A stretch of DNA of 64,000 bases, from positions 32,394 through 96,393 of the forward strand of contig LYSZ01000010.1 in assembly GCA_001657385.1 (NCBI GenBank), given 5' to 3'. Shown here in pieces: positions 1 through 64,000 of the stretch. Under the pieces are notes generated by a model, which saw nothing but the letters and a program-made list of their open reading frames with translations, did not search any database and was not told where the DNA came from. The DNA comes from Parvularcula sp. BBD 1991-13 (GTDB lineage: Bacteria > Pseudomonadota > Alphaproteobacteria > Caulobacterales > Parvularculaceae). The position numbers were made by a program, and so were the translations under genes. The stretch's first letter is position 1. Every line of letters begins with the position of its first letter.

Positions 1-106
1 GTCCAGAGTGAACCTCCCACTGAAGACATGCCAACGTTACGAGGGTTATCCCTTATGCGATGAATATATGCCCCTTCGCCCCGGGCTCCAACCGCATGGG
101 CGGAAA

Positions 107-1108
107 TTAACTGTTGCTTAAAAGGCACGCCGCGTACCACCCCCTCGCGTCCGTCCACGCCGCCTCGACCCGCCAGGGGGTCGGCGCGATCAGGGCGTTG
201 AACCGCTCCAGTGTGTATTTATGGGAATTTTCCGTGTGCAGCGTCTCGCCCGCCGCGAAGTTGAAACGGCGTTCGCCGAGGACGATGGCGGTGTCGCGGC
301 GCGCGCGCAGATGCATCTCGATGCGGGCCTCCGCCTCGTTGTAGAACGCCAGATGCTCGAAATCCTCCAGCGCCAGTTCGGCGTCCAGTTCGCGCCGCAT
401 CCGCCGCAGAAGGTTGAGGTTGAACGCGGCGGTCACCCCTTCGGCGTCGTCATAGGCCGCTTCGAGGACGGCCTTGTCTTTTTCGAGGTCGACGCCGATC
501 AACAGTTTGGCGGACGCGCCCAGCGTGTCGGCCGCATTGTCTAGGAAGCGCGCCGCCGCTGTCGGGGCCATGTTGCCGATGGTCGAGCCGGGGAAAAAGC
601 CGAGCCACCGCCGCGCGTCCGGCAGGTGCGGGGCCGGCGGCGGGACGGGGGCGTGAAAGTCCGCGCATATGGCGGCCACCGGCAGGTCGAGCCGTTCGGC
701 CAGCGCCGACGCGCTCTCGATCAGGTGGTCTTTCGAGATATCCATCGCCACATAGGCGACCGGGTCTTTCAGTCCCCGGACAAGCCATTCGATTTTTTCG
801 CTGGAACCCGATCCGTATTCGAAGACCGCGGCGCCCTCGCCGATCGCGGCGGTGATGGCGTCGGCGTGCTCCAGGAACAGCGCGCGCTCCGTGCGCGTCG
901 GGTAGTATTCCTCCAGCCCGGTGATCCGGTTGAACAGTTTCGATCCGGGTTCGTCGTAAAAATATTTCGGCGACAACCCCTTTTGCGGGAGCGACAGTCC
1001 CTCGATGACGTCGGTCCTGAAATCGCCGAGATCGGGATGGAGGTCGAGGAAGAAGGCGAGCGGTCCGTAAGGCGATTTCAAATCGGCGTCGGTCGGGGAA
1101 TAAGTCAC
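107..1108 (-). CDS. egtD: L-histidine N(alpha)-methyltransferase (ergothioneine biosynthesis)
   Basis: Motifs LSPKYFYDEPGSKLF..ITGLEEYYPTRTE, EYGSGSSEK, FFPGSTIGN, GVDLEKD, ETLHTENSHKY typical of EgtD. Confidence 0.93.
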   Translation of the reverse strand: MTYSPTDADLKSPYGPLAFFLDLHPDLGDFRTDVIEGLSLPQKGLSPKYFYDEPGSKLFNRITGLEEYYPTRTERALFLEHADAITAAIGEGAAVFEYGSGSSEKIEWLVRGLKDPVAYVAMDISKDHLIESASALAERLDLPVAAICADFHAPVPPPAPHLPDARRWLGFFPGSTIGNMAPTAAARFLDNAADTLGASAKLLIGVDLEKDKAVLEAAYDDAEGVTAAFNLNLLRRMRRELDAELALEDFEHLAFYNEAEARIEMHLRARRDTAIVLGERRFNFAAGETLHTENSHKYTLERFNALIAPTPWRVEAAWTDARGWYAACLLSNS

Positions 1109-1143
1109 GTTCAGGGCGTCTCCGTTGTGGTGTGTCGGGCGCT

Positions 1144-1743
1144 TCAGGGCGCGGCGTTCCTAATGGCGGTTGATGACAGCGGATTGTCGGTGTCGGAAAA
1201 AAACACCCATGCGGGCGCTTCAGCGTCGGCCAGGCCGCCCGCCCGGTCGGGCGCAACGCGGAACGCCGCGAGGGCGCGCGCCGCCTCGCCCTTCAGCGCC
1301 GCCTCGCCATGGCCGGGGCGGTTGAAGACCGCGATGGGGACAAGGCCGGCGATGCGCCGCCAGTCTTTCCAGCGGTGGAACCCGGCGAGGCTGTCCGCGC
1401 CCATCAGCCAGACGAAGGCCGCGTCCGGATGCAGGTCGGCGAGCCGCTCCAGCGTGTCCGCCGTGTACTGAAGGCCCTGCCGGCGCTCGAAATCGCTGAC
1501 GACGATGTCGGGATGGCCGGCGGTCTCGCGCGCCTGCGCCAGGCGGATTTCATACGGGGCGTAATCGTCCTGGTTTTTCAGCGGATTGCCGGGAGAGACC
1601 AGCCACCACACCACGTCGAGGCCGAGCCGCTCGAGGCCGGCCAGCGAAATTTCGCGATGCCCCTCATGGGCGGGATTGAAGGACCCGCCGAGCAAGCCGA
1701 TGCGGCGGCGCCGCTGCGGCGGGCTGGAGGCGGGGTGCGTCAA
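1144..1743 (-). CDS. nadD: Nicotinate-nucleotide adenylyltransferase
   Basis: IGLLGGSFNPAHEGH (HxGH), WLVSPGNPLK, WLMGADSL, SSTAIR; start placed at TTG 1743. Confidence 0.92.
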   Translation of the reverse strand: MTHPASSPPQRRRRIGLLGGSFNPAHEGHREISLAGLERLGLDVVWWLVSPGNPLKNQDDYAPYEIRLAQARETAGHPDIVVSDFERRQGLQYTADTLERLADLHPDAAFVWLMGADSLAGFHRWKDWRRIAGLVPIAVFNRPGHGEAALKGEAARALAAFRVAPDRAGGLADAEAPAWVFFSDTDNPLSSTAIRNAAP

Positions 1744-1885
1744 GGTCTCTTCTCGCGCCTGCGATCGATCATCGACGCGTACATAAGGGCTCCGGCCGGA
1801 AATGCAAAATCCGCGGCGTCCGATTGCGGCCGCGCCTGACATTCGGGCGGTCGCGCCGACGCGCAACGCCCGCTTTGGCGGCCGG

Positions 1886-2932
<1,047 letters not shown>

Positions 2933-2969
2933 TTACACCCCCCGGCGCCCCGGCGCAAAGGCTCGCCGC

Positions 2970-4601
2970 CTATTGCGGCTCGCCGAGGCGGTCGAGGTTC
3001 ACCGTCGCGGCGTCGTAATTGGCGCGGGCGATGCGCGATTCCAGTTCCGCGGCGAGCAGCCGGATGCGGGTGTCGGCGGCGGTTTCCTCGCGCACGTTGA
3101 CCAGGAAAAAGTCGCTCGCCCCTTGTGCGAAGCGCTGATTTTCCGCGCGCTGCATAATCAGCGCCTGTTCGACTTCGCCCTCCGCGATCGCGGCGACCTG
3201 GAGCGAGACGTCGAGGTCGATGAGGATGTTGCGCAGCTCGATTTCCATCCGCTCCATCGCCTCGCGCCGGCGCTGGGTCAGGGCTTCGGCCTCGGCCCGC
3301 GCCTTTTGCAGCCGGCCGCGCGCCTCGCTGCGCTGGAAGGGAACGGAAAAGCGGAAACCGACGATCGCATCGGTGGAATCGAACGTCGATCCCCCCTCGG
3401 CGATGTCGCCGAGATCGTGGGAGACCTCCGCGCGCACGTCGAACCGCGGCTGCAATTCGTTGCGGTTCAGCTCGATCCGCCGCCTTGCGCGGTCGAGGGC
3501 GACGCGCAGCCGGGCGAGTTCGGGGCGCTGCGCCAGCGCGTCGGCGATGGGCGGCGCGGCGCTGATGTCGAGCGCGCTGATCGGCTCCAGCATCTCGTCG
3601 GGGGGCAGTCGGCGCTCCTGCGGGATCAGGGGCGATCCCGCGGCGTCGCGGTAAAACATGGAAAGGGCGTTCGCCGCCGTCATGAAATCGCGCCGCGCCT
3701 GGGTGGCGAGCCGCTGGCGGCGCATGATGTTCTGGAGGTTCTCGGCGAGGAAAATCTCCGCGATCGCCCCCCGGCGGACCTGTTCCTCCAGGCCCGCCTG
3801 GCGCTGCTCGGCGATGCGCAGCAGGTCGTCATAGACGTCCAGTTGCCGGCCCGCGATGACCCAGCGCCAATAGGCGAGGATGGCGCGATGCTGAACACCG
3901 ATATGGATGAGCAGGCTGTCCAGCTCCGCCTGCTCCAGCGCCAGGCGCGCATCGGCGGTGCGGAACCGCCGGTCGTCGATGGCGCGGTCGCGCAGCAGCG
4001 AGAAAATGGCGCCGACTTTCAACTCGCCGCCGGTATTGGTGAAATTGACGTTCTCATAGATGGGAAAGAACCCGTCCGAACGGCGATAGCCGCCATAAAG
4101 CGTCCCGCCCAGAGGGCGCAGGTTCTGGCGCAGTTCGGTATTGACGACGCGCCCCGTCCAGACCCCGGAGACGCGGTCGAAGCCGTCGGCGGCGAAAACG
4201 AGGTCGAAGGCGCCGTCCGCCGTCAGGACGTCGCCCGCCGCGGCGCGCTCGTTCGCGAACGCCTGCAGGATGGTCGGAAAGTGCGCCGCCGAGGAGCGCA
4301 GGACATCGTCCAGCAGCAACGGTCCGCTCTGAGACGACGGCGGCGAGACCGGGGGCAAGGATTTCAGCGACGGCGCCGCCGGCGGCGCGCGCCGGGCGCT
4401 GAAGGCGGTCTCGCCGGCCTTGAGGCGCTGTTGGGATCGGACATATGGCGCGTCTTGAACGGGCTGGGCGTTTTGAGCAGACTTGGCCTCTTGAACAGGC
4501 TGGGCAGCGGCGCCGGCGGCGAGCCCGGCGTTCGGCGCGGACGCGGTCCAGGCGACAAATCCCGCCGCGGCGCTGGCAAGCGCGTTCAGCCTCATCATCA
4601 A
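2970..4601 (-). CDS. TolC-family outer membrane efflux protein
   Basis: Signal-like N-terminus, helical OEP-type repeats, last gene of ABC-HlyD-OMF operon. Confidence 0.8.
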   Translation of the reverse strand: MMMRLNALASAAAGFVAWTASAPNAGLAAGAAAQPVQEAKSAQNAQPVQDAPYVRSQQRLKAGETAFSARRAPPAAPSLKSLPPVSPPSSQSGPLLLDDVLRSSAAHFPTILQAFANERAAAGDVLTADGAFDLVFAADGFDRVSGVWTGRVVNTELRQNLRPLGGTLYGGYRRSDGFFPIYENVNFTNTGGELKVGAIFSLLRDRAIDDRRFRTADARLALEQAELDSLLIHIGVQHRAILAYWRWVIAGRQLDVYDDLLRIAEQRQAGLEEQVRRGAIAEIFLAENLQNIMRRQRLATQARRDFMTAANALSMFYRDAAGSPLIPQERRLPPDEMLEPISALDISAAPPIADALAQRPELARLRVALDRARRRIELNRNELQPRFDVRAEVSHDLGDIAEGGSTFDSTDAIVGFRFSVPFQRSEARGRLQKARAEAEALTQRRREAMERMEIELRNILIDLDVSLQVAAIAEGEVEQALIMQRAENQRFAQGASDFFLVNVREETAADTRIRLLAAELESRIARANYDAATVNLDRLGEPQ

Positions 4602-4610
4602 AACCGCCCC

Positions 4611-5642
4611 TTACGCGTTTTGTTCAATCTGCCGGTTCGGCGGGAATTCCGGCGGGAAATTGTTCAGCTGACGCCATAATTCGTAGCCGATCGAAACGGT
4701 TTCCAGAAGGATCCAGCCTCGCGCCGACGCGCCGAAGCGGACATAGTCATTGTCAGGCCACGGAACGGTGTAATCCTCGTCTTCCGTGACCAGGACGCGA
4801 AAGCGTCCGTTGGCTTCCGCCGATGCGTCCACCGACACGACCTCGCCGCCGAAGACGCCGACGGAGATCGACGGCCATCCGCTGAACTGGACCGCCGGCC
4901 AGCCCTCGAACTGCAGGCGCACTTTCGCGCCCGGCCGCACCAGCGCGACGTCGCGCCCGTCGATAAAAAGCTCGACGGCGCGCACCGCGTTGTCGGGAAC
5001 GAATGTGGCGACGACCTCGCCCGTATTGACGAAGGTCGCCGCGTCGCCGGCGTTGACGCGCAGGATCATGCCGTCGCGGGGCGCGATCACGGTCTGCACG
5101 GACTGTCGCGACAGGCTCACCTGGATGCGGTTCAGCTCCGCGGCGGCCTCCGCCTCGCGGCCGCGCAGATCGTCGACGCGGATCTGCGCCTGTTCGAAAT
5201 CGCGCCGCGCGGCGAGGCCCTGGTTGTACAGATCCTGCATTCGCTGCAGGTCGATCTGGGCGGTCCGGTGGGCGTTGCGCGCCGCTTCCAGTTTCGCTTC
5301 GATCTGCATTTTTTCCGCCTCAAGACGGTCCAGCAGGAGCGGATCGTTGTCGACGATCTCGACGATCGGCTCGCCCGCCTTGACGCGGCTGCCGTCGCGC
5401 ACGTGCCAGGTTTCGATGCGGCCCGAAACGAGCGCATTGATCTCCTGCAGGCGGTCATTGGGGCTGAGCGCGGTGACGGACCCCGCGCCCGCCGTCGTCT
5501 GCACCCAGGGCACGAAGGTGAGGAACAGAATGATGCTGACCGCGCCGAGCGCCAGGATCCAGGCGACGACCCTCATGACGCCCGGCGTCCTGACGCCGTT
5601 GAGCGCGGTGAAATACTCAGCATGCCTAGCGTATAGCGACAT
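4611..5642 (-). CDS. HlyD-family membrane fusion (periplasmic adaptor) protein
   Basis: N-terminal TM, lipoyl-like VSGRIETWHVRDGSRVKAGEPIV, coiled coil, VRLQFEGWPAVQFSGWP. Confidence 0.88.
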   Translation of the reverse strand: MSLYARHAEYFTALNGVRTPGVMRVVAWILALGAVSIILFLTFVPWVQTTAGAGSVTALSPNDRLQEINALVSGRIETWHVRDGSRVKAGEPIVEIVDNDPLLLDRLEAEKMQIEAKLEAARNAHRTAQIDLQRMQDLYNQGLAARRDFEQAQIRVDDLRGREAEAAAELNRIQVSLSRQSVQTVIAPRDGMILRVNAGDAATFVNTGEVVATFVPDNAVRAVELFIDGRDVALVRPGAKVRLQFEGWPAVQFSGWPSISVGVFGGEVVSVDASAEANGRFRVLVTEDEDYTVPWPDNDYVRFGASARGWILLETVSIGYELWRQLNNFPPEFPPNRQIEQNA

Positions 5643-5648
5643 CGACCT

Positions 5649-7433
5649 TTATTCCCCGATCAGCTTCATTTGCGGGTTGGGTTCGGGAAGCGCGAGGGTC
5701 GGCGCCGGCGGTTCGCCGTAGGCCGCGCTGTAGAAATCCCGGAAATTGTCGAACGCATATTGCTTTTCCGGTTCGAGATAAAGGAACAGATCGAAGCCGA
5801 GGTCGCGCTGCCGGTTGGAGAAGTAGACGACCGTGATCTGCGCGTCCTCGCGCAGGGTTTTCAACGCTTCAGTGAGGCAGTTTTCCGGCATCAGATCGTA
5901 AAGCTGGTTCAGGATCAGCACCCGCGGCCGCGCGATGATAGCGCCGGCGAGCTTGAGCTGCATGGTCTCCGTCAGCGACAGCGGCCAGCCGGTGCTCGCG
6001 ATATGGGTGTCGAGGCCCTCTTCCAGGCGGGCGACGGCCGTTTCCAGGCCGACGGCTTTCAGCGCGGCGAGGGCGCGTTCCGGGGTCGTCGTCTCCGCGC
6101 TCAGGGAGAGATAGTTGCGGATGCTGGTCTCGATGGTCGTCGGCCGGTCGAGCAGCAGGATTTCCTGGCGCAGGGCCGAAGGGTCCGTATCGAGAATATC
6201 CATGCCGCCGAAGCTGATATAGCCGCCCTTGGGCTCGACATTGCGTTTCATCAGTTGCGAGACGAGCCGTTGCAGGCCGTGGTCCGAGGCCGCGGCCATG
6301 ACATTGGCGCCGGCGGGGATCGAGAAGGTCAGCCGCGCCGGCCCGCCGCGGGCCTCGCCGCCGACATTGATGAAGGCGAGCGCCGTGTCGCCGCTCTGGC
6401 GCGGATGCTCGCCGCCGAGGGTGTCTTCCTGCGGCACCTTGTAAAACAGCGACAGCTCGTCGATCGCGGCGCACAGATCGTAGAAATAGTTGAGATACGC
6501 GCCGAACTGGGAAAGCCCGAAGAACGCCGCCGACAGGACCAGCTCGGCGGCGACAAGCTGGCCCAGCGTCAACTGCCCCTGGATGACGAGCCAGCCGCCG
6601 AGCCCGAGCAGCACCGCGCTCGCCGCCGCGTACATGACGAGAAAGGCGAGGGTCTGCGCGAAGTGCTGGCGGAAATGGTCCTTGTGGGCCTCGATATAGC
6701 TCGCGGTGGAGGCGTCGGTGCCTTTCATGGCGTAGGCGATGTGGTGTTTCGATTTGTAAAACCCGTTCGACGAGCCGAGCCCTTCAAGCCAGGCCGCGGT
6801 TTCGTGCTTGCGATGCGACAGCTCCAGCGCGGTGCGGATGGCGCGCCGGCCCCAGGTCAGCCAGATGATCCAGATCGTCGCCACGAGCACGAGGTTGAAG
6901 ATCAGAAACAGCGGATGATAGAGCGAGACCAGGACGAACCCCACCCCCGCCTGAAGAATGACGGTAAAGCCGCCGATCAGGAGGATCGGCATGGTCCTCT
7001 GCACCGTGATGATGTCGAAGTACCGGTTGAACAGCGGCGCGCGGCCCTCGTCGTTGAAAAACGGGTTCTGCGCATAGACCGAGCGCAAGGCGATCTCGGA
7101 GACCATGCGGGCGAAGAACCGGCGGCCGAAAATCTCCATCAGGTGCACGCGCAGCGCATTCAAGAGCCCGGACAAAAGCAAAAGGCCGAACAGGGTTGCG
7201 GAGAGGACGAACAGCGGCTGGGCGAGCCCGGTATGGGCGACGGTGTTGATCAGCATCTGCACCGAAATCGGCGTCGCCAGCGACAGGAAGCTGATGCCGA
7301 GACCGTAGATGATCGCCATCACGTAGTAATCGCGTTCCGGCGCGAGCAGTTTCTTGAAGTAGGAAAACAACTGCGGCACTGATGCGCCTTCGTGGTGGTC
7401 TTTTGCGCTGACTTGGAAGTCGCTGCTCTTCAT
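5649..7433 (-). CDS. Type I secretion-type ABC transporter (TMD + degenerate NBD)
   Basis: Multi-TM domain with GQLTLGQLVAAE; NBD region recognisable but Walker A, signature and Walker B altered. Confidence 0.8.
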   Translation of the reverse strand: MKSSDFQVSAKDHHEGASVPQLFSYFKKLLAPERDYYVMAIIYGLGISFLSLATPISVQMLINTVAHTGLAQPLFVLSATLFGLLLLSGLLNALRVHLMEIFGRRFFARMVSEIALRSVYAQNPFFNDEGRAPLFNRYFDIITVQRTMPILLIGGFTVILQAGVGFVLVSLYHPLFLIFNLVLVATIWIIWLTWGRRAIRTALELSHRKHETAAWLEGLGSSNGFYKSKHHIAYAMKGTDASTASYIEAHKDHFRQHFAQTLAFLVMYAAASAVLLGLGGWLVIQGQLTLGQLVAAELVLSAAFFGLSQFGAYLNYFYDLCAAIDELSLFYKVPQEDTLGGEHPRQSGDTALAFINVGGEARGGPARLTFSIPAGANVMAAASDHGLQRLVSQLMKRNVEPKGGYISFGGMDILDTDPSALRQEILLLDRPTTIETSIRNYLSLSAETTTPERALAALKAVGLETAVARLEEGLDTHIASTGWPLSLTETMQLKLAGAIIARPRVLILNQLYDLMPENCLTEALKTLREDAQITVVYFSNRQRDLGFDLFLYLEPEKQYAFDNFRDFYSAAYGEPPAPTLALPEPNPQMKLIGE

Positions 7434-7560
7434 CTAATCACACTCGTCTGATCGCACTCGTCAATTGTCGCGGCGCCGCGCCGATGGGCAACCTGCCAAG
7501 TGCGCGCGACTTGCCAAATGGGTTGTCGCGCTGCGTTGCACAATAACATCTCCGACGGCT

Positions 7561-7620
7561 TCTTATAAATTTATCCTATCAATACCCTATTTATGATAAA
7601 ATACGATTAATCTCAATAGA
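7561..7620. promoter_or_regulatory. AT-rich regulatory patch with LysR/OxyR-like ATAA-N7-CTAT and ATAA-N7-TTAA boxes upstream of the ABC-HlyD-TolC operon
   Basis: 13/60 GC (22%); ATAA(7565)-N7-CTAT(7576)-N7-CTAT(7587); ATAA(7596)-N7-TTAA(7607). Confidence 0.4.
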
Positions 7621-7978
7621 CTAAGCTTTTCTCCCGGTTGCGTTTGCAAGCCGGTTTTGAGGCGGCTTTTCGCGCCTTCGTCTTCCCTTCATCGCCCCGT
7701 CGCGGTTTGCGCCGCAGCGCCGGGCGTGCGGCGCACGCTCCATCTCGCGTTCCATCTCGCGTTTCATTTCGCAATCCTGGCGGCGCCGTCAACGCTGCCC
7801 GGCAGGTCTTGTCGCCCGCCGGTTTCAGCGTCAGCAGGCGGCGGCTGCTTGCGGCGCGCGCCTTTCTCCCTTACGGCCTCCCTCAAAGGCGCCTGTGGTC
7901 GGGCGGCGAGACGCCGCCATCGCCGCCGCGCGCGCGATCTCAACCCCGCGGTCTCACAGTAGCGAACAAGGAGAGCCC

Positions 7979-9082
7979 ATGACCAGTGTGAATATTCTTT
8001 TCCAGCCGGTCGACCTTGGCGTCATCAAACTCGCTAACCGGATCGTGATGGCGCCCATGACGCGGAGCTTCTCGCCCGGGCATGTTCCGGGGCCGGACGT
8101 GGCCGCCTATTACCGCCGCCGCGCCGAAGGCGATGTCGGGTTGATCCTGACCGAGGGCGTCTCGACCAACACGACGACGGCGACCGGCACGCCGAACGTG
8201 CCGAACATCGTCACCGAAGAGGCCAGGGCGGGGTGGAAAACCGTTGTCGACGAGGTCAAGGCGGCCGGCGGGAAGATCGGCGTGCAGCTCTGGCATGAGG
8301 GGCCGTTCCGCAACCCGTCGAAGACGGCGCATCCCGACATTCCCTCTTGGTCCGCGTCCGGCGAGAAAACGCCCGGCAAACCGCTTTGGGCGCCGATGAC
8401 GGAAGCCGAAATCGAAACCGCCATCGTCGAATTCGTCGACGCCGCGGTCGCGGCCAAGGCGCTGGGGTTTGACTGCGTCGAGTTCCACGGGGCGCACAGC
8501 TATCTCATCGACAGCTTTTTCTGGGCGGCGACCAACCATCGCGACGACCGCTGGGGCGGGCCGGACTGGAAAGACCGCACCGCCTTCGCCTGCGAGATCG
8601 TCCGCCGCGCGCGGGCCGCGGTGGGGCCGGACTTCCCCCTGCTGATCCGCCTGTCGCAATGGAAGCAGCAGGATTTCGCCGCCAAGCCCGCCGCGACGCC
8701 GGACGAGATGCTGGCGTGGCTGACCCCGCTGGTCGACGCCGGCGTCGACATTTTCCACTGTTCGCAGCGCCGTTTCTGGGAGCCGGAATTCGACGGCTCC
8801 GATCTCAACTTCGCCGGCTGGGCGCGGAAGCTGACCGGCAAGCCGTCGATCTCCGTCGGTTCGGTCGGCCTGTCGGGCGAGTTCACCGCCGCCTATGCGG
8901 GCGAGGAATCCGAGCCGACCAGCCTCGACAGGCTGGTCGAGCGCATGGAGCGCGAGGAGTTCGACCTCATCGCCGTCGGCCGCGCCCTGTTGCAGGATCC
9001 GCAATGGGCGATCAAGGTGCGCGAGGGGCGCAGCGATGCGTTGATGCGCTTCACCAAGGACGCGCTCGCCACGCTCTCGTAA
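7979..9082 (+). CDS. NADH:flavin oxidoreductase (old yellow enzyme family)
   Basis: NRIVMAPMTR, GLILTEG, EFHGAHSYLIDSF, RDDRWGG, IAVGRALL; RBS GGAGAG before ATG 7979. Confidence 0.92.
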   Translation: MTSVNILFQPVDLGVIKLANRIVMAPMTRSFSPGHVPGPDVAAYYRRRAEGDVGLILTEGVSTNTTTATGTPNVPNIVTEEARAGWKTVVDEVKAAGGKIGVQLWHEGPFRNPSKTAHPDIPSWSASGEKTPGKPLWAPMTEAEIETAIVEFVDAAVAAKALGFDCVEFHGAHSYLIDSFFWAATNHRDDRWGGPDWKDRTAFACEIVRRARAAVGPDFPLLIRLSQWKQQDFAAKPAATPDEMLAWLTPLVDAGVDIFHCSQRRFWEPEFDGSDLNFAGWARKLTGKPSISVGSVGLSGEFTAAYAGEESEPTSLDRLVERMEREEFDLIAVGRALLQDPQWAIKVREGRSDALMRFTKDALATLS

Positions 9083-9111
9083 CAACGGTTCACCAACAAG
9101 GACGCTCTCTC

Positions 9112-9780
9112 ATGCTGACGGTTCACCATCTTGAAAACTCCCGCTCCCAGCGCGTCCTGTGGATGCTCGAAGAGCTTGGCGCCGAGTATGAAGTCATGCG
9201 CTACGAACGCGATGCGAAGACGAGCCTCGCGCCGGCGGCGCTGAAACGGGTGCATCCCACCGGCAAGTCCCCGATCCTGGAGGATGACGGGGTCGTCATC
9301 GCCGAGACCGGCGCCATCGCCGATTACCTGGTGGACAAGCATGACGGGGCCATGGCCCCGCCGCGCGGGTCGGATGCGTATTTGCGCTATCGCTACTGGA
9401 TACACGCGGCGGAGGGCTCCTACATGCCGCCCATGGTGTTCAGCCTGTTCCTCAACAGGATGGAAACCGCGCCGATGCCGTTTTTCGCGCGCCCGATCGC
9501 CAGGAAGCTCGCGGGCGCGCTGCGGGACGGATATCTCGACGACACGATCGCCGCGCTGTTCGGCTATCTCAACGACGAGCTGGGCAAGAGCATGTGGCTT
9601 GCCGGCGAGGCGTTGACCGCCGCCGACGTCATGATGAGCTTTCCCATGGAAGCTTTCGTCAGGCGCGCGGGGGGCGCGGACGGCTATCTCAACATCGTCG
9701 GGTTCGTCGAGCGCATCCAGGCGCGAGACGCCTACAAGCGCGCCCTTGACCGGGGCGGGCCGTACAACCTGATGAGCTGA
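9112..9780 (+). CDS. Glutathione S-transferase family protein
   Basis: MLTVHHLENSRSQRVLWMLEELG, HPTGKSP, AETGAIADYL, LTAADVMMSF. Confidence 0.92.
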   Translation: MLTVHHLENSRSQRVLWMLEELGAEYEVMRYERDAKTSLAPAALKRVHPTGKSPILEDDGVVIAETGAIADYLVDKHDGAMAPPRGSDAYLRYRYWIHAAEGSYMPPMVFSLFLNRMETAPMPFFARPIARKLAGALRDGYLDDTIAALFGYLNDELGKSMWLAGEALTAADVMMSFPMEAFVRRAGGADGYLNIVGFVERIQARDAYKRALDRGGPYNLMS

Positions 9781-9900
9781 CGCGTCACGATCTCGTGTCC
9801 CGCGCGCCATCGCGACGCCATTTTTGCGGCCCGCTTTGGCCATCGCGCGGCAATACCGATAGATTGCGCCAAAACCGGCGAGGCGACGAAAGAGGATGTC

Positions 9901-10713
9901 ATGAGCATTGCCATGTTGTCTGCGATTTCCCTGATTTGCGCGGATGCGGCGTTGCCGGCCGCGGCGCTGTCGTCGGCCGCGGCGACGCAGGCGGCGGCGG
10001 CGCAGCCTACAAAGGAGGCGGCGCAGGAAACGCCTTTGGCCGCCGCCGAACGCGACATGCCTGCCGCTCCGGGCGCAGCGTCCGCGGCCCCCGGGCGGGA
10101 CGCCGGAACCGCAGATGCGGCGGAGATCGTTGCGGTCCCGAAATCCATCGAGGACGCGCTCGTCTTCGCCGATGAAAGCGACGCCGCGGTGGTGGCGCGG
10201 CTCGAAGCCTATCTGGCGGCGCTGAAAACCCTGAGCGGCGATTTCACCCAGGTCTCGCCGTCCGGCGGGGTGACGACGGGAAAGGTCTATCTGCGCCGCC
10301 CGGGCCTGTTGCGGTTCGAATACGACCCGCCGACCCCGCTGCTTGTCGTCGCCAATGGCGGCCTTGTTTACGTGCGCGACGAGGCGCTGGAGACGACGGA
10401 TTCCTATCCGGTCCGGACGACCCCGCTGAAGTTCCTGTTGCAGCGGAAGGTCGACCTGGAGGACGCGCGGGTCGTCGGCGTCGACCGAGGCGTCGACAAT
10501 GTCGCGGTGACGTTCGCTTCTGCGGACAGCGAGACCGAAGGCGAACTGACGGTCATCGTCTCCGCCCCGGAAATGGCGCTGCGGCGCTGGATCGTGCGCG
10601 ACATCAAAAACGGCGTGACCGTGGTGGCTCTCGACAACGTGAAAACCGGGGAAAGGCTTTCCAATCGGCTGTTCGAAACGCCGGATGCGGGCGGGATTTT
10701 CCTCGATAACTAG
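9901..10713 (+). CDS. lolA: Outer membrane lipoprotein carrier LolA-family protein
   Basis: GDFTQVSPSG..TGKVYLRRPGLLRFEYDPPTPLLVVANGG; long Ala-rich N-terminal extension. Confidence 0.85.
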   Translation: MSIAMLSAISLICADAALPAAALSSAAATQAAAAQPTKEAAQETPLAAAERDMPAAPGAASAAPGRDAGTADAAEIVAVPKSIEDALVFADESDAAVVARLEAYLAALKTLSGDFTQVSPSGGVTTGKVYLRRPGLLRFEYDPPTPLLVVANGGLVYVRDEALETTDSYPVRTTPLKFLLQRKVDLEDARVVGVDRGVDNVAVTFASADSETEGELTVIVSAPEMALRRWIVRDIKNGVTVVALDNVKTGERLSNRLFETPDAGGIFLDN

Positions 10714-10809
10714 GATTTCTCTCACCCCTTCCGGGGCCGGTCCGGGCGCGCGCGGCGCGCCTTTCCGCTTTGTAACCGAGTCACAGGCAAGCTTTTTTTT
10801 GCCGCCCTA

Positions 10810-10839
10810 TTGAAAAACCGAGCTGTGATGCGTTAATGT
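10810..10839 (+). promoter_or_regulatory. Putative sigma70 promoter of candidate sRNA
   Basis: TTGAAA (10810) with TAATGT (10834), 18-nt spacer. Confidence 0.5.
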
Positions 10840-10844
10840 AACAG

Positions 10845-10990
10845 TACGCGATAGGCGCATCTGGTTCGGCCGGCGTTGCCCCCCCGCTAGCAGGCTGAAC
10901 CGCGTAATCGCGTCGCCGGAATATCCCCTCCCGGCGTAGGCGCAACAGCGCAGCTTGGCGTCCGGTCGCAAGATCGGACGCCTTTTTTTT
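10845..10990 (+). ncRNA. Candidate small RNA (two stem-loops with C-rich loops plus terminator)
   Basis: Own promoter; stems 10846-52/10907-13, 10863-71/10893-901, 10914-19/10931-36; intrinsic terminator; no credible ORF. Confidence 0.6.
10957..10990 (+). terminator. Rho-independent terminator
   Basis: GGCGTCCGGTC-GCAA-GATCGGACGCC followed by T8. Confidence 0.85.
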
Positions 10991-11084
10991 GCAGCGGTTC
11001 CGGGACGCGGGGTCCCGCTTTCCGACGCGGCGCGACACGACGAAAGACTGACTTGGCCGGCGCAAGGACGTAGCCTGAACGCTT

Positions 11085-11681
11085 ATGGACGAAGACGAAC
11101 TCGAAGCGCTTGAACGCGAACTGCCGGGCCTGTCCGCCCTGGCGCGGTTCGCGCGCACGCTTGACCGAATTCCCTGGTTCGCCAATCTCGGCGAGCCGCT
11201 GACGCCGGGGGCGCGCGCCGCCGCATCGGCCTATCTCGACGGGCTCGGCTTTCCCGAGGCGGACGTGGCCATTCTTGTCGACTGGGAGGACGCCGCCGAC
11301 GCGGCGGAGAGCCGCGACTGGCACAGTCCCGCCTGGGAGGCCGAGGAGCTGTTGCGCGCGGACCTTACCGCCGCGGCGCTGGAGACCATGTCCGAGGATG
11401 CGCTGCGCATCGGCATGACCCTGATCGCCGAGAAAGTGTCCGCCGCCGCCCGGGAGGCCATGGAGCAGGCGGCTTTCATCTGGGACGTGGAAGACGAGGC
11501 GTCGCGCACCCTGGCGGTCGGCGCCGCGGTGCAGGCCGCGCATGGCGCGGCGCTGGTGATTGTCGCCGCGGCGGACCCGGAGATCGACGTCGAGGATCAC
11601 GCCTTCGCCGCCAAGTTCAGGCTGTTCGAGTTCGGACGCTGGCCGGTGGGCGTTGTCGGGTCGTCCTTCAACCTGTTCTGA
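11085..11681 (+). CDS. Hypothetical acidic protein
   Basis: 198-aa ORF with host-like codon usage filling the gap; no family recognised. Confidence 0.7.
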   Translation: MDEDELEALERELPGLSALARFARTLDRIPWFANLGEPLTPGARAAASAYLDGLGFPEADVAILVDWEDAADAAESRDWHSPAWEAEELLRADLTAAALETMSEDALRIGMTLIAEKVSAAAREAMEQAAFIWDVEDEASRTLAVGAAVQAAHGAALVIVAAADPEIDVEDHAFAAKFRLFEFGRWPVGVVGSSFNLF

Positions 11682-12450
11682 GGTCCGTTGCGGCCACGGC
11701 GAGAAGATAGAGCGCCACCGCCGTCAGGATGAACCGGAAGCCGCGCGAGAAATCCCGCTCGCCCATGGCGCGCAGGAGGCGCGTGCCGGCGGCCGAGCCG
11801 GCGAAGCCCGCGGCGATGATCCCGGCGATGACGAACGCCCAGTCGGCGAAGGCGAAGCCGAGCGCGCCGAAGGCGAGGCTTTTCAGCCCGTGCTGGGCGA
11901 CCATGCATGCGGCGTGGGTCGAGACGATGCTCAACCGCCCGAGCGCGGTCGCCGACAGCATGGTCGCGGCGATCGGCCCCGTCGCGCCGAAAAACATGGT
12001 CAGGAACGATCCGACCGCGCCAGTGGCGAAAAATGTCTTGGCGCCGGGCTTCAGGGAGCGCGGGCGCGGGCCCCATACCGTGTAGAGGATGAACGCCGCA
12101 ACGCCGCCGCGCAGCGCCCACACCGGCAGTTCCATCGCCGCCCGCCCGCCCAGGGCCGCGCCGAGAACGCCCCCGGCGGCGAACCACATGACGATGGACC
12201 AGACAACGTCCTTTCGCTGAAGAAATAATCTGCTGGCGTTGGCGCCAAGCTGCGCGACGCCGTGCACCGGGATCACCGCCAGCGGCGGCAAGACGGCGCT
12301 CATCACGCCCAGAAGAGCAAGGCCGCCGCCGAGTCCGAAGGCGGCGGTCAGCCCCGCGGTGAAGAAACTGGCGATGACGACGGCGAGCGCCGCCCAGGCG
12401 GAGAGCCCCTCCGGCGTCAGCATGTCGAACGTATGGCCGAATGCGTCCAT
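11668..12450 (-). CDS. Sulfite exporter TauE/SafE family membrane protein
   Basis: AAFGLGGGLALL, VIPVHGVAQLGAN, FFGATGP; highly hydrophobic; start uncertain (12450 or 12423). Confidence 0.85.
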   Translation of the reverse strand: MDAFGHTFDMLTPEGLSAWAALAVVIASFFTAGLTAAFGLGGGLALLGVMSAVLPPLAVIPVHGVAQLGANASRLFLQRKDVVWSIVMWFAAGGVLGAALGGRAAMELPVWALRGGVAAFILYTVWGPRPRSLKPGAKTFFATGAVGSFLTMFFGATGPIAATMLSATALGRLSIVSTHAACMVAQHGLKSLAFGALGFAFADWAFVIAGIIAAGFAGSAAGTRLLRAMGERDFSRGFRFILTAVALYLLAVAATDLRTG

Positions 12451-12570
12451 GGCGCCGCTCTTATGGGGTTTGGCGCCGCCCGGCAATCGCCCGGCGCTGG
12501 AAGGCGGTCGGCCTTGACGGCGCCGGTTCCTCCGCCTAGGCCGGATTTCGCCGGATGGGTGAGGATGTTC

Positions 12571-12597
12571 GGCCCTACCGGCCCTACCGGCCCTACC
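12571..12597 (+). repeat. 3 x 9-bp tandem repeat GGCCCTACC
   Basis: Units at 12571, 12580, 12589 in the tauE-xth divergent spacer. Confidence 0.85.
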
Positions 12598-12665
12598 GCC
12601 CTCTTTTTCCGGCGAACGGTCGAACGACCCTTGATGCGACGATCCGAACAGACAAAGGCCCCTCC

Positions 12666-13469
12666 ATGCTGATCTCCACCTGGAACATCAATTCCGTCCG
12701 CCTGCGCATCGATCAGGTGACGCGGTTTCTCGACGAGCACGCCCCGGATGTTCTGTGCCTTCAGGAAATCAAATGCCTTGAGGACAATTTTCCCTACAAG
12801 CCGCTGCGCAAGGCCGGGTACGACCACATCGCCGTGTCCGGTCAGGCGGGGTATCACGGGGTCGCCATCGTCTCGCGCCTGCCCCTGAAGAAAGTGGAGG
12901 TGCGTCGCTTCTGCGGCAAGGACGATTCCCGGCATGTGGCGGCCAGTCTGCCCGGGGGCGTGCGGGTCCATAATTTCTACGTCCCCGCCGGCGGCGACGA
13001 GCCGGACCCGGAGAAAAACGACAAGTTCGCCCACAAGCTCGATTTTCTCGACGAGATGGCGGACTGGTTTTCCGGACTGGGGCCGCGTTCGAAGTCTGTC
13101 CTGGTCGGCGATCTCAACGTCGCGCCGTCGGAAAACGACGTCTGGTCTCACAAACAGCTCTTGAAGGTTGTCTCCCACACCCCGGTCGAGGTCGAAAAGC
13201 TGTCCGGCGTCATCGACTCCCATGGCTGGGTGGACGTGGCGCGCGCCCTCGCGCCGGAACCGGAAAAACTCTACACATGGTGGTCATACCGCGCGAAGGA
13301 CTGGCGCGCATCCAATCGCGGTCGCCGCCTCGACCATATCTGGGTGTCGCCGTCGCTCCGGAAAGCGGCCCTGGCCGGCGGGCGCGAAGCCTACCGCATC
13401 CATGACGACGCGCGCGGCTGGGAGCGGTCCTCCGACCATGCGCCGGTGTCGCTGAAGCTGGCGCTGTAG
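12666..13469 (+). CDS. xth: Exodeoxyribonuclease III
   Basis: STWNINSVR, PDVLCLQEIK, NFYVPAGG, VGDLNVAP, YTWWSYR, GRRLDHIW, SDHAPV. Confidence 0.95.
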   Translation: MLISTWNINSVRLRIDQVTRFLDEHAPDVLCLQEIKCLEDNFPYKPLRKAGYDHIAVSGQAGYHGVAIVSRLPLKKVEVRRFCGKDDSRHVAASLPGGVRVHNFYVPAGGDEPDPEKNDKFAHKLDFLDEMADWFSGLGPRSKSVLVGDLNVAPSENDVWSHKQLLKVVSHTPVEVEKLSGVIDSHGWVDVARALAPEPEKLYTWWSYRAKDWRASNRGRRLDHIWVSPSLRKAALAGGREAYRIHDDARGWERSSDHAPVSLKLAL

Positions 13470-13478
13470 CGCGCAAGG

Positions 13479-14588
13479 TCAGACGTGGCGTTCCAGGACG
13501 TCCAGCAGCGCGGCGACGTCGCTCTCCTCATTGTAGAGATGAAATGACGCCCTGACCGCGCCTTTACGGGTGTCGTGGATGACCCCCGCCTCGCGCAGGT
13601 CCGCCGCCGCCGCGTCGTAGTTCCGGACCCGGATCAGGGCGGCCGCGCCGCGCGCGCCCTCGGTCCGGGCGGATGCGAGCGCAGCCGGCGGCAGGGTGTC
13701 GATCAGCATCGAGAGGAGCCTCTGGTTATGGGCGTAAATCGCGTCCATGCCGCGGGCGTTGAAAATCGCCTGCGCCGCCGTCGCGCCGGCATAGGGCGCG
13801 AAGGAGGGCGTGCCGCCGGTGAACCGCGCGGCGCCTTCTGCGTACTGAAAATGATGGATGTCGAACTCGAACGGATTTTCATGGGAGAACCACCCGACAT
13901 CCATCGGCCGCGTCGCGGCCGCGGCGTCGCGCGAGGCCCACAGATATGACGCGCCGGTCCCGCCGCATAGGTATTTCTGCGACGTGCCGAGGGCGAAATC
14001 CGCGCCCCAGTCGTTGAGCGCGACCGGGACGGCACCGGCCGCCTGCGCGATGTCGAAGATGGAGAATGTCCCCGCGCGGCGCGCGCGCCGGGCGATTTCC
14101 GCGCATGGGGCGAGCACGCCGGAATTGGAGAACACCTGCGTGACCAGGACAAGCTGGACGTCGTCGCGAAAGGCCGGCGCCCATGCTTCCGGGTCCGCCA
14201 GGCGTTCGCCGCCGGGCAGGAACTCAAGCTCATATCCCAGGCGCCGGGCCTGACCCAGGGTGAAGCCGACGGTGGGAAAGTCGTCCTCGGTCAGAACGAT
14301 TTTCCGCCGTCCAGGCCGTTCCGGCAGCCCAAAGAGGATTTTCGCAAGCCCGCTGGAAACATTGGGCTGCGGACAGATATCGTCCGCAGTCGCGCCGATC
14401 AGCGGGGCAAGGCCCTGGTTGAAGGCGTTAAGGGCGGCGAACCAGCGCTCCCACGCGCCGACGCCCGCGGTTCGCCACGGGTCGAGGTAATGCTCGGCCA
14501 GCGCCGCGTCATGGGATTTCGGCTGCGCGCCGATGGAGTGGGAAAGAAAGTAGTGCTTTCCCGGCAGATGAAACGCGTGACGATCCAT
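13479..14588 (-). CDS. PLP-dependent class V aminotransferase, kynureninase-like
   Basis: YFLSHSIG, DIAQAAG, GTSQKYLCGG (PLP lysine), GWFSHENPF, RASFHLYN. Confidence 0.8.
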   Translation of the reverse strand: MDRHAFHLPGKHYFLSHSIGAQPKSHDAALAEHYLDPWRTAGVGAWERWFAALNAFNQGLAPLIGATADDICPQPNVSSGLAKILFGLPERPGRRKIVLTEDDFPTVGFTLGQARRLGYELEFLPGGERLADPEAWAPAFRDDVQLVLVTQVFSNSGVLAPCAEIARRARRAGTFSIFDIAQAAGAVPVALNDWGADFALGTSQKYLCGGTGASYLWASRDAAAATRPMDVGWFSHENPFEFDIHHFQYAEGAARFTGGTPSFAPYAGATAAQAIFNARGMDAIYAHNQRLLSMLIDTLPPAALASARTEGARGAAALIRVRNYDAAAADLREAGVIHDTRKGAVRASFHLYNEESDVAALLDVLERHV

Positions 14589-14591
14589 CGC

Positions 14592-15107
14592 CTACCCCGA
14601 CAGACGCCGTAATTCGTCCTTGGTCGCCGAACCCGGCACCACCACCACCGGGATCGCCCGCGCGCCGAGATAGGCCGGCTTGCTGGCGAGTTCGGCGACA
14701 AGCGGGCCGGGGCCGCTCGCATTCGTCGATGCGCCGAGAAACAGGAATGCGATCAGCGGATCGTCCTTGATGAGCTTGCGGAGTTCTTCGTCCGCGAGCC
14801 CCTCGCGCAGGATTTCCTCCGGCGCTTCGCCCGACTGCGCTTTGATCTCCGTCGCGAATTCGCGCATCAGCGCCTCGGCGTTCTCCATCGCCTCGGCGCG
14901 CATGGTTTCGGCCACGGTGGCCCAGTGGCCGAATTCAGGCGGCTCCATCACATGCAGCAGCGCGACGCGCGCGTCGGATCGTCTGGCCCTGCGGCCGGCG
15001 AAAAACGCCGCCAGGCGCGCCTCCGGGCAGTCCGACGCGATCACCAGGAACTTGATCCGTTCGTCCGCGGCGGCGGCCGGATCGCTTTGGACATTGTCCT
15101 CGCTCAT
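14592..15107 (-). CDS. Universal stress protein (UspA family)
   Basis: KFLVIASD, ALLHV, LFLGAS..GPGPLV, IPVVVVPG. Confidence 0.85.
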   Translation of the reverse strand: MSEDNVQSDPAAAADERIKFLVIASDCPEARLAAFFAGRRARRSDARVALLHVMEPPEFGHWATVAETMRAEAMENAEALMREFATEIKAQSGEAPEEILREGLADEELRKLIKDDPLIAFLFLGASTNASGPGPLVAELASKPAYLGARAIPVVVVPGSATKDELRRLSG

Positions 15108-15188
15108 GGATGCCATTATGGGCTGAATTTCAGGCGGGCGCCAGCACTCGGCGCCGGAGCGCCGATGAAGAGGACGGAGCGTCAACCG

Positions 15189-15704
15189 ATGCGCGGCTAT
15201 TTCGGGATCGGGGCGGAGCGGATTTCCAAGGCGATGAACCTGGGCGCCGTTCTGCGCACCGCGCACGCTTTCGGCGCCAGCTTCGCCTTTACCGTCGGGG
15301 CGCATCACCGCGCGCGGGAGGTGAACCTGTCCGACACCGCAAAAAGCGATGCGCATCTTCCGCTTTACGAATGGGAGAGCCTGGACGACATGCGCCTGCC
15401 CAGGGGGTGCGCGATGGTCGGGGTCGAACTCGACGAGCGGGCGGTCGATTTGCCGAGTTTTCGCCATCCGCTGAACGCAGCGTATATTCTGGGGCCTGAA
15501 AAAGGCGACCTCTCAGCGGACGCCCGGGCGCGATGCGCACATCTTGTAAAAATTCCGACGCGCTTTTGTGTAAATGTGTCCGTGGCGGCGGCGCTGGTGA
15601 TGTATGACCGGGTCCTCTGTCTCGGCGGTCACGCGCCCCGCCCGGTTTCGCCGGGCGGTCCGCCGCCGGCGGCAAGCTGGACGCCGGTGCGGCGCCGTCG
15701 GTAA
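15189..15704 (+). CDS. TrmH/SpoU family RNA methyltransferase
   Basis: NLGAVLRTAHAFGA, VGVEL, FRHP..AAYILGPEKG, CVNVSVAAALVMYDR. Confidence 0.92.
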   Translation: MRGYFGIGAERISKAMNLGAVLRTAHAFGASFAFTVGAHHRAREVNLSDTAKSDAHLPLYEWESLDDMRLPRGCAMVGVELDERAVDLPSFRHPLNAAYILGPEKGDLSADARARCAHLVKIPTRFCVNVSVAAALVMYDRVLCLGGHAPRPVSPGGPPPAASWTPVRRRR

Positions 15705-15750
15705 GCGCATCGCCTTTAAGCGCGCCGCCTGCAACCGCCCGACGGTCGCG

Positions 15751-15872
15751 ATCGTGCGAAGTGAAATCGTTCGGCGCAGGATCATCCGGCGGATGATTGT
15801 CCGCGGCGCGATTGTCCTGGGTTCAATCGTTCCCTGGGTTTAATCGTTCGAAGAGCGGTCGTTCGCGGCGCG
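15751..15872 (+). repeat. Degenerate 15-bp periodic array (ATYRTYC core, 8 units)
   Basis: Cores at 15751, 15766, 15781, 15796, 15811, 15826, 15843, 15858. Confidence 0.6.
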
Positions 15873-15910
15873 GCCGTCCGGCGGGCTTGCCGGTTCCTCC
15901 GGGCGCTGCG

Positions 15911-15944
15911 AAAAAAAACGCCGCCGGCGAACCGGCGGCGTTTT
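15911..15944. terminator. Bidirectional intrinsic terminator between trmH-like and MarR genes
   Basis: A8-CGCCGCCGG-CGAA-CCGGCGGCG-T4. Confidence 0.85.
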
Positions 15945-15988
15945 GATCGGCAAGGCGCGACCGGCTTTGCGCGGTCTCGCCTGCGGGC

Positions 15989-16546
15989 TCAGCGCTTGGC
16001 GGACTTGCGTTTCGCTGTCTTGCGCTTGGCTTTGGCCGGGGTCTTGCGCTTGGCGGCTTTCTTGGCCGTCTTGCGCTTGGCCGGCGCTTTTTTCTTCGGC
16101 GCGGCGGGCGTTTCTTCCATGGCGTCAAGCGCTTCGGCGTAAGCGCGCAGCGCCTTCATGAACGCGGCCTGCTGCGTTTTCGGCAGGACGGCCAGGGCGG
16201 CGTTTTCCGCTTTGGCGACCTTGCTGTTGGCGGCGGTCAGCATGCGTTTGCCCGCGGCGGTGATGGAAACGGCGTTGGCGCGCGCGTCTTCTTTTGTGCG
16301 TTTGCGAGAAAGCAGGCCCTTTTTCATCATGCGGGCGATCATGTCGGCCAGCGTGGAGCGGTCGATGCCGGTGTGGCGCACGAGGTCGGTCTGGCTGAGG
16401 CCCTCATTGGAGGCGACGACATGCAGGACTTCGTACTGGCGCGGGGTCGGGCCGCTGGATCCGACTTCCTTGGAATAAAGATCGTGAGCGTATTGCTGCG
16501 CGCGGCGCAGGAGGTGCCCCGGGGAGGTTTTAAGCGAGTAAGCCAT
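15989..16546 (-). CDS. MarR family regulator with Lys/Arg/Ala-rich histone-like C-terminal tail
   Basis: GHLLRRAQQ, TPRQYEVL, LSQTDL..GIDRSTLADMIARM, EDARANAVSIT; tail PKKKAPAKRKTAKKAAKRK. Confidence 0.9.
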   Translation of the reverse strand: MAYSLKTSPGHLLRRAQQYAHDLYSKEVGSSGPTPRQYEVLHVVASNEGLSQTDLVRHTGIDRSTLADMIARMMKKGLLSRKRTKEDARANAVSITAAGKRMLTAANSKVAKAENAALAVLPKTQQAAFMKALRAYAEALDAMEETPAAPKKKAPAKRKTAKKAAKRKTPAKAKRKTAKRKSAKR

Positions 16547-16861
16547 GTTTTGCTCCGTTGTTGGCTGTAAGCGAGTCTTCAGTCTCTCAACGCGTTTTTA
16601 CGCCTGTTTCTGCAAGGAAAATCCGATTGCTGCGCATGGCCTATGCGGATTGCTTTAACGCACGTTCCTGGCATGATTCCCTGATAAGCGCAAAATTGCA
16701 CCTGATGCGGATTGTTTGAACCAGACGCCTTAATAAAGTATTGCGCATAATCCCTTGTTGTGGAAAAGGCAAGCCCGCGGGTCGCCGAAACCAGAGATAG
16801 GCCTTAAACTGACATTCAGCAGACGGGCGGATCCGAAAACGCCCGTCCCAAAGGAGGCGGC

Positions 16862-17395
16862 ATGACAAAATCCTATCGGCAGGAGCCGGATTTTGAAAGG
16901 CTGACCCCGCCCGGCGACGACAGGGAGCGGTCCGTGTGCGCCGCCTGCGGCTTCATCGACTACCAGAACCCGAAAATTGTCACCGGATCGGTGGCCGTCT
17001 GGGAGGAGAAAATCCTTTTGTGCAAGCGCGCCATAGAGCCGCGAAAGGGTTACTGGACCTTGCCTGCGGGGTATATGGAGCTTGGCGAAACGGCCGAGGA
17101 ATCGGCGATGCGAGAAGCCTGGGAGGAGGCGCGGGCGCGGCTCGATCTCGACCGGCTGCTCGCCGTCTACAGCGTCCCTCGCATCTCGCAGGTTCAACTG
17201 ATGTTCCGCGCACGCCTCGTCAGTCCGCAGATCGCCGCCGGCCCGGAGAGCGAGGCGGTTGCGTTGTATGCGTGGGAGGATCTTCCTTGGTCGGACATCG
17301 CCTTTCCGACCGTGGGCTGGGCGTTGCGCCATTATCGCGAAACAATGGGACGGGACGATTTCGCCCCTTTCTCCAACCCGGAAGACGGCCTTTGA
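16862..17395 (+). CDS. Zinc-ribbon NUDIX hydrolase
   Basis: CAACG..YQNPKIV; Nudix box GYMELGETAEESAMREAWEEA. Confidence 0.92.
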   Translation: MTKSYRQEPDFERLTPPGDDRERSVCAACGFIDYQNPKIVTGSVAVWEEKILLCKRAIEPRKGYWTLPAGYMELGETAEESAMREAWEEARARLDLDRLLAVYSVPRISQVQLMFRARLVSPQIAAGPESEAVALYAWEDLPWSDIAFPTVGWALRHYRETMGRDDFAPFSNPEDGL

Positions 17396-17538
17396 GTCAG
17401 TTTTTCAGGCGCTGTTTTGAATTCGAAATGAAATTGGGCGCAAAGTTTATGAATTTTCTTTAACAGTGCGGGGCGGGCGCAGTTTTTTTATATCTGTTGC
17501 AAAAGTAAAACATGTCTCGATTATTGTTCAAGTCGATT

Positions 17539-18282
17539 TCAGCTTTCCGCTTCTTCTTCCTCGATCATGTGCCTGGCGATGAACGCCGCCTGGAGCATGG
17601 TGAAGCCGAGAATGACGATCGTGAAGCCGAATACGTCAAGCTGCACCCAGATCTTCTCGCCGGCGCATGCGGTCTCCGCGAAGAGGTCGCAATCACGGGT
17701 CAGGGTTCGCCAGGCGATTTCGTTCAGAACCGCGAGAACGCCGAAAAAGATCGCATAGCGGACCGTCAGGGTGCGCCATGCCGGGTCGGGCATGTGCAGC
17801 GCCCCGTCGAACAGGATTTTCAGGAAATTCCGCTTCGCGATCAGTCCGCCGCCTAACGCCATAGTGAACAGGAGATAGGCGATGGTCGGCTTCATGAAGA
17901 AGAACACCTTGTTGTCGAGCAGGAGGGTCAGCCCGCCCAGGACGCCGACGATCACGCCGCTGACGAACAGCATCGGCGCGATGCGGCGCTCCTTCCAGAC
18001 CGAATAGGCGAAAGCGGCGCAATAGGCCGGCAGGAACAGGGCGATGGCGAAAAACATCTCGCGCCCCTCGGTCACCGACCAGTCGCGCCCGATCATGTCG
18101 CCGGCCGGGCCGGCAAGGCGGGGGCCTAGAAAATAGGCGAGCATGAACACCGCGAGCGGTCCCATGTCCACGGCCATTTTGGCCCCGCCATTGAGCTTGC
18201 GGCCTTTTCCGGCGCCCGGGCCGTCGTTCGGGCCGGCGCTGTCGCCGGCGGACTGATTCGAGGGGGCGGTGTTGTCGCTCAT
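17539..18282 (-). CDS. ispZ: Inner membrane protein IspZ/YciB (septation protein A family)
   Basis: DMGPLAVF, GGLTL..FFFMKPTIAY, WRTLTVRYAIFF..LNE..W, WVQLDVFG. Confidence 0.85.
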   Translation of the reverse strand: MSDNTAPSNQSAGDSAGPNDGPGAGKGRKLNGGAKMAVDMGPLAVFMLAYFLGPRLAGPAGDMIGRDWSVTEGREMFFAIALFLPAYCAAFAYSVWKERRIAPMLFVSGVIVGVLGGLTLLLDNKVFFFMKPTIAYLLFTMALGGGLIAKRNFLKILFDGALHMPDPAWRTLTVRYAIFFGVLAVLNEIAWRTLTRDCDLFAETACAGEKIWVQLDVFGFTIVILGFTMLQAAFIARHMIEEEEAES

Positions 18283-18302
18283 GCCGTTTCTCCGGTCAGC
18301 GG

Positions 18303-19562
18303 TTATTCGGAAAAGCCCGCAAGCGCGCGCGCGAAGCTCCGCGCGCGGAAGGGCTGAAGGTCGTCGACGCCCTCGCCGACGCCGATATAGTGCACGGGCA
18401 GGGCGAACTCGTCGGCGAGCGCGACGAGCACGCCGCCGCGGGCGGTGCCGTCAAGCTTGGTCATGACGATGCCGGTCACGCCGGCGATGTCGGTGAAGGC
18501 CCGGGCCTGGGCGATGGCGTTCTGGCCGACGGTGGCGTCGAGCACCAGGATGACGTCGTGCGGCGCGGTCTCGTCGAGCTTCTTCACGACCCGCACGATT
18601 TTCGCGAGTTCCTCCATGAGCGCCGACTTGTTCTGAAGGCGCCCGGCGGTGTCGATGATGAGAACGTCCGTGTTCGCCTCTTGCGCCGCCTTGATCGCGT
18701 CGAAGGCGAGGCCCGCCGCGTCCGCGCCGACGTCCCGGGCGACGACCGGCGCGCCCGTGCGCTCGCCCCACACGCTCAGCTGTTCGATGGCGGCGGCGCG
18801 GAACGTGTCGCCGGCGGCGAGCATGACGCTCAGGCCCTCGTCCTTGTATTTCTGCGCCAGCTTGCCGATGGTGGTCGTCTTGCCGGCGCCGTTGACCCCG
18901 GTCATCAAGATCACATGCGGGCGACGGCTGCGGTCGATCTCGAGCGGGGTTTCCAAAGGGCTCAGAACGCCCGCCACGTCCTCGGCAAGGGCGGTGCGCA
19001 CCTCCTCGTCCGTGACGGTCTTGTCGAACTTGTCGCGGGCGAGTTTATCGGTGATGCGGGTCGCGGCCTTGACCCCGAGGTCGGCGGTGATCAGGAGGTC
19101 GGTCAGGTCCTCCAGCGTGTCGTCGTCCAGCTTGCGCTTGGTGAAGATGGCGGCGACGCCTTCGGTCAGTTTTCCGGAGGTCTTGGAAAGCCCCGACGTC
19201 AGCCGCGACAGCCAGCCGGTTTTCTTCGGCTTGTCCGCGGACGGTTCCGGCGCGCTTTCAGGAGCGCCGCTTTCTGGGCCGCTGGGCGGCGGCGGAACCG
19301 CTGTGGCCGCATCCGTCCGGGGGGCGTTTTCGGTTTGCCCGCCGTCCTTGTTGTCTGTTGCGCGCGTTTCCGCTTCCTGCGTTTCGGATTTGGGCGTTTC
19401 GGTTCCCGGCGTTGCGAATTCGGGCGCCGCCTGTTGCGCGTCGTCCGGCGCCTCGCTTTCGGGGCCGCGGTCCCCGGTCTCCGTCGGATCAGCCGCGGCG
19501 GACTGATCGTCCGCCGGCGCTTTTTTTCTTCCGAACAGTCCGGAAAAGAATTTACCCGCCAC
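18303..19562 (-). CDS. ftsY: Signal recognition particle-docking protein FtsY
   Basis: [44 protein letters not shown]; acidic N-terminal region. Confidence 0.97.
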
Positions 19563-19601
19563 GTCTGTCGCGTCCTTTCGTCAAACAGGGCGCGCGCCGG
19601 C

Positions 19602-20900
19602 TCATGAGGCGGGCGCGCCGATCAGGCTGTCGCCGTCCCGCCCGGTCAGGACGACGCGGACGATCTCGCCCGGGACGCCGGCCCGGCTTCCGGCGTCGCC
19701 GGCGAGACGCACCGGCGCGAAATTGCCGAGCCGCGCGCGGGCGCCGCTTTCCTGCACCGCGTCCTGTTCCCCGCCGACAAGGCTGTCGAGAAAGGCGTGG
19801 AGCGCGCGCGCCGCAGTGGCGCGCAGCCGCGCGGCGCGTTCTTTCACCACGGCGCGGTCAAGTTGGGGCATGCGCGCGGCGGGCGTTCCGGCGCGGGGAG
19901 AGAAAGGGAAGACATGCAGATAGTTGAGGCCGGCCTCGTCGATGATGTCGAGGCTGCGCTGGAACATCTCCTCGGTCTCCGTCGGAAAGCCGGCGATGAT
20001 GTCGGCGCCGAATGCGATGTCGGGCCGGCGCGCGCGAAGCGCACGGCACAGCTCGATCGCCTGCGCGCGGCTGTGGCGGCGCTTCATGCGTTTCAGGATC
20101 AAATCGTCCCCGGATTGCAGCGACAGATGCAGATACGGCGCAACGCGCGCGTCGCCGGCGATGCGCTCCCTCAGTTCGTCGTCGATCTCGGCGCCGTCGA
20201 TGGAGGACAGCCGCAGGCGGTAAAGATCAGGGACTGCGTCCAGCACCGCCCCCACGAGCGCGCCGAGGCGTGGCGCGCCGTCGAGGTCCGCGCCGTAGGA
20301 CGTGATGTCGACGCCGGTCAGCACCAGTTCGCGGTGACCGGCCCCGGTCAGTCGGCGCGCCTGCTCGATGACCGCCGCGAGGGGAACCGACCGGGAATTG
20401 CCCCGGCCGTAAGGGATGACGCAGAACGTGCAGCGATGGTCGCAGCCGTTCTGGATCTGGAGGAAAGCCCGGGCGCGGTCGCCGTACCCGTCGATCATGT
20501 GTCCGGCGGTGTCGCGCACCGACATGATGTCGTTGACCTGAAGCCGGGGCGGCGCGTCTGGTGCGGGTGCGTCTGGCCCGGACGCGGCGAGGCCGCGCCA
20601 GGTGTCGGCGGTCAGTTTTTCCCGGTTGCCGATCACCGCGTCGACCTCCGGCATGGCGGCGAACCCTTCCGGGTCGATCTGCGCGGCGCAGCCGGTCACG
20701 ACGATGCGCGCGTCGGGGCGTTCGCGGCGGGCGCGGCGAATGCGCTGGCGGGCGGTGCGGACCGCCTCATTGGTGACGGCGCAGCTGTTGACGATGACGG
20801 CGTTGTCCAGCCCCGCGTTCGCGCCCATCCGGCGCATGGCTTCGCTTTCCGCGGCGTTGAGGCGGCAGCCCAGGGTGATGATGTCGACGTCTTTCGCCAT
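19602..20900 (-). CDS. mtaB: tRNA t6A37 methylthiotransferase MtaB
   Basis: TLGCRLNAAESE, NSCAVT, TGCAAQ, radical SAM CDHRCTFC, HLSLQSG; short 345-400 aa C-terminus typical of alphaproteobacterial MtaB. Confidence 0.9.
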   Translation of the reverse strand: MAKDVDIITLGCRLNAAESEAMRRMGANAGLDNAVIVNSCAVTNEAVRTARQRIRRARRERPDARIVVTGCAAQIDPEGFAAMPEVDAVIGNREKLTADTWRGLAASGPDAPAPDAPPRLQVNDIMSVRDTAGHMIDGYGDRARAFLQIQNGCDHRCTFCVIPYGRGNSRSVPLAAVIEQARRLTGAGHRELVLTGVDITSYGADLDGAPRLGALVGAVLDAVPDLYRLRLSSIDGAEIDDELRERIAGDARVAPYLHLSLQSGDDLILKRMKRRHSRAQAIELCRALRARRPDIAFGADIIAGFPTETEEMFQRSLDIIDEAGLNYLHVFPFSPRAGTPAARMPQLDRAVVKERAARLRATAARALHAFLDSLVGGEQDAVQESGARARLGNFAPVRLAGDAGSRAGVPGEIVRVVLTGRDGDSLIGAPAS

Positions 20901-20984
20901 GACCGCGCCTATTTGGGCGATTGCGCGGCGAAGAACAAGGCGGGGCGCGCCTTCAATCGCGCGCCGGCGCTTCCGTCGCGGGGC

Positions 20985-21404
20985 TCAGCCCGCTGCGGTT
21001 TGCAGCGGCGGCGTCGCGGCCGCGGGCGCGCGCCCGTCGTCGATCCTGCGGTCGGTGAGCGCGTCCGCGCGCAGGCAGCGCATCACCTGATAGTAATCCC
21101 CGGCCTCGATCTTGGCTTCGATCGCCGTGCGCAGGTCGCCGGCGGAGAAGGTCTCCAGCGCGCTTTGCAGGATCGCCGCCGCCTCGCTGTTGGTGATCTC
21201 CCCCGAAACCGCAAGCTGGGCGATATAGTAAACCCGTTTCAGCGGCGTGTCGGCCTCCTCGGGTTTCAGCGCGTCGCGCATGCGCAGCACGTGCGCGCCT
21301 TCCGTCTTGATGCGGAGCCGGGCGTTGCGGTCGCCGTTTTCGACCAGAACGCCGTTGATCATCAGCTCTTCGCGCGGGCGGAGTTTTAAGATCAGTCCTG
21401 ACAT
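20985..21404 (-). CDS. flbT: Flagellar biosynthesis regulator FlbT
   Basis: MSGLILKLRPREELMINGVLVENGDRNARL..VLRMRDALKPEEADTPLKRVYY. Confidence 0.85.
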   Translation of the reverse strand: MSGLILKLRPREELMINGVLVENGDRNARLRIKTEGAHVLRMRDALKPEEADTPLKRVYYIAQLAVSGEITNSEAAAILQSALETFSAGDLRTAIEAKIEAGDYYQVMRCLRADALTDRRIDDGRAPAAATPPLQTAAG

Positions 21405-21430
21405 TCGATACGCCCCATGTCTGCAATTTA

Positions 21431-21451
21431 TAGTTGCTATATATACAACTA
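21431..21451. promoter_or_regulatory. Inverted repeat TAGTTG-N9-CAACTA upstream of flbT
   Basis: Perfect 6-bp arms in a very AT-rich spacer. Confidence 0.45.
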
Positions 21452-21490
21452 AAGATTGTGTATTAACAAGTTATGAAGCGTCGTTTCAGG

Positions 21491-22582
21491 TCAGTTTTCC
21501 ATCGCCAGGAGAATCGCGAAACCGACCACCATGAAAAGGGCGAAGGGAAAGAACGCCCCGATGATCGCCGGCAGGACGCCCAGCTTGCCAAGGGCGAGGG
21601 CCAGGTTTTCCGCCACGAAATAGGCGAAGCCGAGGGCCGACCCGGAGACCGCCCGGGCCAGCAGCACCCCCTGGCGGTGAACCCCGAAACCGGCGATCGC
21701 CCCGAGAAGCGGCATCACCAGGGTCGCCATGGGCTGCGAGAACCGGCTGAGGAGCGAGGTCATGGCCGCGCGGGTGTCGGCGTTGTCCTCCTTCAACTGG
21801 CCGATCTTGACGATCAGCTCCGCCATGGTGGTCTGGTCCGGCTCAAGGGTGAGGGCGAACAGGAACTCCGGATCAAGGGCGTTGGTCCAGACCGCGTTTT
21901 CGCTCGTCTCCACGGCGAGGGTGCCGGCGTTCATGATCCGCACGCCGTAAAGCCGCCAGGCGCCTTCGATGTGGCGCGCCGCGCGCGCGCGTGTCAGCCG
22001 CGAGATCAACTGGTTGGAATCGAAGCTGACAATGGTCACGTCGGTCAGCAGGATCGCTTCGCCAAATCGCGCCGCGCTCGCCGCGGAGATGAATTCATCG
22101 TCGAAATTGATCCGAATGTCCGTGCGCGTCTCGCTCTCCGGCTCAAGATCGAGGGCGTAGTCGTTGACCGCCCAGTAGTCCAGCCGCTCTGCCGCCCGCA
22201 CCGCGACCGTCTCGTTGAATGCGAAATGCGCGCCGGCGATCAGCGCGCAGACGATTCCGAGCGGGGCGAGAACGCGGTGTACGGACAGCCCCGCGGCGCG
22301 CATGATGGTGATCTCGCTGGTGTGGCTGAGGCCCGCAAGCGTGAGCACGATGGCGAGGAGCGCGGCGAAGGGGGTGAACTGACGGATCAGTTGCGGCGCC
22401 TGCAGCGAGATGTAGCGCGCGATCGACGCGACGCCCGCACCCTCCACCGCCATCAGGTCGTCGGAGCGGTTCAGCAGGTCGAGCATCTGCAGGATGACGA
22501 CGAAAAACACGAGCAGCCCGAAAAAGCGGATCAGGAACAGCCGTCCGACATAGAAGACGAAGACGCCGCGCACCGGGGTCAT
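21491..22582 (-). CDS. lptG: LPS export ABC permease LptG
   Basis: YjgP/Q-type topology, SEITIMRAAGLS; ATGA overlap with lptF stop. Confidence 0.88.
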   Translation of the reverse strand: MTPVRGVFVFYVGRLFLIRFFGLLVFFVVILQMLDLLNRSDDLMAVEGAGVASIARYISLQAPQLIRQFTPFAALLAIVLTLAGLSHTSEITIMRAAGLSVHRVLAPLGIVCALIAGAHFAFNETVAVRAAERLDYWAVNDYALDLEPESETRTDIRINFDDEFISAASAARFGEAILLTDVTIVSFDSNQLISRLTRARAARHIEGAWRLYGVRIMNAGTLAVETSENAVWTNALDPEFLFALTLEPDQTTMAELIVKIGQLKEDNADTRAAMTSLLSRFSQPMATLVMPLLGAIAGFGVHRQGVLLARAVSGSALGFAYFVAENLALALGKLGVLPAIIGAFFPFALFMVVGFAILLAMEN

Positions 22583-23763
22583 TCCGCAGCTTCCCTGCGT
22601 TGCAGGGCGGCGATGCGCACCGGCTCCTTGTCGCGCCGCGCCATCACCTTGGCCGCGCGCGCCTGGTCGATGGAGCCGGTGTACAGGAACAGCGAGACGA
22701 CGGCGAAAAGGGCGAACACCCCCCACATGGAGATATAGGGCGACATCGCGCCTTCGCCGGCCACCACCTTGCCCCACTCCTCAAGGATCTCGTGATAGAC
22801 GATCAGGATGGCCACGCCGATCACCGGCTTCAGGTTGGAGGCGCGGCGGCGCCCGGTGACGCCCATGGCGACGGCGAGGATCGGCATGATCAGGAAGGTC
22901 AGCGGATGGATCAGCCGCCAGTGCAGGCCGGCGCGGTAGTCGGCGTAAAGCGGGGAGGTCTCCGGCGTTTGCGCGCGCAACAGCGCGACGATCTCGTTGA
23001 TGGTCGCCTCGCGTTCGTCGCCGCCCCGTTCGCGGAACACGCCGATCGTCGGCAGGTCCACCTCAAGGTCGAAGCTGTCGAAGTTGAGCGCCTGGATCTG
23101 TTCGCCCAGCGGGTCGATGATGACCTGCCGGCCCTGTTCGAGTTTCAACAGCAGGCTTTCGATTTCCGGCGTGGTCGAGATCGCGCCGTAGCGCGCGGTG
23201 ATCACCGTGAGCCCGCCGTCCCGTGTCTTGCGTTCCAGATAGATTTCGCGCGCGTCGCGGGTTTCGGGGTTGATTTCCCCCAGGCGGATGGTGACGCGGT
23301 CGGTGATCTGGACGAATTCGCCGGCGGGGATCTTGATGCCGAGGGCGCCGGAAGTGACGTCGAATCGTATCTGCTGGTAGGTGTAGCGCGCATAGGGCTG
23401 GATGTAGGAGACCAGCAGGAAGTCGACCGCCATCAGGAGGATTACCAGCATGTAGATGGGCCGCATCAGCCGGCCGAAGGACGCCCCGCTGGAGCTTAAC
23501 GCGTCCAGTTCGCTCGACATGGAGAGATTGCGAAACGCGAGCATGATGCCGAGAAACGTGCCGAGCGGCAGGGCGAGACCGAGATAATGCGGCACCAGAT
23601 TGGCGAGCATGCGCCAGACCACGTCCACCGGCCCCTGCTCGGCGAGAACGAAATCGAACAGGCGCAGCATCTGCTCCAGCATCAGCAGCATCGCCGCGAC
23701 CCCGAGGGCCAGCAATAACGGCGTGGCGACCGCCCGCAGGATGTAACGGTCAATCAGCGGCAT
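22579..23763 (-). CDS. lptF: LPS export ABC permease LptF
   Basis: MPLIDRYILR, LALPLGTFLG, SSELDALSSSGAS; tandem with lptG. Confidence 0.88.
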   Translation of the reverse strand: MPLIDRYILRAVATPLLLALGVAAMLLMLEQMLRLFDFVLAEQGPVDVVWRMLANLVPHYLGLALPLGTFLGIMLAFRNLSMSSELDALSSSGASFGRLMRPIYMLVILLMAVDFLLVSYIQPYARYTYQQIRFDVTSGALGIKIPAGEFVQITDRVTIRLGEINPETRDAREIYLERKTRDGGLTVITARYGAISTTPEIESLLLKLEQGRQVIIDPLGEQIQALNFDSFDLEVDLPTIGVFRERGGDEREATINEIVALLRAQTPETSPLYADYRAGLHWRLIHPLTFLIMPILAVAMGVTGRRRASNLKPVIGVAILIVYHEILEEWGKVVAGEGAMSPYISMWGVFALFAVVSLFLYTGSIDQARAAKVMARRDKEPVRIAALQRREAAE

Positions 23764-23929
23764 GATGCGGGGCTCGGCTCACCTCGTGCGGTCCACCGGA
23801 TGATGTTGGCGTTGCTTCCCCCCCGCCCGTCGGCGCGCGGTGGAAAATCGAATTCCGGCTCTGTAGCGAATTCCGCGCCCGTCCGAAAGGCGCAGGCGCC
23901 GAATCGGCGCGATTCCCGCGCGCTTTTGA

Positions 23930-24889
23930 TCAGGCCGCGGTTTTGTAGGATGTGCGCGCAAGGTGCGCGGTCGCCAGGAACATGACCGCGTTGAAAAGCT
24001 GGGACAGGCCCGCTTCGGCGACCAGCATCCCCGCCACCGCCGCCTCCGGCGCGCCGACGATCGGCGCCAGCGTCAGGGCGGCGCCGAGATAGACGATATC
24101 CTGGTTCGGCAGGAACGGCACCCGGCTCAGCACCAGTTGCAGGGCGATGAAGGTCAGCCAGGCCAGCAGCGGCGCGCCCGGCAGGGCCGCCGCGTACATG
24201 GCGGCGTGCAGCAGGATCAACAGCGCCTGCCGCCCGCCATGGACGGTGAGCAGCTTGGGCAGGACGCCCTTGGGCAGGGCCATCAGCTTCTCGCGGAAGG
24301 TCATCACCAGCACCGAGAGGAGCCCCGCCGAAATGAAGGCGAACGCAAACAGCCATCCGGCGCCCGGGAAGGCCTCGACGCCGGCCCTGAGGCTGCCGGT
24401 GGCGGCGAGCACGAGGATCAGGATCACCGTCGCCGCGTTGGAGGTGAAGGCCGACAGGAGGTTGTTGTCCTTCACCCCGACAATGATCCGCTTGTCCGAC
24501 AGGGACAAACGCCGGCGCGCCCACAGCGTCAGGAACGCTTCGCCGGAATACCCCATCACCGCGAAGTTGTAGACGCGCTTGCGGATGAAAACGAAGAAAT
24601 GCCGGATCAGGGAGCGCGACCAGACGATCTCGTAGATCGCCACTTCCGACAGCGGCAGGGTGAAAAAGCGCAGCACGAAAAAGGCGTAAAACCACGGCGA
24701 GGACGGCAGGGATTCCGCCACGTCGGTCCAGCCGACCTCGGACAGTTTCTTGACGAGGTAAAGGATGATGGCGCCGAACAGGGCGTACTGGGCGTATTTC
24801 AGGACGCGCTGCACGCCCGGCCGCTCGCGCAGGATCTGCCAGCGGTCGTTCACGGCGCGCGCCGCCGACTTGAGAGCCTCAACGTTCAT
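23930..24889 (-). CDS. Integral membrane protein, flippase/lysylphosphatidylglycerol synthase TM-like
   Basis: Multi-TM 319-aa protein directly downstream of a GT4; family assignment tentative. Confidence 0.55.
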   Translation of the reverse strand: MNVEALKSAARAVNDRWQILRERPGVQRVLKYAQYALFGAIILYLVKKLSEVGWTDVAESLPSSPWFYAFFVLRFFTLPLSEVAIYEIVWSRSLIRHFFVFIRKRVYNFAVMGYSGEAFLTLWARRRLSLSDKRIIVGVKDNNLLSAFTSNAATVILILVLAATGSLRAGVEAFPGAGWLFAFAFISAGLLSVLVMTFREKLMALPKGVLPKLLTVHGGRQALLILLHAAMYAAALPGAPLLAWLTFIALQLVLSRVPFLPNQDIVYLGAALTLAPIVGAPEAAVAGMLVAEAGLSQLFNAVMFLATAHLARTSYKTAA

Positions 24890-24987
24890 TGGCGAGCCTG
24901 GGGTTGTCGGCGAGCATGGCGTCCCTGCTTGTGCGCCTCTGCGTGTTGCATCTTTGCGCGGTTCGGCGGCATCGTGGACTTGAACGG

Positions 24988-26256
24988 TTAAGACGCCGCA
25001 TTCTGTCGCCGCGCCGCGGATGAGGCCGAGGGGACGAAACCGTCGATCGCTTCACGGTAATGCCCGACCAGTTCGGCCAGCACCGCGTCCCAGGAAAAAT
25101 CGGCGCTGCGCGCGCGCGCCGCCGCGCCGAAACGCCGCCGCAGCGCGCCGTCGGCGCCCAGCGCCGCCAGCCTGTCCGCGAAACCGTCAGCGCTCGGCGG
25201 CGCCAGGAAGCCGGTCACCCCGTCCTCCACCAGGGACTTGCTGCCCGCCGCCTCGGCGCAGATCGACGGCAGGCCGCACGCCATGGCTTCGAGGGTGACG
25301 TTGCCGAAGGTCTCGGTAATGCTGGGATTGAAAAAGATATCGGCGCTTGCGTAAGCCCGCGCCAGCTGTTCGCCCTCTTGGTAGCCGATGAACGCTCCGC
25401 CGGGCAGCTTCTGCTCGAAGGCGGCGCGCTCCGGCCCCTCGCCCACCACCAGGGCGCGCAAGGACGGGTTCGCGGCGCGGGCTTTCAGGAACGCCTCGGT
25501 GAAGATGTCGATGCCCTTTTCCAGCACCACCCGGCCGACGAAGGCGACCACCACTTCGGTCTCGGCGAAGCCCTGCGCGGCGCGCCAGGCCATGTCGCGA
25601 CGGTCCGGGCTGAACAGCTCGCTGTCGACGCCGCGGGTCCAGATCCTCACGTCCCGGCCGATGCCGTCGGCGACCAGCTCGTCGATCATCGATTGCGACG
25701 GCGCGTAGACGTGCTCGCAGCGGCTGTAGAAATGGCGCATGTAGTTCGTCAGATGCTTCTCCAGCCAGCCCATGTTGTAGTAGCGCGGATAGGTGTCGAA
25801 GCGCGTGTGAAAGGATGCGACCGCCGGCACGCCGTGATCGCGGGCGTAATTGAGCGCGCCATAGGCGGTGACGTCCGGCGCCGCGACGTGGATGAGCGTC
25901 GGCCTGAACGCTTCCAGCCGCCGCCGCGCGGCGCCGCGCAGGCCGAGGCCGAGCCGGTATTCGCTGCGCTTGCCGGGCAGGGGGAGCGACGGCACCGAAA
26001 TCAGCGTGCCGCTGTGCTCAAAGGCCGGCGTCCTGGTGGTCGGCGCGAAAACCAGCACGTCGTGCCCGTTCCGTTCAAGATAGGCGACCAGCGTGTTGAG
26101 CGCGCGCACCGGTCCGTCCATGACGTAGTTGTAGTTGCCGGAGAACAGCGCGACGCGCAGCGGGGCCGCGCGGGCGGCGTTCGTTTCGCCGGACGCCGGC
26201 GCTGCGGGCTCCAGCCTGGCGGCTTCCGGCCTGGCGGTTTCCGATCGCGTGTTCAT
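24988..26256 (-). CDS. Glycosyltransferase family 4 (glycolipid synthase-like)
   Basis: ALFSGNYNYVMDG, FVGRVVLEKG, ETFGNVTLEAMACG (EX7E). Confidence 0.9.
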   Translation of the reverse strand: MNTRSETARPEAARLEPAAPASGETNAARAAPLRVALFSGNYNYVMDGPVRALNTLVAYLERNGHDVLVFAPTTRTPAFEHSGTLISVPSLPLPGKRSEYRLGLGLRGAARRRLEAFRPTLIHVAAPDVTAYGALNYARDHGVPAVASFHTRFDTYPRYYNMGWLEKHLTNYMRHFYSRCEHVYAPSQSMIDELVADGIGRDVRIWTRGVDSELFSPDRRDMAWRAAQGFAETEVVVAFVGRVVLEKGIDIFTEAFLKARAANPSLRALVVGEGPERAAFEQKLPGGAFIGYQEGEQLARAYASADIFFNPSITETFGNVTLEAMACGLPSICAEAAGSKSLVEDGVTGFLAPPSADGFADRLAALGADGALRRRFGAAARARSADFSWDAVLAELVGHYREAIDGFVPSASSAARRQNAAS

Positions 26257-26416
26257 AGGGCGCGCCTGTTATTGGGCCGCGGGTCGGGGGCGGCGTTGCA
26301 GCTGTCGCGCGGGGGCTGTCGCGTCGGCCCCCGCGAAGGGAGCTAAACAGCATTTACCCGCGCGATGATCAAGCGTCCGTGTCGTGGCGCCCGGCGCTGC
26401 GTCTTGCGGGGCTGGA

Positions 26417-27361
26417 TCAGGCGCCCAGCTTTTTCTCGATCCAGTCGATGAACAGGGCGGAGATGTCCGCCCCGCCGAAGCGGCGCACTTCCTGGACCCC
26501 GGTGGGGGAGGTCACGTTGATCTCCGTCAGCCAGTCGCCGATGACGTCGATCCCGGCGAAGACAAGGCCGCGCTCCGAAAGCGCGGGGCCGATGCGTTCG
26601 CAGATCTCGCGGTCGCGGGCCGACATCTCCACGGCCTCGGCGCGCCCGCCCACATGCATGTTGGAGCGCGCCTCGCCCGGCGCGGGGACCCGGTTGATGG
26701 CGCCGACCGCCTCGCCATCAAGCAGGATGATCCGCTTGTCCCCGGTGGTGACGGCGGGCAGGAATTTCTGCGCGATCATCGGCTCACGGAAGGTCAGCTC
26801 AAAGAGTTCCAGGAGCGCGTTGAAGTTTCCGTCGTCCGGTTTGACGCGGAAAACCCCAGCGCCCCCGTTGCCGTAAAGCGGCTTCAGGATCATGTCGCCG
26901 TGCTCGGCGCGAAAGGCCCGCACCGCGTCGGCGTCGCTGGTGATCAGGGTCGGCGGGGTGAGGTCGAGAAACTCCGTCACGAAAAGCTTTTCCGGCGCGT
27001 CGCGAATGGCGCGCGGATCGTTCAGGACAAGGACGTCCGGCGCCAGCCGCTCAAGGATCTGCGCCGCCGTGATATAGGCCATGTCGAAGGGCGGGTCCTG
27101 CCGCACCAGGAGCGCGTCCATGGACCGCAGGTCGACCGTCTCCGGCGCCGCCAGCGCCGCATGTTCGCCCTGCCGGCGCGCCAGCGTCTCGGCGCGCCGC
27201 GCCCGGGCGAGGACGTCGGCGCCGTTCAGTTGCAGCGCCCGCGGGTGATAGACCCAGACTTCGTGTCCCCGGCCGAAGGCTTCCAGAGCCATGTCGAAAC
27301 TGGTGTCGGCGTTGACGTCGACCGATTCAATCGGGTCCATCTGGATGGCGATTTTCAGCAT
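26417..27361 (-). CDS. gshB: Glutathione synthetase
   Basis: IQMDPIES, RQDPPFDMAY, PEKLF, KPLYGNGG, RSNMHVGG, EINVTSPTG. Confidence 0.97.
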   Translation of the reverse strand: MLKIAIQMDPIESVDVNADTSFDMALEAFGRGHEVWVYHPRALQLNGADVLARARRAETLARRQGEHAALAAPETVDLRSMDALLVRQDPPFDMAYITAAQILERLAPDVLVLNDPRAIRDAPEKLFVTEFLDLTPPTLITSDADAVRAFRAEHGDMILKPLYGNGGAGVFRVKPDDGNFNALLELFELTFREPMIAQKFLPAVTTGDKRIILLDGEAVGAINRVPAPGEARSNMHVGGRAEAVEMSARDREICERIGPALSERGLVFAGIDVIGDWLTEINVTSPTGVQEVRRFGGADISALFIDWIEKKLGA

Positions 27362-27427
27362 GGGGATCTCGTTGCGGGGCTTGGGGGTTTATGGACTGAC
27401 GCGCTTGCGGGCTTTGAGCGCCGCTCG

Positions 27428-27988
27428 TTATCGGCGCGGCTGGGCGGGCGCCAAGGGCGGCTTGACGACGACGTGGTTGACCACTTTTTCCACCCCGGAG
27501 ATCGAACTTGCGATGCCCAGCGCCGTGTCCAGCTCGGCCTGGGTGCGCGCATCGCCGATGAGATAGACGACGCCCTTGGAGACCGCGATCTTGTAGCGTC
27601 CGCTGGTGACGTCCTCGGCGCCGATCAGGCGCGCGCGCAGCACCTGGTCGATGCGGCTGTCCTCGAAGCCCTGCGAAAAGCCGGTGCCCTCCCCGACGAT
27701 GATTTCGTCGATCACCTGGGTCACGCCATCGGCGCGCCAGGCGTTTTCGATCAGCTTTTCGCGGCCGTCTTCGGTCGCCATGGAGCCTGTCAGCATCAGG
27801 CGTCCCTCATGGATGGTGATGTCCACGTCGCCGTAATCGTGGTTGCGGTCGCTGAAGAGGATGCCGCGCAGTTCCGAGCTTGCCGAGAAGTCCGAAAACG
27901 TATCGTCGATCGACCGGCTCGAGGCGCAGGCGGCGAGCCCCGCCGCGGCGAAGGCGAGGACGCAGAGGCGAAGGAGGGGAAAACTCAT
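27428..27988 (-). CDS. BON domain lipoprotein (DolP/YraP-like)
   Basis: Lipobox LAAC, two BON-like repeats, located next to yraN-rsmI. Confidence 0.85.
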   Translation of the reverse strand: MSFPLLRLCVLAFAAAGLAACASSRSIDDTFSDFSASSELRGILFSDRNHDYGDVDITIHEGRLMLTGSMATEDGREKLIENAWRADGVTQVIDEIIVGEGTGFSQGFEDSRIDQVLRARLIGAEDVTSGRYKIAVSKGVVYLIGDARTQAELDTALGIASSISGVEKVVNHVVVKPPLAPAQPRR

Positions 27989-28178
27989 GACGGCGACTCC
28001 GTTGTGTGTTCTTAACATGCTTGCACGGTAACAGTTATTGCCCGCGCCGGTTCTGTCCCGCAGGCGAAACAAGGCCCGGCCCGCATTTGTCTCGCCCCAT
28101 CATTCGCCCTGTTCGCCGGCGAGGGAAACCGGCTTTGTCGCTGCTCGCCGCGCCCTGTCGTTCCTGGCCGCGATGCGG

Positions 28179-28218
28179 CGTTTCCTGTCGCGGTCCGTCG
28201 TTTCCTGTCGCGGTCCGG
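28179..28218 (+). repeat. 2 x 20-bp tandem repeat CGTTTCCTGTCGCGGTCCG plus degenerate upstream copy
   Basis: Units at 28179 and 28199. Confidence 0.8.
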
Positions 28219-28223
28219 CGGGG

Positions 28224-28601
28224 TCAGGCGCGGTCGCGCCAGGCGTCCGGCACATGCCGCAGGCGCCAGCCCGCCACGGCGATGATATCGTATCGGCGCA
28301 TGCATTCGGCAAGCGCGCGGCGGCGGGAAAGGTAAAGATCCGCCGCGGCGGCGACGCGGGCGCGGTTGCGCGGCCCTACCGCCTCGACGGCGTCGTCGAG
28401 ACGCCCTCGCGCCTTGACCTCGACAAACGCCAGGAGGGCGCCGCGGCGGGCGACAAGGTCGATCTCGCCGGCCGGGTTTTTCATTCGCCGCTCAAGGATG
28501 ACAAAGCCCTTCAGCATGAGTAGGGCCGCCGCCAGCCATTCGGCGCGCCGCCCCGCGCGTTCGGCCTGACGGCGTTGTTCTTGCCGGGGTTTTCCAGCCA
28601 T
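28224..28601 (-). CDS. yraN: YraN family (UPF0102) protein
   Basis: GRRAEWLAA..GEIDLVARRGALLAFVEVK, RYDIIAV. Confidence 0.93.
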   Translation of the reverse strand: MAGKPRQEQRRQAERAGRRAEWLAAALLMLKGFVILERRMKNPAGEIDLVARRGALLAFVEVKARGRLDDAVEAVGPRNRARVAAAADLYLSRRRALAECMRRYDIIAVAGWRLRHVPDAWRDRA

Positions 28602-28609
28602 ACCGGCGG

Positions 28610-29458
28610 TTAGGACCGCTTCTTGACGTCGAGCGCGCGGGCGTAGGCTTCCCCGCGCTTGACCCCGAAGGCTTCGGCGGCGGCGCCGGCGGCGTCCTTC
28701 ACGGTCATCTCCGTCAGCGCCTCGGCGAGGAAGTCGTCAAGCGCGGTAGGGCTGACCGCCTGCGCCGCCGGCGGATAGACGATAATGACGATTTCGCCCC
28801 GGGTCGGCGCCGCCCGGTAGCGCCCGGCGAGGGCGTCGAGCGAGCCTTCGCGAAAGGTTTCGTGCAGCTTGGTGAGTTCGCGGGCGACGACCGCGCGGCG
28901 GGCGCCGAAGGCCGCTTCCATCGCTTCGAGGCTGGCGGCGAGACGCGGCGCCGTCTCGTAGAAGATGAGCGCCGCGTCGACGGCCTTCAGCGCCTCGAAC
29001 AGCTTGGCGCGCGCGGCTTGTTTCGGGGGCGGAAAGCCGGCGAAGAAAAACCTGTCGCTGGGCGCGCCGGCGGCGGCGAGGGCCGCGAGGGCCGCCGACG
29101 GTCCGGGCAGCGGAAAGACGTCGATCCCGGCGTCGCGCGCCTCGCGCACAAGCTTGTAGCCCGGGTCGGCGATCAGCGGGGTCCCCGCGTCGGAGACAAG
29201 ACAGATGCGCGCCCCGCCTTGCAGTTTTTTAATGACGCCGGGACGCACCCGCGCGGCGTTATGATCGTGATAGGGGGCAAGCGGCGTTTCGATCCCGTAA
29301 GCGGCGCACAGCTTGGCGCTCTGGCGGGTGTCTTCGCACAGGATCAGGTCCGCCGATTTCAGGGCTTTCACGGCGCGATAGGTGATGTCGCCGAGATTGC
29401 CGATCGGCGTTGCTGTCACATAAAGGCCGGGTTTTAACTCTATGGTCGGCTCGATCAT
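28610..29458 (-). CDS. rsmI: 16S rRNA (cytidine1402-2'-O)-methyltransferase
   Basis: LYVTATPIGNLGDITYRA, CEDTR, VSDAGTPLIADPG, ARELTKLHE. Confidence 0.97.
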   Translation of the reverse strand: MIEPTIELKPGLYVTATPIGNLGDITYRAVKALKSADLILCEDTRQSAKLCAAYGIETPLAPYHDHNAARVRPGVIKKLQGGARICLVSDAGTPLIADPGYKLVREARDAGIDVFPLPGPSAALAALAAAGAPSDRFFFAGFPPPKQAARAKLFEALKAVDAALIFYETAPRLAASLEAMEAAFGARRAVVARELTKLHETFREGSLDALAGRYRAAPTRGEIVIIVYPPAAQAVSPTALDDFLAEALTEMTVKDAAGAAAEAFGVKRGEAYARALDVKKRS

Positions 29459-29773
29459 GGGATACAGCCTTGGCCTTCCCGGCGGGCGCCGTCAATCTCA
29501 CCGTTCGCGGCGCCCGGCGCGTTGCGCTCGAACGCTCGGCTTCGGCGCGTTGCTCCAGGCGTATCGCCGGGCGCATTATTGTGGGCGAACCGCGCCGCGC
29601 ATCGCGTGTTTACGGGCTTTGCGGGGGCGGCTAATCTCCGCACGGACCGTCCGGCGCCGATCCGCGCGCCCCGGTCCGCGCGCCGATCTGACCGGGCGAT
29701 GTAACCGGACGGCGGGCGAGAAGAGAACGGTTGTGAAGAGCGATTGTAAAGGGCGGCACAGAGGGCGGAAGCG

Positions 29774-31129
29774 ATGGGTTTGAACAAGAACGGCGTTATT
29801 CGAATCGGCGTTGCGATGTTGGTCGCGCTGGCCTTGGCGGCGTGCGCCACGCCGAGCGGGACGTCCGGTCCTGTCGTCTCCCGTCCCGACGTCAATCCGC
29901 CGCCGCAGACCCTGCCGCAGGACCTGGACGCGCCGGGCGAGGCGGAAAGCTACGATCCGCGGGGCTTCGTCAATCCTCCCCACATGGAGAGCGAGCCGGT
30001 GCGCGTCGGCCTCCTGCTGCCGTTCACCGCCGGCAGCGACGCGGCGCAAAAAATCGCCGCCGCCATGTTCGACGCCGCGCAGCTTGCGGTGTTCGACGCC
30101 GGCGACCGGCGCTTCCTGCTGATCCCGAAAGACACCAAGGGCAATCCCGAGGGCGCGGCTGCGGCGGCGCGTTCGGCGCTGGCGGACGGCGCGGAAATCA
30201 TCCTCGGCCCGCTCTTTTCCGAATCCGTGGAGGCGGCCGCGCGCGTCACCCGCGCCGCCGATGCGCCGATGATCGCCTTTTCCTCCGACCTCGAAGCCGG
30301 CGGCGACGGGGTTTACCTGCTCAGCTTCCCGCCGGAGCTAGAGATCGAGCGCGTCACCGAATTCGCCGTGACCCGGGAGATGACCCGCTTCGGCGTGCTC
30401 GCGCCCCTCACCGAATACGGCGCGCGGGTTTCCGACGCCTTCGCGGAGGAGGTTTTCGTGCGCGGCGGCGTGATCGTGCATGAGGAGCGGTACCTGCAGG
30501 AGCCCGACGCGATGCTGCAGCCGGCGGAACGGCTCGCGAAGTACTCCAAGGAAATCATTCCGCTGGAAATGCGCCACGAATTCGACCGCAACAATGCCGA
30601 CCCGGACCGGCTGACCCCCGGCGAGGCGGGCCAGGACGGGTTCACCCTCGGCTACCAGGCGGTGCTGATGCCGGAACAGGGAACGCTCCTGCGCGCGTTG
30701 GCGCCGCTCCTGCCCTACTACAATGTGGACATCAACCGCATCAAGCTGCTCGGCGTGTCGTCCTGGAACAACCCGCGCCTGACGCGCGAGCCCGCCTTGC
30801 GGGGCGGCTGGTTCGCCGCGCCGGACCCGGAGATTACGCGCAATTTCGAGAACCGTTTCGCCGGGGCGTTCGGCGCGCCGCCGCCGCGGCTTGCCTCCCT
30901 CGCCTACGATGCGACGCTGCTGTCGGCGCGGCTCGCCCGCGAGCCCCGCGAGCGTCAGCGCTTCTCTGCGTCGGCCATCACCGATCCGAACGGCTATTTC
31001 GGCGCGGACGGCCTGTTCCGGCTCAACGCGGACGGGTCGGTGGAGCGCGGTCTTGCGATTCTCGAGATTCAGCCGGGCGGCATTCAGGTCGTCGACCCCG
31101 CGCCGCGCAGCTTTACCGCCGGGTATTAG
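29774..31129 (+). CDS. Penicillin-binding protein activator LpoA/LppC-like lipoprotein
   Basis: Lipobox LAAC, VGLLLPFT, IILGPLFS, LASLAYDA, GADGLFRL; divergent from rsmI as usual. Confidence 0.85.
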   Translation: MGLNKNGVIRIGVAMLVALALAACATPSGTSGPVVSRPDVNPPPQTLPQDLDAPGEAESYDPRGFVNPPHMESEPVRVGLLLPFTAGSDAAQKIAAAMFDAAQLAVFDAGDRRFLLIPKDTKGNPEGAAAAARSALADGAEIILGPLFSESVEAAARVTRAADAPMIAFSSDLEAGGDGVYLLSFPPELEIERVTEFAVTREMTRFGVLAPLTEYGARVSDAFAEEVFVRGGVIVHEERYLQEPDAMLQPAERLAKYSKEIIPLEMRHEFDRNNADPDRLTPGEAGQDGFTLGYQAVLMPEQGTLLRALAPLLPYYNVDINRIKLLGVSSWNNPRLTREPALRGGWFAAPDPEITRNFENRFAGAFGAPPPRLASLAYDATLLSARLAREPRERQRFSASAITDPNGYFGADGLFRLNADGSVERGLAILEIQPGGIQVVDPAPRSFTAGY

Positions 31130-31150
31130 AGCCGGCGTGAAGGAGATTTT

Positions 31151-31921
31151 TTGATGCGGACCAGGACGATGGCGGCGGTTTTCGTTTCAGCCTGCGCGGC
31201 GGCGGCGGCGGCGCTGGGCGCGCTCGCCGCGGCCGAGGACGCGCCCGCAGACCCGTCCCGGCGGGCGGCGATGGACCTTCTCGTCATGGAAGCGTCGCAT
31301 GCGGAGCAGTATGCCGGCATGCGCTTCGCCTTCACCCTCGATTTCTCCCAGACCCAGAACGGCCAGGAAGCGGCCTTCACCGTGAGTTACGATCCGCGCC
31401 GGGAGAAAGGCGCGCAATGGGCGCTGGAGGGGACGAGCCTCGATGCGCTCGACGACCACGCCCGCAAGGCGTTCGAAAGTCTTCAGGCGTCGAAGCGGGG
31501 CGATGACGGCATCGTCTACGACCGGCTCGGCGAAAACCTGACCCAGGACAATCTCGACAGGTTCGTCCTGGAATCGGAGACGGCGACCGAAGCGGTCTTT
31601 GTCGGGCCGCTGATCGGCGGCGACGCGCCGGAAGGCGTTCTCACCATGGCGATCACCTTCGACAAGACGCGCGATTACATATCCCGCCTTGACGTCCGGA
31701 TGGTGGATGCGTTCAAACCCACCCCCATGGTGAAGGTGAAATCGCTTGAGCAGAGCCAGTTCTTTTCTCCGCCTGCTGACGAGAACGCGCCGGCGCTGTT
31801 GCGCCTGTCGGAGAACGTCACCACTGGCGACGCCATGTTCCGGAAGTTTTCCAGCGACACCCGGCTCGCCTATTCCGACATCAGGGTGGTGGAGGTTCCC
31901 GACCCCTCCGCCGGGGACTGA
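31151..31921 (+). CDS. Hypothetical secreted protein
   Basis: Signal peptide, 256 aa, host-like codon usage; no family recognised. Confidence 0.7.
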   Translation: MMRTRTMAAVFVSACAAAAAALGALAAAEDAPADPSRRAAMDLLVMEASHAEQYAGMRFAFTLDFSQTQNGQEAAFTVSYDPRREKGAQWALEGTSLDALDDHARKAFESLQASKRGDDGIVYDRLGENLTQDNLDRFVLESETATEAVFVGPLIGGDAPEGVLTMAITFDKTRDYISRLDVRMVDAFKPTPMVKVKSLEQSQFFSPPADENAPALLRLSENVTTGDAMFRKFSSDTRLAYSDIRVVEVPDPSAGD

Positions 31922-31928
31922 GCCCGCC

Positions 31929-33041
31929 CTACAACAATTCGCAGAGCACGGCGTTCAACAGCCGCCGTCCGCGCGTCGTGGCGGCGAGCCGGCGCCCGTC
32001 CCATGACAAAAGGCCGTCGGCGATGAGGCGGTCGAGCCTTTCCCGGGCGCCGTTCCGGCTGAAAAACGGGTCTTTTTCGTCAAGGGGCATGCCCTCATGC
32101 AGGCGCAGGCCGAAGGAAAAGCGCTCCACGGTCTGATCGTCCTCGCTCAGCGGCGTTTGCGTCGGCGTCCAGTCCGCCGCCAGATAATCCTGCGGGCGCC
32201 GCGGCGTTTGCGTCGCCAGCCTTGCGCCGCCGGACGAGACCCGTCCATGGGCGCCGGGGCCGACGCCGATGTAATCCTGATACGTCCAGTAAAGGCGGTT
32301 GTGACGCGACTGCGCGCCCGGCGCGGCGTGGTTGGAAATTTCGTAAGCGGGCAGGCCCGCCGCCGCCGTCATCTCCTGCGACAGGTCGAACGCATCGGCG
32401 CAGAGCGCATCGTCGGCGGGCGTCCAGCGGCCGGCGGCGACCTGCGCGTCGAAGGCCGTGCCGGGCTCGATGGTGAGTTGGTAGAGGGAGAGATGGCTCA
32501 CGCCGAGGGCGAGGGCCTCGCCCAGCTCCGCGCGCCAGTCGTCCAGCGACTGGTCCGGGCGGGCGTAGATGAGATCGAACGTGGTCCGTTCAAAGACCGT
32601 CCCCGCGGTTGCGATCGCACGGCGCGCGCCGTCGGCGGCGTGGTTGCGGCCGAGGAACGCCAGCGCCTCGTCGCGCAGGGACTGTACGCCCAGCGACAGC
32701 CGGTTCACGCCCGCCGCCGCCAGGTCCGCGAAGCGCGCGCGCTCCGCGTCGGTCGGATTCGCCTCGATGGTGATCTCCGGGTTGCGATCAAAGCCCCACA
32801 GGCGCGCGCAGGCGTCGATCACCCTTTCGACCAGCCGGACCGGCGCCAGCGAGGGCGTTCCGCCGCCGAAATAAAGACTGTCGAGCCTGCGGTTCGGGGT
32901 TCTCGCCGCCCAGTACCCAAGATCGCGCAGGAGCGCGTTCGCCCACGCCTCTTCGTCGACGGCGCGGGTCTTGTAGACGTTGAAATCGCAATAGGGGCAG
33001 ATCCGGGCGCAATAGGGCCAATGGACGTAAACGCCGAGCAA
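31929..33041 (-). CDS. hemW: Radical SAM heme chaperone HemW
   Basis: GVYVHWPYCARICPYCDFN, YFGGGTPS, EANP, NRLSLGVQS, YEISN; TTG start lacks the usual N-terminal leader residues. Confidence 0.93.
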   Translation of the reverse strand: MLGVYVHWPYCARICPYCDFNVYKTRAVDEEAWANALLRDLGYWAARTPNRRLDSLYFGGGTPSLAPVRLVERVIDACARLWGFDRNPEITIEANPTDAERARFADLAAAGVNRLSLGVQSLRDEALAFLGRNHAADGARRAIATAGTVFERTTFDLIYARPDQSLDDWRAELGEALALGVSHLSLYQLTIEPGTAFDAQVAAGRWTPADDALCADAFDLSQEMTAAAGLPAYEISNHAAPGAQSRHNRLYWTYQDYIGVGPGAHGRVSSGGARLATQTPRRPQDYLAADWTPTQTPLSEDDQTVERFSFGLRLHEGMPLDEKDPFFSRNGARERLDRLIADGLLSWDGRRLAATTRGRRLLNAVLCELL

Positions 33042-33049
33042 CGGATGTC

Positions 33050-33514
33050 TTAGTAGAGCGGGAGCGGCTGCTGGGCCGAGGCCGCCACAGGTTGAGCGTT
33101 CTTGAACGTATCGGTGAGATAGTCGAGCACCGGCGAAAATACATCCAGCTTAAGGGTGTCTTTCATTTCATCCAGCGTCACCCATTTGACTTCTGCTATT
33201 TTGTGCTTTTCGACCGGTTCGCCTTCGCCGCGACGGTGCTGACAGAAAAAGTAGTCGATCTTGTGCTTCGTATGCGGATGGATGCGCCGGCCGAGGCGGC
33301 GCAGGGGTTTGCATTCGATATTGGCTTCTTCGAAAACTTCGCGCTTGGTGGCCGCCTTGCTGTTTTCGTGGGGCTCCACCTTGCCGCCGGGGAAGGCCCA
33401 GACAAGATCGCCTTCCGGATTGGCCCGCTTGATGAGCAACACCTTGTCTCCGCGCACGACGACGGCGAGCGCGACAAGAGGCTCCGGAGTCCGGTTGTGT
33501 TCAGCTCTGGCCAT
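33050..33514 (-). CDS. NUDIX hydrolase (soluble, near-canonical Nudix box)
   Basis: GKVEPHENSKAATKREVFEEANI; lower GC than flanks. Confidence 0.88.
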   Translation of the reverse strand: MARAEHNRTPEPLVALAVVVRGDKVLLIKRANPEGDLVWAFPGGKVEPHENSKAATKREVFEEANIECKPLRRLGRRIHPHTKHKIDYFFCQHRRGEGEPVEKHKIAEVKWVTLDEMKDTLKLDVFSPVLDYLTDTFKNAQPVAASAQQPLPLY

Positions 33515-33532
33515 GAATCAACAGATATACGC

Positions 33533-34087
33533 TTAAGAAGCGATGGTTTCAAGATAATCGGCGACTTTGGCGTCCAGATCCGTAGATATCATGGACTTTA
33601 CGTCTCCGGCGTTAACCCAGGCGACATCGTCATTTTCATCACGATCAAGGTTTTTAGCCTCACCTTCGAGGTAGCGGCAAGCAAAATAGTGGACATAGGC
33701 GCCGGTATCGGGATGCGTTCTCTTGCTCAGTTCCGTATCGACTTCGCAGCGGATATTGGTTTCCTTAAACACTTCCTTAACGACCTCCGCGGCCGGAACT
33801 TCACCGGGACGCACGCCGCCGGAGGGAAACTGCCACGACAGCTTCTCTCCCTTGGGGCGCCGCTTGACCATGAGCACCTGGCCGCGCCTAGCGACCACCG
33901 CCGCCGCGACCACGAGGCTCGCCGACCTGGCGACGTCTTTCCGCGTGGGCGGCGGCGCGTCCGTCGATGGCACCGGAGCGGCGGCTGTTCGCCTCCTCGC
34001 CGAGAAATAGACCCTGTAGACCCACATGCCTCCCGCGCCCGTTGTCGCCAGAATTGTTGCGATCGCGGCAAGGCTCGCCAAGTCCAT
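33533..34087 (-). CDS. NUDIX-fold protein with N-terminal membrane anchor and degenerate Nudix box
   Basis: Hydrophobic LAAIATILATTGAGGMWVYRVYF then GGVRPGEVPAAEVVKEVFKETNI. Confidence 0.85.
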   Translation of the reverse strand: MDLASLAAIATILATTGAGGMWVYRVYFSARRRTAAAPVPSTDAPPPTRKDVARSASLVVAAAVVARRGQVLMVKRRPKGEKLSWQFPSGGVRPGEVPAAEVVKEVFKETNIRCEVDTELSKRTHPDTGAYVHYFACRYLEGEAKNLDRDENDDVAWVNAGDVKSMISTDLDAKVADYLETIAS

Positions 34088-34123
34088 CAGGCTGTCTCCG
34101 ACTTGTTTGTGACTTCAAATTGT

Positions 34124-34171
34124 TTTGAAAAGGCAAAAGACGCGGTTGTCAATCTTGCAGGAAATGCAAGA
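34124..34171 (-). promoter_or_regulatory. Putative promoter (TTGACA) with adjacent palindrome TCTTGCA-N5-TGCAAGA for the Nudix pair
   Basis: TTGACA on minus strand at 34152-34147; perfect inverted repeat 34153-34171; -10 element not clear. Confidence 0.5.
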
Positions 34172-34228
34172 TGAAAAAGGCTGTCTTCTATATTTATACA
34201 GCCCTGAAGAACCGGCGCGTCAGGATCC

Positions 34229-34270
34229 TCAAAGCGCGCCCGCGCCCATGGGATCGTCGCGCGCGATCAT
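34229..34270 (-). pseudogene. Probable stranded 5' fragment of hemW ([13 protein letters not shown])
   Basis: ATG overlaps the rdgB stop (ATGA); the peptide joins in register to GVYVHWP of hemW. Confidence 0.5.
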
Positions 34271-34869
34271 CGATCAAGACATGCTTTCTTCAGCTTACGG
34301 AAGGCGTCGGCGCGGTGGGACATGGCGTGCTTGCGCGCCGGCTCCATCTCCCCGAACGTCGTCTCGAAGCCGTCGGGGACGAATATCGGGTCGTAGCCGA
34401 ACCCCCTGTCGCCGCGCGGCGGGAAGACCAGGCGTCCGCGCGCCTCGCCTTCGAACACGATGTCCTCGCCGTCCGGCCAGGCAAGGCAAAGGACGCATAT
34501 GAAGCGGGCCGCGTAATCGGTCGCGCCTTTCGCCTTCAGCGCCGCCTTGACCTTGTCCATGGCCCGGCCGAAATCGCGGGGCTCGCCCGCCCAGCGGGCG
34601 GAGTAAACGCCCGGATCGCCGCCGAGCGCGTCCACCGAAAGGCCGGAATCGTCGGCCAGCGCCGGCAGGTCCGCCCCGTCCGCCGACGCCCGCGCCTTGA
34701 GGCGGGCGTTCGCCTCGAAGGTCGTTCCGGTCTCTTCCGGGTCGGGCAGGCCCAGCGCCGCCGCGGCGACCGGCGCGATCCCGAAGGGTTCCACCAGCTC
34801 CTTGATTTCCCTGATCTTTCCTTCGTTGTGCGAGGCGATGACCAGCCTTCCCGGCGCCAGTTTTCGCAT
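34267..34869 (-). CDS. rdgB: dITP/XTP pyrophosphatase RdgB
   Basis: [46 protein letters not shown]; RBS GGAGGG before ATG 34869. Confidence 0.96.
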
Positions 34870-34906
34870 CCCTCCAGCCATGGTTTTATCCCTTTTCGAA
34901 AAAAAA

Positions 34907-34971
34907 TTATCGTTTTTCGGCAAAAACCGCTTTACATCGTTTTTCGATAAGGCTATATCGAAAATCAACAA
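34907..34971 (+). promoter_or_regulatory. Sigma70 promoter (TTTACA-17-TATATC, GCTATATC) with three (A/T)(T/C)ATCG-N5-C(G/A)(A/G)(T/C)AA operator-like sites
   Basis: -35 at 34931-36, -10 at 34954-59; sites at 34907-23, 34934-50, 34955-71. Confidence 0.6.
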
Positions 34972-35160
34972 GACGGCGGATCAACCGCTGCACGGACAAC
35001 CCGGTCAAAAGATCTCGCAGGAAGCCTGCGCAAGAGGCGATAGACCGGGACGGCCGCAGGCGAAAGACCTGAACCCGGATCAGCATGAGTTCGCGCATAA
35101 GCGGACAAAAATATAAACGAGTAAAAAAATGAGCGGCAGGGAAATCCCTAACCGCTCAAG
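34965..35160 (+). ncRNA. Candidate structured 5' leader or sRNA
   Basis: Nested stems 35000-06/35043-49, 35016-21/35025-30, 35057-60/35068-71, 35130-36/35152-58. Confidence 0.4.
35123..35158 (-). terminator. Intrinsic terminator-like hairpin with U-tract on the minus strand
   Basis: TGAGCGG..GGGA-A-ATCCC..CCGCTCA preceded by A7 on the plus strand. Confidence 0.55.
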
Positions 35161-35214
35161 AAAATCAGAATGAGTTGCGTCAGATCAACACGTCAAAAGA
35201 AAAGGAGAAACACC

Positions 35215-35349
35215 ATGCGTCACCAACACTCGAACGATAGCTTTGGAAATTTCGCCGGTCTTGTCAATAGCCTGATTGCTTTCGCCGCCGTAACCGTCAT
35301 TGGCGCGGGCTACCTTTCGGCTCTTGGCGCCTTTGCGGGGATCGCCTGA
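35215..35349 (+). CDS. Small hydrophobic protein, 44 aa (MRHQHSNDSFGNFAGLVNSLIAFAAVTVIGAGYLSALGAFAGIA)
   Basis: Strong RBS AAGGAGA before ATG, one TM-like segment, TGATG coupling to next ORF; below the ORF track cutoff. Confidence 0.7.
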   Translation: MRHQHSNDSFGNFAGLVNSLIAFAAVTVIGAGYLSALGAFAGIA

Positions 35350-35498
35350 TGTCGAAACTTGCACAGATCGGGGCCGCGGCGGCGTTCGCGGCCCTGGCGG
35401 CGGCGAGCCTCGTCGGTTTCGCCGGCGCCGCGTCCGAGACCCCCGCCGCCGGCGCCGCGCGGTGCGAGCCCGGCGCCTGTTTCATCGCCATCTTTTAG
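35349..35498 (+). CDS. Small signal-peptide protein, 49 aa (MSKLAQIGAAAAFAALAAASLVGFAGAASETPAAGAARCEPGACFIAIF)
   Basis: ATG overlaps upstream stop; GC3-rich codons; signal-like N-terminus and C-terminal CxxxxC. Confidence 0.62.
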   Translation: MSKLAQIGAAAAFAALAAASLVGFAGAASETPAAGAARCEPGACFIAIF

Positions 35499-35558
35499 CC
35501 GCGGCCGGCTCTGGACTTTGGGCGCGGCTGCGCTGACGAAAGGAAACGGGAGGGATTG

Positions 35559-36077
35559 ATGCGCGCAATCGGCAAGGGGTCGCTGTCATCCATACTGGCC
35601 GCCGGCCTTCACATCACCCGGATCATCCTCTGGGTCGGGTTCATCGGCCTGTCGGTCGCGATGGTGGTCATTCCGTTTCTGTCGGGCATCCTCGCCCTGG
35701 CGGAAAGCGCTTCGGGCGGCGCGGTCAACGCCGATATCGACGTCGAGCCCGGCGACTATATCGAGGTCTCCCATCATTTCGTCACCTTCGCGGTGATGCT
35801 GTTCGTGGTGAACCGCTTGCTTGAGATTCTCAAAACCCTGCGGTTCGGCGCCCCGTTCGTGAAGGAAAACGCGGACCGCTTCCGCGGGGTCGGCTACGCG
35901 CTCCTCATCGGCGAGGGCGCGAAGATCGCCTTCGGTTTTCTCTCGCTGGTGAACAACGCCGATACCGGCATCGACACCAGCGTTATCTCGTGGCTGTCGA
36001 TCATCGCCGTCTTCGTGCTGGCCGAGGTCTTCCGGGAGGGCGCGCGCATGAAGGAGGAACAGGACCTGACCGTCTGA
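35559..36077 (+). CDS. DUF2975-like membrane protein
   Basis: PFVKENADRF, VLAEVFREGARMKEEQDLTV C-terminus; RBS GGGAGG. Confidence 0.85.
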   Translation: MRAIGKGSLSSILAAGLHITRIILWVGFIGLSVAMVVIPFLSGILALAESASGGAVNADIDVEPGDYIEVSHHFVTFAVMLFVVNRLLEILKTLRFGAPFVKENADRFRGVGYALLIGEGAKIAFGFLSLVNNADTGIDTSVISWLSIIAVFVLAEVFREGARMKEEQDLTV

Positions 36078-36081
36078 CCCC

Positions 36082-36648
36082 ATGGCCGTTTTACCGCTCA
36101 TAGATTTGTTCAAACACGAGGCCCTGCCCGACTGGCGCACCCGCGCCTTCTGGTTCGGCACGCGCCCCACCCTGGCCATGCCGGCGCTGATGATCGGCGT
36201 CGTGTCTTGCCTTTATGTCCTTATCCTGACCAAGCTCGCCGCCGCGCTGCTGTTCTATGCATGGCCCGGGGACGGGGCGCGGTCGCTGGCGCTCGTTCTG
36301 GAGGACGAAATTCCGAACGGGTGGCTGATCGCCAAGGAGACGGCGCTTTACGCCGCCTGCGTTTTCATCGGCGAGAACGCGGCGCGCGCCGCCCTCGACA
36401 TCGCGGCGCTCAAGCCTTTCAGCGACATCAACGCAAAACGGTTCATGCGCGCCGCGGCGGGCGCGGGCGCGGCGGTGGGCTTTCAGTTCTGCGCGCGCCT
36501 CGCCGAGCGGGCGCTGGGCCTGCCCGAGGTCGGCGTCGGCGGCGCAATGGCCGTTTTCGCGGTTCTGACGGGGGCGATCTTCGTCAGCCTCAGCCTGGCT
36601 TTCGCGCAGGGCGCGGAATTGAAAAAAGAACAGGACCTGACGGTCTGA
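36082..36648 (+). CDS. Second DUF2975-like membrane protein
   Basis: PFSDINAKRF, LSLAFAQGAELKKEQDLTV; same C-terminal motif as upstream gene. Confidence 0.78.
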   Translation: MAVLPLIDLFKHEALPDWRTRAFWFGTRPTLAMPALMIGVVSCLYVLILTKLAAALLFYAWPGDGARSLALVLEDEIPNGWLIAKETALYAACVFIGENAARAALDIAALKPFSDINAKRFMRAAAGAGAAVGFQFCARLAERALGLPEVGVGGAMAVFAVLTGAIFVSLSLAFAQGAELKKEQDLTV

Positions 36649-36854
36649 TGGCGATTTCCGTCAAGCTGGACCGCGTTCTTCTGGACAAGGGCATGTCGCT
36701 GACCGAGCTGTCGGAGCGCGTCGGCGTGACCATCGCCAATCTGTCCATTCTCAAGACCGGCAAGGCCAAGGCGATCCGTTTTTCCACCCTGGAGGCGATC
36801 TGCCGGGAGCTTGACTGTCAGCCCGGGGACATTCTCTTTTTCGACGACGGCTAG
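36648..36854 (+). CDS. XRE/Cro HTH transcriptional regulator (YozG-like)
   Basis: MSLTELSERVGVTIANLSILKTGKAKAIRFSTLEAICRELDCQPGDIL; TGATG coupled. Confidence 0.93.
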   Translation: MAISVKLDRVLLDKGMSLTELSERVGVTIANLSILKTGKAKAIRFSTLEAICRELDCQPGDILFFDDG

Positions 36855-36971
36855 AGCCAATTGCGGTCAACGCGGTTCGCCATTGACGCTGGTCCCCATT
36901 AGCTCCGGCTTCTCAAGCGGCGCTCGCCCGCGAACGGCGACACCGGCGATCCGCGTTCGCCGCAACCTGCT

Positions 36972-38459
36972 CTAGCGATAGGGCGCGGCGGCGGGATCGC
37001 GCCCGGCGTCGTCCTCGGCGACGGCGTGGGGGCGCGCCTCGCGCACCGCGCGGCTGCGCCAGGCATAGGCGAAGAGGACCAGGGCGAGGGTCATGGTGAA
37101 CAGGTACGGCGCCTGCGGCGCGACGCCGTACAGCCAGAAGCCGACAAGCGGGGCGACGATGAAACCGGAGGCGCCCGCGGCGTTGGCGAGGCCGATGGCC
37201 GCCCCCTGTTCCTCCGGGCGCACGGCGAGGGACGCCGCGGCGTTGAAGCCCGGCGCGGCGAGCCCGGCGCCGAACCCCGCCAGCACCATGCCGAACACCA
37301 CGACCCCGAGATGGGGCAGCGCGGCGATCAGCAGGTGGCCGAGGGCGAACAGGGCCGGGGCGACCCGCATCAGCGTCGCCGGCGTCAGCCGCAGCCGCTG
37401 CACGATGACAAGCTGGGAAAACAAGGAGGCCATCGCCCCGCCCATCAGTCCGACGCCGACGATCTGCGGCGCGAGATCGGTGGAAAAGCCGAGCGCGTCG
37501 ATGAAGTAAAACGCAACCGTCTGTATCGGGATGGCGTTGATGACGCCGAAGACGAGGCCGTAGATCAGGAACGGCGCGATGCGCCGGTCGGTCGGGCGCA
37601 GGCGCGGACCTTTCATGCGCCGCGTCGGCGCCGTGCGCTCCGGCAAGAACGCGATCACGGCGGCGCTCATCACGAAGGCGAGGGCGGAGATGGCGAAGAA
37701 CGGCGCGGTCTTGCCGAACACCGACGCCGCCGCGCCGAAGCCCGGTCCGAGCATGGCGCCGAAGCCGAACGCGGCGGAAAAGCTGGCGATCCCGGCGGTG
37801 CGGTCAGCCGCGCTGGTGCGGTCGGCGATATAGGCCTGCGCGGCGGGCGGCCCGGCGGAGCCGAGAACGCCGTACAGGCTGCGCGCCAGCACCATCGTCA
37901 AATAGAGCGGCAGGCCGGAAAGGACGCCCGCCAGCCCGAGTTCCACCGAGCCGCCGAAAAACAGCATGGAAACGCCGAAGGCCGCCAGTCCGGTCACGAT
38001 GAAGGGCTTGCGGCCGCGGGCGTCGCTGAGCCGTCCCCAGCGCGGCCCGAGCGTGACCCAGCAGATCGCCGAGATCATGAAAATCAGCCCGACCTTGATC
38101 TCCGGCAGGCCCAGTTCGCGCGCCAGCGGCGGAAGCACGGAAAAAACGATCGTCTGACCCATGCCGGAGCAAACCGCCCCGACGAGCAGCACCGCAATGG
38201 CGAAGGCCCGCGCGCGGGGGCTGGTTCTCGGCGCGTCCGAGGCGTCCTGCCTGTCCCCTTCCTCGGCGTCCCCTTCCTCGGCGTCCCCTTCCGCGGTCGG
38301 CGCCCGGCTGGCGGCGTCCTGCGCCCGGTCGCCGCCGACATCGTTCTCCGCTTCGCTGTTCGTTGCCGTGTTCGCTACTTTGTTTGATCCCGGATGGGCG
38401 TCCTGGGAAGCGGGTGCGGCCGGCGTTGCGTCCGGGCCCTTGTCGTCGGGGGCGGTCAT
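36972..38459 (-). CDS. MFS transporter (TetA/DHA1-like)
   Basis: WGRLSDARGRKPF motif A, AQAYIADRT, ~12 TMs; N-terminal acidic linker with EGDAE repeats. Confidence 0.9.
   Translation of the reverse strand: MTAPDDKGPDATPAAPASQDAHPGSNKVANTATNSEAENDVGGDRAQDAASRAPTAEGDAEEGDAEEGDRQDASDAPRTSPRARAFAIAVLLVGAVCSGMGQTIVFSVLPPLARELGLPEIKVGLIFMISAICWVTLGPRWGRLSDARGRKPFIVTGLAAFGVSMLFFGGSVELGLAGVLSGLPLYLTMVLARSLYGVLGSAGPPAAQAYIADRTSAADRTAGIASFSAAFGFGAMLGPGFGAAASVFGKTAPFFAISALAFVMSAAVIAFLPERTAPTRRMKGPRLRPTDRRIAPFLIYGLVFGVINAIPIQTVAFYFIDALGFSTDLAPQIVGVGLMGGAMASLFSQLVIVQRLRLTPATLMRVAPALFALGHLLIAALPHLGVVVFGMVLAGFGAGLAAPGFNAAASLAVRPEEQGAAIGLANAAGASGFIVAPLVGFWLYGVAPQAPYLFTMTLALVLFAYAWRSRAVREARPHAVAEDDAGRDPAAAPYR
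38253..38297 (+). repeat. 3 x 15-bp in-frame tandem repeat within the MFS N-terminus
   Basis: GTCCCCTTCCTCGGC at 38253, 38268 and a variant at 38283. Confidence 0.8.
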
Positions 38460-38674
38460 GGCCGATGTCTGACCACGACGCCGCCGGCTTGGCAATCCGC
38501 CGCCGGACGGACCGCGCGCCGCAAGTCCCGCCGGCGTCGCCTTTTTTCGCCTGCTGTCAGGGCCTTGCGCGGGGGCGTGCAATCATTTGCCCTTTGTGGA
38601 GGATTTGCTACGCTTCGCGGAGAAACAGGACGCCGGAGCGCAATCCGGCGAGACCGCATTGGGAGCTTCGCCGC

Positions 38675-39529
38675 ATGATGACCGAAACGTCCGCCGCCCC
38701 ATCTTCTTCCGGTCCGTCGCCCTCCTCGTCGTCGCCATCTTCGTCTTCCGGGGACGTGCGCCGCGCCCCGTTAACCCTTCATCCCGTCAATGCGGCGCAT
38801 ATCAACGCCGCGTGGCGGGCGGGGGTGCGCGATTTCACCCGCGCGCCGCTGATCGGGCTGTTCTTCGGCGCGGTCTACGCCCTCGGCGGCGTCGGCATGC
38901 TCGCCGCCGCCGCGGTCTACGACATGGGCTGGATCGTCTATCCGGCGCTGGCCGGCTTCGCCCTGATCGGCCCGTTCGCGGCGGTCGGCCTTTACGAGGT
39001 CAGCCGGCGGCTGGAGGCGGGCGAAACGCCGGGCTGGAGCGGGGTTGTCAACGTCATCTGGGCGCAGCGCAAGCGCGAGATCGCCTGGATGGGGTTTGTC
39101 ATGATCTTCCTGCTGGTGGTGTGGATGTATCAGGTGCGCATGCTGCTGGCGCTGTTCCTCGGTTTCGAGGCGTTTCACGGGATCGACGGTCTCGTCCGGA
39201 CGATCTTCACCACGCCGACGGGGCTCGCCTTCCTGGCGGTGGGGCACGCGGTGGGGGCGCTGCTGGCGCTGGCCGTGTTCTGCCTGACGGTGATCTCGAT
39301 CCCGCTGCTGCTCGACCGCGACGACGTCGATTTCGTCACCGCGATGGTGACCAGCATCAAGGTCGTCAAGGAAAACCCCGGTCCGATGTTCGCTTGGGGA
39401 CTGTTCGTGGTGATCGCGCTGTTCATCTCCGCGATTCCGGCCTTTCTGGGCCTTCTGGTCTCCCTGCCGATGCTCGGGCACGCGACCTGGCATATCTATC
39501 GCCGCGCGGTGGAGCCGAAAGCGGCCTAG
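38675..39529 (+). CDS. DUF2189-like integral membrane protein
   Basis: [51 protein letters not shown]. Confidence 0.85.
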
Positions 39530-39620
39530 CGCCTTACCCTTAATTCTGCACTCGCCTGGCCGCGCCCGGATACGTTGCTTGCTGGACGGGGGCGGCGCCA
39601 GCGCTTATATGCCGCTCGCT

Positions 39621-40787
39621 ATGGCTGAACTCGATCTCTCCAGGCGCTCCTCCATCGCGGCGGCCCCGCCCGCGCATCCCGCCGCCAATCTGGCCGGGAT
39701 GACCCGCGACGCGTTGAAAGAGGCGCTCGTCCGGGCGTTCGAGCTTGACCCCAGAAAGGCGCGCATGCGCGCGACCCAGATCTGGCGCTGGATTTATCAC
39801 TACGGCGCGACCGATTTCGCGGCGATGACCGACATCGCCAAGGACATGCGCGCCAGGCTGGCCGAGCGTTTCGTCATCGCCCGCCCGGAGATCGTCGAGC
39901 GCCAGGTTTCGAGCGACGGCACGCGCAAATACCTCCTCAGGATGGGACCGGGCGTCGACGTCGAATGCGTGTTCATTCCGGATGTGGGGCGCGCCGGCGC
40001 GCTGTGCGTTTCCTCCCAGGTCGGCTGCACCCTGAACTGCACTTTCTGCCATACCGGCACGCAGGCGCTGGTGCGCAACCTCACCGCGGCGGAAATTGTC
40101 GGTCAGGTGATGGCGGTCAAGGACGACCTCTGCGAATGGCCCTCCGGCGGGGACGAGCGGCGGCTTTCCAACATCGTCTTCATGGGCATGGGCGAGCCGC
40201 TCTATAACCTCGACAACGTCGCCAGCGCGATCGACGTGTTGTCCGACGGGGACGGCATATCGATCTCGCGCCGGCGCATCACCGTGTCGACCTCCGGCGT
40301 GGTCCCGCAGATGCGCCCGCTCGGCGAGGCGACCTCGGCGATGCTCGCCATTTCCCTGCACGCGGTGAACGACCCCTTGCGCGACGTTCTCGTGCCGATC
40401 AACCGGAAATACCCGATCGCGGCGCTGATGGACGCCTGCCGCGCTTATCCGGGCGTCGGCAATGCGCGGCGCATCACCTTCGAATATGTGATGCTGAAGG
40501 GCGTGAACGACAGCGACGCCGAGGCGCGCGAGCTTGTCCGCCTGCTGAAGGGCGTTCCCGCCAAGATCAACCTGATCCCCTTCAACCCCTGGCCGGGCGC
40601 GCCCTATGAATGCTCTCCTTGGGCGCGGATCGAAGCGTTCGCCGACATCGTCAACCGCGCCGGCTACGCCTCGCCGATCCGCACGCCGCGCGGCCGCGAC
40701 ATCCTCGCCGCCTGCGGCCAGCTCAAATCCGAAAGCGTGAAGAAACGCGCGAGCGAGATCCGGCGCGCGCGGGCCGGGGCGCCATAG
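39621..40787 (+). CDS. rlmN: 23S rRNA (adenine2503-C2)-methyltransferase RlmN
   Basis: [48 protein letters not shown]; start could be 39609. Confidence 0.97.
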
Positions 40788-40891
40788 CCGCCTGTTTCGG
40801 GCGGCCATCCTTAAGCTTTCGTCATCCGGCTGAATCGCGCCCGCAAAGCTGGTATTCTATATCCGGGAATCATTTTGCAGGGGAGGCCGCC

Positions 40892-41458
40892 ATGATGCGC
40901 CTAATCGCGATTTTTATCAGTTCGCTGTTTTTCTCCGCCGTCGCGTTCGCCGGCGACGCGCCGCTGACCGAGGATCAGGCCCGCCGTTTCGTGGCCAGCC
41001 TCGACGCCGTCGACGCGCTCGGCGACAGGCTCGAAGCGGAGGGCAAGATCGAAAACCTCCGGATCGACTCGCGCCCGAAAGCGGGGGAGGCGTTCAGGCC
41101 CTATTCCGCGGCGGTCAGCGCGCTCAAGGAGAAGCATCCTTCCGACCACGCCAAGCTGTCCAAGGCGCTTAAAGCCCACGGCTTTTCGGCGGCGGACTGG
41201 GGCGTTGTCGGCGACCGGGTGATGGCCGCCTATCTCGCCGTGACCATGGAGGAGAACGACCCGCGCACGTTGGAGATGATGGATGGCATGGACGCCTCCA
41301 TGATGGAGATGATGCCGCCGGAAATGCGCGATCAGATGGAGGGGGTTTTCGCCATGATGGAGACGGTGAAAAACGCCCCCGAGGCCGACAAGCGGACCGT
41401 GGAGGCGGTCAAGGCCGAGCTTGACGCTTATATGGCGCAACAGGAAGAGCGCTCGTAA
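40892..41458 (+). CDS. Hypothetical secreted protein with Met-rich C-terminal region
   Basis: RBS GGGGAGG, signal peptide ending AVAFA, MMDGMDASMMEMMPPEMRDQM. Confidence 0.75.
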   Translation: MMRLIAIFISSLFFSAVAFAGDAPLTEDQARRFVASLDAVDALGDRLEAEGKIENLRIDSRPKAGEAFRPYSAAVSALKEKHPSDHAKLSKALKAHGFSAADWGVVGDRVMAAYLAVTMEENDPRTLEMMDGMDASMMEMMPPEMRDQMEGVFAMMETVKNAPEADKRTVEAVKAELDAYMAQQEERS

Positions 41459-41496
41459 GCCTTGCGCTTCGCGCCGCCTTTTCCAGTGCTGAAATC

Positions 41497-41528
41497 AAAA
41501 GCGCGCGAAACCGTTTCGCGCGCTTTTT
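41497..41528. terminator. Bidirectional intrinsic terminator
   Basis: AAAAGCGCGCGAAA-CCG-TTTCGCGCGCTTTT. Confidence 0.85.
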
Positions 41529-41568
41529 CCATGGCGCGGCCTTTTGTTACCGGTGCGTTTCCATAGGA

Positions 41569-42930
41569 TCAGTCGTCGGAATGATAGGGAATGCGCACGA
41601 GGTCGTGGGCGCCGCGGAGGGTCGCCTGCGTCACGCCCTGGCTGACCAGCGTGTCGCCGTTTTCAATGGAGAAAAAATCGATGAAACCGCGGGCCCTGTC
41701 CGGTCCTTTGCGGCGGTGGAACACCGCGACGGCCAGGTTTTGCCCGCCCTCGTCGAAGATCACGTCCTCCGGCAGGACGCCGGCCTGATAGATGCGGTCG
41801 ATTTCCTCCAGCGCGCCGGTCTCCGGGTCGAAGTCGAGGAGGGACACCGAGTAACGCCGCCGCCCCGGCCAGGCCGTGAGGAACGGCGTCTGCGGCAGGT
41901 AGGTGCGCTCCATGTTGATCGTGGCGATCCGCCGGCCGTCGGCGCTGACGCCGAAGCCTTCGGGGGAGCGGCCGACATAGGTTTTGCCGACAATGCGCGG
42001 CGCGTCCGTCGCGGCGCGCGGCGGCGCAAGGACGGTGAGCGCGCCCGGTCCCTGCGTCAGCATGTGCAGCGCGCTGTCCGCCCAGTTGGTGTCGGTGACG
42101 ATGAAGTATCGCCCGTCGGGCGTCCACTTGCCGACGGCGATGCGTCCGCCGATCCTGTCGGTTTGGGGGCCGAGTTTGACCGCGCCCCGCGGCAGGCCCT
42201 CGTCGTCGAAATCAAGGCGATAGAACTGGATGCGGCGGTTGGCCACGTTCGCCGCGAGCGTGCGCCCGTCCGGGGAGACATGGATGGCGCGCACGCGGCG
42301 CTCCTGATCCGTATCAAGATAATCCGGTGAAAGATCGAACCGGCGCGCCTCGCCCATGGCGCCGTCCGCGCCAATTTCGACGACGACAAGTTCCGCGCCT
42401 TCGGTTTCGCTGCCGATGACGACGAAGCCGCGCCCGTCCGCGTATTCCACCGATTGCAGGTTGAGGCCAAGTCCCGCGCGCTTGTCGACAAGGTCAAGGG
42501 CGCCGTCGCCGATGGCGAAAACGCTCAGCGACGAGCCTTCGGGAAAATCCGTGTAGACACTGTCATAGGCGTCTATATCGCGCGGGGCCGGGCCGCGGGT
42601 TTCGACCACGAAGGCGAGGCGGCCGTCGTCGGAGACATCGACGATCTGCGGCCATGAGATAACCGAGTTGGACGCGGGCGCGCGGGCGGCGGCGCGGCCG
42701 TTCTCGAACAGGACAAGCTCGTCGACGGCGTCCGCGCCAAGCGGTTCAAGCCGCCCGTCGGCGTAGGCGGTCGCGGCCATGTCCGCATCGGCGACCGCCA
42801 GAAACCGCCCCGCGAATGCGCCCGGCGCTTCGTCGAGGCCAGGATCGTCGCTGGCGAAATCGCCCAGCGCCGCGCAGGAGGCCGCCGCAATGGCGGTCGT
42901 CAGCAGGATTGTCCACCGTGTCAGCCCCAT
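41569..42930 (-). CDS. Beta-propeller lactonase-like lipoprotein
   Basis: Lipobox-like AASC; repeated blades (DVSDDGRLAF, HVSPDGRTLA, KWTPDGRYFI, GVSADGRRIA); start 42930 or 42945. Confidence 0.7.
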   Translation of the reverse strand: MGLTRWTILLTTAIAAASCAALGDFASDDPGLDEAPGAFAGRFLAVADADMAATAYADGRLEPLGADAVDELVLFENGRAAARAPASNSVISWPQIVDVSDDGRLAFVVETRGPAPRDIDAYDSVYTDFPEGSSLSVFAIGDGALDLVDKRAGLGLNLQSVEYADGRGFVVIGSETEGAELVVVEIGADGAMGEARRFDLSPDYLDTDQERRVRAIHVSPDGRTLAANVANRRIQFYRLDFDDEGLPRGAVKLGPQTDRIGGRIAVGKWTPDGRYFIVTDTNWADSALHMLTQGPGALTVLAPPRAATDAPRIVGKTYVGRSPEGFGVSADGRRIATINMERTYLPQTPFLTAWPGRRRYSVSLLDFDPETGALEEIDRIYQAGVLPEDVIFDEGGQNLAVAVFHRRKGPDRARGFIDFFSIENGDTLVSQGVTQATLRGAHDLVRIPYHSDD

Positions 42931-42975
42931 GAACCCGTCCTTCATTGTCGTCGCGGCTCTAGCGACAAGCCTAAA

Positions 42976-42998
42976 GTAAAATGAAAATTTTCGTTTAC
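42976..42998. promoter_or_regulatory. Candidate TetR operator (imperfect palindrome centred on GAAAATTTTC)
   Basis: GTAAAATGAAAATTTTCGTTTAC between divergent tetR and lactonase-like genes. Confidence 0.5.
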
Positions 42999-43020
42999 AA
43001 GGCCCGGCGAACACAATCTG

Positions 43021-43656
43021 GTGCCGACGATGACCCTTGAAGCGTTTCGACAGACGCGCTCGCGGCAAAAGCGGGCCGCCATTTTCGCCGCCGCGCGGGC
43101 GATGTTCCGCCGGGACGGCTTCGCCCGCGCGGCGATGGAGGAAATCGCGCGCGAGGCGGGGGTGTCCACCGCGACGCTCTACCGGCATTTCCCCTCCAAG
43201 GCGGCGCTGTTCGAGGCGGTGGCGGCGCAAAGCATCGAGACGCTGGCGCTGGGCGAGGCGGGCGGGGCGCCGCTTCCCCGACTTGAGGCGCTGGCGTCGC
43301 GTTACGCTGCGCTCCTGTGCGCGCCGGACACGCGGGGGCTGTTGCGGATGCTGATCGCCGAAACCGGCGCCGGGGGGGATCTCTCGGAAAGGTTTTACGC
43401 CGCGGTGAAGTCGCAGGTCGGCGAAGCGTTCGCCGGCGCCGTCATCGCCGCCATGGAAGCGGGCGTCGTCACACCGCACGACGATCCGGCCCACCTCGCC
43501 GGGCAGCTCCAGGGCATGATCGAGCACGGCACGTTGCTGCGCGGCCTGATCCTCGGCGACGAGGTCGAAACGCTGAAACCGCCGGCGGCGATCGCCGCGG
43601 AGGCCCTTCGGACATGGCTGGCGCGCTGGGGCGCAGAAGCCGCGCCGGCGCGCTGA
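43021..43656 (+). CDS. TetR/AcrR family transcriptional regulator
   Basis: AIFAAARAMFRRDGF..MEEIAREAGVSTATLYRHFPSKAALF. Confidence 0.93.
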   Translation: MPTMTLEAFRQTRSRQKRAAIFAAARAMFRRDGFARAAMEEIAREAGVSTATLYRHFPSKAALFEAVAAQSIETLALGEAGGAPLPRLEALASRYAALLCAPDTRGLLRMLIAETGAGGDLSERFYAAVKSQVGEAFAGAVIAAMEAGVVTPHDDPAHLAGQLQGMIEHGTLLRGLILGDEVETLKPPAAIAAEALRTWLARWGAEAAPAR

Positions 43657-43680
43657 AGACCGGTCCCGTCATGTCGCGCC

Positions 43681-43722
43681 GGTCTGTTTGCGCCGATCTG
43701 TTCGCAACGGTCTGTTTGCGCC
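43681..43722 (+). repeat. 3 x 14-bp tandem repeat upstream of trpA
   Basis: GGTCTGTTTGCGCC / GATCTGTTCGCAAC / GGTCTGTTTGCGCC. Confidence 0.75.
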
Positions 43723-43843
43723 TGCGGGAAGATGGTGTAGACAGCGGCATTTCGCGAGGTAGCGGGGCCGCGTCCGGCTTTTGCCCTGGTTGCGTTCGCC
43801 CCATTTCCGTTCGTTCCGCCGGAGTGTCGAAGTCCAGTCCCTC

Positions 43844-44707
43844 ATGTCCCGAATCAAAGCGCGTTTCGATCAACTGGCGGCGGAGGGCCGCGCCGCGTTC
43901 GTCCCGTTTATCATGGCGGGGGACCCGGACGGCGCGGCTTCCCTCGACCTGTTGAAAAAACTGCCCGCCGCGGGGGCGGACATTATCGAGCTTGGCGTCG
44001 CCTTCACCGATCCCATGGCCGACGGCCCGGCGATCCAGGCCGCGGGCCTGCGCGCGCTCGGCGCCGGGCAAACCTTGCGCAAAACCCTTGACATGGTTCG
44101 CTCGTTTCGGCGTGAAGACGATACGACGCCGATCATTCTCATGGGCTATTACAACCCGTTTTACGCCTATGGGCAAGACGCTTTCGTTCGCGACGCGAAA
44201 GACGCGGGTGTCGACGGGCTGATCGTCGTCGATCTGCCGCCGGAGGAGGACGAGGAGCTTTGCCTGCCGGCGCGGGCGGCGGGCCTCGATTTCATCCGGC
44301 TTGCAACGCCGACGACGGATGCCGGGCGCCTGCCGCAGGTGGCGCGCAATACGTCCGGTTTCATCTACTATGTGTCGGTCGCCGGCGTGACCGGCCGCGG
44401 GGTCGGCGGATCGGAAAGCGTGGCGGACGCGGTCGCGCGCCTCAAAGCCGCATCGGGCTTGCCCGTCGCGGTCGGTTTCGGCGTCAAAACCGCGGAAAAA
44501 GCGCGTGAGTTCGCCGCTTTCGCCGACGCCGTGGTGGTCGGTTCCGCGCTGGTGGAGGCGCTGGCGACAACCGTCGGCGCGCCCGCCCTTGAAGGGGCCG
44601 CCCGCGAGGCCGATAATGGTGAAGAGAAAGCCGGGGCGGGCGTTAACGCGGTATTGAGCCTGGCGCGGGATATTGCCGGCGCCGTCAGAGACGCGCGGCG
44701 CTCTTGA
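43844..44707 (+). CDS. trpA: Tryptophan synthase alpha chain
   Basis: [47 protein letters not shown]. Confidence 0.97.
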
Positions 44708-44807
44708 GGCCGGTTGAGAAACGGACGCAGCGGGCGCGGGGCGAAGCCCGGCCGAGCGTCAGAAACCGCAAGGATGCGGGCGCAAAACAGGAGTTCGCGT
44801 AGGGATC

Positions 44808-45782
44808 ATGAGCTGGCTATCCAACATTCCGCCCGGCATCAAGAACATCTTCCGCCGCGAGGACGACGGCAAGGACGCCCTGTGGAGCAAGTGTCCCGGC
44901 TGCGGCGAGATGATCTTCCAGCGCGACCTGGAAGCGGCGCGCTATGTCTGCCCGTCCTGCAATCACCATATGGCGATCACGCCGGAGGAGCGTCTCGCGC
45001 TCATTTTCGACGACGGCGCCTACGAGGCGGTGGAAGCGCCGGAACCGGTGACGGACCCGCTGAAGTTCCGCGACGAAAAACGCTACACGGACCGCCTGCG
45101 TGAAAACCGCCGCAAGACCGGCCAGCCGGATGCGATGCAGATCGCCGTCGGCGCCGTCGGCGGCGCCGAAGCGGTGGTCGCGGTGCAGAATTTCCGTTTC
45201 ATGGGCGGCTCCATGGGCATGGCGCTGGGCGAGGTCCTGGTGAAGGCGGCGGAGGAGGCCGTGGCGCGCCGCGCCGCGCTGATCGTTTTCGCCGCTTCCG
45301 GGGGCGCGCGCATGCAGGAGGGCATCCTTTCGCTCATGCAGATGCCGCGCACGACCGTCGCCGTCGACATGGTGCGCGAGGCGCGGCTGCCCTATATCGT
45401 CGTTCTCACCAACCCGACGACCGGCGGCGTGACCGCGTCCTACGCCATGCTGGGCGACGTGCACCTGGCCGAGCCCGGCGCCCTGATCGGCTTCGCCGGC
45501 CCGAGGGTGATCGAGCAGACGATCCGCGAAAAGCTGCCCGAGGGGTTCCAGCGGGCGGAGTTTCTCGAGGAGAAAGGCATGGTCGACCTGGTCGTCCACC
45601 GCCACGAACTGAAGGACACCCTTTCCCGCCTGATCCGCGTCCTGATGAAAAAGCACCGCCAGCCGGCGAAACCCCAGGCCGAGGAAGCCGTCAAAGAGGC
45701 GGAGGCGGACAATGTCGCGACGCTGGAGCCGCCGAAGGCGATGCCGTCATCCCCCGTTAACCTCGACAAGGCGGCGGAATAG
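44808..45782 (+). CDS. accD: Acetyl-CoA carboxylase carboxyltransferase beta subunit
   Basis: [12 protein letters not shown] zinc finger, [25 protein letters not shown]. Confidence 0.97.
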
Positions 45783-45821
45783 ACCGAACCGGCCTTCTCG
45801 ACCCCGCATCGGACAGCTCCG

Positions 45822-47123
45822 TTGGACAAGGTTGAAGCGCTTCTGGAACGGGTCGCGGCGCGCCGCCCGAGGGTGATCGATCTGTCTCTCGACCGCGTAT
45901 TCGCCGCCTTGGAACGGCTTGGCGATCCGCATAAAAACATGCCCCCGGTTTTCCACGTGGCGGGGACCAACGGCAAGGGCTCGACAATCGCCTTTCTGCG
46001 CTCGATCCTCGAAGCGGCCGGAAAATCCGTACACGTCTATACTTCGCCTCACCTGGTGCGGTTCAACGAGCGCATCGTCGTCGCCGGCCGGGAGATCGGG
46101 GACGACGCGCTGATCGACGCGCTGGAGCGTTGCGACCGGGCGGTGGGCGAGGAAAAGCTCACCTATTTCGAAACGACGACATGCGCGGCGCTGCTCGCCT
46201 TCGCCGAGACGCCCGCCGATTTCGCCCTCATCGAAGTCGGCCTCGGCGGCCGGCTCGACGCGACCAACGTGTTCGACCGTCCGCTCGCCGCGTTGATCGC
46301 CCCCGTCGACCTCGACCACCAGCAGTTTCTGGGCGACAGCCTGTCGCTGATCGCGGCGGAAAAAGCCGGCATCCTCCGCCCCGGCGCGCCTGCGGTCGTG
46401 GGCGTTCAGGCGCCGGCGGCGATGGCGACGATCGAGGCCCGGGCCGGGGAGGTCGGCGCGCCCCTGTTCGCTTTCGGCCGGCAGTGGCAGGTTTACGCCG
46501 AGCACGGACGGATGATCTACCAGGACGAGGCGGGCCTGTGCGACCTCGATCCGCCGCGCCTGCCGGGGTCGCATCAGATCGCCAATGCCGGGCTCGCCGT
46601 TGCGGGGTTGCGCGCGGCGGGGCTCGGTCTCGCCGACGGCGTCGTCTCCCAGGGGATCGCATCCACGCGGTGGCCGGCGCGGCTGCAACGGTTGACCTGC
46701 GGACCGATTGTCGATCTCGCCCAGACCCTGATCGGGGCGCAGCCGGAAATCTGGCTTGACGGCGGTCACAACCCTCATGCCGGGCGCGCGGTCGCCGCCG
46801 CGCTCGCCGGTTTCGAAGAGCGAAATTCGAAACCGCTGGTAATGATCGCCGGCATGCAGGCCAACAAGGACGCAGAGGGGTATTTTTCAGCCTTCGCCGG
46901 GCTGGCGTCGAAGCTGTACGCCGTCGCGGCCGACCATCCCGGGGTCGCCGCCGCCGAGGATGTTGCCCGGGCCGCGCAGGCCGCCGGGCTTGATGCGGAA
47001 TGCGCCGGCGCCGTGGAGGCGGCCCTGCGCCGTGCGTGTACTGAAAAATACGGCGAGCCGCCGAGATTGCTCATCAGCGGCTCGCTTTACCTGGCGGGGG
47101 AAATCCTGAGGGAGAACGGTTGA
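45822..47123 (+). CDS. folC: Folylpolyglutamate synthase/dihydrofolate synthase
   Basis: HVAGTNGKGS, YTSPHLVRFNERI, EVGLGGRLDATN, LDGGHNP, SGSLYLAG. Confidence 0.96.
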   Translation: MDKVEALLERVAARRPRVIDLSLDRVFAALERLGDPHKNMPPVFHVAGTNGKGSTIAFLRSILEAAGKSVHVYTSPHLVRFNERIVVAGREIGDDALIDALERCDRAVGEEKLTYFETTTCAALLAFAETPADFALIEVGLGGRLDATNVFDRPLAALIAPVDLDHQQFLGDSLSLIAAEKAGILRPGAPAVVGVQAPAAMATIEARAGEVGAPLFAFGRQWQVYAEHGRMIYQDEAGLCDLDPPRLPGSHQIANAGLAVAGLRAAGLGLADGVVSQGIASTRWPARLQRLTCGPIVDLAQTLIGAQPEIWLDGGHNPHAGRAVAAALAGFEERNSKPLVMIAGMQANKDAEGYFSAFAGLASKLYAVAADHPGVAAAEDVARAAQAAGLDAECAGAVEAALRRACTEKYGEPPRLLISGSLYLAGEILRENG

Positions 47124-47179
47124 CGCCGGTTGCGGCGACGCCGCCGACCGTTGCCTTGCCGCTCAGCGCCGGCGCAGGC

Positions 47180-47515
47180 TTACGCGGCGGCGTCCTTCAG
47201 AACCTGGTCGATCCATGAGGTCAGCTGGCCTTTCGGCGCGGCGCCGACCTTGGTCGCGGCAAGCTCGCCGTTCTTGAACACCATCAGGGTCGGAATGCCC
47301 CGCACGCCGAACTTGCCCGGCGTTTCGGGATTTTCGTCGATATTCACCTTGGCGACGGTCAGCTTGCCGGCGTATTCGTCGGAGATTTCCTCCAGCGCCG
47401 GGCCGATCTGCTTGCACGGGCCGCACCATTCAGCCCAGAAATCAACCAGGACAATGTCGTCGGCGTCAAGAACGTCGCTTTGAAAGCTGCTGTCGGTTAC
47501 GGGTTTCGTAGCCAT
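47180..47515 (-). CDS. trxA: Thioredoxin
   Basis: [16 protein letters not shown]. Confidence 0.97.
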
Positions 47516-47594
47516 GTCTCATACTCCTTGGCGCCCTTCGGGCGGTTCGTTGCTGGATAGCGAGGTAAGTCCCGCATGCGGCGTTTCAACCTGT

Positions 47595-50500
47595 CTATAG
47601 CATACGCTCGAAAGCGTGATCGAGCATATCTTTCGGCACTTCGGCAAGGCGCGCCGCGTAGGTCCATAACAGCGCGCAGCGGATCTCATGATCGGGATAG
47701 ATTTCCTGAAGCAGCGCGCGATACGCCGCCAGTTGCGCGATATAGGCCGGGTTCGCGCGGCGGATGTCGTCCGGGGGCGGGCGGTTGGTTTTGTAATCCA
47801 CGATCAGCACCTCGCGCGCGGAAACGGCCAGGCGGTCGATCTGGCCTGAAATCCGCACATTTTCCGGCGCGCCTCGCGGCCTGCCCGCCACGGCGACTTC
47901 GGCCCGGGAGCCGGGGGCGAAGACCGCCGCGAAGGCCGGCTCGGCAAGGACCGTCATGACTTCCTCGCGCCAGGCCGCGCGTTCGCCGGAAGGCAGATCG
48001 CCCGCCAGCGCGCCGAGCAGCCGGTCGGCGGCGGCGCGCCGCGCGTCCGGCGCGATGTCCGGCAGAAGCTCCAGCAGGCGATGCAGCGTGCGTCCGCGGA
48101 AATAACGGTCGCGGGCGAGCGTCGGCGGATAAACCGGTTCGCCGGCCGCGGCGTCATCGCGGTCGCCGTCGGGGCCGTCCGCCCCGCCCTCGCGCCGGGG
48201 GCTTGCGTCGCTTTCGCCGACAAGCCGCGAGGGAACGATCCGCCTGGGGCCGGCTTCCGGCGCCGCCGGTTCGAAAAGCCATGGCGGGGGCGCGGCCGCC
48301 GGCGCCTCCTGAGCAGCCCCGGCGGCGAACTGGCCGGCAGACTGGTCAGCGGACTGGCCGGCGGACTGGTCTGCGGTTTGGGCGGCGGCGGTCTGGCGGC
48401 TTGAGAGCCGGCGCAGCGGCGCGCCGCCGCTCGGCCAGAACGCATCCCGGCCTTCCTCCACCGCGTCGGCGAGGCGATCGAAAGCGTCCTGCGCCAGGGC
48501 GTGCCATGACTTGACGGCGACGTCCTTGTCCCGCGCGTCGCCCTTGCGCCCGTCCTCGACGCCGCAAATATACAGCCGGTCGCGCGCGCGGGTCGCGGCG
48601 ACGTAGAAAAGCCGGCGGTATTCCTCGTAGTCCCGGCGTTTTTTCTCCGCCCGGGCTTCATCCGTACGCGGTGTATCGCGCCCGGCGGCGCCGGCCAGCA
48701 CGCTTAACGGCGCGCGTAAAGGCGCGTCGTCGCCCGCGCTCGCGGAAAGCTTGAGCACGCCGTCGGAGACCTGGCGCGGCGTGCGGTGGGCGTCGATCAG
48801 GAAGACGATATTCGCCTCCAGCCCCTTGGCGCCGTGGGTCGTCATTACGCGGACGGCGTCCGTCGCCTGCTCCATCTCCCGTTTGATGTCGCCGGCGTTC
48901 GCCTCGAACCAGGAGAGAAAGCTGCGCAGGCTGCGCGGGCGGCTGTTCTCGTAATGCAGCGCCTGGCGCAGGAGTTCGTCGACGCCGTCGCGGGCCGCTT
49001 CGCCCAGCCGTCCGTGAAACCGTTTGCGTCCGGATCGTTTGCCGTCGGATTCGAGGATATGACAGAAGAACGAATACGGCCCTTCATTCCGGCCTGTCGA
49101 CCGGGCGGCGGCGATTTCCTCGCCGGCGCGCGCCCAGCGGGGGTTTTCCCCCGCGCGCGCCCGCAGCGCCGACCACAGGCTCTGGCCCGGCGCGCGCGGA
49201 TGGGCGAGGGGGAACAGGTCCGTATCGTCGTCAAAGCCGAAAAGCGGGCTTTTCAACACCTCCGCCAGGGACAGGTCGTCATTTTCGTAGAGCGCCGTCC
49301 TGGCGTAGGACAACAGGTCTTCGACGGCCGGATCCTCAAGCAGGCGCAGGCGGTCCGCGCCGGCGACCGGCACGCCCGCGGCGGCGAGGCGGCGGATGAC
49401 CTCCTCGAACAGCGCGCCGCGGCTCTGTACAAGGATCATCACGTCGCCCGGCGCGATCGCACGCGCGCGGGACTCCAAAACGGCGCCGGCGTCGATCCAG
49501 CCGCCGATGATCGATGCGATGCGCGCGCTCAGGGCCTTGACCGGATGATCCTCGGCGGGGGCGTCTACCGGCGCGTCCCAAGGGTTCGGTTTTTCCGTAT
49601 CGGGACGGGGCGCCAGCGGCCACAATTCGACCAGCCCCGCCTCTCCCTCGCGCTGGACGCCGTGGGCCGGGATCGGATAATCGCCGAGCCCCTCGGCGGC
49701 GGCGCGGTCGTTGAATGTTTCATCGACGAAGCGCAGCACCGGCGCGGCGGTGCGGAACGACAAGGTCAGCGGCACGTTGTCGTAAGGCGCGACCGCGCCA
49801 AGCCGCTTGCCGAGGTCCAGTTCCTTCTCGCGGAACAGCGCGACGTCCGCGCCCTGGAACGAATAGATCGACTGTTTCATGTCGCCGACCGCGAAGAAGC
49901 TGCGCGCCTCGGCGCGCGCGCCGGCGCCGCTCAGATAATCCGCGAACAGCGCTTCGATGACCGCCCACTGGGCGGGGCTCGTATCCTGCGCTTCGTCGAT
50001 CAGGATATGATCGACGCCGTAGTCCAGTTTGTACATGACCCAGGCATTATCTGTATGCTGAAATAGCGTCAGCGCCCGCGCGATCAGGTCGTCGAAATCG
50101 AGGGCGGCGCGGGCCGCCTTGGCGGCGGCGTAGCGGGTGATCGCCGCGTCGGTCAGGCGATAATAGGCGGCGCTGTCGTGGAAGATGTCCAGCGCACGCA
50201 CGGCGCCGGCCGCCTCGGCGAACGCGCCCTGCATCCGGTCGAGCCTGTCCCGCGCCGCCGGATCGGCCTTGTCCGTCGCCTTGGTGGCGATTTTGTCGCG
50301 CGGTTTGCCGGCGGCGGTCAGGAACAGCTTTTCAAGCGCCGCCCACTGATCGTCCGTCGCGTCGGCGTCGAGAAAGGTCTGAATGTGCGCGGCGAGCTTG
50401 GCGGGATTGCCGCCGGATTGATGCAGCGCTTCGTAACAGCGCTCCAGGTCGTGACGCGGCAGCGCCGCGAGAAACGACCGCCGCGCCGCCTCGGCGGTCG

Positions 50501-51209
50501 TTTCCGGATCGACGCCGAGCGCTTCGGCCAACGCGCCGCAAACGCCGCGCACATCGCCGCCATGGGCGCGCAGCGCGGTTTCGAACTCCAGCCGGGCCGC
50601 CGCCCCGCCGCGCAGGAGATCGCGCAGTTGCCGTTCGTTTCGCGCGCGCCCGAGCCGGCGCAAGTCAGCGCCGAGACTGTCGTCATAGAGCGCATTGCGG
50701 GCGAGATCGTTCAGCGCGTCGCCCGCCAGCCGCCGCGCCTCCGCGTCCTCAAGGACGGTAAAGCCCGGCGGCGCCCCCGCCTCGATCGGAAAGCGCCGAA
50801 GCGCGCTTTCGCAGAACGAGTGGATGGTCTGGATTTTCAGCCCGCCCGGCGTCTCCAGGGCGCGCGCGAACAGCCGACGGGCGTTCGCAAGCTCCGCGGC
50901 CCCGCGCGGGGCCGCGCCGGGGCCTTCCAGCGCAGCGAGCGCCGCGTTGAGACGGTCGTCGTCGAAAAGCGCCCAGGCGCCGAGAACGTTGAACAGCCGC
51001 TCCGCCATTTCCGCCGCCGCGGCTTTCGTGAAGGTGATGCAGAGGATCTTTTCCGGCGCCGCGCCCGCCAGCAGCAGCCGCGCCACGCGATTGGTCAGGA
51101 CACGGGTTTTCCCCGAGCCTGCGTTCGCCATGACGAACGCGGACCGTCCGGGGGTCGCCGCCTTGCGCTGGTTGCGGGTGGTCTCGTCGAGGAGCGACGG
51201 CGCGGTCAT
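47595..51209 (-). CDS. addA: Double-strand break repair helicase-nuclease AddA
   Basis: ANAGSGKT, TFTKAAA, IDEAQDT, VGDMKQSIY, HGAKGLE, GQIDRL..DYKT. Confidence 0.96.
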   Translation of the reverse strand: MTAPSLLDETTRNQRKAATPGRSAFVMANAGSGKTRVLTNRVARLLLAGAAPEKILCITFTKAAAAEMAERLFNVLGAWALFDDDRLNAALAALEGPGAAPRGAAELANARRLFARALETPGGLKIQTIHSFCESALRRFPIEAGAPPGFTVLEDAEARRLAGDALNDLARNALYDDSLGADLRRLGRARNERQLRDLLRGGAAARLEFETALRAHGGDVRGVCGALAEALGVDPETTAEAARRSFLAALPRHDLERCYEALHQSGGNPAKLAAHIQTFLDADATDDQWAALEKLFLTAAGKPRDKIATKATDKADPAARDRLDRMQGAFAEAAGAVRALDIFHDSAAYYRLTDAAITRYAAAKAARAALDFDDLIARALTLFQHTDNAWVMYKLDYGVDHILIDEAQDTSPAQWAVIEALFADYLSGAGARAEARSFFAVGDMKQSIYSFQGADVALFREKELDLGKRLGAVAPYDNVPLTLSFRTAAPVLRFVDETFNDRAAAEGLGDYPIPAHGVQREGEAGLVELWPLAPRPDTEKPNPWDAPVDAPAEDHPVKALSARIASIIGGWIDAGAVLESRARAIAPGDVMILVQSRGALFEEVIRRLAAAGVPVAGADRLRLLEDPAVEDLLSYARTALYENDDLSLAEVLKSPLFGFDDDTDLFPLAHPRAPGQSLWSALRARAGENPRWARAGEEIAAARSTGRNEGPYSFFCHILESDGKRSGRKRFHGRLGEAARDGVDELLRQALHYENSRPRSLRSFLSWFEANAGDIKREMEQATDAVRVMTTHGAKGLEANIVFLIDAHRTPRQVSDGVLKLSASAGDDAPLRAPLSVLAGAAGRDTPRTDEARAEKKRRDYEEYRRLFYVAATRARDRLYICGVEDGRKGDARDKDVAVKSWHALAQDAFDRLADAVEEGRDAFWPSGGAPLRRLSSRQTAAAQTADQSAGQSADQSAGQFAAGAAQEAPAAAPPPWLFEPAAPEAGPRRIVPSRLVGESDASPRREGGADGPDGDRDDAAAGEPVYPPTLARDRYFRGRTLHRLLELLPDIAPDARRAAADRLLGALAGDLPSGERAAWREEVMTVLAEPAFAAVFAPGSRAEVAVAGRPRGAPENVRISGQIDRLAVSAREVLIVDYKTNRPPPDDIRRANPAYIAQLAAYRALLQEIYPDHEIRCALLWTYAARLAEVPKDMLDHAFERML
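48329..48376 (+). repeat. 4 x 12-bp in-frame repeat in the AddA linker (DQSAGQSADQSAGQ)
   Basis: ACTGG(C/T)C.GC.G units at 48329, 48341, 48353, 48365. Confidence 0.8.
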
Positions 51210-54200
51210 GGGCCGGCCCCCTCGGCTGTCTCGCCTTGTGCATTGCGCTCGCGGCGCCGCGCAAGATGGTCGTAGTCCCCATAGGCGTCCATGAATTGCG
51301 GGCGCGGCTGGGAAAGGTAGGGCGTGGACGGATCGTTAAAGTGACGCAGCAGGGCGATCAGCCCTTCATGCGCCTCCCGCGCAAGCGCCTCGGCTTTTGC
51401 GCCCTGCGCGCCGACCGTGTCCGCCGCGGCGTTGCCGCGACCGATCACGCGCACATAGTCGAAGCCGGCGACCGTGACCGGGCCCAGCGCCGCGAAGCCG
51501 CCGCGCGCGGCGATGATCGCGGTCAGAGGCAGTTGCGGGCTGAATGTCGCCTGTTGTTTCAGGCTCGGCGGCGCGCCGGTCTTGTAGTCGATGATCTGCG
51601 CCGTTCCGTCATGGAGCCGGTCGATCCGGTCGGCCCGCGCGGACAGGCGGAAGTCGCGCCCGTCAAGGGTGAAATCCCAGGCGCCTTCGCCCTCGATGAC
51701 GGCCGGCGCGCCGCGCGCGCTGCGTTCGGCGTCCCAGGCGGCGAGCCAGTCCAGCGCCGCCTCGATGCGGCTCGACCAGAAGGCGCGGTGATCCGCGGTC
51801 AGACCGTAGTCTTCCGCATGCGCATCGACAAGCCGCGCCAGGGCGGCGACCCTTTCCTTGTGGGTTTGCGGCGGCGCGGCCTGCGCGTAGTCCTGGAGCG
51901 CCCGGTGGAAGAGCTCCCCCGCCTGGCGCGCGCCGAACGGATCGTCCAGAATGTCGAGTTTTTTCAGCCGCAGAACGGCGCGGGCGTAAATGGCGTAAGG
52001 GTCGCGCATCAGCTTTTCGATGCGGGTGACGAAAAACGCCGCCGGGCGCGCCTCGACCGGCGGGCGCGGGCGGGGCGCCGGCGCGGGCGCGACCTTCGCC
52101 GGCGCATCGAGACGGCGCGCGAGGCCTTCGCACCACGGCCCGCGCTCGACGCCGGACAGCGCGTCGGCGCCTTTCAGGATGTTCTTGAGCCTGACGATCC
52201 AGCGCGAGGGTTTGGCGGGCTTGCCCCCGGCGCGGGCCGCGCGGGTCAGCATCAGCCGCGGCGCGGCGGCGAGCTGCATGAAGTCATGCGCGGCGAGACC
52301 GATCCGCCGTTCGGGCGAGGGCAGGCCGAGATCTCTTCGCATTGGCCGCGACAGGAACGGATCGATCGCCGCGTCCCGCGGCCAGACCCCTTCGTTGAGC
52401 CCGCCGAGGATGACCGTGTCCGCGGTTTGCAGCCGCGCCTCCAGGGGGCCGAGGATCGACAGCCGCGGATGGCCGCGGTCGCGGCGGCGCACGCTCGCGC
52501 CGGCGATCAGACGGGCGAATATCGCCGGGTAATCGCGCGCGCGGTCATGTGCGATATGGTCGAGCCCGTCCCGCAACTGCGCCAGCAGCGCCGCCCCCGT
52601 TTCCCCGTCGGGACCCCGCCACAGCCGTCCGGGCGCGTCCCCGGCGGTTTCGGCGAGACGCTCGCTGATCTCAAGATGCGCGTCGAGCCGCGAGGCGAAG
52701 GCCGCGTCCGCTTTCGGCCACCGCCCGGCCGCCGCGGCGATCTGTGCAAAGAGTTCCTCGCCTTCCTCCGCAAAGGCCGGGTCTTCCGCCAGTTTGCGCC
52801 GCAGCCCGTCGACGCCGGGCCGCGGACGGAGCCCGCGCAAGGCCCGGTCGAACGCCAGCGTCGCCTTGCGGCGCGCTCCCGGCGCCATGGCGCCGCCGAA
52901 CAGAGGATGGTCGAGCATCGCCATCAGGGCGACCGGATCGGCGATATCGGCGAGCCAGGCGGCGGTCAGGCGCAAAAACGTTCCGCATGGTGAATTTGAG
53001 AACGGAACGCCGCCGGAATCGTCCACCGAAATCCCCCAGCGGCGCATTTTCGCCGAGACCCGGCGGGCGAGGTCCCGGTCGGGGGTCACGAGCATGGCCG
53101 TCCCGCCGCCGCTTTGCGCGGTTTCGCGCAGTTTCAACGCAATGGCCGCGGCTTCAAGCTCCTCGTCAGGCGCTTCCACGAGTTCGACCCCCTCAAGCGC
53201 GCGGGCGAGCGTTTCGGGATGGGCGCGCGCGTCCTCGGCCCAGCCGCGCCAGTCGTCCGAGGCGTCGGCGGGACGAAGCGCCATGGTCAACAGACCGGTT
53301 CGCGCCGCGGCCCGCGCGTCTTGAGGCGGCGCGAGGAAGGCGACGTCGGACCGCGAAATGCTCAGGGTGGAGAGCAACTCCTTCAGCCCGCTCTGGGGGT
53401 GCGGTTCGTCCACCGCCGTCCAGACATGATCGGGCGCGCCCTGATCGAGCCCCGGCAGGATGACGGCGCCCCGCGGCAGGGCGGCGACGGTTTTCATCAT
53501 GCGCGCCACCGCCGGGGTCGATCCGGTGGTGCCGGCGATGATGACCGGCGTTTGCGGCGGCGCCCTGCGCCAGGCGGCGGCCTGCCGCTCGATCAGGGCG
53601 ATGCGCCGTTCCGCCGGATCCATCCGCCCGCGCGCGGCGAGATAGGCCGGCCAGGTCCGGGTGACGATCGAGAGAAAGTCCAGATTGCGCCGCCAGTGAT
53701 CCGCGAGCGCGTCCGGCGCCAGGGTTTCGAAGCGGGTGAAGTCTATTTCTTCCGTATAAAGCGAATCCAGCAGCTTGCCCAGCTCGTCCGCCGCGGCGAC
53801 GGCGCCGGCCCAGTCCCGCTGGCCGTCGAAAAAGGCCTTGTCCTTTTCCGCCACCATACGCGCCAGCGCCAGGCGCCGCTCCGACGACGAAATGACGGGG
53901 GCGAGCGCCGCGCGCCCCTCGCCCCTTTCGCTGTCGCTCCCTTCGCTGACGCCCTCATCGCTGTAGACCGGCGCGCCGTCGAAGACGTCGAGCGCATCCT
54001 CCTCCGCATCGCCAAGGGCCCGGATCCGCGGCAACAGGCTTGCGCGTCCGTTCGGCGCCGTATCCACGAACGCATCCAGCAATCCGCGTACCGCGCGTCG
54101 CGTCGGCAGGTAGACAAGCGCGTCCGACAGGGCGACGGGATCGCCGCCGGCAGAATCGCGCAAGGCGGCTGCAAGCTCGCGCAAAAACGCCCGGCCCGGC

Positions 54201-54253
54201 GCGATGGTGAAGTAGCGCGGGGTCGCGCCCGAGAAGAGCGCCGGCGCCGTCAC
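51206..54253 (-). CDS. addB: Double-strand break repair protein AddB
   Basis: LPTRRA, GTTGSTP, VDDSGG, ILGPLEARL, ARADRID..DYKTG; GTG start overlapping murU stop. Confidence 0.94.
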   Translation of the reverse strand: MTAPALFSGATPRYFTIAPGRAFLRELAAALRDSAGGDPVALSDALVYLPTRRAVRGLLDAFVDTAPNGRASLLPRIRALGDAEEDALDVFDGAPVYSDEGVSEGSDSERGEGRAALAPVISSSERRLALARMVAEKDKAFFDGQRDWAGAVAAADELGKLLDSLYTEEIDFTRFETLAPDALADHWRRNLDFLSIVTRTWPAYLAARGRMDPAERRIALIERQAAAWRRAPPQTPVIIAGTTGSTPAVARMMKTVAALPRGAVILPGLDQGAPDHVWTAVDEPHPQSGLKELLSTLSISRSDVAFLAPPQDARAAARTGLLTMALRPADASDDWRGWAEDARAHPETLARALEGVELVEAPDEELEAAAIALKLRETAQSGGGTAMLVTPDRDLARRVSAKMRRWGISVDDSGGVPFSNSPCGTFLRLTAAWLADIADPVALMAMLDHPLFGGAMAPGARRKATLAFDRALRGLRPRPGVDGLRRKLAEDPAFAEEGEELFAQIAAAAGRWPKADAAFASRLDAHLEISERLAETAGDAPGRLWRGPDGETGAALLAQLRDGLDHIAHDRARDYPAIFARLIAGASVRRRDRGHPRLSILGPLEARLQTADTVILGGLNEGVWPRDAAIDPFLSRPMRRDLGLPSPERRIGLAAHDFMQLAAAPRLMLTRAARAGGKPAKPSRWIVRLKNILKGADALSGVERGPWCEGLARRLDAPAKVAPAPAPRPRPPVEARPAAFFVTRIEKLMRDPYAIYARAVLRLKKLDILDDPFGARQAGELFHRALQDYAQAAPPQTHKERVAALARLVDAHAEDYGLTADHRAFWSSRIEAALDWLAAWDAERSARGAPAVIEGEGAWDFTLDGRDFRLSARADRIDRLHDGTAQIIDYKTGAPPSLKQQATFSPQLPLTAIIAARGGFAALGPVTVAGFDYVRVIGRGNAAADTVGAQGAKAEALAREAHEGLIALLRHFNDPSTPYLSQPRPQFMDAYGDYDHLARRRERNAQGETAEGAGP

Positions 54254-54984
54254 GCGCGCCCGGCGAGGCGCCGTTCGGCCTCTTCCAGCCCCGCCGGATC
54301 GCCCACATGCAGCCAGAACCCGTCGATGACCGCGCCGTAAAGACGGCCGCGCGCGGCGGCCTTGTCCCACAGGAGCCGGGTCGAAAACGGGCCGTCCGGC
54401 CCTTCGGCGACAAGCGCCGGCGCGATGATCTGGAGGCCGGTGAACACATAAGGCGCGCGCGCGCCGGCGCGCAGCGCGATGCGGCCGTCCTTGTCCTGAT
54501 CAAAGTCGCCCTTGCCGGCATACCCGCTGGTCGCCTCGATCGGGATCAGGAGGAGAAGGGCGTCCATCGCCGCGCCGTCCCAGCGCTCGGCGAGGGCGCG
54601 GCAGCCCTCGCGCGCGCCGTCGACGAGAATGGCGTCGGTGTTGGCGCAGTAGAATGGCTTCGCGCCGAAATGCGGCAGCGCTTTTTTCAGGCCGCCGCCG
54701 GTCTCCAGCAGCGCGCCGCGTTCGTCGGAGATGACGATCCGCGGCGGCGCCGGGCGTTGCGCCAGATGCGCCTCCATCTGGTCGGCGCGGTAGTGCACGT
54801 TGACGACCGCTTGCGTCACGCCGGCTTGCGCGAACCGGTCGAGGGCGTAATCGATGAGCGTCTTGCCCGCGACCCGGATCAGCGGCTTGGGTGTTGCGTC
54901 CGTCAGCGGGCGCATCCGCGTGCCGAGGCCGGCGGCGAGCAGCATGGCCGCATCCGGGCCGGCGTCGCGCGCGGCGCCCATCAC
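54250..54984 (-). CDS. murU: Nucleotidyltransferase, MurU-like (MurNAc-1P uridylyltransferase)
   Basis: MLLAAGLGTRMRPLT..PKPL, LLETGGG, WLHVGDP; follows amgK. Confidence 0.85.
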   Translation of the reverse strand: MMGAARDAGPDAAMLLAAGLGTRMRPLTDATPKPLIRVAGKTLIDYALDRFAQAGVTQAVVNVHYRADQMEAHLAQRPAPPRIVISDERGALLETGGGLKKALPHFGAKPFYCANTDAILVDGAREGCRALAERWDGAAMDALLLLIPIEATSGYAGKGDFDQDKDGRIALRAGARAPYVFTGLQIIAPALVAEGPDGPFSTRLLWDKAAARGRLYGAVIDGFWLHVGDPAGLEEAERRLAGRA

Positions 54985-56063
54985 GCAAACTCCGGCAGGG
55001 CGCGGGCGAAAAACGCCTTCAGGGGCTCCATCCCGGGCCGGGCGAGGTCGCGGCGGAAATGGCCTTCCACCCGCGGCAGCCAGTCGAGATAGCGCGGTTT
55101 GCCGTCGCGCTCGGCGAGGCGCGCGAAAATGCCCAGGATCTTGGCGTTGCGCTGGGCGGCGAGGATGGCGTAGTCGCTCGCGAACGCTTCGGCGTCGAAC
55201 CCGCCGGTCCCGGCGGCGCGCTCGGCGTAATAGCGCAGCACCGCCTCGGCGAAGGCCGGCGCCACGTCGCGCCGCGCGTCTTCCAGCAGGGAGACGACGT
55301 CGTATGCGGATGATCCGTACAGCGCGTCCTGGAAGTCGATGACGCCGACGCGCCGGTATCCCTCGCGCCGGGAAAGCCAGAGAAGATTTTCCGCGTGGTA
55401 GTCGCGCATGACGAAGCTGTGCGGCGGCTGGAGGCGGGCGATGACCGTCTCCCAGCAGGCGGCGAGGTCGCTCCTTGCGCCGGCCGGCGCCGGCTCGCCC
55501 TTGCGCAGCGGCCAGTACCAGTCGACGAGGAGCGACGCCTCCGCCGCCAGCGCCGCCGCGTCATAGTCGAGCATGACATAATCGTCCGTGCACGGCGGTT
55601 CCGGCGCGGCCTCGCGCAGGGCGATCAGCGCGTCGACGGCGCTCCGGTAAAGGGTTTCCTCGTTGTCCGGCGCGGCGATCCGCGCGAAGAGGGCGTCGCC
55701 GAGATCCTCGATAAGGGCGAAGCCGGCGCGCGCATCGGCGGCGTAGATCTCCGGCGCGGACAGCCCGGCGCCGCGCAGCGCGCGCGCCAGCGTCGTGAAG
55801 GCGTCGAGATTGGGGCCGGCGAGGCGCGCCAGCGCGTTGTAGCCGAGGCGCGCGCGGTCCTGCGGGCTTGCGGCGGGCGGGCAGGCGGGCTCCTCCGCGC
55901 CGGGCGGCGCGATCATCAGCACCGCGACGGCGCCGTTCCTCTCCAGGCGCTCATAGCGGCGGGTCGAGGCGTCGCCCGCCAGGGGGCGGGCGACGGCGTC
56001 CGCCCATCCGGCCTCGGCCAGGAAGTCGGCGCGGTCGATCGTTCTTTCGCTCGGGTCGTGCAT
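54981..56063 (-). CDS. amgK: Aminoglycoside phosphotransferase-family kinase, AmgK-like
   Basis: LAGDASTRRYER, EDLGD, RDYHAENL, IDFQDA, RNAKILGIFARL. Confidence 0.85.
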   Translation of the reverse strand: MHDPSERTIDRADFLAEAGWADAVARPLAGDASTRRYERLERNGAVAVLMIAPPGAEEPACPPAASPQDRARLGYNALARLAGPNLDAFTTLARALRGAGLSAPEIYAADARAGFALIEDLGDALFARIAAPDNEETLYRSAVDALIALREAAPEPPCTDDYVMLDYDAAALAAEASLLVDWYWPLRKGEPAPAGARSDLAACWETVIARLQPPHSFVMRDYHAENLLWLSRREGYRRVGVIDFQDALYGSSAYDVVSLLEDARRDVAPAFAEAVLRYYAERAAGTGGFDAEAFASDYAILAAQRNAKILGIFARLAERDGKPRYLDWLPRVEGHFRRDLARPGMEPLKAFFARALPEFA

Positions 56064-56074
56064 TGCTTTTTCTT

Positions 56075-56533
56075 TTAGACGATTCCTGCGGCGTCGAGGC
56101 GCGCGGCCCAGCTTTCATTCGCCTTTATGGCTGCAATACGGCGATTGTCTTCGATTTCAAGGCGAAGCTGAAGCGCGTGCGCGGGGGCCAGCGCGCCGAT
56201 CCGCTCCGGCCATTCGATCAGCGCCGCGCCTTCCTCAAGAGCCTCTTCATAGCCCAGCTCCCAGACATCGTCCGGTTTTTCGAGGCGGTAAAAGTCGAAA
56301 TGCCAAAGGGTGACATCGCCGGCGTCGTAGGTTTCGACAAAGGTGAAGGTCGGGCTCGGCGCTTCGCGCGCCCCGGCGCGCGCGGCGATCAGCCCCCGCG
56401 CCAGGGTCGACTTGCCCGCGCCGAGATCGCCGGAGAGGCAGATCGCGTCGCCGGCGCTCAGCAAGGGCGCGAGGCGGGCCCCGAGCGCCCGCGTTTCACC
56501 TTCGTCCCTCAGATCGATGCTGATCTTCTTCAT
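56075..56533 (-). CDS. tsaE: tRNA threonylcarbamoyladenosine biosynthesis ATPase TsaE
   Basis: LSGDLGAGKST, SPTFT, HFDFYRL, LIEWPE. Confidence 0.95.
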   Translation of the reverse strand: MKKISIDLRDEGETRALGARLAPLLSAGDAICLSGDLGAGKSTLARGLIAARAGAREAPSPTFTFVETYDAGDVTLWHFDFYRLEKPDDVWELGYEEALEEGAALIEWPERIGALAPAHALQLRLEIEDNRRIAAIKANESWAARLDAAGIV

Positions 56534-56667
56534 CGCCTCAGTCCTAGCGGCTGTTGGTAAACGCAACCACAATTCATTCCCGGCTGTCCTTTTGACGCGG
56601 GCGTTCTTGCGGCGCATAAAAAGCTTGCTCCTGCGCGCGCAGCCCTTAAATCACGACAACTGGATAA

Positions 56668-57015
<348 letters not shown>

Positions 57016-57071
57016 GGGCCGACCCCGCCTGAAGGCGGGCGCGCCGGGCGCGCGATTTTCACCCACGCCGG

Positions 57072-57115
57072 TTGACCTCGCGTTGCTCCGGGTTTCAAAT
57101 GAACAAATGGAGAAC
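57072..57115 (+). promoter_or_regulatory. Promoter with alphaproteobacterial LexA (SOS) box GAAC-N7-GAAC
   Basis: TTGACC(57072)-17-TCAAAT(57095); GAACAAATGGAGAAC at 57101-57115. Confidence 0.75.
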
Positions 57116-57571
57116 GCAAAGGCGCTGCCTGACGCGGGCGACGACGCCGCAGCGCGGTTTCGTCCGCAGACGACGCTGTCCCTGACGCGGGGCGTCGCGC
57201 GCATGTTCGTCAACATGGGGCTGAGCCCGCTGGCCGAGTTCACCCTCGCCAATGGCCGTCGGGCCGACATCGCCGCCCTTGACCGGCGGGGGCGCGTCGT
57301 CATCGCGGAGGTGAAATCGTGCCGCGCCGATTTTGAGTCGGACGCCAAATGGCCCGATTATCTCGATTTCTGCGACCGGTTTTATTTCGCCGTCAGTCCC
57401 GAATTCCCGCAAGACATTCTGCCGCCGTCGGAAGGGTTGATCCTCGCCGACGCCTATGGCGCCATGATCGCCCGCGAGGCCGAGGCGCGCGCGCTCGCCC
57501 CGGCGCGGCGCAAGGCGGTGACGCTGCGGTTCGCGCGCCAGGCGGCGCTCAAAGCCCTGTCCGGCGCGTAG
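57107..57571 (+). CDS. mmcB: DNA repair putative endonuclease MmcB
   Basis: LANGRRADIAAL, EVKSCRADF..D.KWPDYLDFCDRFYFAV, LAPARRK; SOS box at start. Confidence 0.88.
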   Translation: MENAKALPDAGDDAAARFRPQTTLSLTRGVARMFVNMGLSPLAEFTLANGRRADIAALDRRGRVVIAEVKSCRADFESDAKWPDYLDFCDRFYFAVSPEFPQDILPPSEGLILADAYGAMIAREAEARALAPARRKAVTLRFARQAALKALSGA

Positions 57572-57651
57572 CCCCCCCGTAGCCCACCCTAGTCACCCTG
57601 ACCCGGCCCGGATCGCCGTTGCTTTCCGCGCTTGTTTCCGCGCTTGGCGCC

Positions 57652-58923
57652 TCAGTTGCGCGGCGTCAGGCGCAGGACCTTGCCGACCGGCGCGCCGCCC
57701 CGGTCTTCGGTCGTGACATAGACGGCGCCGTCCGGGCCGACGCGCACGTCGCGAATCCGCTCGCCAACGAGATAGCGCTCCTCGCCGATGGGCAGGTTCG
57801 CATCCATGATCACGCGGTGCAGCGCCTGGCTCGAATGGTCGGCCATGGCCCCGACCAGCAGGTCGCCTTCCCATGCCGCGAACATGTCGCCGCGGTAAAC
57901 CGCCATGCCCGACGGCGCGATGGACGGCGTCCAGTATTTCACCGGCTGGCGCGCCCCTTCGAATTCAGTGAACGGCGTCACCTTCGATCCGTTGTAGTTG
58001 ATGCCGTATGTCGCCGCCGGCCAGCCGTAATTGGCGCCCGCCTGGACGTCGTTGATCTCGTCGCCGCCGCGCGGACCGTGCTCGTTCGACCAGAGAACGC
58101 CCCGCCCGGCGTCATAGACGAGCCCTTGCGGGTTGCGGTGTCCCTTGGAGTACAGCTCCGGCAGGGAGCCCGGTCCGAAGGTCGGATTGTCCGCCGGGAG
58201 CGATCCGTCCTCGTTCAGGCGCACGACGGCGCCGAAGCTCGTCGCCATGTCCTGCGCGCGCTCCTGGTAGCGTCCGCCGTCGCCGGTGGTGAGGTAGAGC
58301 CTGCCGTCGCCGCCCCACGCCATGCGTCCGCCGAAATGATGGCCCGTGTCCTTCAGCGGCGTGACCTCGTAGATCGTCTCCACGTCGCTCAGGGTCGCGC
58401 CGTCGAAAACGCCCCGCACCACGCGGGTCGCGTTGCCCTCCCGCGTTCCATGGGCGTAGGAAAGGTAAAGAATGTTGTTCTCGGCGAAGTCCGGATGCGG
58501 AAGAACGTCGAAATAGCCGCCCTGGTTCCACACCAGCGGTTCCGGCGCGCCGGCGACCGGGTCGTCGACGAGCGCGCCCTCGCGGATGATGCGGATGCGC
58601 CCTTCGCGCTCCGTCACCAGCATGTCGCCGTTCGGCAGGAAGGCGAGACCCCAGGGATTGACCAGGCCCTCGGCGAGGGTTTCCACGCTCAGCGCGGTCT
58701 CTCCCTCCGGCGCGATCTCCTGCATCGTTTCCTGGAGCGCCGGATCGCCGCCGCCGCCGCCGGGAACCAGCGCGCCCGGCAGGGCGCCCGCCGCCGCGGA
58801 GGCGTCCTCGACGGCGTCGTTCGACGCCTCGGCGTCCTCGCTGTTGGAACAGGCCGAAAGCATCGCCGCCGCGCACAGGCCGGCTGAAAGGAACGCCAGG
58901 GATTTCGCCGTGAAAAGGGCCAT
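57652..58923 (-). CDS. PQQ-dependent sugar dehydrogenase (glucose/sorbosone dehydrogenase family) lipoprotein
   Basis: Lipobox LSAC, PWGLAFLP, QGGYFDV, HFGGR, GHRNPQG, EHGPRGGDEIN, IAPSG, RIRDV. Confidence 0.9.
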   Translation of the reverse strand: MALFTAKSLAFLSAGLCAAAMLSACSNSEDAEASNDAVEDASAAAGALPGALVPGGGGGDPALQETMQEIAPEGETALSVETLAEGLVNPWGLAFLPNGDMLVTEREGRIRIIREGALVDDPVAGAPEPLVWNQGGYFDVLPHPDFAENNILYLSYAHGTREGNATRVVRGVFDGATLSDVETIYEVTPLKDTGHHFGGRMAWGGDGRLYLTTGDGGRYQERAQDMATSFGAVVRLNEDGSLPADNPTFGPGSLPELYSKGHRNPQGLVYDAGRGVLWSNEHGPRGGDEINDVQAGANYGWPAATYGINYNGSKVTPFTEFEGARQPVKYWTPSIAPSGMAVYRGDMFAAWEGDLLVGAMADHSSQALHRVIMDANLPIGEERYLVGERIRDVRVGPDGAVYVTTEDRGGAPVGKVLRLTPRN

Positions 58924-59106
58924 GATGGGGGTCCGTTGTCCTGTCTGAAACCGATAGCCCAAGAGTTGAACGATCGCCCGCGGCGCGTCAATGCCCACGT
59001 CCCGGAGCGGCGGAGCGGATTTGACCGGCGCGTCGCCCTCCCGCATGCTGGCGTCCGCGCGTCCGGCATTCGGCGGCGCGACAAGGGCTGATCCGAGGGG
59101 CTGACC

Positions 59107-59547
59107 ATGGCGTTTCGCAGAACGGCGATTGCATTCATCCTGACGGCGCTGACCGCCTACGGGCTCGCGGTCGGTTTCTACACCCAGCAGGTCATCGCCA
59201 GCCAATCCTTCATCCGCTATACGCCCGCCCAGGCGTTCGAGACATTCGCCTACAACCTCGCCGGTTTGTGGATGTACGGCGTCGTCATCGCCATCGCCCT
59301 CATGATCGGCTTTATCGTCGCCGCGCTCGTCAAGCGCGTCCTGCGCCCCCTCGCGCCGGTCGCGTATCCGGTTGCGGGGGCGCTGGCCATTCCGTTGACG
59401 GTGGTTCTCATCGAGCAGGTGCTCGGCGGCGGCGCCGGCGTCATGAGCGGCGCGAGGGGCCCCGTCGGGCTCGCCCTTCAGGGCGTCGCCGGTTTCGCCG
59501 CCGGCGTCGTCTTCTCGGTAATTCGTCCGCATCAAAACAATTCGTAA
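59107..59547 (+). CDS. Hypothetical membrane protein
   Basis: 146 aa, about 4 hydrophobic segments. Confidence 0.7.
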   Translation: MAFRRTAIAFILTALTAYGLAVGFYTQQVIASQSFIRYTPAQAFETFAYNLAGLWMYGVVIAIALMIGFIVAALVKRVLRPLAPVAYPVAGALAIPLTVVLIEQVLGGGAGVMSGARGPVGLALQGVAGFAAGVVFSVIRPHQNNS

Positions 59548-59613
59548 ATGCAAAAAAAGCAAATGCAGTAAAGACGGGGCCGCCTGCGCCCCGCGTCAAG
59601 GAGGAACTTTTTC

Positions 59614-61386
59614 ATGGGTCTGAAGATTATTCTCGCCGCCGCCCTGTCCGCAGCGTCCGCCGCGTTCGCATCGGCGGCGTCGGCGCAACCGGACGCCGCC
59701 GGGCGGTTGCAGCGCCTGATGGACGAGCATTGGGCGTGGACCCTGGAACAGCGGCCGATCCTGGCCACCTCGCTCGGCGTGCGCGATCATGACGACCGCC
59801 TGCGGTCGGTGTCGCTTGAGGCCGCCGCGGCGCGCGACGCCCAGGCGGCGGCGTTTCTGGAGCGGCTTGAGGCGATCGACGCGGCGGCGCTCGATCCAGC
59901 CGACCGCATCAACTACGACCTTCTCCGGCTCGATCTGCGGACCGATGTGGAGGCCGCGCCCTACGGCATGGAATACCTGCTGATGAGCAATCGGTCGGGG
60001 CCGCACACTTTCCTGGCGCGCCTGCCCGGCCAATTGCCGTTCTTCACCATGGCCGACTATGAAAGCTACATCGCCCGCCTCGGCGACGCGCCGCGCTATC
60101 TCGGCGAGGCGCAGCAAACCCTGCGCGCCGGGGCGGCGGCCGGCTGGACGCAGCCCTGCGAGCCGATGGCGGGGGTCGAGGCCTCGATCCGGTTCCATGT
60201 GACGGACAGCGCCGACGACAGCGTTTTCATGAAGCCGTTTGCGCAAAAGCCCGATGCGATTTCCGCGCGCGACTGGCGCGGCCTCAGACGCCGCGCAGCG
60301 CGCGCCGTCGAGCGCGACGTCCTGCCGGCGATGGCCGCGTTCGCCGATTTCTATGCGGAGGAATACGCACCCGCCTGCCGCGAGGATCTCGGCGCCTCGG
60401 GCTTTCCGGACGGTGAAGCGTATTACGCCTGGCGCGCAAAGGTCTTCACCACCACGGACATGAGCGTCGATGAGATTCACGACCTCGGCCTTTCGGAGGT
60501 CGCGCGCATTCGCGCCGAGATGATGGAGGTCATCGGAGAGGTCGAATTCGACGGCGACTTCAAGGCCTTTCAGACGTTTCTGCGCACCGATCCGCAGTTC
60601 TACGCCGGAACGCCGGAAGAGCTTGTCGCGGCGGTTTCGGTGATCGCGAAAAAGGCCGACGGCGCGATGCCGCTGGTGTTCGGCACGCTGGCGCGCATGC
60701 CCTACACGGTGCAGCCGGTGCCGGCCGACATCGCCGAAGGGACGACCACGGCCTATTACGAGCGCCCCGCCGGGGACGGCACGCGCGCCGGCGTTTACCG
60801 CATCAACACCTCGCTTCTCGATCAGCGCCCGCTGTTCGAACTGGAGGCGCTCGGCCTGCATGAAGCGGTTCCCGGCCATCACCACCAGATCGCCCTGTCG
60901 CAGGAACTCGACCTGCCGCCGTTCCGGCGCTATGGCGGCTTCACCGCGTTCATCGAAGGCTGGGGACTGTACGCCGAAAGCCTCGGCCTTGAGATGGGGT
61001 TCTACCAGGACCCGTACTCGAATTTCGGCCGTCTTTCCTACGAGATGTGGCGCGCCTGCCGGCTCGTGGTCGACACCGGGCTGCACGCCAAGGGATGGAC
61101 GAAGCAGCAGGCGGTGGATTTCATGGCGGAGAACACCGCGCTTTCACTGCACAACATCGAAGCGGAAGTGAACCGCTACATCACCGGTCCGGGGCAGGCG
61201 CTGGCCTATAAAGTTGGCGAACTGAAAATGCAGGCCCTGCGCGATCGCGCCGAGGAGGAACTGGGCGCCGCCTTCGACGTGCGGCGATTCCACGACGCGC
61301 TTTTAGGAAACGGCGCCGTGCCGCTGTCGTTCCTGGAAACCCATATGGACGCGTGGATCGAGATGGAAAAAGCGCGAACACGGTAG
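59614..61386 (+). CDS. DUF885 family secreted protein
   Basis: Signal peptide, HEAVPGHHHQ, FIEGWGLYAE, RACRLVVDTGLH, EVNRYI..PGQALAYKVG. Confidence 0.9.
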   Translation: MGLKIILAAALSAASAAFASAASAQPDAAGRLQRLMDEHWAWTLEQRPILATSLGVRDHDDRLRSVSLEAAAARDAQAAAFLERLEAIDAAALDPADRINYDLLRLDLRTDVEAAPYGMEYLLMSNRSGPHTFLARLPGQLPFFTMADYESYIARLGDAPRYLGEAQQTLRAGAAAGWTQPCEPMAGVEASIRFHVTDSADDSVFMKPFAQKPDAISARDWRGLRRRAARAVERDVLPAMAAFADFYAEEYAPACREDLGASGFPDGEAYYAWRAKVFTTTDMSVDEIHDLGLSEVARIRAEMMEVIGEVEFDGDFKAFQTFLRTDPQFYAGTPEELVAAVSVIAKKADGAMPLVFGTLARMPYTVQPVPADIAEGTTTAYYERPAGDGTRAGVYRINTSLLDQRPLFELEALGLHEAVPGHHHQIALSQELDLPPFRRYGGFTAFIEGWGLYAESLGLEMGFYQDPYSNFGRLSYEMWRACRLVVDTGLHAKGWTKQQAVDFMAENTALSLHNIEAEVNRYITGPGQALAYKVGELKMQALRDRAEEELGAAFDVRRFHDALLGNGAVPLSFLETHMDAWIEMEKARTR

Positions 61387-61450
61387 AATTTGGAAGAAAA
61401 TCACGGGCGGCGTTGCGTCGGCTGCGCCGCGCGCCTAGGGTCCGGCTCTT

Positions 61451-62848
61451 ATGCAGGAGGATCTCGCCACCCTTATCCGCAACACCGCCGCGCGGGTGCG
61501 CGCCCGCGATTTCATGTGGGCGGTGGGCATCAGCGCCGGGGTCGGGGCGGCGGTCATCCTCGCCGATCTCGCCGAATGGGGGCCGGTTCTCCTGGCCTGG
61601 GGCGCGTTCCTGGCGGCGCTCGCGGTGCGTTATCGGTTTTCGTCGGGGCGCGTATGGGCCGCGCCGGTGCAGCGGGTGGTCGAAACGGAACTGAACGCGC
61701 AGGAGGCCGAGCTCGTCAACCTGCGCATGGTCCGGGACGTGGCCGAGGCCCTGCCCGAGCCGCTGTTTATTCTCGATGCGGAGGGGATCGTCGAACACGC
61801 CAATCCGGCTGCGGAAGAGCTTGTCGGCGCGAAGGACATTTCCGGGCGCCATTTCGCGGCGGTGCTGCGCGCGCCGGCGGTATACGAAGCGGTGGAGCGC
61901 ACCCTGGAGAGCAAGGCCGCGGAGCGGGTCGAGTTTTCCACCAAGGGCTCCGTCGACCGCTGGTGCCGGGCCTATGTGACCGCCATCGAGACCGGCGCGG
62001 ACTGGCCGTCCCATCGCTCGCAGCGCTCCCTCGTCTTCATCCGCGATTTGACCAGCGAGCACCGGCTGGAGCAGATGCGCGCCGACTTCATCGCCAGCGC
62101 CAGCCACGAGCTGCGCACGCCGCTGGCCTCGCTCCTCGGCTTTATCGAGACCCTGCGCGGCCACGCCCGGAACGACCCGGAGGCGCAGAAAAAGTTCCTC
62201 TCGATCATGCAGGCCCAGGCCGAGCGCATGCAGCGGCTCGTCTCCGACCTGATGTCGCTGTCGCATATCGAGTTGAACGAACATGTTCCGCCCAAGGATA
62301 TTGTCGACGTGCGCGCCGTCGCCGCCGACGTCATCGAAAGCCTGGGGCCGCTGTTCGAACAGGCCGGATCGATCGTCGATTTCATCGCCGGGACGGAGGA
62401 GCCGACGACCGTGCGCGGGGCGCGCGACGAAATCTTCCAGGCGGTGCAGAACCTGCTGCACAATGCGGTGAAATACGGCGGCGAGCCGGCGATGATCAAG
62501 CTGCGCGTCGGGCGCGGCGCGGCGCCGGCGCTGACCGAGGACGACGAGCCCGGCGTGCGCGCGGGCGACGCCCCGGAACAGGTCGCCGCGCGTCTCGGCG
62601 TCGAGGTGGGCGATCTGGTTTACTTCCAGGTGCGCGATTTCGGCCCCGGCGTGGATCGCGCCGCCCTGCCGCGGCTGACGGAACGGTTCTACCGCGTCAA
62701 TGTGGAGCGCAGCCGCAAGAGCGGCGGCACCGGCCTGGGGCTGGCGATCGTCAAGCATATCCTCAACCGCCACAAGGGCGGGTTCCAGATCGAAAGCAAG
62801 CTCGCGCGCGGATCGGCCTTCACCTGTTATTTTCAGTCGGCGCCGTGA
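61451..62848 (+). CDS. phoR: Phosphate regulon sensor histidine kinase PhoR
   Basis: PAS-like domain, DFIASASHELRTPL, NLLHNAVKY, GGTGLGLAIVKH; upstream of phoU-phoB. Confidence 0.88.
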   Translation: MQEDLATLIRNTAARVRARDFMWAVGISAGVGAAVILADLAEWGPVLLAWGAFLAALAVRYRFSSGRVWAAPVQRVVETELNAQEAELVNLRMVRDVAEALPEPLFILDAEGIVEHANPAAEELVGAKDISGRHFAAVLRAPAVYEAVERTLESKAAERVEFSTKGSVDRWCRAYVTAIETGADWPSHRSQRSLVFIRDLTSEHRLEQMRADFIASASHELRTPLASLLGFIETLRGHARNDPEAQKKFLSIMQAQAERMQRLVSDLMSLSHIELNEHVPPKDIVDVRAVAADVIESLGPLFEQAGSIVDFIAGTEEPTTVRGARDEIFQAVQNLLHNAVKYGGEPAMIKLRVGRGAAPALTEDDEPGVRAGDAPEQVAARLGVEVGDLVYFQVRDFGPGVDRAALPRLTERFYRVNVERSRKSGGTGLGLAIVKHILNRHKGGFQIESKLARGSAFTCYFQSAP

Positions 62849-63065
62849 GATGAATCTGTTACGACAGGCGCAAATTTTGCGCCATCGCCGCTGTTGCCCT
62901 GCAAGGCGCCCCATACGGCGCCGCGTCGGGAGCCGGGCCGGATAACAGGGAGCCGATAAAAGACCCGACAGGAAAGGACCGGAAAAAAAGGCCGGACAAG
63001 AATATGTCACAAAACAGGTGCACTAACACTGCCCTTCGCTTTGCAAACCCTAGAACTGGTCGCTT

Positions 63066-63800
63066 ATGGCCGTAACCGATCTAAAGACTGCATTGCCCGA
63101 ACGCCGCCATCTGGAGACGGAGCTTTCGCGCATGGCCGCGCTCGTGGAAACGCAGCTCGCGGGCGCGATCTCCGCGTTCGAGCGGCGAGACGTGGCGGCG
63201 GCGACGGCGCTGATCGCCGCCGACCAGCGCATCGACGAGTATGACCGCGATATCGAGGTGAAGGTCATGGAGCTGCTCGGCAAGGGCGCCCTGCCGCAGG
63301 ACGCGCTGCGCGACGTCATGACCATGATGAAGATCGCCGGCGAGCTGGAGCGGGTCGGCGACCTCGCCAAGAACATCGCCAAGCGCACCCGCGTCGTCAG
63401 CAGCGAGGGCATGCCGGCCCAGCCGACCTCCGGCGTCACCCGCATGGGCCGCGTCAGCCTGCGCCAGATGTCGGACATCCTCAACGCCTACGGCGCGCGC
63501 AACATCACCGCGGCGCGGGCGGTGTGGGGCGGGGACAACGAGCTGGACGCCCTCTACAACTCGGTTTTTCAGGAAATCGTCCAGTCCATGATGGAAGACC
63601 CGCAACTGATCAATGTGTGCACCCATCTGGTGTTCATCGCCAAGAATTTCGAACGGGTCGGCGACCACGCCACCAACATCGCCGAGGCGATCCACTTCCT
63701 CGTCACCGGCACGCCGCTGGTGGAAGAGCGCCCGAAGGGCGATGAGACCTCGACAATCGCGGTTCCGCCGCCTAAGCATCTGCCCGCATCTGGTCTCTAG
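63066..63800 (+). CDS. phoU: Phosphate signaling protein PhoU
   Basis: ELERVGDLAKNIA, AKNFERVGDHATNIAE. Confidence 0.95.
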   Translation: MAVTDLKTALPERRHLETELSRMAALVETQLAGAISAFERRDVAAATALIAADQRIDEYDRDIEVKVMELLGKGALPQDALRDVMTMMKIAGELERVGDLAKNIAKRTRVVSSEGMPAQPTSGVTRMGRVSLRQMSDILNAYGARNITAARAVWGGDNELDALYNSVFQEIVQSMMEDPQLINVCTHLVFIAKNFERVGDHATNIAEAIHFLVTGTPLVEERPKGDETSTIAVPPPKHLPASGL

Positions 63801-63842
63801 GGCGCGCTGGGGGCGCCCGCATCGGAGGTTGCGGAGGTTGCC

Positions 63843-64000
63843 ATGGCGACACGAGTGTTGATTGTCGAGGACGAGGAGGCGCTCGCCACCCTGCTCGAAT
63901 ACAATCTCGGTCAGGAGAAGTTCGACGTCACCCTCGCCTCGGACGGCGAGGAGGGCATTTTGAAGATCGAGGAAAACCCGCCCGACGTGGTGATCCTCGA
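63843..64000 (+). CDS. phoB: Phosphate regulon response regulator PhoB (5' part, runs off window)
   Basis: MATRVLIVEDEEALATLLEYNL..PDVVILD; follows phoU. Confidence 0.9.
   Translation, partial: MATRVLIVEDEEALATLLEYNLGQEKFDVTLASDGEEGILKIEENPPDVVIL

Follow-up and report, generated by a model that had tools for sequence, protein, structure and literature searches.

The 64,000-nucleotide stretch of contig LYSZ01000010.1 from Parvularcula sp. BBD 1991-13 analysed here (hereafter, the window) carries on its plus strand a compact run of five genes, with overlaps or short gaps between consecutive members throughout. These are ORF1 (35215..35349), ORF2 (35349..35498), two genes for DUF2975-like membrane proteins (DUF2975 #1, 35559..36077, and DUF2975 #2, 36082..36648) and a gene for a small XRE-type regulator (36648..36854), all of which had been proposed in a first-pass annotation and were recovered at these positions. 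The rdgB gene, whose start codon lies at 34879-34881 on the minus strand, flanks this operon upstream and is syntenic in all loci. The window contains no tRNA genes, and Rfam returned no family, either at a permissive threshold on positions 34700-37100 or at the gathering threshold on the whole window.

Conservation and features of the small genes

ORF1 encodes a 44-aa single-TM small protein on the plus strand and is preceded by the Shine-Dalgarno (SD) sequence AAGGAG (35202-35207), 7 nt before its ATG. The hydrophobic segment spans residues 12-43 and the TM helix is rich in glycine and other small residues, which are spaced as G32xxxA36 and G38xxxG42. Four residues (M1, V17, N18 and Y33) never vary, and G38 is conserved in at least 90% of sequences. 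Comparison of ORF1 with Pfam, NCBIfam and PADLOC gave no match, the sole hit being DUF3149 at E = 0.029, below its cut-off. The 49-aa ORF2 product, also encoded on the plus strand, is coupled to ORF1 by a stop overlap (cTGATGt) and has a hydrophobic, signal- or anchor-like N-terminus (residues 4-29), a variable linker, an invariant C-x4-C motif and a hydrophobic tail that mostly ends in FF or IF across the family and reads CEPGACFIAIF here. The strong ribosome-binding site, single helix and GxxxG-like spacing of ORF1, together with the coupling, signal-like N-terminus and cysteine-containing end of ORF2, had been described in the first-pass annotation and all are present.

To place these genes in their family, we assembled 80 species-level Parvularculaceae loci using DUF2975 #1 as the anchor. 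In about 75 of the 80 genomes both small genes are intact, retain their synteny and evolve under purifying selection. Syntenic tblastn matches with E<=1e-3 were obtained for ORF1 in 74 of the 80 loci and for ORF2 in 46, most of the others having weaker syntenic ORF2 matches. Intact ORF1 sequences (41-45 aa) were extracted from 78 relatives and intact ORF2 sequences (47-55 aa) from 74, giving 79 and 75 sequences, respectively, when the window is included; the ATG, the ribosome-binding site and the TAATG/TGATG overlap between the two genes are kept in most of these relatives. In frame, dN/dS is 0.30-0.42 for ORF1 and 0.42-0.60 for ORF2, compared with 1.0-1.9 in shifted frames, and both cysteines of ORF2 are invariant. 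Database searches returned 91 clusters for ORF1 and 55 for ORF2, all of 41-55 aa and every one from Parvularculaceae, and neither family contains a Pfam domain, so that both are lineage-specific. The conservation, selection and retained cysteine pair that had been put forward as checks on these peptides are borne out, although their description as unannotated holds only in part, since in several GenBank records, of MAGs and of genomes, they appear as neighbouring genes for hypothetical proteins.

It is highly improbable that the small ORFs are non-functional, either as chance ORFs in GC-rich DNA or as leader peptides of irrelevant sequence. The GC3 of ORF1 is atypically low (0.60, compared with about 0.85 in its neighbours) and the composition of ORF2 is Ala-rich and of low complexity, as might be expected on that reading. 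However, length, start codon, ribosome-binding site and coupling are conserved in about 75 species, purifying selection is frame-specific, invariant residues include the Cys pair, and the in-frame GC3 of ORF2 is 0.88. Conservation and selection largely refute the non-functional reading, and ORF1 and ORF2 are real, evolutionarily maintained genes across one marine alphaproteobacterial family.

The leader, ORF1 and ORF2 are represented in contigs from RNA libraries and, because such contigs cross the ORF1/ORF2 junction, these two genes are co-transcribed. One contig of uncertain RNA status links ORF2 to DUF2975, and none of the clearly metatranscriptomic contigs covers DUF2975 or XRE. Hence the co-transcription proposed for the small ORFs is upheld for ORF1 with ORF2, but no contig from the metatranscriptomic runs carries it into the DUF2975 and XRE genes. 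All contigs are short, low-depth and unstranded; in runs X12 and X13 the matches are spurious 20-30-nt pieces of long contigs, while runs X5-X7 are of uncertain RNA status and include a high-depth contig from a different, more abundant species. We used the RNA data for presence only and not for relative expression. The spacer between ORF2 and DUF2975 #1 contains a GC-rich hairpin on the plus strand (35497..35529; -25.7 kcal/mol in the window) that has no T-tract and is lineage-specific rather than family-conserved, no common structure being found in the corresponding spacers of other loci (17-256 nt). It may act as an mRNA stabiliser or as a partial barrier. A search across the loci for a conserved terminator between ORF2 and DUF2975 found none, the shortest spacers being 17-18 nt.

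The DUF2975-XRE pair and its candidate operator

DUF2975 #1 is YoaS-like and matches PF11188 with 42.8 bits against a cut-off of 27, and all 120 of its listed homologues carry this domain. The AF2 model is a confident four-helix structure. From the distribution of charge, the protein is predicted to have an N-in/C-in topology in which the conserved loop RFG(A/S)PFVKENADRFR and the C-terminal tail MKEEQDLTV would be cytoplasmic, the most variable part of the protein being the predicted periplasmic loop. DUF2975 #2, which represents facultative paralogue type a, has an N-terminal LFKHEA.PDWR motif and ends in KKEQDLTV. On its own this sequence scores 23.1 bits against PF11188, under the cut-off of 27, but profile-profile comparison of the paralogue alignments places it in the family with 99.8% probability (E = 1.5e-27 over 161 columns), and these columns take in the common loop and the KEEQDLTV tail. 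Searching PDB sequences with the DUF2975 profile gave no hit, and Foldseek with the AF2 model gave no significant match, only generic four-helix bundles (best E 0.9), so that these searches identify no characterised relative of the fold. No match was found in NCBIfam or PADLOC for the four membrane or small proteins of the operon.

The XRE gene encodes a 68-aa YozG-like, Cro/C1-type protein of the HTH_26 family (PF13443, 75.2 bits), whose start overlaps the preceding stop codon (TGATG). It is 87-97% identical within the family, with a dN/dS of 0.03, and is coupled to DUF2975 in all 80 loci as well as in Gemmatirosa, so that the adjacency and co-orientation typical of YoaS-YozG are found throughout. 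Against PADLOC it matches only the generic HTH_VI model (E = 5.6e-6), which does not assign it to an anti-phage defence system. The first-pass annotation had described two DUF2975-like proteins followed by a coupled XRE; both membrane proteins do end in EQDLTV, but the doubling is not a defining feature, since 64 of the 80 loci contain one copy and 16 contain two, drawn from two paralogue types. The conserved core of the operon is ORF1-ORF2-DUF2975-XRE, the second DUF2975 gene being facultative. As the annotation also stated, the DUF2975-XRE pair is known and its function is uncharacterised (PMC2701414; bioRxiv 10.64898/2026.09.15.751765).

Between the rdgB start codon and the ORF1 leader lies a tandem array of four TTATCG-N5-CGATAA-like sites (34886..34971), which start at 34886, 34907, 34934 and 34955 with spacings of 21, 27 and 21 nt. 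Nothing else in the 64-kb window matches this pattern with two or fewer mismatches. The block varies hardly at all among 74 loci, and both TATCGATAA and ATCGTTTTTCGAT are single-copy in every locus, at the position of the array. The intergenic region has a GC content of 52%, compared with 67% for the window. Inverted repeats in the AT-rich upstream regions of YoaS-YozG pairs have been proposed as operators (bioRxiv 10.64898/2026.09.15.751765), and the array agrees with this proposal, except that here it precedes ORF1 rather than DUF2975 directly. The same palindrome is present upstream of the DUF2975-XRE operon of Gemmatirosa (Gemmatimonadota), the XRE of which is 71% identical. Because the palindrome is common to both operons, the tandem array is likely to be the operator of the XRE repressor, with the TATCGATA-type sequence as the candidate binding site. 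Within the Parvularculaceae themselves the regulatory target of the array is ambiguous, since it also abuts rdgB.

The array overlaps a candidate operon promoter, P1 (34931..34959, plus strand), with a -35 element TTTACA (34931-34936) and a -10 element TATATC (34954-34959) that lies within GCTATATC. The 17-nt spacer contains an ATCG-N5-CGAT palindrome and P1 is conserved in the alignment; in addition, an RNA contig of the relative L032 begins just downstream of it. A strict sigma-70 scan found no promoter in the region, so that P1 and the antisense promoter described below are candidates read by hand; P1 escaped the scan because the last base of its -10 element is C and not T. At the start of the leader, a short conserved stem-loop (34972..34991; ACGGCGG/CCGCTGC) shows compensatory changes between loci. 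Its minus-strand form is the more stable in 46 loci and its plus-strand form in 25, and it appears terminator-like on the minus strand.

A predicted cis-antisense RNA over ORF1

The leader of ORF1 contains an intrinsic terminator on the minus strand (35123..35157), located 45-69 nt upstream of ORF1 and present in all loci aligned. Its stem is formed by GAGCGG (35131-35136) and CCGCTC (35152-35157) and is followed by a run of seven T residues (35123-35129). The inner stem is variable but compensated, three pairs of the consensus fold having compensatory changes. Of 58 unique sequences, 52 form the stabler hairpin on the minus strand and four form it on the plus strand (p = 3e-9), with 62 G-U pairs on the minus strand and none on the plus strand; the T-run is found on the minus strand only, and the mean stability is -19 kcal/mol with T7-8. 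The conserved A-run and hairpin were also considered as a leader element of the plus strand, which was rejected by this strand stability comparison.

A candidate promoter reading towards this terminator lies inside ORF1 on the minus strand (35239..35267), with a -35 element TTGACA (reverse complement of 35262-35267) and, after a 17-nt spacer, a -10 element AAAGCT (reverse complement of 35239-35244). The antisense heptamer TTGACAA (35261-35267) is invariant, and TTGTCAA is at least 97% conserved among 76 unique sequences. In the -10 element the A at position 2 is invariant and the T at position 6 is present in at least 90% of loci; this element is weak (AAAGCT/GAAGTT), and two of the conserved bases are also constrained by the codons. 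At the -35 element, Val17 of ORF1 is encoded by GTC in 79 of 79 loci and T is always the last base of codon 16, whereas other Val codons vary, and the synonymous rate (pS) is depressed in codons 1-18. The antisense overlap was also considered as the sole source of ORF1 conservation, which is ruled out by the TM part of the gene (codons 19-44), where there is no overlap and dN/dS is 0.22, comparable to the 0.19 of DUF2975.

The conserved TTGACAA-N17-nAnnnT arrangement and the strand-specific terminator together lead us to predict a cis-antisense RNA over the ORF1 ribosome-binding site. From the geometry of promoter and terminator, this RNA would be ~105-110 nt long (35123..35232, minus strand) and would pair with full complementarity to ~80 nt of the leader, to the SD sequence and start codon of ORF1 and to its codons 1-6. 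Its predicted fold comprises an open 5' part and the terminator (z = -2.4), and the anti-SD sequence UUUCUCCUUUUC is predicted to be unpaired. The distance between promoter and terminator is kept at ~105 nt and brackets the translation-initiation region of ORF1, and the unstranded RNA contigs extend beyond the predicted RNA. ORF1 thus appears, as judged from these conserved sequence signals, to be controlled by a previously unnoticed cis-antisense RNA. Neither this element nor the operator array featured in the first-pass annotation.

We consider it decidedly unlikely that TTGACAA and the terminator serve rdgB, the former as a distal promoter and the latter as a terminator or attenuator in its leader, or that they insulate rdgB from spurious antisense transcription. 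In every locus rdgB does follow these elements on the minus strand, we recognised no clear proximal rdgB promoter by the sigma-70 scan or by reading of the sequence, and the stem-loop at 34972..34991 is itself somewhat stabler on the minus strand. Set against this, the strength of the terminator means that little read-through is expected, and the conserved spacing of promoter and terminator coincides exactly with the ORF1 initiation region.

The arrangement resembles type I toxin-antitoxin loci with a 5'-overlapping antisense RNA, such as SymE/SymR, AapA1/IsoA1 and Ibs/Sib, in that a predicted short, terminator-ended antisense RNA overlaps the initiation region of a small hydrophobic ORF that has a strong SD sequence, the antisense promoter lying inside this ORF. 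By analogy, ORF1 might encode a membrane-damaging toxin and the antisense RNA its antitoxin, with XRE setting transcription and with ORF2 and DUF2975 as immunity functions or mere neighbours. ORF1 qualifies as a small hydrophobic membrane peptide by its length and its segment 12-43, is glycine-zipper-like, has a long structured leader besides its very strong SD sequence, and is the region on which the RNA contigs are concentrated, while the candidate antisense promoter and terminator span exactly its SD sequence and start codon. Yet ORF1 belongs to no toxin family known to Pfam, NCBIfam or PADLOC and its C-terminus has no charged tail of the kind common in such toxins. Moreover, it is coupled to a second ORF within a larger, single-copy and vertically inherited operon of fixed synteny, whereas typical type I loci are mobile or multi-copy. 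We regard a toxin-antitoxin function as unlikely on balance.

Comparison with related systems and proposed mechanism

YoaS and YozG are the Bacillus subtilis names for the pair of proteins (PF11188 and PF13443) that corresponds to the last two or three genes of this operon. The likeness extends to the tight coupling, the AT-rich upstream region with inverted repeats and the C-terminal EEQDLTV tail, but here two lineage-specific small genes and the predicted cis-antisense element precede the pair, and the membrane protein is doubled in 16 of 80 loci. An earlier survey listed the pair as 'membrane protein, likely permease' and then left it out of consideration (Makarova et al., 2009). The XRE protein shares its small single-domain fold family with VanU and stand-alone HTH_26 regulators, including the 'predicted transcriptional regulator' structures PDB 3tyr and 3tys; however, the resemblance in sequence is low (33 bits against the NCBIfam VanU model, for which the cut-off is 150, and E = 1e-5 to 3tyr), and the gene context differs. 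In the Gemmatirosa operon, which is the single outgroup locus and derives from the one distant DUF2975 homologue in the plasmid collection, no small ORFs accompany DUF2975-XRE. Because this one outgroup operon works without them, the peptides would not be essential to the core module, and from this comparison they are apparently a lineage-specific add-on rather than a general input to the module.

This bears on the proposal, made in the first-pass annotation, that the locus encodes a candidate peptide-sensing system. On such a reading ORF2 would be exported and cleaved to a ~20-aa disulfide-loop peptide, an extracellular or periplasmic signal sensed by DUF2975 and relayed by XRE, with ORF1 aiding export or sensing. 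The n-h-c signal-like N-terminus of ORF2, with small residues (LATA/AGA) before the variable region, is consistent with such a peptide, as are the invariance of its C-x4-C motif, the near-neutral or diversifying evolution of its linker (dN/dS ~1.2, as is often so in pheromone-like peptides) and the concentration of DUF2975 variation in the predicted periplasmic loop. No dedicated exporter, protease, modification enzyme or kinase was found in or beside the operon, however, and the strongly hydrophobic tail of ORF2 favours membrane association over diffusion. The 1:1 coupling with a TM peptide and the predicted antisense control of dosage better suit structural or regulatory subunits, and in the one outgroup locus the DUF2975-XRE pair functions with no such peptide. 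Our analysis found no specific support for the sensing of a secreted cyclic peptide, a function that we consider quite unlikely; the operator array and the antisense element together suggest that peptide dosage is tightly controlled, as it is for membrane-active or regulatory small proteins, and not that the peptide is a diffusible signal.

Another parallel may be found in small membrane proteins that modulate membrane sensors or complexes. MgrB is a 47-aa inhibitor of PhoQ, and KdpF and CydX are small subunits encoded in the operons of their partners. The ORF1 and ORF2 products (44-49 aa) similarly have a single N-terminal hydrophobic helix and are encoded beside their presumed partner, and MgrB shares with ORF2 a conserved Cys pair on the periplasmic side, the placement being predicted for ORF2. 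There is no sequence similarity to any of these proteins and the partner here is neither a histidine kinase nor a transporter, so that the analogy is one of mechanism only.

The explanation that we favour, to which we assign about an even chance of being correct, is that the locus encodes a regulatory module of the membrane that represses its own transcription and whose two small accessory membrane proteins are gated by an antisense RNA. On this account a vertically inherited chromosomal operon would have arisen as a YoaS/YozG module extended at its 5' end by two small envelope proteins. XRE would bind the tandem sites overlapping P1 and thereby autoregulate the operon, and possibly also regulate the divergent rdgB gene. 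Transcription from P1 would yield an mRNA with a ~250-nt structured leader followed by ORF1, ORF2, one or two DUF2975 genes and XRE, and translational coupling would provide the ORF1 and ORF2 peptides in a fixed ratio, the ORF2 product being a periplasmic peptide, either signal-anchored or cleaved, that carries the Cys-x4-Cys loop and the hydrophobic tail. The ~105-nt antisense RNA, running from the TTGACA promoter at ORF1 codons 16-18 to the leader terminator, would pair with the ORF1 SD sequence and start codon and so limit peptide synthesis post-transcriptionally. Both peptides would act on DUF2975 within the membrane, either as accessory subunits or as modulators, and DUF2975 may in turn set the availability of the XRE repressor through its cytoplasmic loop and KEEQDLTV tail. 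The binding events and the topology in this scheme are inferred, as are antisense transcription with its effect and the functional chain that leads from the peptides through DUF2975 to XRE.

A more specific version of this module, which is rather improbable, is an integrated switch in which DUF2975 reads the membrane or redox state of the periplasmic Cys-loop peptide and, through its conserved cytoplasmic KEEQDLTV tail, captures or releases the near-invariant YozG-type repressor, with the antisense RNA as a further component. If true, this would offer the first mechanistic handle on the YoaS-YozG module, and the dual coding of a -35 box in invariant Val-Asn codons would constitute a built-in feedback element. 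The candidate antisense promoter would also exemplify overlapping constraint, a promoter hexamer fixing synonymous sites, and possibly two codon identities, in a 44-codon gene. With ORF1 and ORF2, the list of bona fide bacterial small membrane proteins gains two families. DUF2975/YoaS and the YozG-type repressor form a common, conserved bacterial gene pair awaiting an assigned function, of which the Parvularculaceae version is unusually well marked by a candidate operator, a predicted antisense RNA and, as candidate partners, two small proteins under selection. Since cultured strains exist (Hyphococcus luteus, H. aureus, H. flavus and Amphiplicatus metriothermophilus), the family offers a setting in which experiments on this pair are possible.

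Two small genes at the head of a DUF2975-XRE operon

The gene content that the first-pass annotation described at 35215-36854 is present exactly as proposed, with all genes on the plus strand. ORF1 (35215-35349; 44 aa, MRHQHSNDSFGNFAGLVNSLIAFAAVTVIGAGYLSALGAFAGIA) has AAGGAG 7 nt upstream, and its stop codon overlaps the start of ORF2 (35349-35498; 49 aa, C-terminus CEPGACFIAIF) in the sequence TGATG. Two genes for membrane proteins ending in EQDLTV follow: DUF2975 #1 (35559-36077) matches PF11188 at 42.8 bits against a Pfam cut-off of 27 and DUF2975 #2 (36082-36648) scores 23.1 bits, under that cut-off, while profile-profile comparison of the two (99.8% probability, E = 1.5e-27) identifies the second as a true paralogue of the first. 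The XRE gene (36648-36854), which overlaps the upstream stop, encodes a 68-aa HTH protein (PF13443/HTH_26, 75 bits). As the annotation stated, the DUF2975 and XRE combination is already known: Xre-YoaS was on record as a conserved pair by 2009 at the latest; it was then dropped from the type II toxin-antitoxin candidates and annotated as "membrane protein, likely permease" (PMC2701414).

Conservation was examined in 80 loci, one per species, collected from genome assemblies through homologues of DUF2975 #1, which occur in Hyphococcus, Marinicaulis and other Parvularculaceae at 60-91% identity. Syntenic tblastn matches at E<=1e-3 were obtained for ORF1 in 74/80 loci and for ORF2 in 46/80, most of the others giving weaker syntenic matches. 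Reading frames are intact in 78 relatives for ORF1 (41-45 aa; 79 sequences with the window) and in 74 for ORF2 (47-55 aa; 75 sequences with the window), and the homologues have an ATG start and a conserved ribosome-binding site, AAAGGAGA or AAAGGAA. Most loci retain a TAATG or TGATG overlap at the ORF1-ORF2 junction, which is replaced by a 24-57 nt spacer in one deeper clade. ORF1 conserves M1, V17, N18, Y33 and, to at least 90%, G38, and its TM helix is rich in small residues; ORF2 conserves M1 and, as had been asked of its cysteines, an invariant C-x4-C with a hydrophobic tail behind it, the linker ahead of this motif being variable and near neutral (dN/dS ~1.2). In the proposed frames, pairwise dN/dS lies at 0.30-0.42 (ORF1) and 0.42-0.60 (ORF2); the same alignments give 1.0-1.9 in either of the other frames, and only the proposed frames have their peak of variability at the third codon position. 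Intact syntenic frames and frame-specific purifying selection thus indicate that both ORFs are protein-coding genes under selection, and the alternative that they are non-functional is essentially refuted. The suggestion that ORF2 yields a secreted disulfide-loop peptide signal, which fits the invariant cysteine pair, we consider quite unlikely.

Profile searches of 5.8 billion proteins returned 91 ORF1 and 55 ORF2 clusters, and searching 1.84 billion representatives exhaustively by HMM gave 45 ORF1 clusters. Nearly all are 41-55 aa, every named source belongs to the Parvularculaceae and none of the clusters carries a Pfam domain. The families are lineage-specific and undescribed, although "unannotated" does not hold for every member, as several are already called as neighbouring "hypothetical protein" genes.

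The coupling of DUF2975 to XRE is universal in the 80 loci. A double DUF2975 is true of the window, but a second copy occurs in only 16/80 loci, so that the invariant core is ORF1-ORF2-DUF2975-XRE; the patchy phylogenetic spread of the second copy suggests repeated gain or loss. The optional slot between DUF2975 and XRE holds two distinct paralogue types, ~20% identical to each other and both with an F..N..R loop and a KEEQDLTV tail. Type a, with an N-terminal LF.HEA.PDWR motif, is found in the window (36082-36648) and in the relatives' loci L002, L008, L014, L020, L021, L037, L039, L043, L045 and L056 (about 3516-4110); type b, with a GGDPxDxDA motif, is found in L009, L022, L033 and L038. 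AF2 models DUF2975 with confidence (pLDDT 85) as a bundle of four helices, and no sequence or fold relative of the protein was found in the PDB. From charge distribution and the positive-inside rule, the N-terminus, the conserved RFGxPFVKENADRFR loop and the tail are probably cytoplasmic, and the most variable, acidic loop probably lies outside. XRE is 87-97% identical across Parvularculaceae, with a dN/dS of 0.03.

A palindrome array as the likely XRE operator

Alignment of the 260 nt upstream of ORF1 across loci revealed a nearly invariant block (window 34886-34971) containing four tandem TTATCG-N5-CGATAA-like sites spaced by 21, 27 and 21 nt, the only matches with up to two mismatches in the 64-kb window. 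The sites overlap a promoter-like TTTACA-N17-TATATC at 34931-34959 (candidate promoter P1). The exact words TATCGATAA and ATCGTTTTTCGAT each occur once per locus at this position, in 43 and 37 loci respectively. Directly after P1 stands a short conserved stem-loop with compensatory changes (34972-34991), followed on the minus strand by a T-rich stretch; its stability favours the minus strand in 46 loci and the plus strand in 25, and either may be the functional one.

The operon is chromosomal and stably syntenic, with rdgB/Ham1 divergent upstream in 74 loci and an MFS transporter convergent downstream in 52. Because rdgB always adjoins the array, synteny within the family cannot assign the palindromes. 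A Gemmatirosa (Gemmatimonadota) megaplasmid, our outgroup locus, carries a DUF2975-XRE pair that lacks both rdgB and the small ORFs, with an XRE 71% identical and 85% similar to that of the window (L081 1790-1993 against 36648-36854). Immediately upstream of its DUF2975 gene (L081 1190-1230) stand ATTATCGAT and ATATCGATAATCGA; the palindrome therefore appears to travel with XRE and is likely its operator, in agreement with inverted repeats that a recent preprint noted ahead of YoaS-YozG operons, which pair a DUF2975 membrane protein with a small Cro/C1-type regulator (bioRxiv 10.64898/2026.09.15.751765). By the same comparison, the small ORFs were added in this lineage only, and their place is between the operator/promoter and the DUF2975 gene. 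Upstream of both operons stands the same TATCGATAA-type palindrome; a small repressor and its likely operator have thus been conserved together to unusual depth, from an alphaproteobacterium to a member of the Gemmatimonadota.

The first operator-like site, 5 nt away from the start codon of rdgB, overlaps the RBS of that gene, so rdgB may share XRE control. In the window, rdgB belongs to a divergent nucleotide house-cleaning trio with two adjoining NUDIX hydrolases (33050-34881, minus strand), of which only RdgB is syntenic in relatives. The MFS ORF (36972-38582, minus strand; 536 aa from a TTG start) has a ~130-aa N-terminal low-complexity extension rich in Ala, Asp and Glu outside the 406-aa C-terminal part that matches MFS_1 (36975-38192), and its listed start is therefore probably too far upstream. 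Neither tRNA genes nor Rfam families at the gathering threshold were detected in the whole window (1-64000).

A predicted antisense RNA across the ORF1 start

A second conserved leader block, 45-69 nt upstream of ORF1 (35123-35157), consists of a run of seven to eight A residues and then GAGCGG...CCGCTC, whose inner stem varies in a compensated manner; on the minus strand this amounts to a hairpin with T7-8 behind it. In a set of 58 unique sequences, the minus-strand form of the hairpin is the more stable one in 52 and the plus-strand form in 4 (p = 3e-9), with 62 G-U pairs on the minus strand and 0 on the plus, the signature of an intrinsic terminator for a predicted minus-strand transcript. 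Every locus carries, within ORF1 and about 100 nt upstream of the terminator in the minus-strand sense, an unchanged heptamer TTGACAA (reverse complement of 35261-35267). It fixes two synonymous positions, Val17 being GTC in 79/79 loci and the third base of codon 16 always T; other ORF1 Val codons vary freely and third positions in the genome are strongly G/C. The hexamer 17 nt downstream is AAAGCT in the window (consensus GAAGTT), with A2 invariant and T6 present in at least 90% of loci, both bases being also under codon constraint. The predicted antisense RNA would span ~105 nt, from ~35232 to 35123, and end at the terminator; the start codon and SD of ORF1 and the proximal leader would find their full complement in it, and its U-rich anti-SD is modelled as unpaired.

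The synonymous rate is depressed in ORF1 codons 1-18 (pS 0.26 vs 0.44, closer pairs), and in the overlap-free codons 19-44 dN/dS is 0.22 when pooled, falling to 0.09 in close pairs (DUF2975, 0.19), which together indicate that ORF1 is constrained both as protein and as DNA. At 35260-35268 (codons 16-18) the invariant Val17-Asn18 coincides exactly with minus-strand TTGACA(A), a case of dual coding in which the -35 box may account for the amino-acid invariance no less than peptide function does, or in which the amino acids may have fixed the promoter. In a window of 67% GC, in-frame GC3 is 0.84-0.88 for ORF2 and the three larger genes and only 0.60 for ORF1; antisense overlap accounts for about the first 18 codons only, and A/T-ending codons (TTT, AAT, GGT, GTT, TAT) are also numerous beyond them.

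That ORF1 and the predicted antisense RNA act as a type I toxin-antitoxin-like pair we regard as unlikely. For the minus-strand elements taken by themselves, a promoter and terminator that serve rdgB or act as an insulator is a very unlikely reading.

Transcripts and a regulatory model

Transcript evidence came from unstranded Logan contigs. On the relative's locus L032, contigs of two metatranscriptome runs set in just behind the predicted P1 start and cross the leader and the terminator (2490-2641); they also span the ORF1 3' end and the ORF1/ORF2 junction through ORF2 (2727-2974), with no coverage of DUF2975 or XRE. Two further RNA libraries gave window contigs at 35113-35256 and 35144-35268 and, barring spurious 20-30-nt pieces, no other genuine contigs in 34700-37000. 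The leader, ORF1 and ORF2 are thus transcribed, the two ORFs together, and a plus-strand leader is supported because one contig runs 90 nt past the antisense terminator.

Between ORF2 and DUF2975 lie 17 to 256 nt, in which neither a conserved hairpin nor a T-tract terminator was found across loci, and co-transcription is therefore the default reading; in locus L001 the two genes are bridged by one contig, taken from a library whose RNA status is uncertain. Directly 3' of the ORF2 stop, the window has a GC-rich hairpin without a T-tract (35497-35529, -25.7 kcal/mol), which may serve to stabilise the RNA in this lineage or have come in as a repeat; relatives have equally strong unrelated hairpins there or none. 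Across the four independent libraries, the leader, ORF1 and ORF2 account for every genuine contig, and DUF2975, XRE and rdgB for none (window 34700-37000; L032 2200-3800), which hints, at low depth, at a much higher abundance of the operon's 5' part or of a short RNA derived from it.

In the best-supported model, to which we give about an even chance, the XRE-DUF2975 module would be autorepressed in the YoaS/YozG manner, would have gained in the Parvularculaceae two small proteins of the envelope that act as its accessory subunits or modulators, and would have the synthesis of both gated by the predicted cis-antisense RNA. The observation of the first-pass annotation is hence confirmed and its interpretation partly supported. 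If the peptides and the antisense RNA prove informative, they would offer a handle on what YoaS-YozG modules do.
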